DNA of 51,259 bases from Paecilomyces variotii (taxonomy: Eukaryota). Positions 1 through 51,259 of this stretch are shown here, piece by piece (position 1 is the first letter of the stretch; every line of letters begins with the position of its first letter). A program made the position numbers and the translations under genes. The notes under the pieces were generated by a model, which saw only the letters and a list, made by a program, of their open reading frames with translations, did not search any database and was not told the origin of the DNA. The DNA lies in assembly GCA_004022145.1 (NCBI GenBank), contig RCNU01000024.1. One strand, given 5' to 3'.

Positions 1-572
1 GATAGGCCATCTGGAGAGGAATCGTGGAAAGATATGCTCTCTGTCTCTCTGCTCTTGTCTTCGTTCGTCTGTAAAACGGATATTCCTCTGCTGAGAAAAG
101 GTCCGTCGCGATTAATTGCTTCGTAAAAACCCCGCAGTCGTGGAGGGGGAGAATCCAGACCCTCAGGTGGTTCCGAAGTCGTTTCTCACCGGCTTCAACG
201 TCTTCGAAGCCAAGCGACTCTGCGGGCGTGTTTGGCTAACTCTAGACCCCTGATGGGCCGTACCCAGCACGTCGGTGGCGTTTGCCGACCGAATTGATGT
301 GGGCAAAGCAGGATTTCTTATCGAAGAAGGATAATAATAATGGAGCTCAGTGGGAAAAAAAGTTAGACGTTTCGGGTTCGACGATGTATAGTTGGTAGTT
401 ACATAGTGACCTGGGGCAACTGGCTGGACAGCATTCTAGACCTTCCTCTCAGCCATCACAGCCATCAGTCCTCACCTCTGCCTTTTGCCATTCCTTACTG
501 CTGCTTCTCCTCCTATCAGACGATTATCTAGACCTCTACAAACCGTATGCTGTAGTCGGTGCCGTACGGCGG

Positions 573-2735
573 ATGGCGATGACCTCTCTACCGCTGCGAT
601 CCAAGGCGGACGAGGAGGCGCGCCTCCGCAATCAACCTACCACGAGCAACACCGCTGCTGCTCCTCATTTGAATCTCCCTCTCGTGTTGACCCCGGAGTC
701 AGAAGAGGGAAGAGAACTCCATACCGATGATGATGAGCAACAACAAAAATCAGAAAAAAAGGCACACGCATCCGCAAAGGCCACGGACGAGACGACATCC
801 ACAGAAGACGATGGACCCTGGGCGCGCATCTTCGTCCGCACGCCAATCCCAACACTCGTTCTCGACGCAGACCTGGACATCATCCAGGTATCCGACAGCT
901 TCCTGGCGCTGTCAGGACATACTCGGGAAGAATGTCGGGGACGGAGCGTATTCGAGCTGACCAGCATCGGCATCCCCGCGGTCGGTCCCGCTGCCTACCG
1001 CAACACCATCTCGACAGCTATCGCCATCCGCGCTCCCCAGGTGATTGTGGACGTCGAATGGGCCGGTCACAGCCTCAGCAATCTACGGGTGACCCCCGTC
1101 CATGAGGGGGACAGGCTCTGCAACATCCTGATCGAGGTCCTCGACATCACAGAGATGGTGCCGCGACGGAGGCCTGGCCGGGAACAGCTCTACGTGAACG
1201 AGACCTACCGCATTCTTATCGATACCGTCAAGGACTATGCTATCTTCATGCTCGACACTGAGGGCTACGTGCTGACCTGGAACGCGGGCACCTCCATCCT
1301 CAAGGGATACAGCGCAGAAGACATCATCGGCCAGCACTTCTCCGTCTTCTACGGCCAGGAAGACCGAATCGCCGAGAAACCCAGGAAGGAGCTGGAGATC
1401 TGCAAGCGGGATGGCAAGGTCGAGGATGAAGGCTGGCGATACCGTAAAGATGGAACCCGTTTTTGGGCCAATGTCATGATCTTCCCCGTTCACCAGTGTG
1501 GCCGCCATGTCGGTTTCGCCAAAGTCACCCGCGACTTGACCCCCCGGAAGGCAGCAGAGGCACGCCTGATCACCGCCTACGAAGAGTCGTCTAATATGAA
1601 GACAGAATTTCTAGCCAACATGAGCCATGAGATCCGGACGCCGATGCATGGCATGCTGCTCGCCCTCACCCTCCTCTCCGGCACCGAGCTCTCCGAAAAT
1701 CAGAGAGAGTACGTCTCCATCATTGAAGAATCGGGCTCTATCCTGCTGCAGGTCATCAACGATGTGCTCGATTATTCAAAGCTGTCATCGGGCTCCTTCT
1801 CGATCAACGCAGATGTCCTCAGTGTCGAGGATGTGGTGGGATCGGTTGTGCGCAACTGCAGGTCCGCCCTGAAGCCGGGCGTTCAGCTAGAAACTATCAT
1901 TCAACCTAATCTCCCGAAACATCTCCGCGGTGATCCCCTGCGTTTCCGCCAGATCGTCCAGAACCTTGTTGCCAATGCTGTCAAGTTCACTGAGCAGGGA
2001 TATGTCCGCGTTCATGTCAGTTTCACCGAGGAATCGAAGGGTGACGGCTACATCGTCCGCTGCGAGGTAGTAGACAGCGGTATCGGTGTTCCTGAAGATG
2101 CCGTGAGCACCCTGTTTACCCCCTTTATGCGCTTTGCAAATACGACCCAGCAGCGCTATCAGGGCACCGGGCTAGGTCTCTCCATCTGCAAGAGTCTGGC
2201 GGAACTCATGGATGGCTCTGTGGGCTTTGTTTCGAACCCGGAGGGTCAGGGAAGTGTCTTCTGGCTGTCACTGCGACTAGAAACGCTGGAGACCAGCCAG
2301 TCGGACAAGCCGCAGCGCATGAATACCCCATCTCCAGACCCAAGCAGTGCCATCCGGGACGTAGCCCCCCGCAAGCAGCTGCTGCTAGTGGAGGACAACA
2401 CTGTCAACCAGACCATCATGCTGAAGCTGTTGAAGACTCTAGGATTCGAGCGGGTTGATGCGGCGTGGGATGGCGCAGAGGCTGTCTCACTGGTCCGGCA
2501 GAAACCCCTGTCCTATCACGCCATCCTTATGGACATCAATATGCCGGTCATGGATGGCATGCAAGCCACGCAGGAGATTCGAAAGATGAAGTCGGACATT
2601 CCAATAATTGCCATGACCGGGAACGCACTCAAAGGCGACGAGGAGACATATCTGGCTAAGGGGATGAACGATTACATCGCTAAACCCGTTAATCGGCAAC
2701 ATTTGATCAGAATTCTTTTAAGGTGGCTGGAATGA
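573..2735 (+). CDS. tcsA: Hybrid sensor histidine kinase (PAS-PAS-HisKA-HATPase-REC), TcsA/Fos-1-like
   Basis: Intronless 720-aa ORF. It has PAS/PAC segments (YAIFMLD...TWNAG...RKDGTRFWANV), H-box FLANMSHEIRTPMHG, N-box QNLVANAVKFT, G1/G2 boxes (DSGIG, GTGLGLSI) and a receiver (LLVEDN, LMDINMPVMDG, KP). The symbol is inferred from size and architecture. Confidence 0.9.
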   Translation: MAMTSLPLRSKADEEARLRNQPTTSNTAAAPHLNLPLVLTPESEEGRELHTDDDEQQQKSEKKAHASAKATDETTSTEDDGPWARIFVRTPIPTLVLDADLDIIQVSDSFLALSGHTREECRGRSVFELTSIGIPAVGPAAYRNTISTAIAIRAPQVIVDVEWAGHSLSNLRVTPVHEGDRLCNILIEVLDITEMVPRRRPGREQLYVNETYRILIDTVKDYAIFMLDTEGYVLTWNAGTSILKGYSAEDIIGQHFSVFYGQEDRIAEKPRKELEICKRDGKVEDEGWRYRKDGTRFWANVMIFPVHQCGRHVGFAKVTRDLTPRKAAEARLITAYEESSNMKTEFLANMSHEIRTPMHGMLLALTLLSGTELSENQREYVSIIEESGSILLQVINDVLDYSKLSSGSFSINADVLSVEDVVGSVVRNCRSALKPGVQLETIIQPNLPKHLRGDPLRFRQIVQNLVANAVKFTEQGYVRVHVSFTEESKGDGYIVRCEVVDSGIGVPEDAVSTLFTPFMRFANTTQQRYQGTGLGLSICKSLAELMDGSVGFVSNPEGQGSVFWLSLRLETLETSQSDKPQRMNTPSPDPSSAIRDVAPRKQLLLVEDNTVNQTIMLKLLKTLGFERVDAAWDGAEAVSLVRQKPLSYHAILMDINMPVMDGMQATQEIRKMKSDIPIIAMTGNALKGDEETYLAKGMNDYIAKPVNRQHLIRILLRWLE

Positions 2736-3406
2736 CGGGTTGCTTTCAGGTAGCTTCAGTGTCTTCTCGACACTCTTCTTGCAGCATTTCTTTTTTCCCC
2801 CAGATTATGCAAGCGTGTCCGCAGTGGACCGCCGATTATGTTATATGCCAATTTCCCGGTCATCAGCTATTTAGCTGTTCTTTTGTCAACGCCACTGTTG
2901 ACCTGATGACGGAGCGGTATGTCGCTTCGTTTCAAGCGTCATGGCGGAGGTCTCTTTTCTACCTGGCTCCCTTTTCCTTCGTCTGCTGCATTGACTCGTG
3001 GAGACACCCATACAGTGGTTTGTCATCCCATTCTGCACGAATACAATTAGGACATAGGTTTTATTCGGAGTTTGTTGGTTGCATCTGACGGGCGCTTTTT
3101 CGTAATGTCTGACGTGACGCTCCCGGTGGTTTCATGAAGTCATGTGTTATGTACAGTACTGGTTTTCTCAAGTGTTGATATCACCTACGTTGGCCTCTTG
3201 AACTGGACCAATGCCATATCCGGATTATTTTCATCTTTATACTTTCCATACGAGGTTTATCTCTTTCAAAACTGCTATATATTGTACATCTGGTCCTTAT
3301 CAATATGGATATCTGTTCATAACGTATAAGGTATAGATTCCTTAGTATATAAAGTAACTCCTAGCTCAAGAGACACAGACGTATGACGAAGAAGAAATGA
3401 AACTTC

Positions 3407-4441
3407 CTACTTGCTGTACTTGGTGACAAAAGAGATCAATGCATTGTCGACTTCCTTAGGGTGGGATGCACTCAGGAAGTGAGCGCCGCCTTCGATGGTC
3501 ACCAGCTGTGCGTCGGGGGAGTTCTTGAACAACTTGATCTCGTGCTGGGCGTTGGCTACGGAATACACAGCATCCTTGGTACCCTGCGGTTATCTTAGCG
3601 TCAGCACTCTTATCGCTGGACTAAGCAGGGATTGCAGCAGCAACAACCCCCAATAAGGCCAATACTCACATGCAGCCACATCACCGGGCATCGCACATCC
3701 CACACACGAGAATGCAGCCCATCGCGCTCCGAAAGGTTGATTGCAGCCATGCGGATTCTTCTGCGGCCGTCGTCGCCACGGTAGTTCTCTCGAATCCTGT
3801 TGCGCCAGTACTCGCGTGTCTCCTTGGGACAGTCCTTGTTGAAACCAATGTCGACCAGGAAGTCGCAGTATTCAAGGTGCGGCTCGAAATCCGGGGTCGA
3901 CTCGTTGGTCGTCCAACGCTCGATGTTTGGACGGAGATCACCGGGGCCGTCCCAGCACTTGAGCTGGCGGGTGCGTTCGGATTCATAATCCAGAGAGGTT
4001 CCCAGGGGGATGATACCGGCGATCTGTACATTCGTCTCAGCAAGGGCTGTTCTAGAATAATGCGAATAAACTGTATACCTTCTCCGGCCTTAGCAGTGCC
4101 ATCCGCACCGTGATCCAGCCACCCTGACTCGTGCCCAGCACGAAAGCCTTGTCGATACCAAGGGCGTCCAGCACCTGCAAGTTCATCTCGGCCGTGTCCC
4201 AATAAGTCCAGTTCTCACGCTTGGTGCGAGTCTGGCCGTGGCCTAGCAGCTCAATAGCCAACAGGTTCATGGTGTCGGTCAATTCCTTGTTGCCATACTG
4301 TTCGCGGTAGAGCTCTGAGTCAGTCGTGAACGAATTCACCAGCACCAGAGTTGGCTTCTTTGGGTCATATGGGTAGGGCATCTGGTAGGAGGCATCGATG
4401 CCCCCAAGATGGGGGACGTGGACGATCTTGGTGTTCGGCAT
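3407..4441 (-). CDS. Alpha/beta-fold hydrolase (3 exons)
   Basis: Exons 4441-4079, 4023-3670 and 3583-3407 are joined by GT-AG introns. Nucleophile elbow GTSQGG, acid motif HGTKD, catalytic His in GGAHFL, TAG at 3407-3409. Confidence 0.88.
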
Positions 4442-6796
4442 GGTCAATTACGACAACGAATTGGGGTATATAGGGTAGTCTTCGAGAGGATTAATATGTC
4501 CGGTTACTCAAGTAAGACTGGCAAACAGGCCCGTCCGTGGTCATTATATAGCTCCCACTTGGGGGCCCTCCTGGGATCGGGTGGGAGGACCGAGGACTTC
4601 TGAACGAGTATTATTAACTCGCATTGCTGTCCGGTGTCCGCACACCCAAGTAACGAGCTTCCATTGGGAGGATCATCTACCTACCCCGCTCGTTCTGGGT
4701 CATGCCCCTCGTGCTGTGGATATATGTACATGATGTAACTGGGTTCCGCCGGTACCGGGGATGAAGATGATAAATTCTCCAAATTCTCCAGAGAAAATCT
4801 TCAAGATTACTGACTAATCAACCAGCAACCCCGGAGATTATTCCCGAAAGTCTGGGGAGCGTAAGACCTATCTGGATCCATATCGAGGACGACGAGATGA
4901 CGAACGGTCGGGTTTCCGAGCTTTCAACAAGGATTCTGGACGGATCCGACACCAGGGAGTGCCAGGTTCGGATCGAGATGACAGAGTGCGGGGTAGCTAG
5001 GTAGCTGGGTTGGTTATGTTAGTTTTTTCTCCTCATTCTTGATAAGCTTAATTGTTGATGTTTGACCCTTTCATTCGCAGATGTGCCGTTTCCAGCGCAG
5101 TGGTTACCTCGGGAAATAGTTTTATTATTGTCGGCGACTCGATCCGCCGGCCCGGATGCCGATATTGGGAGCATCTATTATTAATCCTTCTTGATCGTCC
5201 TCATTTTCGTTATTATTATTGCTGTTGTTTTTTCAGCGGACTGCTGCTGTTTATCTCACTGAAGGTCCTCAATAACGGCGGTCCATATATTAACCCACCC
5301 TAGATAATTCTCTTCCGACCGATGAGACGGACCTCTTGATCTCCAGCAGCCTGCTTCTCCTGTATGTTCTGATCCTAGTAGACAGGGGGGTAAAGGAGGG
5401 AAGTTCTTGTGGGGTCAAAGAGGAGAAAGGAGCGTATCGCAAACGGCTGAAACTTGACAACAACCATGCAGGATCATGCAAGGCAGACCAGACCATACAT
5501 CAAGAATGTTTGAACATGACAGGGTGCAGTAATAATCAGTTGCAATTAAAGCAGGGAAATGATGGATTATGGTTTTAACATTATTACTATGGAAAAAGGA
5601 TGCTACAGTGGGAGAGTCGAGCTTCACGCACAACTAGTGTTTACACGTCATCTAAGCCCTTCGAGCGCGATTGTTCGACTATTCTGTAAATAATTGTTCG
5701 ATAGAACGCTATATGGTTTGCTGTGGCTGTCTGAGTGTAGAACTGTCTGCACACAGCTTATTGCTCTGCCCCGTCATCATGGTCCCTTCCGAATAGATCG
5801 ACTAACTACATGATAGATCCTTGACCGCATCGTATATGGCGCCGCTGTCAACCACCATCAACTATATTTACATAATGCCAAGAGCAGCACGAAGCATACT
5901 CATAGACAACAGTATTATTTTGTTGCCGGCTTTCGTATCTGTGATTAAAACGAGGTTAGCTGTTTCGGCTCTACTTGTGGGGTTCTGCGCTGCCCCCTTG
6001 CGTCGTCACTTTTGTTAGAATACGTTCAATATGCCCCCTATCATTTTTCGTGCCTGATGCACATGCATATGCATCTATATATATGTCTATATATAGAACG
6101 TATTCAGAGTCACAAATTATATTTTATGCCGACAATAACAGTCATACATAAGTTGTCAGGTTGCATCTGAAGACTGATATCGCGTCCTCTTATCGATCGC
6201 TACTTTATCTACTGAGGAATTGTATTTCGGTGCCCCTAGGGGCTCCAGTAGTGGTCGCCCGCGCCAGCAGCCAGCTTAGTCAGCAGAGTAGTGGCCAGAT
6301 AGTTCAGCTCGATTGAGCTCCTAGATAGTTGCACAATCAAGCATCTTCATCTCCTAGCTTCGCGTGCCCGAGATTGTACGCCCCATATTGTGGAGTCCTG
6401 TGCTAAATGCATGACAGGAGACCTAGATAACGGGTCTACTTATGATGATCAACATAAGTACCACTGGTCCAGGCCAAATGGGGCTCTGTGATTTCCACTT
6501 GTCAGTGTTATCTCAGTTTATAGAACGAGTACCCCCTAGTTATCAAGATGTTACATGCTAGACGATACTGAGTGACATTGAAATTTTTGAATAGACATCT
6601 TGTATTAAGACACAAAAACTATGTTTCCATTTCAGGTCCTCCGGATACAAATGTACGACATAGCTTCGAAGTTATTATATCCAGAAAATACCAAAATACA
6701 AACGGACCCGAAGTAAATATCCGCCATAGTCCCAACACTATTTAACCCAGAATGAATATCGTTCCCACTTCCATGACGCTAAATCACGGGCATCGC

Positions 6797-8075
6797 TTAG
6801 AACTGGAAGACAGCAGCCAGGAGGACACCGAAAGCCATGGTGACGGCGGGCAGCTGGAGGCTCTGGCCAGCACCAGTGAACGCGGGAGCGGCGGGAGAAG
6901 GAGAAGGAGAGGATGAAGAAGCAGGAGAAGCAAAGGGGGATGGCTTGATGTAGCTACCAGTGGCAGCGGGAGCCTTGGGGCCACCGGGGATGATAGCACT
7001 GCCCATGGGGTAGGGGGCGGTAGCGAAGGTCGAGGGACCGGCGACAGACGAAACACCGACGGACGAAGGACCGGCAGGCGAGGCAGTGACAGACGAAGCA
7101 CCGGCAGGCGAAGCAGGGACAGACGGTGCAGGAGTGAACGAGGCACCGGCAGCAGTAGAAGAACCGCTCAATGGGCAGTCGTAAATGGTGTTCTTGAGAG
7201 TGTCGGTGACAGATCCGCCAGCGACGGTCTGCGCAGGGGCAGAGGGTGCTGAAGTAGTGCTGGAGCCAGAGGACTGCTTGCACTTAGCCTCACCCAGAGC
7301 AGCAATGCAGGCATTGAGAGGGACATCGACCAGACCGCCGTTGCCGCTAGCCTTCTGCTGGCACTCGGCCTCACCCAGGACAGCAGCGCAGACGTTGACA
7401 GGAAGGCTGATCAAGCTGCCGGAGCCAGAGCCGCCGGCGCTGGCGGTCTGCTTGCACTTGGCCTCACCCAGAGCAGCAACGCAGGCGTTCAGAGGGACAT
7501 CAACCAAGCCGCCACTGGTAGTAGCCTTCTGCTTACATTCGGCCTCACCGAGGATGCCTGCGCAGGCGTTGACGGGAACGCTGACCAGGCTGCCGGAGCT
7601 GCCCGAGCTTGAAGAAGTAGTCTTCTGCTGGCACTTGGCCTCTCCCAGAACGCCCAGGCAGGCGTTGAGAGGGATGTCGATCAGACCGCCGTTGTCAGTG
7701 GTCCTCTGCTTGCACTCGACGTCACCGAGAACAGCAAGGCAGACGTTGAGGGGAACACTGATCAAGCTGCCAGAGCCTCCAGAGGTGGATGACTGCTTGC
7801 ACTTGGTCTCACCCAGAGCAGCAACACAGGTGTTGAGGGGAACGGAGATGAGGCCGTTGGAAGCAGTCTTTTGCTGGCAAGCGGCGTCACCCAGGATACC
7901 GGCGCAGAGGTCGACAGGGACCGAGATCAGACTGTCGGTAGTGGGGAGCAGCTAGATTATGGATATCAGCTTCTGATCCATTACAATCGAAGTCATATGG
8001 TTCTGTTCATACCGAAGCGGTGGCAGATCCAGCAACTGCCAAGCCGGCTGCAACAATAGAAGTAGAGGTTCTCAT
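6797..8075 (-). CDS. Secreted, probably GPI-anchored cell-surface protein with eight 2-Cys repeats and a Ser/Pro/Ala-rich stalk (~405 aa)
   Basis: Exon 1 (8075-8013) encodes the signal peptide MRTSTSIVAAGLAVAGSATAS. Intron 8012-7952 (GTATGA...TAG). Exon 2 (7951-6797) is in frame with the 322-aa ORF and ends in a GPI-type signal, AFTGAGQSLQLPAVTMAFGVLLAAVFQF. Confidence 0.85.
7274..7930 (-). repeat. Eight coding tandem repeats, consensus L(I/V)(S/D)VP(L/V)NxCxxxLG(E/D)AxC(K/Q)Q, with Gly/Ser/Thr linkers
   Basis: Read from the translation, e.g. LISVPVDLCAGILGDAACQQ, LVSVPVNACAGILGEAECKQ, LVDVPLNACVAALGEAKCKQ, LISLPVNVCAAVLGEAECQQ. Confidence 0.9.
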
Positions 8076-11000
8076 TGTGGAATGAAGGAGATAAGAAGGA
8101 TCGGGTGAAGATCGAAGAATAGTGGTCTGAAAGCAATATTCGACAAACGAATGGCAGCTAAGATTACTTAGCGAAAAGAGTGACTGCTGAAATCAGCGAA
8201 AGAAAGCGACCCGAAGGAAAGGCTGGAGTTTCTGGATGAGAACGAGATGGAAAAACAGACCGAAGACGGGGAGATCTCGACCAATTTGTATGAGCCGTTG
8301 GGCTATCTCAAGGATACAGGGAGATCGGATGTCCAGCCCATGGTGCCGATCCATGAAGTCCAGAACACTCTTCCCCTTCCTCCTACGGCTGCATGGGTCC
8401 TTGGGGATATGCAGGTACAACCGCCATCAGAACCGCCGGCGCCCGGATAAGGATGGTCTGATGCTGAGCCTCCTTTCATTATTCTTCCCCCTGCCAGGTT
8501 AGCGGTTGCACAAAGAGCAGACGGCCCCTGTCATTACGCCCTTGTACATACAGAAGTGCCGAGAACCATATGCTGGAGAGCAGCGAAGATGGCTTTTCAC
8601 CACCATTACTGACCATACATGGTTTGTAGGTGAGACGCCTCTAACAGCAAGGAGCTGAGATCGATCAATGTAATAACCAACCAGTGTCTTTCTATAAAGC
8701 CTTATCTCAGCCACCGCGCATGGCACTGATGTGTGTTTTTCTCCGTATCCATCTTTCCACAAGGGCGATCCTGCAATTAATTACTTGCGTAGCTCTCCTT
8801 GGGCAATATTCTGGACGTGCAAGAACAGTTCAATAGCGTCCGTCGCTACGAGAAGTGCCCCGCATGGGCTGTAGTGCTAACCACTAACGGGATGATCATC
8901 GCTAGGCTGGAAGAATTAACCAGTTGTTTAAGCATATTGACGCGCGAACGCGACAAGGACTCAACTCACTAGGCGAAGTCAATTCTCCGCTTCGAAAGGG
9001 GGACGTGGAGAGGCTCTATCAAGTTCGCCTCAAAGATGGGGCCGACTCTGTCCTGCAGTCCTGGCTTACTTTCGCACAGAGTTGGAGAGTATCACTGCGC
9101 AGGAACTATAATCTCACACATTATTAGCACGTATAGCCCGCAGAGTCGACATAAGATCCTTGAAGATAGCGAGCGTGAAGGGGAAATTGAAAACTAGACT
9201 GACCACCCTTGCTGGTTTACCGCATCCATTTGGCCCAGGAGAATGACCGCTGAGAAAGGCCTGGAAAAAGGCTTTATTTCGGGTTAACGGTATCTAGATA
9301 CTCCGTAGGCAGAGAGCAAACAGTCAACCTGTGCCGTCTGCTGACCGCAATTGAGCGATGTTGAGATCGGCGTCTTAGGGTCTCCCAAGGCCTTGTCATA
9401 TCAAGGATTGCGGTCCGTCCGTCAGCATCAACCGCTAGAAGTGGATTAGACTAGTCTGGTTTGATAACGGACCTGTCTCCTGTCGAGCCCTGATCTCGGG
9501 CTGGACCATGCGCGAAAGTCGGTCGCTCCTGATGCTGTCTAAGGATGGCGCTCAAATTATCGAACTTGGCAGTTCAAGAGAATACGAAGGCGAATCCAGG
9601 TTACAGAGCGGTGCCCAGGGGAGGTGCGAGTCAGTTAGTCTAACTGATTCAAGTATAGATACCCCAGAGAAGCAAAGGGGTTGCGTACAGTACCTGACCT
9701 TCCCCACCGATCCCTTGCTCCCAATATCAGTAGATAATAATGTCTATCATTTAATTATGGTAGTCTCCCCCGGCTTGGCGTCATCGTGGCCGGATGCTTT
9801 AATTAATTTATCCTCACCGCCTGCTTGGGGAAACAGATTTCTCAGCGCACTAACTACTCCGTAGGTAGCTATTATTATTACTACTACAAAAGCATGGGAT
9901 AGAATAGTTAGTAGGAGCGAGGGAGGCGCTCGAGAAATCAGGTCGCCGGAAGACTCCCTGAAGGACTATAGACTATCTATGCTGTGTTATCACTGCAGTG
10001 CCACTAGATAGATTTAATACCTTCTCTAAGCAGTCTCAATTTCAATGTTGAGGTCCGGAAGCTATTCTACGAATATGTGTAAGTTTCACGCGCATCAGCT
10101 TTTGCTAATTAGGCCTTTTCCATAGGCTGGCCCGGTAATGTTTCACTGTCACACAGTTAGCTACTCCGTAGTCCGTAATAATGTTGGGAAGTTGGAGATT
10201 TAGTTGACTCAATGCCATAATGTAAGAATGCCTGCATCTTCACTCCAAGCGAAAACAATGAAGATGTAGTGAAGTAGCTACCTCACACTTCCTAGCGAAG
10301 TCGCGCATGTTTCTGTATGTTCCCATGATGTACCTAGTCCTGTTCCTGATTGAACGGCGAACTACCGGAAAAACCCGGCTAAGTCTGCATGCGCCACCAA
10401 GTCTTTTGGTTCTTTGTTTATTTCCAAATGCAGCTTCGGATCGCAACCACCACTGCACCTACATGCACAAGGCAGGGAACCATTTGGGATTTATTACTGG
10501 TCCCTTCTTCAAGTCACAGACAGGCAACTCTTTACGAGGGCCATCTTTTAAGAACATTTTCCGATATCCGGCTTACGGGGCTGCATCATGGGCAGGAAGC
10601 CCGAACTTTGTTCTCAACAACCAAGAAACTCAATGGAAGTAGTAGTCCAGGTTTTGTCTCGGCTGGACTGCCCCGCAGCCGAAGTAGGTCCTAGACACTC
10701 AGCTCTTTCGGCTACAGCGTGTGCTACCAGATCCTCTAACAGTAGGATTTGGTATTTCGGAACTTCTGACATATGTTAGAGTGCAGCGAGAAAATGTTAA
10801 CTCAGTAAAAATCTCAGGCCTTCTATGCAGAGCGAAATGATATCTACACAAATTGGAAAATTCCTGTGAGGTGTTGACAATACAACTAACGTGCCCAATC
10901 AGAAGTTGAGCTTAGACCCAGAGAGAAGTACATCATCCTACATTCATCCTACATTCAAAGTGGCAGAACTAAGCACAGTCCCCTCGTCAGATTTTGTGCT

Positions 11001-13522
11001 AATTTCTATATCAGTCTCTGGTCGTGATGCTCATCATCAACGATAGGTTCTTATAAACAATATACCTGAGACGATGAGACTGCTGAAGCCGGAACGATCT
11101 CCCTACGTTGCCCATAGGTCTTCGAAAGACATCAACAAACGGAGTCTATGCTATACTGTTCCTGTTTGCGTAGGTTCAGCGGTATATCCGTCTACGTTTC
11201 GCTGCGCTATTCGATTTGGAAAAGCACTACTTAGATAAACCGACTCAACCCCGCGTATTTACGCTCCCCTTATGCTCGGAGCATACTACCTGATTCTGCA
11301 GTAAAACGTGGCACAGAGCCTTGTAGAAACAGAGCCTTGTAGCTTCCAGAAGTATCGACACGTCCCGCGACCTAGACTTATTTTCACTGCAGGTATTCGC
11401 ACTCAATGGCTGTGATCATCTTGGACTTCGCAACGCCTCTTAAAGGTCTTCGTCTGTGACCTGGGCTTCATCGGCTGATTGAGAGAACGGCTGGCTACGG
11501 GAAAGAGACCTAACGTCGGTTGCGAATAATATTTGGAAGCAGAGTTCACAATACTTGAACCTCTTGGGAATTGAAGATATGCTTCCCTTTATTTTCGTTC
11601 AGCCAAGAGCCAGCCAAATGCGAGATGTATCGAGGATTGGATGCAGCAAGACTTTATGAATAAGCTAGATATCGTGTTACAACAGCGAGTCATGGAAGCA
11701 AAAAGTCATCTCGACAGGCTGAAGCTGCCCGCTGTTTGGATTTATTCACAGGATCGGGCTATTTATCTCTGAACGCAGCTTTCTGAGGCAAAGACGAGGG
11801 CGAACATCTCCTGCAGGAGCTCCATTGCTAGTTAGGGAGTCTCTGAGAGATCATGCCGAACTACCCAGAAAGGGCAGTTAGTCGCTTTCTCCTATGTAGA
11901 ATCCAGGGAAGACCCGACCTTATACTTCTGACTAGAAGTACTAGATCCTTATGGTGTCAGCTATAAACGTCGATTGGACTAGTCGCCTGAACAGTAATTC
12001 ATAAGTGCTGATAGCCTTTCTCTCTATAGGGGTCTAACAGTAGTTCCACAATTTAGTGGGTACCACGTGGTGACAATATGTTGTGAGATACTGAATCAGG
12101 ATATTTCTAGGAACGCTTGTTCTCAATAGATACGTCCTGCTATATTGTGACTATAGAACTCATACTATCTATAATTAAAGAGGTTGTGTTTACAGTTCTT
12201 ATGGAATACTCTACAGAGACTACGTAAACATTACAGCGACATAGAGCTAGTTAATATAAATGTCTCCACTTTTTAGAAATGCCGTAAATTATATATACAT
12301 ATCTGGACTCCCAAGAATCATTGAAGTTGGACGTCAGCCCTCGGAGACAGGGTATCTATATTAGCTACCGCAATACTTGAAAGCCTTTCAGAAGAGAAGG
12401 AGGACATATACTACTTACGCTCCAGGAAAACAGACTAGCTGGCTTCACTTCTGACTTTTCCAGGGATAAGGAATCTAGAAAATCAACCCCAAATAGCTCT
12501 CAAAGGGCACAGTCTGGGATTCTCCCAATCCCTAGCATAGTTACACATTGATAAATGAAACGAACTATCTCCTAGTTATTGGGTGAGGCAGCACATTAAA
12601 GTGTCCGCCGTGAACAACGATATGGGTTTAACAATAATTAAACTTCATGCAGCCCCAGAGTAGATGCCAAGGTTTCCCTAAAATTAAAAAAATCCCAATG
12701 GCAAGGGAGCAATGATATATTTTGAGCTTCTAACAAATAACGATTAGTTGCTTGCTTGTTTTATTCGGGTAGGCCTGGGGGACGTTGGTCCCTATTTACC
12801 TCGTGATTACATAGAGAGTGTAGATGCGAAGGATCTAGAAAATTAGATCGAGTCCTAAAGGACAGGGAAGCAACGACCTGACTTGAGTCTCCTAGCTAGG
12901 CAGCTAGGTTGCTTGACTTGCTTCGTTTTAGATACAGGGAGGAGACTAATTCTGCATTTATCTCCTATAGCATATAAAGAATCTAGATCCTAGTTATCAA
13001 GTAGGTTCTATACCAAAGAACCTGCTGCAAATGGATGATATGACAGATTACCTGCACACTCTTGTGTGCGCCGACAAATTATAATATAGGAATAGTTAAA
13101 TGCAGACGGAGGGTATAACAGGTCCCTATGCATGCAGGCGAAGTCTGGAAAGCTCGACATCCAAGAGGTGCCAGAGGACGCCGGAGGGAAAATTGAATGT
13201 CGTGCTATCAGTTCGCGCCTAATAGAAACAGCAGACAGATGGTATCGCATGTATGGATCTCAGCCAGAATGATCATAGAGTACGTATAGGAAAAGAGTAG
13301 CTCTGCCGTATAAGCATTTTCAGGATTTAATCTCACGACGATTAATTCACCTCTCGTCTTTAAGACATCTTTATGATACCTATAAAATTTGGCTTCGGAT
13401 CACATATCTAGAAAGCAATATTACTGGAGATTTGCGAATGTGTATAGTTTCATGGCGAGGGTTCTGCTACGCAAGTTGTCAGGGCCTTTGAAACAATGCA
13501 TTGAATCTCCGTGCATCATCTT

Positions 13523-13658
13523 GACAGGATGACCGAGTGGTTAAGGTGCAGGCCTGCGTAAGTAGCCTTGATAACACACCATAACTCGATTTCCAACTAA
13601 CAACCCCAATAGTAAGCCTGTGGGTTCGCCCGCCTGGGTTCGAATCCCAGTTCTGTCG
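13523..13658 (+). tRNA. tRNA-Ser(GCU) interrupted by a 55-nt intron inside the anticodon
   Basis: Acceptor stem GACAGGA/TTCTGTC with G73. D arm/A-box TGACCGAGTGGTTAAGGT, anticodon stem CAGGC/GCCTG, variable arm GGG-TTCG-CCC, T arm CTGGG-TTCGAAT-CCCAG (B-box). Removing 13558-13612 gives loop CT-GCT-AA and an 81-nt tRNA. Confidence 0.9.
13558..13612 (+). other. Spliceosomal-type (GT-AG) intron within the tRNA anticodon, between nt 35 and 36
   Basis: 5' GTAAGT (13558-13563), branch site CTAAC (13597-13601), 3' TAG (13610-13612). Length is 55 nt, the same as the mRNA introns at 4024-4078 and 27358-27412. Confidence 0.75.
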
Positions 13659-13663
13659 ACATC

Positions 13664-13678
13664 TTTTTTTCTTTTTTT
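13664..13678 (+). terminator. RNA polymerase III oligo-T terminator of the tRNA gene
   Basis: T7-C-T7 begins 6 nt after the tRNA 3' end. Confidence 0.8.
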
Positions 13679-14104
13679 GCCGGTAGTCCATACCTAGCAG
13701 GGACAGAAACTAGCCGTGATTCTGCGTCCAAATTATTATTATTTTTATTGAGCCATGTGGCGGAGTTCACACAACTTCAGAGACCAACCAAAGCTCACAG
13801 GTTGACAGTGTATCCCGCCACGTGCTATAAGCCAAACCGAATGACTTCGATTATTGGACCGTCTGAGTAGCCGAAGGCTATACGATATTAACCTAGAGAA
13901 AAAGGGAAAGAAAGACAATAAAGAGAAACTCGAATTCACTACTAAAGTCGGTTCACCCGTCGTCATCACCCTGATGTCAGGCGGCAAACTCCCAATGTCA
14001 AAGCGCTACAGCTTTCGATTAATAGAACAGGACCATAACTCATCTAAGAATAATTTCGCTCACACAGCCAAAAGAAAATTCGTCTAGTCCAGCTTACAGC
14101 CAAA

Positions 14105-14974
14105 ATGTCGTCCGATACACATCCCGAGTCTAACGTCAACCATCATAGCACTGGCTTCCTAGATCTGGAATGTGCGACCAAAATATATCCATACCAGGGA
14201 ATACGACAATTCTGGAATATTAGGGAAATGGAGTGGCGCAAGCTAGAGGAGAATATATAAGATAGCGAATGGGTGTTATTTACTGATGTGGACAAGGAGA
14301 CATTCACCCGTGACTTCCTTAACTCTTCCGACAACATCATCCTCCGCAGCTGGAATTCATACGACAAAGCTAAACACTTCTTACTGATCAAGATGCCTAC
14401 CTCATTGGCTCATGAAGCTGCAGCGTCCGAATTTGCAGAAATCTTTCTCGAAGTCCTCCGGCCAATGGGCCTTTACGATAAGCTCTATAAATGGGGAAGC
14501 GCAACTCGCTACAACGACAAAGGTGGCAAATGACCTGAGCTGCAGTTCGTACCTAAAAGACCACCACCAGATTACCCTCGATACTGGCCCACGGTGGTGC
14601 TGGAAGTGGCATTGACTGAGCCACCATCCAAGCTCATGTCAGACATTCGATACTGGCTTGGCCAGTCCTCCCGCAGTGTTGAAGTGGTAGTAACGCTCCA
14701 AATCAATCGAAACATGCGCGAAATTATCCTACAGAACTGGCAGTCTGCCAACAGCCGTCCACACAGAATACAACAAGTGACTGTTTACAAAGGCTCTAAC
14801 GATACAATAAAAGTCGACGATGGCCCCCTTGTCATTGACTTCGAAAAGCTGTTCCTCCATCCGCCAGGCACACCACAAGAAAAAAAAAACATTGGACTGG
14901 GAGATGGCGAGCTGCAATATCTTGCGACTTCAATATGGACAGCACAGAACCTCGATCAGGAAGATGATGAATGA
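14105..14974 (+). pseudogene. Pseudogene of a fungal PD-(D/E)XK restriction-endonuclease-fold protein
   Basis: One 290-codon frame from ATG 14105 links the track ORFs 14273-14533 and 14594-14974. It is broken by TAA (14258-14260) and TGA (14531-14533). Motifs: IKMPTSLAHEAAA, GGK*PE, WPTVVLEVALTE...L..DIRYWL. Family assignment is from motif resemblance. Confidence 0.6.
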
Positions 14975-16921
14975 ACAGTTACCACTATGCACCAATATCA
15001 GCTACGAAAGAGCACAATCCTTGACGGCTCAAACTATGCAGGGATACGACAGCAGCCTGAGCGCGTTTCCAGTACTAATACGAAACGGTCTAAGCATACC
15101 ACACGGAGTACTCCGTAGAGCCCCGGGAACAACCTGAACCCCCGCAAATACAGTATGGAGTGCTCTGGTCCGTAATAATCGATGCATCTAGTGGCGATAC
15201 ACGGCCTATTATTCCCTGAGAATGAAAACCGACACGTGCCTGGGTTCTAAAACCGCATTCAAATGCTCGATGGCTTAAAGATTGGATCGGTACAGCTGCG
15301 CTGTGTCAAGCCAGACATGGACGTCTGGAATACGGTTAGGCCTCATGCCCTTGCCAACTGGGAGCGTACTGCGTTGATACTTTCTTATAGGATTCGCCAT
15401 GCGTTATTCGCAGAGAGGTCGACATGATAGGAGGCAATTGACGCTAGGTGATCAATTCTGACAGGTTTGCGTCAAGGAACTCAACTGTCATAACGTTAAT
15501 CATTCAAAAATAACATAATCTTTCCAAAGGAATTTTAAAGGGGCCATATGTTCAAAGAAACTGATTGCGAGCAGGTAACGGGATACAAACGCGTGTCTCT
15601 AGTCTTTCGGAAAGTACTGTACTTAGGTATAGAATGATTGCAGAGTCGGTTACAAAGAGTTCCTATCTTATTCTGCTCCCTGAGAATTCCTGATGTCAAG
15701 GCTCTAGTCAACCTCTACTCACGACCATTGGTTGCTCTCTTAAACCTCCTATCCCACGATGCAACTCTCTGATCTGCAGGGCCCCTCAACCTTCGATTCT
15801 GTTTTCGCACTTGATTGACCAGCTCCGTAGACGCCGTTGATTTTTAGCGCCTGACCAGTTCCCATTTGAGTCCCGAGAGCTGCCGCGGGATTGGGAGTCG
15901 GCCGCAAATATTATTGCGGAGTACGGAGTATTAAGGAGTATTACTTCCTTTGAACCTTCAGAGAATATCAACTAACTACGGAGTAGTTGGCCATATAGTT
16001 ATTTCGCCGGCGATAATCTGTTCGAAGTCCGTCGTGTTATGGTAAAAGTCCACGATTAAGTGCCGCGCTCATCGCTGCCTGTTTTGGAAGGCTTCACAGC
16101 CACGAGATCTTCAGCCACCGGCCCAGCACCAAGTAGTACCTACGGACTCTGCGGACTCCGGAGTAAGTTTATCTTATCTCATAGATGGGATTGGAAGGTT
16201 CAAGGTTTGTCTTCCCGTCCTAAGATCCCGCTGTTGCTAGGAAGATCCCAATCTCTACTCCGTACCCCGGGCCTACTCTTCTGCAGGAAGTTGAACATCA
16301 CTCCGTACTCGGTAGTGCTGTATCCGTGTAAGTACTAAGTATCGTCTCGTTGGCGGGGACACAGCTTCAATTAGTGGAGAACGTCCTCCCCTGGAGATCG
16401 ATGTGGGTTTGACCGTGGTTCTGTGGGTAACGCCAGAGCGTGCACAAAAACTGGAAATTTGCAGAGAAGACAGTTTCCCGCCGAGGCAACTGAGGCCTGA
16501 GCTTCGTGACCGACCTGGATAGCTTACAGGAGGCGCTGGGTTGTAGGAAAGTCTGTTGAACTCGACTCGGCTGGTTTCTGTGCAAGGATGACCACGAGGA
16601 GAGCCGTCGCTTTAGATAAGCCTCACTAAGACTTGGAGCTTGGAGGATGCTTATCACCTGCCAAAAATGGAACGAGCGAACAAGTTTCAACCCCACTGCC
16701 TAGACGCTTATCGGCGTTCTGAAAGTCGGGGGAGCTTAGTTTTGGAGTCGTCGATGTTGACCTAAAGATCGAGCTAAATGCCGCAAGATGGGTCGAACCC
16801 AGCGTTCCCGGTTGCTTGAAGAACGAGTGCTCCATAGATATATGGTCCTCTGGATCCCCTCTTCTAGAGACTGGTGAGCGCTGTCTTCCTGCTCCCTGTC
16901 ACCCAATCAGCCATTTACGCC

Positions 16922-19094
16922 ATGAGAGCCTCTGTCTTGCTCCTTGGAGCCCTGGCAGCAGCAGCTGCCGCAATCCCTGCTCCTCACAATTATGTCCTTC
17001 ATGAAAGACGGGATGTGTTACCTACCTCATGGAGTGAAGGCGAGCGTATCTATAGGAAGACCTCGCTGCCTATGAGAATTGGCTTGACCCAGTCTAACCT
17101 GGATCGAGGTCATGACCTTCTGATGGAAGTGTATGTTTGGACCCCCATGCTCGTTCTTAGCGGTGGTTGACAGTTCTAGGTCCGATCATACTTCACCAAA
17201 GTATGGTCAGCATTACACTATAGAAGAGATTCACGACTTATTTGCTCCCTCAGAAGAGAGCGTCCAGAGTGTCCGTGATTGGCTCGAATCAGCTGGAGTA
17301 CACGGCGATAGGATCACCTTGTCAGCCAATAAGCAATGGCTGCAATTTGACGCTGATGCCGAGGAGGTTGAAAGACTGCTGCGTACTGAATACTACGTAC
17401 ACACAGATTCCGTGACTGGGAAGTCTCACGTCGCATGCCACGAGTTAGTAACCTTCCGCTATTGGCAGTGACCAGTGTTCAAGCTTTACTGATACATGTT
17501 TTCAGATATTATATTCCGGAGCACGTGCAAGAGCACGTTGACTACGTAACCCCAGGCGTCAAGCACCTTGGTGTTAAGGGTGGAACTTCATCTTCTCTCG
17601 CTAAGCGTACCAAGAACTTGCGGAACCCCGGCCTGCCGCCTCTAACGAAACCTCTGGATATTGCTCTTGGGATTCTGAAAGAGGCACTTCTGGAAACATG
17701 CGACCTTGCCATCACTCCCGAATGCATTCAGGGTAAAGCTCCCGTGGATAAATCTTCAGTTGAAATGGATGCTGACAGCAAGCAGCCATGTATAACATCA
17801 CAGTCGGAGACAAGGCAACCCCCGGAAACGAGCTTGGAATTTTTGAAGATTTAGGGGATGTCTACAGCCAGACAGACTTGAATCTGTTTTTCACGACTCT
17901 ATACCCGTACGTTGGAGATATTCTGCTCGCTGATTATATCGCTGACAAGACATCAGCAAAATCCCGTACGGAACGCACCCGACGTTAAATGCTATCGACG
18001 GTGCCCAAGCTCCGGAATCTGTGACGAGTGCAGGCCCTGAGTCTGATCTGGATTTCCAGATCTCTTATCCTATCATTTGGCCGCAGAATTCGATCCTTTT
18101 CCAGACGGATGATCCAGTCTACGAGAGCAATTATACGTTCACTGGCTTCCTCAATAACTTCCTCGATGCGATTGATGGCTCGTACTGTACCTACAGTGCC
18201 TATGGAGAGACCGGAAACTCGGATCTCGATCCTCCCTACCCAGACCCCGCGCCTGGCGGATACAAGGGCCAGTTGCAATGCGGCGTTTACAAGCCGACCA
18301 ATGTCATCTCTATCTCTTACGGAGGTGCCGAAGCCGATCTACCTATTTCCTACCAGCGGCGGCAGTGCAATGAGTTCATGAAACTTGGCCTACAAGGAGT
18401 CTCGGTCGTCGTGGCTTCTGGTGATTCTGGCGTCGCTGGCCGAGGTGGAGACCCGACCCCCAGTAACTGTCTAGGTGAAGATGGAACAGTCTTTGCGCCC
18501 GACTTCCCAGCTACTTGCCCCTACGTCACTGCAGTTGGTGCGACTTATCTTCCCTTGGGCGGTAGTGCCGAAAAGGACGAAGAAGTAGCTGTAACTCGTT
18601 TCCCCTCAGGCGGCGGTTTCAGCAACATCTACAAGGCTCCGGACTACCAAACAAGTGCCGTTGCCGCCTACTTCAAGGAGAAGAACCCTCCTTACAAATA
18701 CTACGAGAGTGTTGACAACAGCAGTTTCGCTGCAAATGGCGGCATCTACAACCGCATCGGCCGTGCCTACCCCGATGTTGCGGCCATAGGTGACAATGTC
18801 GCCATCTATAACGCCGGAGCGCCCACCTTGATCGGTGGTACATCGGCTGCGTCACCTGTGTTTGGAGCAATTCTTACCCGTATCAACGAGGAACTAATCG
18901 CGAAGAACAAGTCAACCGTGGGTTTTGTCAACCCTATTCTCTACGCTCATCCAGAAGTGTTCAATGACATTACGGTCGGAAACAACTCTGGCTGTGGTAC
19001 TCCTGGTTTCTATGCTGCTGAGGGATGGGATCCTGTTACTGGGTTGGGAACTCCAAACTACCCAGCGCTACTTGACCTCTTCCTAAAGCAGTAA
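16922..19094 (+). CDS. Secreted sedolisin-family (S53) serine protease, aorsin/SedA-like, multi-exon
   Basis: Signal peptide MRASVLLLGALAAAAAA. Pro-domain (LPMRIGLTQSNLD, SPKYGQH, VRDWLESAG). Catalytic ESDLD, oxyanion SGDSG, nucleophile GGTSAASP, Ca-binding GWDPVTGLGTP. Four GT-AG introns join the track ORFs. Confidence 0.92.
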
Positions 19095-20215
19095 TTTGTT
19101 TCGATTCGAGTGTTGCGCCTGCTGGATCAGTGCTATGAGTGTCTAAAATGCACATGAGGCCGCACAATGTTTATATGTTCAGTCTGTACGGGTACATAGT
19201 TAATGACAGATCAGTCACGCTTCAAGAGACAAACTGATACGCTTGATATTCTTGGTTTAGCACACATCTCATTGCCAGTATACTCATTCAGACTATCCTC
19301 AACAGAAGGCTCGTAGATTGTTCGAGCGGCATAGCATTTGGTCGTGGACATCCTCCCAATTGAGTATGCGGGAAACCCCGCTTCGGAGTCTGTTTAAAGA
19401 TGGCCAGAGATCGCCAAAAACAGCTCGTAAATGAAATCTGTATAGGGCAACTTTATGTCGATGCAGTACGTTTGAAAGCCAGGAGACCCACTCGTTCATG
19501 TCAGTTCTAGCCATATTAAGATGATAGGCCGAAGGGCCTATATGTGCTAGCTCGTCGGCGATTATTACGGCGACACATCTGTAGTTCGTAACTGGAGCGA
19601 AAGTAGCAGAGATCTGCCGTGGCATGTCAGTACTAGATGAATTATTAATGTCTAGCCTTTCGGGTTTCAGATAACAACCTGTGCTGAACCGTTGTAGCGC
19701 GCTCGTTCGTCATACTCCAGAATTTGAGACGGCTACTCAGTGGAAAGTTGGTAGAGGTCCCGATATAAAGGAGCTTCTGTTACCTTCATTGCTAGATTAT
19801 TTCGGTAGAAAGAGACCTCTCAGAGTATTTCAACTACTTTGACTTGCAAGTGGGGAGGTTATCGTATTTGACAGGGGTCTGCGGAACGTCGCTTCAAATT
19901 TCGAGATGGAGCTGCCCGATAGCATTGACCCTGACCAACCCTGGTAAAGAATGATGGCCTTAATGGCCACACTAGATGAGATCCAACGCATACGCCATGG
20001 GCGCTAGGACTAACTAATAGCGAGGTTGTACGCTTACGCACGCCTAATCGCACACCTCAGAAGAGCCATACGCAAGGCTAATCGAGGAGTATAGTCACCT
20101 GTCGATATTTACAAATAGAATTTTAACGTGGCAAATGAGAATGTTAATATTGTGACAATATGTGATTTTCTGGAGACAGATCTCCAGGAACTCCCCGCGA
20201 TGTACAAGCTGGTAA

Positions 20216-21386
20216 TCAACTAGAAGCCACCACATTCTCAAACTCTGCCTTTTCCACCATCTTCAGCAGAGCATCTGCGATTCCGTACGAAAAGGCATAT
20301 CCGCCACCACCGAATCCGTACGCAGAAAGGAGTGTCCGCTCCCCGACACGTTCAGAATCTAGGCGAAAGCCGCCCTGGCGTGAAGGACGAATTCCCACAA
20401 TATAACTCAGGTCGGATTCCGGCGGATTGGCGGGAACAATTTCCGGTGCAAGGCGATGGGCTCTTGCAATCTCATCGCGCGCGATTTCCAGGTCGACCTC
20501 TGGCGAACTGTTCCCAGTTAGTAGTGATGATTTGAAGACGGGACACTGCTAACTCACGTAACGTTGGGCTGTTTGATACCCCCCAGGACTACTCCTTCTG
20601 AAAGAGGCCGAGGAATGACATACGTGTATTCCTTTCCGTTGCGGAAATACATCGTTCTGCAGTTGGAGGTCTTCAAAAAGACGTTCTGGCCACGATCAGG
20701 ATAACATTTGTCATCTCTAACATCATTCAAGAGCTTGCTGCCCCAGCCACTGGCATTGATGAAAATCCGGGAATCTGGAAACATTGAGTACAACTCCTCG
20801 AGAGAGGAGACCTTTTGTCGGATAAATTTGCCACCAAGAGATTCAACCTGCTTCCTAAGATAGGGCATATGTTTAGTGGGATCTGTCACCAGACAGTCGT
20901 AGGACCATGCACAGTTGAAGTTGGGTGGGAATTCGCCCGGGGCGAGCTCTTGGAACTATACATGCGTTAGAACGGTCATGGCATATACAGAATTAGACAA
21001 CTTACGTTTGATACGACTGTCCTTCCCCAGATAGCTGAATTCTTTGCAGGTGCCTCCTCCAGATATTCTCTAGCATTGACCATGCAGACACCGGATTCCG
21101 GTTCTTGTGCCATCTTCAATAGGTGTCGATGTGTCACCACCTGGAGGTATCGGTGTTCCTCTGACAGGCCGCCCGCGGCATGCCATGCAGCTCCTGCCCA
21201 TGCTGAAGCGTAGAAGATATTCTGATCTCCTGGAAGATATTCTCCTACAAGCACGACTTGGAATCCATTCTGAAGAAGCTGGCGTGCGGCTGCGCAGCCG
21301 ATGATGCCGGCACCTAGGATGACGATCGGTCGTCTCGGGTAGGGTAGACTGTTGATGCCGTTTGGAGTAGCTGAGTTGCCCGTCAT
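20216..21386 (-). CDS. D-amino-acid oxidase (FAD-dependent), 3 exons
   Basis: FAD motif ILGAGIIG, plus ASAWAGA, INASGWG, PDRGQ, YVIPRP, GIRPSR and AYGFGGGGY. Introns 21005-20956 and 20557-20508. Confidence 0.9.
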
Positions 21387-21610
21387 GGTAGTATTTCAGG
21401 ATGCTATATCGAACGAGCAGAGCTGTAAAGAAGTAGAAAGAGGATATAAAAAATTTCGCTCAGAGCGCTCAAGAAGACAGACAGAACGGGTGGCGGACAT
21501 TGCTGCGAAGACTCAACTCCCAACTCCTTTATATTCATCCTCCCGTCTCCGGCTGAAGACCCATTATACCACGGAGTTGTTACTCTTTTGCTGGAAGTGT
21601 AGAGCTCCGT

Positions 21611-21622
21611 CGGGTCGACCCG
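21611..21622. promoter_or_regulatory. Palindromic CGG-N6-CCG site (candidate Zn2Cys6 binding site) in the DAO/OPT divergent promoter
   Basis: CGGGTCGACCCG is a perfect 12-bp palindrome in the 566-bp intergenic region. The spacing matches Ppr1/UaY-type sites. Confidence 0.4.
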
Positions 21623-21952
21623 CCCGTCAAGATGTGCAAGTCCAGAGAAATATTCCTATCGGCTTCTCGATAACGCGTAGTACCGTATCAGAAAATCCCG
21701 ACAACGGAAATTCTCTGGCGGCACAGCCCGCGCACGAGGCGATGAAGTCTGGACGAATCGGCCATACCCCACGAAATCGAAGCCTTTTGACCCACTGGAA
21801 GGCCCGTGGAAGCATCAGAAACATTAGATTGGTTTCCCGTGGCCTCGAGAAACGAAGATCTGGGTCTTCCCGTCCGCCCACCCGTTCTCATTCTCCTGCC
21901 CGTCCCCTTTAAGTCCCTCTCATCCCCACTGGTATCCCCAATCGAGCACAGG

Positions 21953-24559
21953 ATGGAGACGGAGAAGATGGCCTCGCGCCCGCCTGGCACAATCATGGCC
22001 GAGGTCGAGACCGATGGTAAAGTCGCTGAGCCCAAGATCCTTCCCAATGACAACAGGTCTGCCACCCTGAGCAGTTCAAGTGGTGAATGAGGATGCTGAT
22101 AGCGCACAAGTGCCAGCAGCGAGCTTGGTTTCATCGATGATGGCGAGGCAAAAGAGATTCTCCCATTCGAGGCCGATGACTCTCCCTTTCCAGAGGTTCG
22201 CGCGGTCGTCCCCGCCGCCGACGATCCAACTCTGCCCGTCAACACGGTGCGGATGTGGTTCATCGGAATCATCTTCACGATCGTAAGTTATCGACGCATA
22301 CCGAAGCAAACGTCCCGCGAGATGGCCACAATGTTGATTTTACCAAATCCCAGATCGGCAGCGGTCTGAACCAGTTTTTCAATCTTCGCCAGCCCAGTGT
22401 TACGATCAGTGCCCTGGTGGCCCAGCTGCTCGCCTACCCCGTTGGTTGTGCCTGGGCCAAGTTCATGCCACTGGGAATTTTGAACCCGAACCGAAACTTC
22501 AATATCAAGGAGCATGCCTTGGTCACAATCATGGCCAACGTCTCCTTCGGCTCTGCAGCAGCAACCCAGGTCATCGAAGCGATGGTGAAGTTCTACGGTT
22601 TGCCGTCGCAGGGTGGCTTCGAGATTCTTTTCGTCATTACCACCCAGCTATTCGGATTCGGTTTGGCTGGTGTTTCCTATCGTTGGCTGGTGTTTCCCGC
22701 TACGATGGTCTGGCCGCAGGTTCTCTCCAATGCGGCCCTGTTGACTACTCTGCATTCCAGATCCAATGCTGTCGCGGACGGCTGGAAGATCTCTCGTCTG
22801 CGTTTCTTCCTCTACGTCTTCATCGGAGGTTCGATCTGGTATTTCGTCCCCGGTTTTCTATTCAAGGGACTCAGTACCTTCAGCTTTATCTGCTGGATCG
22901 TTCCCAATAATGTTGTGGTCAATCAACTTTTTGGCCAGACGACTGGTCTGGGGATGTCGCTCCTGACATTTGACTGGGCGCAGGTCGTCTATGCCAACCA
23001 GAGTCCGCTGCTGGTTCCGTTCTGGGCGGGTATGAATGTGATGGGAGGGTTCGCGCTCTTCTTCTGGCTGATCTGTCCGATCTTATACTACACCAATACG
23101 TGGTATTCGGCGTACCTACCACTCATGAATTCCGCGACCTTTGACAACACCGGGAGTACGTACAATACGAGTCGGATAATGAACGCCGACGGCACAGTTA
23201 ACCAACAAGCTTACCGGGAGTATTCGCCTATGTTCCTTCCGGCCGCGTATGCTCTGACTTATGGCCTGGCTTTTGCTAATCTTACCGGAATCTTCGTGTA
23301 CATCGGTCTATATCACGGCAAGGGCATTCTGAGCAACTGGAAAGGCACGGAAAAGAAGGATATCCACGCCCGCCTGATCGAGGCCTATAAAAAAGTTCCC
23401 TGGTGGTGGTTTGCGGCCATCACTGTTCTGATGTTCGTTTTGAGCATCGTGACCAACGAAGTGTGGCATACAGGACTACCTGTCTGGGCTGTCTTTGTGT
23501 CTTTCGTTCTTCCAGTCATCTACTTCATCCCTGTGGGGATCATCAAGGGCGTAACCAACATCAGCACCAACCAACTGAATCTTATTACCGAGTTTATCGG
23601 TGGCTACGCGTTACTCGGGAAGCCAGTGGCGAACATGGCTTTCAAGTTCTATGGCTATGTCGCAGTGTCGCAAGGACTCGAGTAAGTATTGGGAGCGTCT
23701 GAGGATAAAGCACAAGTGATTAACGTCGTCTCACAGATTCGTTGCTGACATGAAACTGGCACATTATCTCCATATCGCACCCCGGGCCGTCTTCCTCGCC
23801 CAAGGTATCGCCACCCTCGTAGGTGCGATTGTGCAGACAGGTGTGACAGTCTTTATGATCACTCGCATCAAAGGGATATGTGCCTCAAAGGACAATAACG
23901 GTTACTCGTGTCCACATGGCGAAGTCACCTATTCGTCCTCATTGATCTGGGGTAAGCTCCAAAGGAATTCCTTTCCCTGCGTATGCTAACGTTGTCCCCA
24001 AGGTGCATTGGGCCCCGGTCGCAACTTTTCGCCAGGTCAATTATACGGCAAACTACTCTGGTTTTTCTTGGTCGGACCACTTGCGGTTCTGGCAACGTGG
24101 CTGCTGTCGCGGAGATGGAAGTTTTTCAACTACGTGTCTTGGCCAGTCATTTTCGGCGCCATGGGTCTGGTGCCTCCTGCTACGGGTGTGAACTTCTCGT
24201 CCTGGTGGGTGGTGAACGTGCTCTTCAATGGTCTTCTTAAGAGGCGCAAACCGGCGTGGTGGACCAAGTACAGTAAGTTTAGTCCCGTTTACTTGGCAGC
24301 ATGGGCCAAGCTTGTGTGGGCATTGTAGATTGGCTGACTCCTTTTTCCTTTTGAACCAGACTACGTGTTGTCCGCAGCCCTCGACTCGGGTGTGGCGGTC
24401 TCGACCATTATCATCTTCTTTTGTATCATCCTGCCCGGGGGTACACTCACCTGGTGGGGGAACACCGTCTACTCGCAAACGGCGGACGGTCAGGGTACAC
24501 CCTGGAAGAGCCTGCCTGCGAGGGGATATTTTGGGCCCGCGAAGGGAACTTGGGAGTGA
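21953..24559 (+). CDS. OPT-family oligopeptide transporter, multi-exon
   Basis: OPT signatures DSPFPEVRAVV, TLPVNTVRMW, FNIKEHALVTIM, DMKLAHYLHIAPR, WWTKY.YVLSAALDSG and WWGNTV. Five GT-AG introns join the track ORFs. The start codon is inferred. Confidence 0.92.
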
Positions 24560-26114
24560 CACCGCTGAGATGCATTATTGCGCAATGGTTGATGGATATC
24601 GGCGATTGAGCGAATTCTGTATGGGTGCGTTTTCGGATACTGATTTGTTTAATACACAGAGTAATAATACAATATACCCTCTCATTTAGAGACTCGTTCT
24701 TCATTATGAACTATTTACTGTTTCATCATTATCATGATTATTGACTATTGATCACCACAGGCTGTCATGAAGTCTATTTAGCGTGTAAATTAGCAACAGG
24801 AACACACGCCTTGCCGCGTAAATCAAGGATCCAGTGCTCTAGAGTACATGCTTGCATGCACTAGTTATATATATATAGTCTCTATCACATTGATGTTGCT
24901 ATGAGTTCTTTGTCTATCTGATTAGCGAAATAATATTCTTGACAGGTCATAGACATGAACCCAGCACCGGTTGCAGAAATACATTTATTGTACGACACAA
25001 AAGAGAAATGATGAATAATAGATCCCTAAGCCTTCGGGTGCATCTTTCTCGTACAGTACAAAATATACACTACAAAGTATCCCACATGTTTAGTTATTAA
25101 TTTCCTTCTTTAGTCTGCGAACTAACCGTAAACCTGACAAGAGATAGTTATATATAGCCCAGTTTCATATATTCCCGTCATGTTTCCTCCATATCTCTTG
25201 ATGAGCTCTTGCGCCTGTTCTACTCCGTACACTAAGTGTTAAGAAGACGTGATTGATGAACACCCTTCTCGGTGTTGCATCACTGGTGGCTTTTTTTGCC
25301 CACTCTGTATGGATGTGGCTGATTTTGGTGCGCACGAGCATTGGGGCCATTTCTGAAGCCAACCATGGTTCCACAATGAACCGACCATCAAGAATGTTTG
25401 GGTGTTTTCTCTTCTGATACCTTGCCATTGCAGGATATTGCGCTGTAGAGACCACGATGGTTGTTCTTATGATGGATAGTCCCTGTGCAATTGACCTATC
25501 TCCGCCACCATGAGTGTTTCTGCTGTATAACTACTGTGCAACGGCCAGCAGATGATCTGTTGCGCAAAATAACGCCAGTGGAGGCTTGCCGCATAGCCGT
25601 GATCCCCCGTCTTTCAAGTTTCCCCCCTTTTCGCCCCTCTTCTAAGTTCCACAGTCGATCTATCCACCATTTTGTGTCTCATTGGTGATGGACTGTAGGA
25701 TCGTCGGCGCCATAACCGCTCTAAGGTCAAGACGGTGTGCAGCCAGCGACGCCTGCTCATGGCTTCAAAGACTGATAACTGAGGCTCGGCGTTATCGGAT
25801 CGTCAGACCTTCACTACTGGAGCGATGGCAACAGGGGAAATCCGTCTGCTAAGCTTCACACTCGACGGAGCGGCGCAAAAGCTTTTCTCGCGCAGTCGTT
25901 GGACGAACTGCCACCGGCGCTCGACATTTAGAGAAACTCGGTTGAACCGGGGCCCCTCTGGCTCCTCCCACGAGCGTTGGGCGGCGGATCTTGGTCAGGT
26001 TATCGTCCCATCATCTTCCCCCGATCCGCCTCGAACAAACGACACTGTCACCATCCCGTAGACTCGTGGTGATCATGGTGATGGCCGTTGCGGTTCGAGC
26101 CGACATCCTCCAAT

Positions 26115-28077
26115 ATGGCCGCCAGCACGACGGGCAGTGATCGGGATTTCCGCGAGCAGTTGGGCAAGTTCCGTCTCGACCCAGCTGTCGCCGCCAGCGT
26201 TACGTCCGAGCACACGCGGACAGACACCCAGCAGACGCGCAGCAAGCGTGTCTCTACGGCCTGCGAGTTCTGCCGTAAGAGGAAGAAGAAATGCGACTTC
26301 AGATACCCCAATTGCAGCGCGTGCACGCGCGCCGGTGTGCGCTGTACTGTCCTCTCTCAAGGTCAGCAGATCTTCAATGCTTCTGTGCCTCGAGATCAGC
26401 TTGAGAAACTCCAGAAGCGGGTGGAATGGCTGGAACATATCATCCGCAAGAAGACCGGGGCCGATGTCTCTGATACTCCAACGGGCAGTGCCGTGGACGG
26501 CGAAGGAGAGCTGGACTGGTGGTATCATGTCCCAGACCTCATCGCTGGGAATCAAACCGCGACCAGCCCTGGAGGGGCGACGGATTCCTCCAGCGCTGGG
26601 TCTCCTGGGATTGCTCCGGAGCTGCCTAATATAGGAGAGATCTTTCGTGATAAACTTGAGAACCGACGGCCGTCGACGGCCCGGCCAGCAGCAGCATCGC
26701 CAAAAGTCCTTCGGCTCTCTTCCTTCGAAGAGGCGCAGACAGTCGCGAGCGAGTATTTCGACAGTCTCGGATATCAGTATCCATTCCTTCACCGCGGGGA
26801 GTTCATGACCAACCTGCGGCGGATCTATAACGGGGAGACAGTCCCTGCGGACGCGCAATTCTCCTACCACATAACCATGGCTACGGCAGTACTGATCGGG
26901 TCGTCGGATGGAAGTATGTCGTCGTCGTTCTACAACGCGAGTCGGGAAACCCTACCACTGGCACTGCAGAATGAGGATCTCCCAGCGCTGAGGGCTCTCC
27001 TTAGCGTCGCCCTCTATACGATGTTCTCAACGTCCGGGCCAAGCGTCTGGCATGTACTTGGAACAGCGATGCGCCTGGCGACAAGTCTGGGCTTACACAA
27101 GGCTAAGCAACCGGGGCAGGCAGTAGATCTGGTGGAAGACCAGATGGGGAAGCGTGCTTTCTGGAGTCTCTACAACCTTGATCGTTTGACGGCTGCAACC
27201 CTGGGACGCCCAGTAAGCATTTCAGACGAAGACATTACGACGGACCTTCCGCGCGAGTACGACGACAATTGGATCGAGGCACCGGGCGCATGCGCCATGA
27301 GCATTCCTGTTCAGGTGGTCAGGCTGCGGCGCATCTTCTCCCGGGTCTATCGTGCGTGTAAGTATTTCCCTCACGATATTTCCATTCTACATCAGTCCCT
27401 AACATCGTCTAGTCTACAGCAATCGACCGCGTCCATCTAGAGAGGTGCTTGCTCAGATGATCAATGACTTCAGGACCGAGTTGGATGCCTGGCGTACTAA
27501 CGCACCACTGCTCCTCTCCGCAATTCACTACTCGACTAGTTATTTTGATTATCTTTACTATACCACCTTATTACTTATGTACCGTCCCAGTCCTGTCAAT
27601 CCCGCTCCCGATGACGCATGTATTGTGGGCTGCGGCGACTCCAGTATCCAGATCATCCGATCGTACTGGGACAGTTACTCCCTGGGGAAGATCAAATGGA
27701 TCTGGTTGACCCTATGCCAGATCTATTCAGCTGGAATAACCATCCTATGGTGCATTGAACAGAATATTCGCGCCGTCAATGAGGGACGCCCCATTCTCTG
27801 GGAACCAAAGGATGACATGGTTCGCTATGGAGTCGATGCAGTGGTCGTGCTGCTCGAGGAATTTGGAAAGAGAAGGAACGGCGTTGACAGACTCGCTACG
27901 ACGTTCCAGAAACAGAGCTCTGCCGTGCTCAGCAGAATGGTGCATTCGCCTCCGGGCATTGATGACGTGCTCTTAATGAATGGACCTGTCCCAGAGATCG
28001 ATCCTAGCGTCGTTGAGCAATTGTTCTACGCTTATGATTGGTTTCAGGACGAAGTCGCAACATTCTATACCCTATAG
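26115..28077 (+). CDS. Zn(II)2Cys6 fungal transcription factor (Ppr1/UaY-like architecture)
   Basis: CEFCRKRKKKCDFRYPNCSACTRAGVRC cluster, coiled coil, middle homology region (YPFLH, WHVLGTAMRLATSLGLH, RAFWSLYNLDR...LGRP). Intron 27358-27412 joins ORFs 26088-27440 and 27445-28077 in frame. Confidence 0.9.
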
Positions 28078-29918
28078 GCTTGTCACGATGCCTGAGTGTT
28101 TTCACATCACATACGTCAAAAATGGGGTTCTATGGCCTCTTGTCCTGTAGGTTATCGCTGGTTCTCGGTCTGGGCAACCCTTGCCTATACGGCAATCCCC
28201 AGCACTATTTGACTCGGCCATTACCTTTCCTTCTGATGATGTCCTAAACGACCGGGAGAGACGCGCATGTGCTAGCCACAGTGTGCCCGCAGAGCACTTG
28301 CTGTCCCGTGCTTTTGAGACTAATCTTGTCGTCTTGGACAGTCAAACAACGGTTATCCACATTCACTGCGAAGATGTCAGAGTAGCAACTTGTGAAGGAG
28401 TCACTTGTTGCTGCTACCGCAGTTCACAAAATCGGCCCAATTCATGTAGTTCAGAGGGTTAACTTTGAGATTTAACCATGTCCAAGCGACTGTTGGACGC
28501 GTCTGATGGTGCCGCGAAATCGCATCAGGGCACTGCCGAGCACCTACGCTCTATGGGCTCAGTATCCTTGAACACCTCACGGTTATCACAGCTCAATGAT
28601 GACTCAAACGTACCATGCCTGTGTATCGGACACCGCAGCCTTCACATGATGAGTCGGGCCGGTGATATACTATACAGATTCATGCTACGCTTTTCGATAG
28701 CCCTTCAAAGGGCGGTTGGACCAGGGAGTCGTTAGCTTGGGTCTGATGCCCACTAAGCCAGTTAATCCACCACTGGGCTCCAGAGAAATTGCCGCGACAT
28801 ATTCCACGGTCAAAGATCTATTCGCGGTGTCGAACTTGCCGCAGACATAGCTGACACATCTGCACCTGAGTAAAGGTGGCACTTGCAGTAAAGAAAAGCG
28901 CAAGAATTTATGACAATTGTTCAGATGAATTTATGATGTTTCCCTTGACGGCTGCTTCGGATTGCCTGTCTGTCTATACCCAAATATAAAGATTTCCGCC
29001 GACGTTCCGTCCTTTCCAAGTCATTCTAGATATCTAAAATGTCATTGCGGGAAGCTTGCGTTGATATCACTATTCCTTTCATCCTGTACACTTTTTTAGA
29101 TTCTGTATCCATCAATACAGGCTAGATACAACTCCAACTAGGGTGCCTCTGGAATAAAGAGTTAGATGCACTCGATGTCGCATTCTCCACGAGTCACTGT
29201 TTGGTAGTTCGTATGTTACACATTATTTCTGAAATGGATCTGTTACCTGTACAGTGTTGGCTTTCTTTTATGGTTAGTGGTACTTCATTAGGTATGGTCG
29301 CTCCGATAGGCCGTATCGCAATTCAATCACCGCCTCGATTCTCCGTGTATAAACTCTCCTCACTTCTTCATTATGCTGATCGTTCCCTTCTACACTTACC
29401 TCGGCCGCACCCTTCGCCTCACCAGTTCGCACTGCGACTCCTTCTGTTTTCTTAGAAACGGCGGCTGCACCATCGAGTAATTTTCCATCTCTCGTGCCTT
29501 TCAGTCAGCTTTGGGGGATGCTGAACAGATTCCGTCTGCCTGTTCTTCTATTTTGATATTCTATGAGATCGTTGGGTCATCTACCTCTCCTACACTGATA
29601 GTGAAGCGTGTCTCGCTTTCGCAGACCTTTTATTTTGGCGCTGGATTCTTCGCAGCTTTCCTGGTCCAATCTAAGAAGCAAGATACTGATGTCCCAACGG
29701 TCGATGGGCACCAACTACAATCCAAAAACAAACCAACCACAAACAGGCTGCAAGGCTGAGACAACGACGCGAATCTCGCACTGCGCCTCCATCTACTGCT
29801 GTTACCTGTCCTTCGTCACGTGAGATATCTACCGCTCTTAACGTCCGCAATAACTTAGATCATCTATGTGACAATAATCATATCCGAGTTTTCATCCTGG
29901 CTACTTTTCCCGGCAAGA

Positions 29919-31440
29919 ATGAATAGCGAAGATTGGACCAAACTGTTCTTTTCCGGGAACCCTCCCGATTGGATTAGTGTTTCTCCTGAAGATCAGAAAA
30001 GCTTCAGGACTTTTCACCATAAGAGAAAGTGGGTGCTGTGGAAATCAGTTGATAAGGGTCGATACCCTGCACCAGATCGAATTCAAGTTTTATGGCTCCT
30101 CGTGAAATACCACCAGGGCTATCGACGCATGTATGTTGCGAAAGTGGTCAGTCACTCTGCCGAGGCCAGTTTTCAATGTTTCCGATTGAAAGCTAATATC
30201 CAGTTCAGTTCCCGGAATATACTGAAGCACAAGCTCGAGCTCAGCTCCGTCGAATTCCTTTCTCACGTGATCCAAAGCAGGTCCGGGATGAACTCGATCC
30301 CTTTCTCAACGAAGCTCGAGTATTCCGTCGCATTGAAGAGCGTTGTGATAGCTCACGAAAAATCTATTTTCCCCAGTTTCATGGTGTAGTCACTGATATT
30401 GACCCTTCGACATTTAAGTCTGGGTATTCCAACCGGCGTGCCATTATTCTCGAGGCCATCAAGCCAGATCTTTCGTCTCGGCGGATCCTGGCTGCACATA
30501 ATCGCGATTCCGACGAGCGTGTTGCACGATTCCATCAGCGGGTCCGAGATATCAAACCAAGCCTCAGTGCTTTTGAATCTGATTACTACAGTTCTCTCTT
30601 CACGGACCGGGTTCATCGGCTAGATGCACTACACGATCTTGCGATCACCCATGGCGATATACGAGATGATCATTTCAGGCTCCCCGGGGACTTCTACGAT
30701 ATGGTCCTTTATGACTTCTCTATCTCGTACACGTTCTCTCCTATACCACCTTATTTGGTGAACTTGCGGCGACCTCGACCACTGAAAGATATATCAGAGA
30801 CAGAACAACTGTTCCTTGCGGAACAAGTATATGAACGGTATGCCCAGTATTCCAGCTGCTTAGTGCGCAACTAACCTGAATTTAGAGCTCAAAAGCGGGA
30901 TTTGCGTGATCATCTGATTCAGTCAACCAGGGTCGCCGCAGAAGTCATCGAAGATGCACTCTTTCAGCCCCTCCAGGATGAAGAGCTGGAGTTGGTCATT
31001 TTCAAAGTTATGACACGACCGGATGGTAGGTTTCTTCTCTTCCCCCTTCCCACTGACTCATCATTTATAACCCCATAGCTTTCTCTATGCCCTCTCTCAG
31101 TTCGGTCTTTCCCTTTCTCGCAACCATTTGCCCACAGAATGATCCTACTTGGCATATCCGTAAGGGCCGGCAGCTGGACCACTATGCTCCGGCTTGGGTC
31201 TTTCTGGGAAGGTCGGGAAACTTATCAAATTCGGTTACGTTGATGACCATTGGCCACCATCAGGCCCCCAATGTTGGACTCTTGGAAAACGAAAGCGGGT
31301 ACTATCTGCTTTGCCTGATTCCGAAGGAGTGGGAGATAGATGGAATACATAATAAACTGCGGCAAGTCTGCTCGTCCCTGGAATTCTCCAAGGTCTGGGG
31401 TTATATTATCAGACGGATAGAGTTCGATGATCATACTTGA
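29919..31440 (+). CDS. Atypical protein-kinase-like protein, 4 exons
   Basis: Exons 29919-30146, 30209-30837, 30886-31025 and 31079-31440 splice into one open frame. Motifs YVAKVF, DPFLNEARVF, FPQFHG, ITHGDIRDDHF (catalytic loop-like) and VLYDFS (DFG-like). Exon 2 is absent from the ORF track. Confidence 0.75.
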
Positions 31441-32459
31441 CACATCAGGTATGGGATGCACCAAGGAATAGAGTAACTTGTGGTAGTTCACATGGGCCAG
31501 AGCTCACTATGCTTATGGAGACTTTCAATCACGCGCAGGTGATCATATATATCACGTATCACAACATACAGACTTTTTAACACTGCGAGATGTCTGATTC
31601 GGTCTTCTAGATTGATATGGAACTGCTGGCCTAGACAACCCGATAATGCGATCAATATGCAGTCTTCCTCCCCTCACAATGCACGATCAGCGCCTACTGG
31701 ATTGAATATCGTTGGCAGCTAAGGATCCACGAACTTGTCAGACAAATCGGCAACCGGAATCGCTGCCTCTGGCCGTGGGGCTGCTGTTATCAGCCAATAA
31801 TTTCCTACGAATAACATAATATGTGAGGTTGGCGCTACATACCATACCCACAAATTATTATATAGAGAATGGCTCTTCCAATGACCGTCTGTGCTTGGAT
31901 ATAGACTGACAGAGAAGTAGTCTTAAGGGCTTGGGGAAGTGAACTGGCGTAGTATGAGCGGCTCTTTCTGAACGGGTATTGTGTCTTAACATGAGCAAAA
32001 CTCCCAACTTGGCCTTTAGCATACTTGGCGAAAAAGGAAAAGAGAAAGCGATATCGACAGGCTAGACGTATATTTACATATTGATTCTGATCTCATCTTC
32101 TGTAGTTATACAATATACCGCATCTGTGAAAACAAATTCAATGCTTATCACGGGTATAATACGCAGCAAAGTGCGTAACCTGACGGGATATATTGATGGA
32201 TAAGTATATCCAACCTGAGTTTAAAAAAACGTGCTGACCGATGCGGTTGAAGTATCGGGTATGAGACGTGCCTATCGCAAACAAGCTCTTTCTATGACCG
32301 ATGTCGCCTGCCATATAATGCTATTTCTTCTTCTTTTTTTCTTCTGGAGTATAGTGACCAGCACCTCTAAATCTCCGAACCATTTTCCTTCGTACCCCAA
32401 CAGTATTCCACCTTTTGTTCGTGTCGACCGTATCCAAGCCCCGAAATTCCAAGACCAGC

Positions 32460-32975
32460 TCAACCGTCTCGCTTCTTGAGCAACTCGACAATGTGGTCGT
32501 TTAACCAGTATCCGCTCAATTCCTCCTTGGACATTGTCTTTGCCCCCGAAATCCAGCCGCGACAGATGCCTTCCCCTGCCCCGCAGTTGCAGTTGAACGG
32601 TTGATCCATATCCCACTCGGTGCTCGGATAGAAAAAGGTCAAGGCATCACCGGTCTTGAGCGGCTTGTTGTCAACCACTCTAACCTCCATCTTTCCCATA
32701 TCGAAATTGAGAGACGGCGCACAGGAGTGGTTACAGAAAACCAGGTCGGAGTTCAATTCGATATGGGTATCCGGACCGGTCTGGACGGATGTATAGGCCT
32801 TGGTTCCCGGTGTTGCTTCGGTGATCTTGGCGAAGAGTGCGCCAGCGGGAAGGTCGACGAGAGATACGGCGCCGGAACCGAACGGCTTGTTACTTCTGAT
32901 GACCTTTATCAGAGTGGGATGCGTCGGAGGTGGTGGCTGCACCTGGACAGGCTGGGGGTCTGCCATTGGAGCCAT
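32460..32975 (-). CDS. Small stand-alone SET/post-SET domain protein (putative lysine methyltransferase)
   Basis: 171-aa intronless ORF with GSGAVS, FCNHSCAPS, GDALTFFY and post-SET FNCNCG...CRG. Confidence 0.8.
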   Translation of the reverse strand: MAPMADPQPVQVQPPPPTHPTLIKVIRSNKPFGSGAVSLVDLPAGALFAKITEATPGTKAYTSVQTGPDTHIELNSDLVFCNHSCAPSLNFDMGKMEVRVVDNKPLKTGDALTFFYPSTEWDMDQPFNCNCGAGEGICRGWISGAKTMSKEELSGYWLNDHIVELLKKRDG

Positions 32976-34563
32976 TATGCCCTTGGTAGGATAGAGATAG
33001 GTGGTTCGAACCGCGGAATAGAAAGACGGACGGGAATTGAGGGCTGAAAGGCAGTTTCTGGATGTGCGCTAGTTTGAAAGGATGTACCTGTCAAGGCGAG
33101 GGATGTGGGCGGACAAGATCTATTTATTGTTATTTTATGCTTCCCTTCAGATAGCCCAATGGTGACTCCGACCCGAGGTCATTGGTCCCGGTGTATACTG
33201 CGGACAAGCGCAGCCAATGGCATTGTCTCGCAAACGGTCCGATATGCGGCGGGGGTCAAATGGGACAGAAAGATTGACTTCGAAACGCTTCCATCAGTAG
33301 TGCGCGGGTTGGGCATCCTTTTTGTTCTTTCCCTTCTACCGAGGACGGTTGCGGAAAGATGGAAAACTGCGGCGCTTGAGCCCCACGACGCCGGTGGATC
33401 GTGATTTTATCTCTGTATCGGTATCGGACGGACATGGTCATTATTATCATCATGAGACGCTGAAGGAACTTGCAATGCGCGGGGTCAGTAACGCCGAGGA
33501 GTTGCCTGACAGGAACAGGGTGGAAAAGAATCCACGCAGTAAGCACTTGGAGACACATGCTTTAGCACTCGGACGGTGCATCTTCCAAGCCTATAATTGC
33601 ATATATTATGAGTATCGTGAAGATGTCAGATCTCTCTCTCCTATGGTTCAACGGTCTCTCCCCCACATGCACGTAATAATTCATTGAGATCCCGGTATCG
33701 CTTGCTCTCGTTTGGAATAGTTAAACGATAGTTAAACTATCTAACTAGACTAGCGAATCATACATGATGTCACGGTCACAATCCCTTTTGCGACGTCTCG
33801 GATAACTAGAAACGCAGAATCTATACCATACCATACATATTTTGTGGGATACCAAGTGCTTAGGTACCATAGGCAAATAATAATGTAGTTCTTCTTGATA
33901 ATAGGTTCTCGTCCACTCGTCCGTTAAGTACACGCCGTTCCGGAAGCGGGCTGAAGATGTGCTGCAGCAAGCATGTGGTCTCAGCTCCTCGCAGGATTAT
34001 TCTCCACGCGGCTTGACTACTTAAAAAGTTAACGCGGTAGACTGGGTCGCATGTGTTGGCTCTCCTCTGCTAGCAATTAGAGGTACTAAAGAAGACGGAG
34101 AAGTAGGTAAAAGCTCTTGTATGGTCGGGTTCTCTTTCTGTCGATAGGAAGCGTTGCATAACTGCCAGGGATTAAAAACTATGCCATTTCGCGAATGAAG
34201 GTCGTTTGAACAGAAAAATAAATGTCGGTAGCTTTTATCGTCCTGTACAGTACATGAGCTCAATCGTAACGTAAATGAATAATCACTTCGATGTACATAC
34301 AATTAGGCAGGCTTCAACGTACTGGTCGAAGAAGCCCAGTAAAATCTTCCGGTTTCCGATCTCTCTGGATGCTGGTAATATTGCTATGCTCAGGAGTATC
34401 TTCTAGATCATATGTGGAGACTAGGATAGCTTGGAAATTGAGATACAGTACTATCCCGATTAAAGAAAAGACGTTGCTAAGGTTGCAATTGCAGACTTTG
34501 GAAATTTCTAAACAGCTAGCCCATGTTCGCTTCGATGACAGAGCATCGCTCAGCACATGCTAG

Positions 34564-35958
34564 TTATACCTTGACAGATTTACCTCTGACGTAGACCTTT
34601 GCGATGTTCCGATCATCGCCTGACATCAAAAACTTCTCCCAGATAATCTCATTAGAATCCTCATCCTCTATTGGCGTTATGATGCTTGGGTGTTCTGTGT
34701 CCTCGGTATGGATCTCCAGAGCATCAAATTCTTTACCGACTTTGAAATTTCCAATCTTATCATCCAAGCAGCAAACCTGCGCACCCCCCAGCGTCGCGAG
34801 GAAAAAACATTCCTTCAGCGATAGCGATGGATCTTTGCCCTTCGTGAGGACCTGTCGGGCGTTGGATACGATAAATGCCTGTCGCATAGCATCGATAATC
34901 GACGCCGAATAACCCCCGCCACTGTCGGTTCCGAGTCCGACTTTGATGCCTCGTCGCAAGTACTCGCGGATGGGAGCGACCATATACACGCCAGCAGTGG
35001 TGTTGGAGATGGGACAGTGAGACACGCCACAATTCAGTGCTTTCAGACGTCCCATCTCGTACTCATCGACGTAGATGCAGTGAGCCAGTATAGAGCGTTC
35101 GTTTAGCAGATTAAAATGCTCGTACAAATCTGCCTCGTTCTTGAACTCGGGAAATAACTCTCTGGTGATCTCCATCTCCTGTTCTGCCTCGTTGAAGTGG
35201 GTTTGAATAGGTAGATCTGGGTTCTCTTTGGCTATCTCGCCAAGGCCAGCCAGGACATCATGCGTGCAGGAAATAGCGAAGCGGGGCGTCAAGATTGGAG
35301 TGACGAGGCTTTTCTCTGGATCGATTGCCCGTACATGAGCGATGAAGTCGCGCGTCTCTTGTATAGACTCCTCGGCCGTGAGATCGCGGTACCAGTCTGG
35401 AGCGTTGCGGTTCATATTGCACTTTCCGACGTAAGCTCGCTGGCCCTTTTCCAGACAAATCTCCGCGAGGATTTTGGTTGCCTCACAATGCTTCGATCCA
35501 TAATATGAGGCTGTCGTGATTCCCTGTTTCAGAAATCCCGATACACAAGAGGCATAGGTGCGCTTCGCATATTCCGGGTCTTCGAATTTGGCTTCATGAG
35601 GAAAGGTTACCTTATTCAACCAGTCCATAATGACAAGGCCTCTGCCAACTCCACGTTGGGCCCATTGTGGTGCATGGTTATGGGTATCTATGAAGCCCGG
35701 ACAAAGAAACTCTCCTCTTTTCAAGTACTTCACTGGGAATACGTCGGGTGTGTATCCGACCTCGGAGACGATGCTGTTTACCTGATCCTTGCTGACGTTT
35801 TCCCGGAGTGCTTCGATCTTCCCGTCTCCTCCGACGACTAGCAGTCCATCTTCGATGATCTCAAGTTCATCTACGTCGAGTGAATGGATAATCGTGCCGT
35901 GAAATGCCAAGGGTAGCCCACTGCCCTTGGGTGTCGCCTCTGCGGCGCTAGAATCCAT
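34564..35958 (-). CDS. Guanine deaminase (amidohydrolase superfamily)
   Basis: PGFIDTHNHAPQW, GITTASYY, TPRFAISC, IQTHFNE, HCPISN, GLGTDSGGG, GKEFDAL, GDDRNI..VYVRG. The likely ATG is at 35958 (MDSSAAEA). Confidence 0.92.
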   Translation of the reverse strand: MDSSAAEATPKGSGLPLAFHGTIIHSLDVDELEIIEDGLLVVGGDGKIEALRENVSKDQVNSIVSEVGYTPDVFPVKYLKRGEFLCPGFIDTHNHAPQWAQRGVGRGLVIMDWLNKVTFPHEAKFEDPEYAKRTYASCVSGFLKQGITTASYYGSKHCEATKILAEICLEKGQRAYVGKCNMNRNAPDWYRDLTAEESIQETRDFIAHVRAIDPEKSLVTPILTPRFAISCTHDVLAGLGEIAKENPDLPIQTHFNEAEQEMEITRELFPEFKNEADLYEHFNLLNERSILAHCIYVDEYEMGRLKALNCGVSHCPISNTTAGVYMVAPIREYLRRGIKVGLGTDSGGGYSASIIDAMRQAFIVSNARQVLTKGKDPSLSLKECFFLATLGGAQVCCLDDKIGNFKVGKEFDALEIHTEDTEHPSIITPIEDEDSNEIIWEKFLMSGDDRNIAKVYVRGKSVKV

Positions 35959-36615
35959 CTGTCTCAGATGGTGGATAACGGTGAAACAACTGTCAGTAGG
36001 GAATACTGGACAAAATTGAGAATATGATGGATAAATGGTTTTGAGTCCACAGGGCGAAGGGTTCAAAGTATTCGAAGTGCGTTTGAAGCAAAGACCTCCC
36101 TTGCTGGTCTGACGCGGGGTGTTGGCGGTTTCTGGGCGCTTTGCGGGGGAGCGATGATAATAATAAGTAAGTGCCTAACAACAACAACCTTCGGGCGTTT
36201 CCGTCCAAGATGAGTAGCAGGCGCGCCTCTCTTCTTCTTCCAACTTCTCTGCTAACCTGACATTTTGCTCATGCATGACCTGGTTTCCATCTCCCTGGGC
36301 CTCTGTTATTTTCCGTGATGGTATTATGAGAAAGCAGCTCCCCATGGCTTAGAGATCGATCTAATAACGCGCTCGAGAGCCTTATCATGAGCCTAATTGC
36401 CTCTGATCGCCTACACATCCCCTGTGGAGATACGAAGAGACTATATATGATACGACGCAGAGACATACCAAGCATACAACCATAGACAGGGATGTTATCG
36501 TTCTTTATCATCGACCAACTGTGCACTACCACAAGCGTGCGATTACGGTAAAAATAGAATGGGCAATATTTAGACCCGAATGAGCGCCAGGTAAAGACTG
36601 CCCTAAAAAAAAAAT

Positions 36616-37882
36616 TCATCTGAATTCTGACTGCTTCCCAGTCTGGTCATCAATCACCCTATTAAACCAAATCAGCTCCTGAAAACCTTCCTCTTCCTCC
36701 AGCTGCAGACCCATCTTGACCGTCCGATCGTTGTCAAACCTAAACTCTGCCATAAGAGGGACATCGCCGCCTTCCCAGAAATCACTAAAATGGGCAATAT
36801 ACTTCGTCTGCTCACCGATATGGTCGAGCGTAAGCGTGAATCCCATCGATCGATCCGTAGCGTCAATGAAGAGCTTATCATTTTTGGTCTGGACCGTTAT
36901 ACCGCGGTAGCCCGGGTTCCAGTACCTGCCCGTGTACGCGCTGAGCGGCATCTTCTGCGGCTGGGTCTCCTTGATTCCCGGACAGAGCTGTTGCCGAAGG
37001 TCTTCTTCGGAAGGGTCATTCACATTGTCTCCGGATTCGAGTTTGTTCCAATCCGGTCGTTCAGCTTCCGGCACTCGGAGCAACTCGTCGATCAATTCGT
37101 GTCCCAAGATAGAGGCGACCGGCTCCCCGTCGCCTGAATTCCCGAAGATGACCCCGCCGAACTTCACATCAGGCAGGAAGAAGTGCCAGCTGCCAAAGCC
37201 AGCTACTAAGCCAGAGTGACTGACAATCTTATGACCCCTGTAGAAGAATGTCCCCAAACCAGCACCATACGCTCTTGGCGAGGTGAATGGGGGTAGGTGT
37301 TTCTCATCAGGGTTCTCGAATGATCGCGACCTAATAATACCCTTGTAGACTTCTTCTGTGATGGGGTCCTCGTGGTTCATTAGAGCCTTGATCCATCTGA
37401 TATAGTCGTTGACACTGGTAATAATAGACCCTGCACCTTGGGCCTCGGGGCAGTCTGGAGTTTGGAATCCTTGGTATTTTTGGTCGTTTTTGTCCCATAC
37501 ATATCCGGTAGCGATGCGGTCACCAAGACCCTTAGCTCGAGCACGTTCGGGCTGGAGGTTAGTCGAGTGCATACCCAGCGGACTGAAGAAACGTTCGTGG
37601 AGGAAGTCAGCAAATGGTCGCTTCGTACTGCACCTCAGGATATTTTTCATTGTCGTTGACCAGCAATCCAACCGATGCGCCCGTTAGAGACTTCCCAACA
37701 GACGCAGTGTCGAAGAGTGTGTCTGGTGTACACGGCTTGGACGGGTCCAGTGACGCCTTCCCATAACCTGCTGAAGCAATTGTTTCGTTCTGCACGATAG
37801 CGATGGCAAGACCGGGCACATGGTATTGTTCCATAAGCTCTTCCACACGGGAAGAGAATTTTGGAGAGTGGAAAAGATCCAT
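36616..37882 (-). pseudogene. Beta-lactamase-family (S12) serine hydrolase with C-terminal DUF3471-like domain, internally deleted and frameshifted
   Basis: The N-terminal frame (VPGLAIAIV...LFDTASVGKS, SxxK) ends at YEATIC*. A second frame carries FFSPLGMHST, AGSIITSVNDY, HSG and YTGRYWNPGY. The segment with LLSHRTG and YxN is missing, and there is no intron at the junction. Confidence 0.75.
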
Positions 37883-40035
37883 TTCTGTGTGTGTTCGTGT
37901 CAATCAAATGCGAAACGCTTTTTCGGCCCTTTGGTTAGAGAAATGCTAAACCCTTTCAACGAGCCAATGATGCAGAGTTAATGTTCACTGTATAGCAAGA
38001 TCATCTTGATGCCTGGCTGGTGGATTTTTGGACCTTTTTATATACAAGACTGTATTGTTGTCGAATTCATTCTCTCGACATGAGTCAAAATGAGTAAAAC
38101 GGGCTTTGTTGCCTGGAGCTGAGAATAATCAAGTGATAGCCTGAGTTAGACTAGGTAGTTAGCGTATATACATAGTGGCCTGCGGGGTTCAGAAACAACA
38201 GTTGTACGGAGTAAAGGGTTGCAGAGGTTATGCATAATCCCAGCTAGTCACAACAGTTATAAACGCTTCAACGTGCGAGCATATTCTATTGGGTTCCTGG
38301 AATGGTTGTCAGCGTTTCCAGGAACGCCTGGCGCCGAAGAATGGTTTGCGCCAAATAATTGCTTCATGCCGGAATTTGCGAAAATGTTGCTCTATGCCAA
38401 AAAGAGCGTGGATTGTGTCAGTATGGGATTCTCCTAGCTAGTTATTATTACGAAAGCTTCTCGCCGCTTCCTTCAAAAGCGCTGCAGCCTCTCCATGGAT
38501 TTGGCAAATTCCTGCTTACTACCTGTTGGATATGCCGGGACCATGTCGATTTGCTTCGCATTTGTCGGTGCTGTGCTTTATGTGGATCGAACTGATATGA
38601 ATCTCTTGTCTTAAAAGGCGATAAAGTCCTGCTGGACAGAATTGAGATCAATAATATTCAGTGGAGCATTTACAATATTTGCACTCATATCCTTACGGGT
38701 CCTGGAAAAGAAAGAAATATACGCGTAGGTAAGCGTGTACTAGGAAAGACGAAGGGCCTCTTGCTCGGGCGACCATTTCAACTCCTAGTGAGATTCGATT
38801 AATATGATGCAGTTTCCGGAATGGTCCCGTGCCGTGGTGGCTTCACCGATTCGCGGTAGAGAAGAAGTGAGAAGGATGACGACAGTTTGCATAGACGATA
38901 TTCGAGCTAGTTCTATGTATCTACTAGGCTGCTGCTGGAGTCACTGCAACAGCGTGTTTCCAAGATCTTTCGGTCTGAGGACCATTGCAATTCCGGCAGG
39001 ATAAGACGCCATACTCGGTCCATTATTATTACTCGGTAGACCGAGGTAATACTTCACTATCACTGCGCGCCGGAGAACTAAGTACATACATACTTAGTCT
39101 AATGCCGACAATACTCCGGTTTCTGCGCACCTGGCCCGTCGTCGGATCATTCATGGCTGCCGTCGTTCGGCAAACACATCTTGAATCCTTTGCTGACCAC
39201 GTCGGGGTTGTTCCCGTAACGAGTCAAGTAGGGATCGGTGAGTGCGAGGACTCTGTAGATGATGAGGACACGGCAAATGTGTTCCTGCAAGTCCTTTTGC
39301 ACCTACTGGATTGAAGGGTCAAGAATGATGGATTGTTACCTTCGTTCCTTCACTGATGTTTTTGTTCCTGAGTATTGGGTTCTTTCAGCTCCTGCCACGC
39401 CGCTTTCGTCAGAATAATGGTTGTCCTAAGACAGACGTCGTTCACTTTTGCTCAATTTAGGCGATATTCAACGGTCTACTGTTCCTCTTCCCGGTAAGAT
39501 GGAAGACAACTACACGAACGAATGGATATTAGCCAGCCCAATTGCCCGATCGTTTGACGGCATTGGAGGGAGCCCCGAGAGGAATTCGGTTAATTGAATG
39601 GAATGCAAAATCAAGGCGATTCTCGGCGCAGCGAAAACAGCCGACTGGATGGCGCCGACAAGCCGGGGATGATCTTTTGGGTGTTGCAACGCTAAGCTTC
39701 TCTCCACGGATGACGCAGCCCCCTGACCCCAACTTTCGATATGCTTCCCCATGGGCAGCTCGGACGCTAGTTTCGGGGTTTCTCCAGACTATCTGATACG
39801 ATGCTTGTCAACTTGTTCGACATGAAGTCATGGTTTCTTTTAGCGCTGTCTAGGCCATGCATTTCGGCAGCGTGTCCAGCGTGGCCGGGAAAGCATTCAG
39901 TTTTGCGAAGGCGGAGGGCATTGCGGCCCGGTTCATACATATTAAGACGGTCCCCAGTCTCCTAGATGAGATGTTTCCTCCTCCACGCAGAACAGTTCTC
40001 GCAGCTGGGAGTGGTCGGTGTCGTCTTCAGTCACA

Positions 40036-41116
40036 ATGTATACCATCACCAACATCTATGGTATGTCTGTTTCTATGCTTGACCTGTCATGTACTGTACA
40101 TGATTCCGCTAACCCGACGGCAGTCCTCGCTGCCTTTGGCACCATTGGAGGTGCCCTTTTCGGCTTCGATATCAGGTAAACATTGTTTGAGGAGAGACGC
40201 TGGTAGACCATCTCACTAACGCTTGGTGTAGTTCGATGAGTGCCTGGATAGGGTCGAAACAATATCTAGACTACTTTGACAACCCGGATTCTAACCTGCA
40301 AGGAGGAGTACGGGCATCTTCAGTTACCTTATCAAGACGTCCAAGCTAATGATTTACTTGTCTCTAGATTACAGCATCTATGTCTGCTGGGTCGTTTGCC
40401 GGTGCTATTGCTGCTGGTTTCTTGTCGGACCAGATCGGTCGTCGTTATTCCTTGATGATTGCTGCCTGTATATGGGTAATCGGAGCCGCCATTCAATGTA
40501 GCGCTCAGAATGTGGCCCATCTGGTTGCGGGACGAGTCGTTAGTGGGCTTTCTGGTATGAACACTTCTAGTTCTGACTTATGGAGATGATATAATGAACT
40601 GACCTTCTCTCTGCAGTCGGTGTGACCTCCTCCCAGGTCTGCGTTTATCTAGCTGAACTGGCCCCCGCACGCATCCGAGGTCGCGTCGTCGGTATTCAGC
40701 AATGGGCAATCGAATGGGGTATCCTAATCATGTACTTGATCGCTTATGGCTGCTCCGTTGGTATAAGCGGGCCGGCCGCTTTCAGAATCTGCTGGGGTAT
40801 ACAAGGTATCCCAGGCCTCATTCTGCTGGCTTCTCTGTTCTTTTTCCCTGAGTCGCCTCGTTGGTTGGCTGGAAAGGAGCGATGGGAAGAGTGCCTCGAC
40901 ACCCTGGCTCTCATCCATGGAAACGGCGACAGAAATAATCCTGTAGTACAGGTCGAGTTTGAGGAAGTCCGGGAAGCAGCACGGGTTGCCCATGAGGCCA
41001 AGGACATCTCATTCTTTGCACTGTTTGGACCGCGTATCTGGAAGCGTACTGTCTGTGGCATGTCGGTGCAAATGTGGCAGCAGCTGCTAGGTGGCAACAT
41101 AGCATATTTCTTATAG
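40036..41116 (+). pseudogene. MFS sugar-porter (hexose transporter), 5' part only, truncated at the AT-rich block
   Basis: Spliced exons give MYTITNIYVLAAFGTIGGALFGFDIS, SDQIGRR, GRVVSG, YLAELAPARIRG, PESPRWL and QQLLGGN. The sequence turns AT-rich at ~41105, with a stop at 41114-41116 in TM7. Confidence 0.85.
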
Positions 41117-43194
41117 TTCTCTTTTAAAAGAGTAAAAATAGATTTCCCCTTCTTATTTTCTATAATATTCACTAAGAATATAATAGTAGTAAATTAATAT
41201 TTTAACCTTTAATAGAATTTAATCCCTATTAGATTTAATATTTAATATAATATTAAAATAGTTTATTATAAATCCTCTTATTATTACACTTAAGTAGACT
41301 AAATTAGATTTATTAAAGCTTTAATCTAGTAAAGCAGTATAATAGAGAACTTTTATTAGTATTATAAAAGTATAAGAAGGTTAAATTCTACTAAGTCCCG
41401 CGAGAAGCGAGGTTACTAATATATATAATATAACTGGCAGAATAAGGCGGTGAGCCCTAAAGGCGGTAAGCCCGCGGGTCTTCTCTGTAATACCTCTATT
41501 AATTTAATATTTAAGAGATATTAGACGCGTTTATTAATTAATATCTTAATCTTATATTCTGCTATACTATCTTATTTTATACTAACTAGCTTAGCTAGTA
41601 TAAGGATTTAATTAAAGAAGTCTTTATTATATATAGTAAGTTTAAGATAAAGAATTTTTATATAAGATATAATTTATTTATTTAGTTATAATAAAAGATT
41701 TATCTATAAGTCTTTATAATTATTTAGATTATTAAAGTAAGAGTTATTAAATATTTCTTTTTATTTCTTAATCTTATTATAGTTAGAATTTTTAATTTTA
41801 TTTTAATAAAATATCTCTTTTTTATTATAATAAAAAACTTTATTTTCTTTTTAAAAAAAAGATAAAATTTTTTTAAAGCTTTTCTCTTAATTATTAGTAC
41901 TATTCTTCTTTTTATTTAAAAGTATATATATATTTAATATAAGATTAAGTAAGATAATAGATTAAGTTATTAGTTAATCTTTTAAATTCTTTATTAATAC
42001 TATACTTAATAATACTTTTTAGAGAATATAGTTAAAAAGAATAAGGAATAGACTTAAATTACTTAGACTAATCTATAGTCTTATAAAGGCTAATATTACT
42101 TAGGGAGAGAGAGTATTAGTAATATTTTAGATTATAAAGATAGTAAGTAAATCTTTATTTAAGTAATAGAGTTTTTATAAAAAGCTTAGAGAAAGGTTTT
42201 TCTAAGTTTCTTAATTTTATTAAAATAAAATTATTCTTAAAGATTTCTTTAAAGTAAAATTTATAGTATATTTAATATTTATTAGTTTTAACTATTATTT
42301 TATAATACTTTTCCTTAGTCTAGACTTATTAAGTTAATTAATCTTAGTTAATTTAAAAATCTTAAGAAGTTTATCTTTAATAATAACTTAGTAAAACTAT
42401 CTACTATTATATCTTATATTTTAATAAACTTAATACTAATTCTATTTCTTTAATATAGATTATATATATAGTAATATATAATATTAATATACTTTAATCT
42501 TTTATAAGTATAGGTATCTCTAATTAATAATAATAATATTTAATTATTCTTATATATCTTTATTAAGAAGCTAATAATAAAAGTTTATTCTTTTTTTACT
42601 TTTAGTTTAAACTTATTAAGACTAATATAATATCTATACTCTATATCTCTTAATAGAAGGGCTAGCTATTAGAATTATTTTATAGTTTAATATATAGCTA
42701 TATATTTAGCTTCTATAGTTAAAGTTATAATAGATTAATGCGAATAATAATAAAATAATAGTTTTAGTAGCTTAAATACTAGAATTTTAGATAAATTTAG
42801 AGAATAAAGCTTACCCTCTTCTATTTAGCGGGAGAAGAAGACTATATTTAACTAATACTTATATAATAGAATACTTATATCTCTATATCTCTCTTTAGCT
42901 ATTCTATTAGTAGATTTATATTAGAATCTCCCCTTTTTATTAAGCCGATATTCTTATTATAACCCTTTTATATTTTTTATTTAGCTTCTATAGTTAGAAA
43001 TAGCTATTCTATTTTTTATCTATAAAAATATTAGTATATTTAATAATTATAACTAATTCTATAGTTATATCTATTAATTAAAAAATATTTAGTTTATTTC
43101 TATTATTTATAAATAATATCTATTTTTAATTCTAATAGGTTTTTTTTTAATTATTATACTTATTCTTAAACTATAATATTATAATTTATAAATA

Positions 43195-43691
43195 TATATT
43201 AATATAGAAAAGTACTAATAAAAAGAATTATATAATATTAAGAAATTATATAAAAACTTAAGCTATAAGGTATAATTAGATATAGAAAAAAAGGGTATTA
43301 TAGAATAATCTAGTATTATATAAATAGAACTATATAGTATATATATAGTAAAAAATAGAGAGATATTAATCTAAATATATAATATAGCTAAGAAGAATAG
43401 TCTAACTATAACTCTAATTATATAATACTATTATATAATATAATTATAAGTTCTCTATAATATATAATTAAAGTCTAGTATTAGTATTCTCTATTAATAT
43501 TAAAGAAAGAAAAAAAAGAGAATATATTTACACTATAAACTAATACTAATATTAAAAGATAAAAAAGGTAAAAATAATTATAAAGGAATATATAGATCTA
43601 TTAATAATAGTTATTTCTTAGGCTTAAACTTATAAAGGTAATATTATTAACTAAATATATAAAGATTAAAATAGATATTAAGATAAAAGTA
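43195..43691 (+). repeat. LTR-like direct repeat, copy 1
   Basis: Aligns by eye with 47877-48325 (e.g. AATATAGAAAAGTACTAATAA, CTCTAATTATATAATACTATTATATAATA, CTTAGGCTTAA). Differences are mostly G/A and C/T. Ends are approximate. Confidence 0.8.
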
Positions 43692-46600
43692 ATATAGATT
43701 CTCTATAGCTTACCCTATAGTAAGGTAGCGAGGTATAGGGAGAGAACTGGTAGTACTAGACCGCCCTAGGCCTAGTATTTAGTAGTAGTACCCCTTCTAG
43801 AGGGAGAATTAAGCTTCTTTATCTCTCTATCTCTACCTTAATAATACTATAGTTATCTCTGTAGAGTTCTTCTATATAGGGCTATATTAAAATAGTAATA
43901 TATCCTTTATTAAATAAGGTCTCTAATTATAGATTTTAAGTTTATATATTATTTTTTATTATTTATTAATATAGATTTAGCTATAGGGATTCTATACTAT
44001 TAATTAATTATTACGATACTATTTATTAAATTATTAGTAATAATTTCTCTATTAAACAGAAATTTTATCTATTTTCTTTTTCTTTATATCTCGCCCTAAC
44101 CCTTCTAATTATTATTAAGCTATTATATTAGTTATTAGTAGTATAACTATTATTAAGCTATTAATATCTTATTAGTATTTCTTCTATTAATTTTATATTT
44201 ATTCTTATTGTTTTTATTATTATCTTTAATTAATTTATTTATCTCTAATTTAATATATCTAAGTAACTAGAAGATAAACTAAAAGAAGAATTCCTAGATC
44301 TTTTAGAAGATATTATAGAATTAGGATTTTAATTAATAATATTTTATAAAATTAAGTTATTATATTAGAATTACTTTAACTAAGAATTAATTAATTAAAT
44401 TAATTTTATAGTATCGAACTATTTACTATCTTTAGTAATACTAGTCTAATTTTATAACCTGTTATTAATAATAGTATATTATTTAATAATATAAAGTAAA
44501 GTACTATTAAAATAAGCCTTTATTTTTTCTATAAAATAAATAATTAACTAATTCTATATATTAAAAGCTATACGGAGCCTTAAATAGAGAATAGCTAATA
44601 TACTATAGCTAGTATTAGCTACTAATATTCTTTCTATAAAAGAAGATTTACTTTAATAAACTTATAGTAATACTATATAGTATTATACTACTAAAAAGAG
44701 TATAAAGTAAATTATAAATTATATTATTAGCTAGTATATAATTATAAATAAACTCTATAAATTAAATATTAAGTAATTCTAGTAATAGAACTAATATATT
44801 TATATTAGACTAGTAGACTAATAATAGAAATAGTAGTATAAATAATAATATAAGAATATTAGATATAATATAGTAAATACTAGATTAAAACTAGGCTTTA
44901 ATTAATTGCCTTTAAGAATTATAGAATTAGAGTTATAACTAAATTAATAGAGAAATACTTAATATAAATAGAGGTTTACTAGTATTCTTATAGAAATAAA
45001 ATAACTTAGATTATTTTTATCTAAATCTTAAGAATATAGATTATACTAGAAATAGATTAATAATTAATATTAGGAATTATATATATTATTATAATATTCT
45101 TATTTTTATTAATAGAATCTATAATCTTATAGTAATTAAAGGGGAATTAATTATCCGGACTTATATTTATATATTACTTTATAGTATAACCTTACAATAG
45201 TTTATAGTAGAATTAATAGACCTTAAAAAGAACTCTTTATATTATCTAACTATTAAAGTAGAGTAAATCTCTACTTTTACTAAATAGTTCTAAAAGAACT
45301 CTACTATAGTAATATAAAAATTAAATTAGTTTAAATATATAATAATAGATATAAGGAATAGATATAATTTATAAGATTTTATTTAATTAGTAATTAGATT
45401 ATATTAGGCTTCCGGTATAGATAATATCTATAATTAGCTTCTTATAATATAGAACTAATTAGATTTTAATCTTAAATATAATATCTATATATTCTGGTTA
45501 AATACTATACTAGGAGATTTTATATATAAAATAAAGAAGACCTTTACTATATAATAATAATATTAGTAGAATAATTAAAGATAGAACTAAATAAACCGAT
45601 ATCTCTTTAATACTCCCTATAGTAACTAAAGAAGATTTCCTAATACCCCTTTTAATAATCCTAGAAATAAATATTAGAACTTATATAATATATAATATAT
45701 TAACCAGAAGAATTAAAATAGACTATAGTTTAATTAATAAATATAGTTATTCTCTTATTAAAATACTAGTTTCTAAAATTTCTAGAATTAATATTAGTAA
45801 CTATTATAGTAATAATAATACTTATAATAATTATAATAATAATAATAATAGATATAATAATAATAGTAATTTTATTTATTATTTTCTTAGTGCCTATATT
45901 AAAACTAGAATTATTATTAACTAGAACTATAATAATAAGATACTATACTATAAAGAAACTTTAGTAATATAATAGGCTATTAAAATACTATATTAATATA
46001 GGTTTATTATAGAGATACTAATAATAACCTTATAGAAAGTAATATTAATCTAGAGTTTAAGTTAAATAATAAATAATATTAGAATAATATATAATATAGT
46101 AGTTTTAAAGATAGATTTTATCAGGGTATTTATTATATAAATTAAAATTTTTATAAGAAATAAAATTTTCTAAATTAAGGTTTTAATAAAGTTATAAGCT
46201 TTACTAACTTCTAAGATAACTTTAAAGACTACTATATTAATACTAATTATATTAATTCTAATAATATAGAGTAATTTAGTTATTACTTTAAGTACTATAA
46301 TTACTATAAGTATTTTATATTAAATAATTAACTCTATATATATCTTTATAGAGTAAATTATTATTAAGAGATATATTTAAAGAAATACTTTAAGCTAACT
46401 ATATTAAAAGAAATAAATATATACTATATAGAACTTTAGATAGCCTATATTAGTAATAACTCTTATATTATTATAGAAATCCCTAAATACTATATATAGT
46501 ATTTTAAAGAAGTCTTTAGAAAATAGTAATATATAATTATTAAGGCCTATTTTATAGAATTATAGAAGCCGGTTAAACTAATTCTAAATACTAGCTATAA

Positions 46601-47568
46601 TATAATTTTAGCTAATTAGGAATTTATATAGAAATATTTATTTAATATAGTTATATAGAAAATAAATTAAGATATAAAAGTTTATAGTATAGAAGCAAGT
46701 ACTTATATATTAACTAACTTTATTAATCTTATTTTAAATATTCTAGTTAAAAGAGATAATACTAAAGTATTATTCTAGATTAATATAGAGATTTATCTTA
46801 TTAATAAGTTATAAGTAAATATATTAATTAAAAATAATATTATTATATTATTAGAAATAGTATTTAACTTTAATAAGAATATATTATAGGTAAAAGATAT
46901 AATTATAGATATTATAGTAATACTAAGGTAGTATTACTAGCTATACTCTATATATAGTATAATATATTATTATCCCGCCTAAATTAATAACTAATATATT
47001 AATATATATTATAAAGAATCTTCTAGATAATAGAGACTTTATCTTTAAATCTTTCTATAATTAAATACCTATTTATTTATATACTTATATTATAAATATA
47101 AATTTCTTCTTTATATAGACTATTAATAGTATATTTAGGGAATAAATAATACTATAAAAAACTTAGCTTAAACTTTTCTATAACTTTAAGGAGATAAATA
47201 TCTTTCTCGCTAAATCTAATACTATAATATTACTTTTAATATTAAAGGAACTAGAACTATTACCTTAATAGACTATATCTTTTATAGATTATAAATACTG
47301 TCTCTCTAATAGAATAACTATATATATAAAATACCTAGAGACCTTTAAATATTATTAATAAGTTATTAAATAATATAATATTTAGAGAGACTATAGCTTT
47401 ATTAATATATTAAAGGAAGAATAAATAAGAATTAAACTAAAGAATAAATAGTAGAATAAGATATTATAATATAATAGGCTATATTAACTTAAACCTTAGA
47501 ATTAAAATATTATTAATTAAAAGTTTAATAGGCTTTATATATAGAATAGAATATATTATATAGTAATC

Positions 47569-47877
47569 TATACTCCCTTTAGATATTCTATCTTTATAAT
47601 CTAGAAGAATATTATTAAAAATAATAAAATTATAATAAAATTATAAATAATAATTAATCTTAGACCTTTAAATAAAATAATAGAGATAGATATTTATTTA
47701 ATTCCCTTTTAAAAAAATATTTGTTATTTTATTACTAGTAAAGCCTATATATCTATATTTAATATTATATACTTCTTCTATTAATAATATATATACCTAG
47801 ATAATTAGTAATATCTTATAGTAATTATATATTAAAGATAGAAAATATTTAAAGTTATAATTATAGGGTTTAAAAAT
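47569..47877 (+). mobile_element. RIP-degraded Ty3/gypsy reverse transcriptase fragment
   Basis: The literal frame reads YTPFRYSIFII*K...IIINLRPLNK...DIYLIPF*..I...SKAYISIFN...FFY**...IIY*R*KIFKVIIIGFKN. Reverting transitions gives TPFGYPVFVVWK...VVDLRPLN...GKAYISVFD...FFYQW...THRGQE.F.V..MGFKN. Confidence 0.75.
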
Positions 47878-48172
47878 ATAATAATATAGAAAAGTACTAA
47901 TAAGAAAAATTATATAAGAAGCTATATAAGAACTTAAGCTATAAAGTATAACTAGATATAGAGAAAAAAGGTATTATAGAGTAATTTAGTATTATATAAA
48001 TAGAACTATAATATATATATATTATAAGAAGTAAAGAGATATTAATCTAGATATATAATATAGCTAAAAAGAACGGCCTAATTATAACTCTAATTATATA
48101 ATACTATTATATAATATAGTTATAGGTTCTCTATAATATATAACTAAAGCCTAGTATTAGTATTCCCTACTA

Positions 48173-48210
<38 letters not shown>

Positions 48211-48325
48211 TATATTCGCGCTATAAAAGATCTACTAATAATAGTTATTCCTTAGGCTTAAGCTTATAAAAGTAATATTATTAACTAGGTATATAGAGAT
48301 TAAGGTAAGTATTAAGATAGAAATA
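47877..48325 (+). repeat. LTR-like direct repeat, copy 2
   Basis: Second copy of 43195-43691. It lacks ~55 bp present in copy 1 and carries an A28 run (48178-48205). Confidence 0.8.
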
Positions 48326-51259
48326 TTAATTCTATATTTCTAATAATAGAAATATAAATTTTTTCTAAATATATATTTTTTAATTTTTTAGACTAGCTTT
48401 ATAGTCTTAAAAGCCTTAATAAAAGCGCGTTGCCTCTAATTATAGATATACCTTCTATTTATTTTATAGCTTTTTATAATAATAAAGAATTCTGTCTAAA
48501 TAATAGAATTAGTCTATTTAATTCTTTCTATTAATATATTTAAGATATTATTTAAACCTATAATTAAAATAATAGCTAGAAATATATATAGAATTATAAT
48601 ATATTAATTAATAAGCTTAGATAGAAAAGTAATATTAGAAATAAGGTCCTAATATATTATAGATAACTACTTCTATATTTTAGTTTTTATAATATTTAAA
48701 GTTTAGTAATCCTTCTAGATACTAATATACTAAAAAAGAAGAGTATATTATATATATATAGCAGGTCCGGTAGATCTATAGAGTAATATAAAATATATAA
48801 TCTTAGTATTAAAGGTATAATAAACCTTATTAGTTTAATCTATACTAAAGTCTTTAATATTCTAGTATATAAATATCTAATCACTTATATAGTAAATAAA
48901 GCTTATTAATATTAATCCTTTTTACTATATATAAGACTACTATTACTTAAGCTTTCTATATATTTTAAGGAGAATCTATATATAGTTTCTTATATTCTTA
49001 TAGTTTAAAAAGATACTTCTCTAAATAATAATAAATCCCCTCTGGTATTTAATTAAATTAGGTATATTTATATTAATATACCGAAAATATATTAAATTTT
49101 CTAATTATATATACTTTATATAGTAAGAGTAAATAATTAAATACTAATTCTTATCTAGCTAATAAATAATATATTAAAGGTAATAAATAGAGTCTTAATA
49201 TATAACTTATTATATAATAAAGTAATATATTATTTATAATTATTTTAGGTTACTTTACTCCCTTACTTTATATTAGTAGTATTATAAGAAGATATATTAA
49301 GACTTAGCATAAAGTCTTTAAGCGAGTAGGTATTAAGAAGGAAGAGAAGGGTATTTAATTTTAGAGCTTAGAGTAAAGTTAGAGAAGAAGCTCTAGCTAT
49401 AAACTAATATAGTAAACTAATAATAATCTAATATTAAACTAATATTAAATAATAATAAAAAGGTAAAGCTAATTATTTCCTTCTAAATAACTTAAAGATC
49501 TCCCTCCTCTCCTCTATTATTTTGCTTATAGACTTTTTAAAGACTTTAAGTAGAAGTATATAATTTCTTAACTAATTATATTCTTTATACTAATCCTCTC
49601 TATTATATAGTATTCCTCTCTTTAAAAATAGATGCTCTTATTTATCTTCCTTAATTATTATAATCTATACTATTTCCTTCTTTTAATATTATAAATTATT
49701 CCTAAAGTAGGAATACTCTAGTTTTTAATATTATATATATTTTAAAATCTTTAATTTATAAAGCTAAGTTCCTTTCTTCTATAGATAATCTCAGATTAAT
49801 AATATATCTTATTTTAATATAAAGTATAGCTCTATTTTAACTTCTAAGTAATTTTAATTTAGCTAATTAAGTATTACTCTGCCTATAACTATAACTCTAT
49901 TTATCTAAATATTAAAAGGCCTAGATTCTCTTTAGTTAGATCTTATCTTATTTTATTCCCTATAATTAAAACAGCAGATATTATTAAAATCTATTTTTTA
50001 ATTCTCTAGTATTAGTTAATGCAGATTATTAATAAAGATTATTTTTCCCTACCTAAGTATAATATCTCTTAAGCCTATAATTTCCTTAGATTTATTTTTA
50101 ATAATTAGTCTAGTCCCTAAGATTATAAAGCCCTAATCTATTCTTTTCTTAGGGATTATAGTTTCTATATTTAATGCTTTTAGCTTATATCCTTTAAGAT
50201 ATTAGATCTATAACCTATATTTGCTATAATTATATAATACTAATTAGATTAAATAAACCTAGATATCTTATATAATAATCTTCTAGAGAATACTCTAAGA
50301 TAAATTCTTAAGCCCTATTAATTCTTTATCCTTTTTCTTATAATAAAGGGCTGCTTTTACTTCTATAATAATATATTATAATATTTTTTTTATTAATTTC
50401 TCTTTAAAAGATATAATTTAAAAAACCTTATTTACTTTCTAATAATTAAAATCCTCTCTTATTATAATATCTAACTAAATATATTAGTCCTATATCTTAT
50501 TTAGAGTAAAATTTTCTTTATTTAAGTTAAAATATTTTCTATCCCTATATTTAGATTTAGGATATTTTTTAGCTCTATATAAGTTATCTTAAGCTTTATA
50601 ATATAAGCTGCTAGATATATTATTAGAAGTATTTATATTAATTAACTTAAGATCTTTAAATAGTTAAACTATCCCTAATATTAGGGATTTCTTAGGGAGA
50701 AGATCTTTAGATAAGGTTTTTTTAACTTTTATTTTATTTTTATTTTTTATATTTTTAGGACTTCTTAGAATAGGGCTCTTTATTTTTTTTTAACCTAGCT
50801 ATTACTAGATATACCTAATATTTACTTAGCCTTTAAGTTATTTTTAAATTATATAGTTCTAATATTTTATATATTTTTTAAGTGCCCAGTTTCTTTTTTA
50901 ATAAAGGGGTTTTCTAAGTTTATTATAGAAAAGGAGGGCTTTATATTAATTCTTAAGGCTTTATTAAAAGGTTTTATTACTTATTTATTTTTAGAGATTT
51001 TATTTATAGACTATTTAGTTTCTTTAAATAAATTTTTATAAGAATAAGTTATTATTTTAAATAATCTTTTCTTCTATTATTTTATTACTGCTAGCTTTAT
51101 ATTTTTAACTATTTTTAATATTTCTCTAGCTTTTTTTATAGATATATTCTCCTTTATATTAATTATATTAACTAATAATTATATATATAGCTTATAAATT
51201 AAGTTAATCTTCCTAGAATAACTTACTATAAGACTTCTTAATCTCTTTAATAAATTATA

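Follow-up and report, generated by a model that had tools for sequence, protein, structure and literature searches.

A putative spliceosomal-type intron within the anticodon of one copy of a fungal tRNA-Ser(GCU) gene

Nuclear introns are taught as separate classes, with spliceosomal introns assigned to Pol II transcripts and removal by an endonuclease plus a ligase assigned to tRNAs, together with XBP1/HAC1. The only exceptions to the spliceosomal rule that we know of are snRNA and rRNA genes, and the rRNA genes with spliceosomal introns are ascomycete cases. Pre-tRNAs with an insert in the anticodon loop are handled by default by the tRNA splicing endonuclease, and the eukaryotic enzyme measures from the tRNA body to place its 5' cut. 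The closest described counterparts of the locus reported here are the introns of fungal snRNA genes (S. pombe U6 and other fungal U6, U2, U5 and U1 genes), in which, as here, a GT-AG intron is located in a small non-coding RNA gene, as set out in the pertinent part of a review (PMC5855946). The S. pombe U6 gene is described there as Pol III-transcribed, as is the tRNA host considered here, and the snRNA gene introns, many of which are species-specific insertions, are proposed to have arisen through reverse splicing, with reverse transcription and recombination as the later steps (PMC5855946). U6, U2 and U5, unlike a tRNA, lie at or close to the spliceosomal active site, which explains insertion there. 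Furthermore, the S. pombe U6 intron interrupts the only copy of its gene and is known to be spliced, whereas the present gene has a redundant intron-less copy and its splicing is putative. The list of intron-bearing non-coding RNAs in that part of the review does not contain tRNA (PMC5855946). The spliceosomal introns of rRNA genes (Bhattacharya et al. 2000, as cited in PMC5855946) are comparable in that they also interrupt abundant, structured RNAs that are not made by Pol II; their hosts, however, are made by Pol I, and none of these introns splits a functional triplet, whereas the present insert lies inside an anticodon.

Three further systems share some of its features. The introns that the Sen/TSEN endonuclease removes at position 37/38 are likewise inserts in the anticodon loop of nuclear tRNAs, and the present insert falls within the length range given for them in the relevant sections of PMC4090602, PMC10946435 and PMC12530127. 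It differs from them in being located at 35/36, in carrying 5' splice-site (GT), branch-site and AG signals, in yielding a wrong anticodon if cut at 37/38, and in being carried by a single member of an isodecoder with two or more genes. Introns that depend on a bulge–helix–bulge (BHB), described from archaea, from red and green algae and from nucleomorphs, are also found away from 37/38 and are also mis-called by standard gene finders, according to the corresponding parts of PMC4090602 and PMC3978253; the 35/36 junctions of the present gene, unlike theirs, form no BHB. The introners and introner-like elements of fungi and algae that are without transposon features are, as treated in part of PMC11146597, short non-coding GT-AG units that appear to have been inserted precisely, like the present one, and transposition by the spliceosome has been proposed for them. 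Introners, however, are present as many near-identical copies and their known hosts are protein-coding genes, whereas the insert described here is single within the 51-kb window. The literature searched describes no tRNA gene with a spliceosomal intron, and the string 'spliceosom' has 0 occurrences in each of the tRNAscan-SE 2.0 paper and the tRNA-intron review PMC4090602. Introns of the spliceosomal kind are established for snRNA and rRNA genes, and the variant described here lies in a tRNA anticodon.

The window analysed here is the whole stretch of 51,259 nt. Its sole Rfam match is to the tRNA family RF00005, at positions 13523–13658 on the plus strand, with a score of 43.1 bits (gathering score 29) over model positions 1–71; in the alignment, 59 nt are placed against four anticodon-loop positions of the model, corresponding to an insert of 55 nt. 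In the ARAGORN drawings the body of the gene adopts a type II cloverleaf with a 3-bp D stem, a consensus T arm, an anticodon stem of 5 bp (13549–13553 paired with 13616–13620), a variable arm of 12 nt and a discriminator G at 13658. We take the long variable arm and G73 as marks of serine identity. Exon 1 (13523–13557, plus strand; tRNA positions 1–35) contains the 5' strand of the acceptor, the D arm, the 5' strand of the anticodon stem and C32, U33, G34 and C35, and its limits are supported by the Rfam alignment, the ARAGORN drawings and a contig with an intron-less paralogue described below. Exon 2 (13613–13658, plus strand; positions 36–73) contains U36, A37 and A38, the 3' strand of the anticodon stem, the variable arm, the T arm, the 3' strand of the acceptor and G73, as indicated by the Rfam alignment, in-silico excision and the same contig.

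The promoter elements were read directly from the sequence: an A box (TGACCGAGTGG) at 13530–13540 and a B box (GGTTCGAATCC) at 13637–13647, both on the plus strand and both assigned by comparison with the consensus of these boxes. A sequence scan locates two T7 runs at 13664–13678 (plus strand), beginning 6 nt past the gene, which resemble a Pol III terminator, and there are no runs of four or more T within the interrupted gene (13523–13658), intron included. By its internal A and B boxes and its T-run terminator the host gene appears to be of the Pol III type. U2-type introns usually, although not universally, have a Pol II host transcript; the present host would not be one. Standard prediction fares poorly on this gene. 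ARAGORN with default settings finds 0 tRNA genes in the window, with option -i it reports Thr(AGT) with an intron at 33/34, and with option -if it reports Arg(GCG) with an intron at 37/38. A preliminary description of this DNA had recognized the interrupted cloverleaf with its boxes and terminator and had foreseen that tRNA finders would mis-call it, and both points agree with the Rfam alignment and the ARAGORN output.

The insert occupies 13558–13612 (plus strand), between anticodon nucleotides 35 and 36, and both its signals and the stretch skipped by the paralogue contig define it as a spliceosomal-type (GT-AG) intron of 55 nt. All of the signals are on the plus strand: the insert opens with GTAAGT (13558–13563), which conforms to the 5' splice-site consensus GTRNGT; it contains ACTAAC (13596–13601), which conforms to the branch-site consensus CTRAY and places the predicted branch A at position 13600, with the G of the terminal AG 12 nt further on and no AG in between; and it closes with TAG (13610–13612), which conforms to YAG. 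Its GC content is 0.40. The five other likely introns of the window, from which 31026–31078 is left out as a segment without a usable branch site, have lengths of 50–63 nt, a range that includes the insert, and GC contents of 0.38–0.56. One of these, at 27358–27412 (plus strand), is also 55 nt long with GTAAGT, CTAAC and TAG. It links the frames of the open reading frames at 26082–27440 and 27403–28077, the upstream one of which carries Zn2Cys6 and Fungal_trans domains, which marks it as a genuine mRNA intron of a fungus, built like the insert in the tRNA gene. The assignment of the organism to the fungi rests on these two domains; a comparison with protein families gave only an OPT transporter family of mixed taxa. 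The likeness in length and signals between the two had been pointed out in the preliminary description.

Five possible 55-nt excisions were tried in silico, and only removal at 35/36 restores Ser(GCT); of the other four registers, one yields Thr(AGT), one Thr(GGT) and two Arg(GCG). After excision at 35/36 ARAGORN assigns a score of 118.6 to a tRNA-Ser(GCT) with the loop CUGCUAA, U33 and the purine A37, and after excision at 37/38 it assigns 114.5 to an Arg(GCG) tRNA with U37. A Ser anticodon GCU in a 7-nt loop is thus obtained only once 13558–13612 is removed, as had been claimed for the GT...AG excision. The insert displays every sequence hallmark of the local U2-type introns and is located at 35/36 rather than 37/38; it would accordingly be classed, on these signals, as a genuine spliceosomal-type (U2, GT-AG) intron.

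The frequency of such a segment by chance was estimated with a strict scan of both strands, which accepts segments of 40–120 nt that start with GTAAGT and have the A of CTAAC located 8–25 nt from a YAG end with no AG in between. Three segments in the window qualify: the tRNA insert, 27358–27412 (plus strand) and 20956–21005 (minus strand). In 200 first-order Markov simulations the mean was 0.425 and the maximum 3, and the chance rate is about 4e-6 per start position. This rate, together with the exact fit of the insert to the sole register that restores GCU, argues against a chance origin. A relaxed scan (GTRNGT...CTRAY...YAG) gave 14 segments against 11.9 expected, which is the chance level, and the weight therefore rests on the strict signals. 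A relaxed candidate on the minus strand that overlaps the tRNA (13467–13579) was set aside because the relaxed scan is at this level.

Four public sequencing runs were aligned to 13300–13900 at 80% likeness. The runs that carry the stretch are from the same organism (about 32–37 Mb of contigs per run, and 71 Mb for run X9) and from food-fermentation metatranscriptomes. Run X4, from the same organism, contains a 402-nt contig with an intron-less tRNA-Ser(GCU) gene whose loop is CUGCUAA. The contig has 0 differences from the window over 13522–13557 and one differing letter over 13613–13662, and between these segments it skips exactly 55 nt. The joint (13557 to 13613) leaves a skipped unit with GT..AG ends and cannot be slid in either direction ('both' = 0). 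The flanks of the contig are unlike those of the window, with loose ends of 70 nt upstream and 246 nt downstream, the latter with a T10 run of its own, and a second contig from X4 matches 13738–13900 perfectly. Since its flanks are unmatched and the second contig accounts for the window's own flank, the 402-nt contig is a separate locus and not a variant of the interrupted gene. The kind of library is recorded for X4 only as 'RNA? (a guess)'; it is likelier to be low-coverage DNA, given its contig sizes (about 314 nt on average) and the T-run flank of the paralogue contig. Whichever kind it is, the contig stems from a different locus.

The paralogue confirms the 35/36 boundary independently of any reasoning from the anticodon, and it shows that the two copies differ by a precise GT..AG unit with no target-site duplication. 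It also shows that an uninterrupted Ser(GCU) gene occurs at least once in this organism, which answers the question, raised in the preliminary description, of whether another exists. Of the interpretation given there, the type of the intron, its 35/36 position and the mis-calling by gene finders stand. The suggestion that AGC/AGU decoding is tied to the spliceosome is weakened: because an uninterrupted Ser(GCU) copy exists, decoding of these codons need not depend on mRNA splicing.

The interrupted locus itself is not an assembly artefact. A 5932-nt contig from run X1 spans all 601 nt with the insert included and unspliced, and six further runs of the same organism contain 0.56–0.93 of the sampled words of the stretch. 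The X1 contig differs from the window in 12 letters, and has 5 gap letters besides, across the 601 nt, and it represents a diverged strain. Within the 136-nt gene there is a single substitution (C>T at 13575, in the interior of the intron), with 0 changes in the 81 exon bases and 0 in the splice signals; the 465 flanking nt contain nine listed substitutions and two insertions. The direction of this pattern fits constraint, with counts too small to be told from chance.

The reading that we favour, and to which we give about an even chance of being right, is a lineage-specific intron in one redundant tRNA-Ser(GCU) copy that contributes little. One copy of a multi-copy gene would have gained the intron, or the other would have lost it precisely. 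In a gain, reverse splicing may have carried an excised mRNA intron either into the transcript of the tRNA gene or into the DNA strand that an R-loop displaces there, with fixation in the genome afterwards in both cases. In a loss, the other copy would have shed its intron precisely through a spliced RNA. A lineage-specific gain in a redundant copy is taken as the most likely case, and the interrupted copy would then be a neutral or nearly neutral passenger, with the intron-less paralogue supplying tRNA-Ser(GCU). We infer the mechanism of insertion, the direction of the change and the small contribution of the interrupted copy.

An exact GT..AG indel with no target-site duplication is the footprint that a spliceosome-linked gain or a precise RNA-mediated loss would leave. 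The genes of a tRNA isodecoder typically all have an intron or all lack one, as stated in part of PMC10946435, and a pair with one of each is thus unusual for tRNA introns and suggests a recent, copy-specific event. Both suggested routes of gain have counterparts in sections of the literature: reverse splicing is the proposed origin of the introns in the U6, U2 and U5 snRNA genes (PMC5855946), spliceosome-mediated transposition of short introns is discussed, including possible reverse splicing into R-loop DNA (PMC11146597), and R-loops have been reported at yeast tRNA genes (PMC4214602). Against the favoured reading, no donor for the insert was found within the 51-kb window, which has no second copy of the 55 nt (the best other BLAST match is 15 nt, E = 0.45). 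The exon junction (...TGC/TAAG...) is also untypical when compared with the proto-splice consensus, and the recorded kind of X4 is itself a guess. In addition, the exons show no decay, with 0 and 1 differing letters relative to the paralogue, an observation that fits a working gene equally well, and the gene has been kept with intact splice signals in the second strain (X1). The intron-bearing and intron-less copies in one genome provide an unusually clean before-and-after pair for the movement of spliceosomal introns, with an exact GT..AG unit and no target-site duplication.

A less likely possibility, although one that deserves serious consideration, is the one raised in the preliminary description, in which the interrupted copy works as a tRNA-Ser(GCU) gene. 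The nuclear spliceosome would splice a transcript made by Pol III (or by Pol II read-through) and would thereby assemble the anticodon, and RNase P, RNase Z and CCA addition would then complete the tRNA. The core of this proposal, in which a Pol III pre-tRNA-Ser is recognized through GUAAGU, ACUAAC and UAG and splicing at 35/36 creates GCU, is equally tentative. Several features speak for it. The splice signals are perfect and coincide with the sole register that restores both GCU and A37. With no T run of length four or longer in the intron, Pol III is able to read through. The exons are undecayed relative to the paralogue, and the gene is retained in the second strain. Pol III-transcribed S. 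pombe U6 and the rRNA gene introns are precedents, as presented in part of PMC5855946.

The predicted structure of the transcript gives a divided picture. The favoured local fold closes a GUAA loop by pairing CUGC of the anticodon loop with +5 to +8 of the intron, with a probability of about 0.8. The 5' splice-site bases at 13558–13561 are predicted to be mostly unpaired (0.92–0.98), which speaks for the spliceosome-dependent route, whereas +5 and +6 are predicted to be paired and most of the branch site is too, with four of its six bases unpaired at only 0.27–0.37.

The remaining evidence against a working gene concerns RNA, redundancy and precedent. No spliced joint (13557/13613) is seen in the RNA-library contigs of runs X1 and X5, which are contigs and cannot show absence, X5 covering 13664–13900. 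X1, which is recorded as an RNA library but may be DNA, also keeps unspliced a neighbouring minus-strand intron that is spliced in X5. X4 and X8 leave most of 13300–13900 uncovered, and X8 (organism B, at a small share) aligns only on 13842–13900. In addition, the copy is dispensable given the intron-less paralogue, the tRNA splicing endonuclease is the enzyme that normally handles inserts in the anticodon loop, and the literature searched holds no published tRNA case. If this reading is true, dependence on mRNA-type splicing would be encountered for the first time in a tRNA, and the gene would in addition document the transposition of an intron into a tRNA gene by the spliceosome.

The two splicing systems are opposed on this one RNA and would give different products: the spliceosome would yield tRNA-Ser(GCU), and the endonuclease would yield a serine-type tRNA with the Arg anticodon GCG. 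Seryl-tRNA synthetase ignores the anticodon. It is improbable, in our estimation, that the tRNA endonuclease cuts the insert at 37/38 in this way, leaving the loop CUGCGUA (GCG, U37) in a tRNA that reads Arg CGC/CGU as Ser or is degraded. In canonical tRNA introns position 32 pairs with intron -3 and the 3' site lies in a 3-nt bulge. In the 37/38 register the anticodon stem forms an undisturbed outer helix (5/5), three of the four central pairs can form (C32:G, U33:A and G34:U) and there are 3-nt bulges at both sites; ARAGORN -if accepts the register, and the measuring of the 5' cut from the tRNA body is in keeping with it. The conformer is weak, however, with a free energy of -2.6 kcal/mol compared with -8.2 kcal/mol for the favoured fold and pair probabilities of 0.001. 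Two of its pairs, C32:G and U33:A, are automatic for any ...AG intron at 35/36 and are therefore not evidence of design. The U37 product also scores lower (114.5 versus 118.6), the paralogue shows without ambiguity that the inserted unit is GT..AG at 35/36 and not at the canonical 37/38 position, and selection should act against a product that mistranslates, although two diverged strains have kept the allele. Since no other cut restores GCU, any working tRNA from the interrupted copy would have to come through GT-AG excision.

Other known means of removing an intron were compared with the locus. A BHB holds its cut sites in two 3-nt bulges with a 4-bp helix between them. All five registers were tested for such pairing, and 35/36 offers one of four pairs in the central helix, two of five in the outer helix and one of five in the inner helix. 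An archaeal-type or algal-type non-canonical intron is therefore excluded. The Ire1/HAC1 loop consensus has C at -3, G at -1 and G at +3, and neither junction fits it when compared by eye. A group I or group II intron was rejected as no non-tRNA Rfam family matches 13400–13800 at E <= 1, and 55 nt is far too short for either group. The whole-gene fold is not unusually stable (z = -1.56) and gives no hint that the intron is structured.

Finally, a coincidental or artefactual origin (an assembly error, or else a random insertion or other mobile piece of DNA in a tRNA pseudogene that no longer works) is very improbable: the absence of visible splicing in RNA contigs, which cannot show absence, and the lack of comparative conservation from orthologue scans that were uninformative agree with it, but the strict intron-like segment has a chance rate of about 4e-6 per position, its boundaries are those of the sole anticodon-restoring register and of the paralogue indel, the locus recurs in an independent contig and several runs, the exons are undecayed and 13400–13800 is without another Rfam family or a group I or group II signature.

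The comparative scans used the sequence pattern of a serine-type D loop followed by CTGC. In metagenomes, with CTGC followed by a non-T letter, the pattern also fits bacterial tRNA-Cys(GCA), which swamped the matches: among the at least 115 loci listed, GT follows CTGC in 0 of 115 and AA in 107 of 115, and 80 were called tRNA-Cys(GCA) by ARAGORN, none of them being relevant. With GTRNGT after CTGC, the pattern gave six matches in viral contigs, a tRNA body being present in 0 of the 6, and 0 matches in prokaryote genome contigs.

A spliceosomal-type intron inside a tRNA anticodon would add the most abundant Pol III transcript class to the exceptions to the Pol II rule. Similar genes may sit unnoticed in fungal annotations, where they would be missed or mis-named, as the present gene is as Thr or Arg. 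Supplementary File S3 of PMC8450103, which concerns fungal isotype mismatches, might list such genes.

The region directly behind the tRNA-Ser(GCU) gene (13523–13658, plus strand) is transcribed on the opposite strand. In a contig of depth 105 from the public RNA library X5, position 13721 is joined to 13776; the 54 nt skipped have the ends CT..AC and correspond to a minus-strand GT-AG intron (13722–13775, GTTGTG...GCAG). The joint therefore identifies a spliced minus-strand transcript heading towards the tRNA gene, which extends to at least 13664, immediately past the terminator of that gene. On the minus strand, 13664–13900 shows no convincing ORF. On the plus strand, just downstream of the tRNA gene, two protein-like ORFs of 90 and 146 amino acids lie in the same frame at 14261–14974, separated by a single stop codon (14531–14533). 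Neither has a Pfam match, and the pair may represent a pseudogene or else a nonsense allele specific to the strain.

Within the tRNA gene, nucleotides +5 to +8 of the 55 nt GT-AG insert (GUAG) are predicted, with a probability of ∼0.8, to pair with CUGC of the anticodon loop, with a GUAA tetraloop between them (13554–13565). Such pairing would half-bury the 5′ splice site of the insert. The mRNA intron with which the preliminary description compared the insert stands as described: it is 55 nt long (27358–27412), has consensus signals and agrees with the reading frames of a Zn2Cys6/Fungal_trans transcription-factor gene (26082–28077, plus strand).

An intron-less tRNA-Ser(GCU) paralogue on a contig from the sequencing run X4 shares with the window a CATCATC(T) motif directly upstream of the tRNA (13510–13522 in the window; at the loose end of the contig) and, downstream, some 4 nt together with a T run. 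The flanks are otherwise unrelated. These shared letters could represent a family-specific leader motif or the remnant of a DNA-level duplication.

Among the metagenome matches listed, a near-identical tRNA-like head with a conserved tail of ∼70 nt behind it recurs on many contigs, which come from a small number of host-associated metagenomes (loci L007, L010, L020, L023, L025, L026, L030, L033 and L035, among others). These loci look like a tRNA-derived SINE family and are without relation to the split tRNA-Ser(GCU) gene. The end of the window (∼41500–51259) is very AT-rich, with a GC content of 0.16–0.19 compared with ∼0.47–0.55 in the genic part, which lowers the window mean to 43%; from its composition, this block resembles RIP-degraded repeats or a centromere-flanking region.
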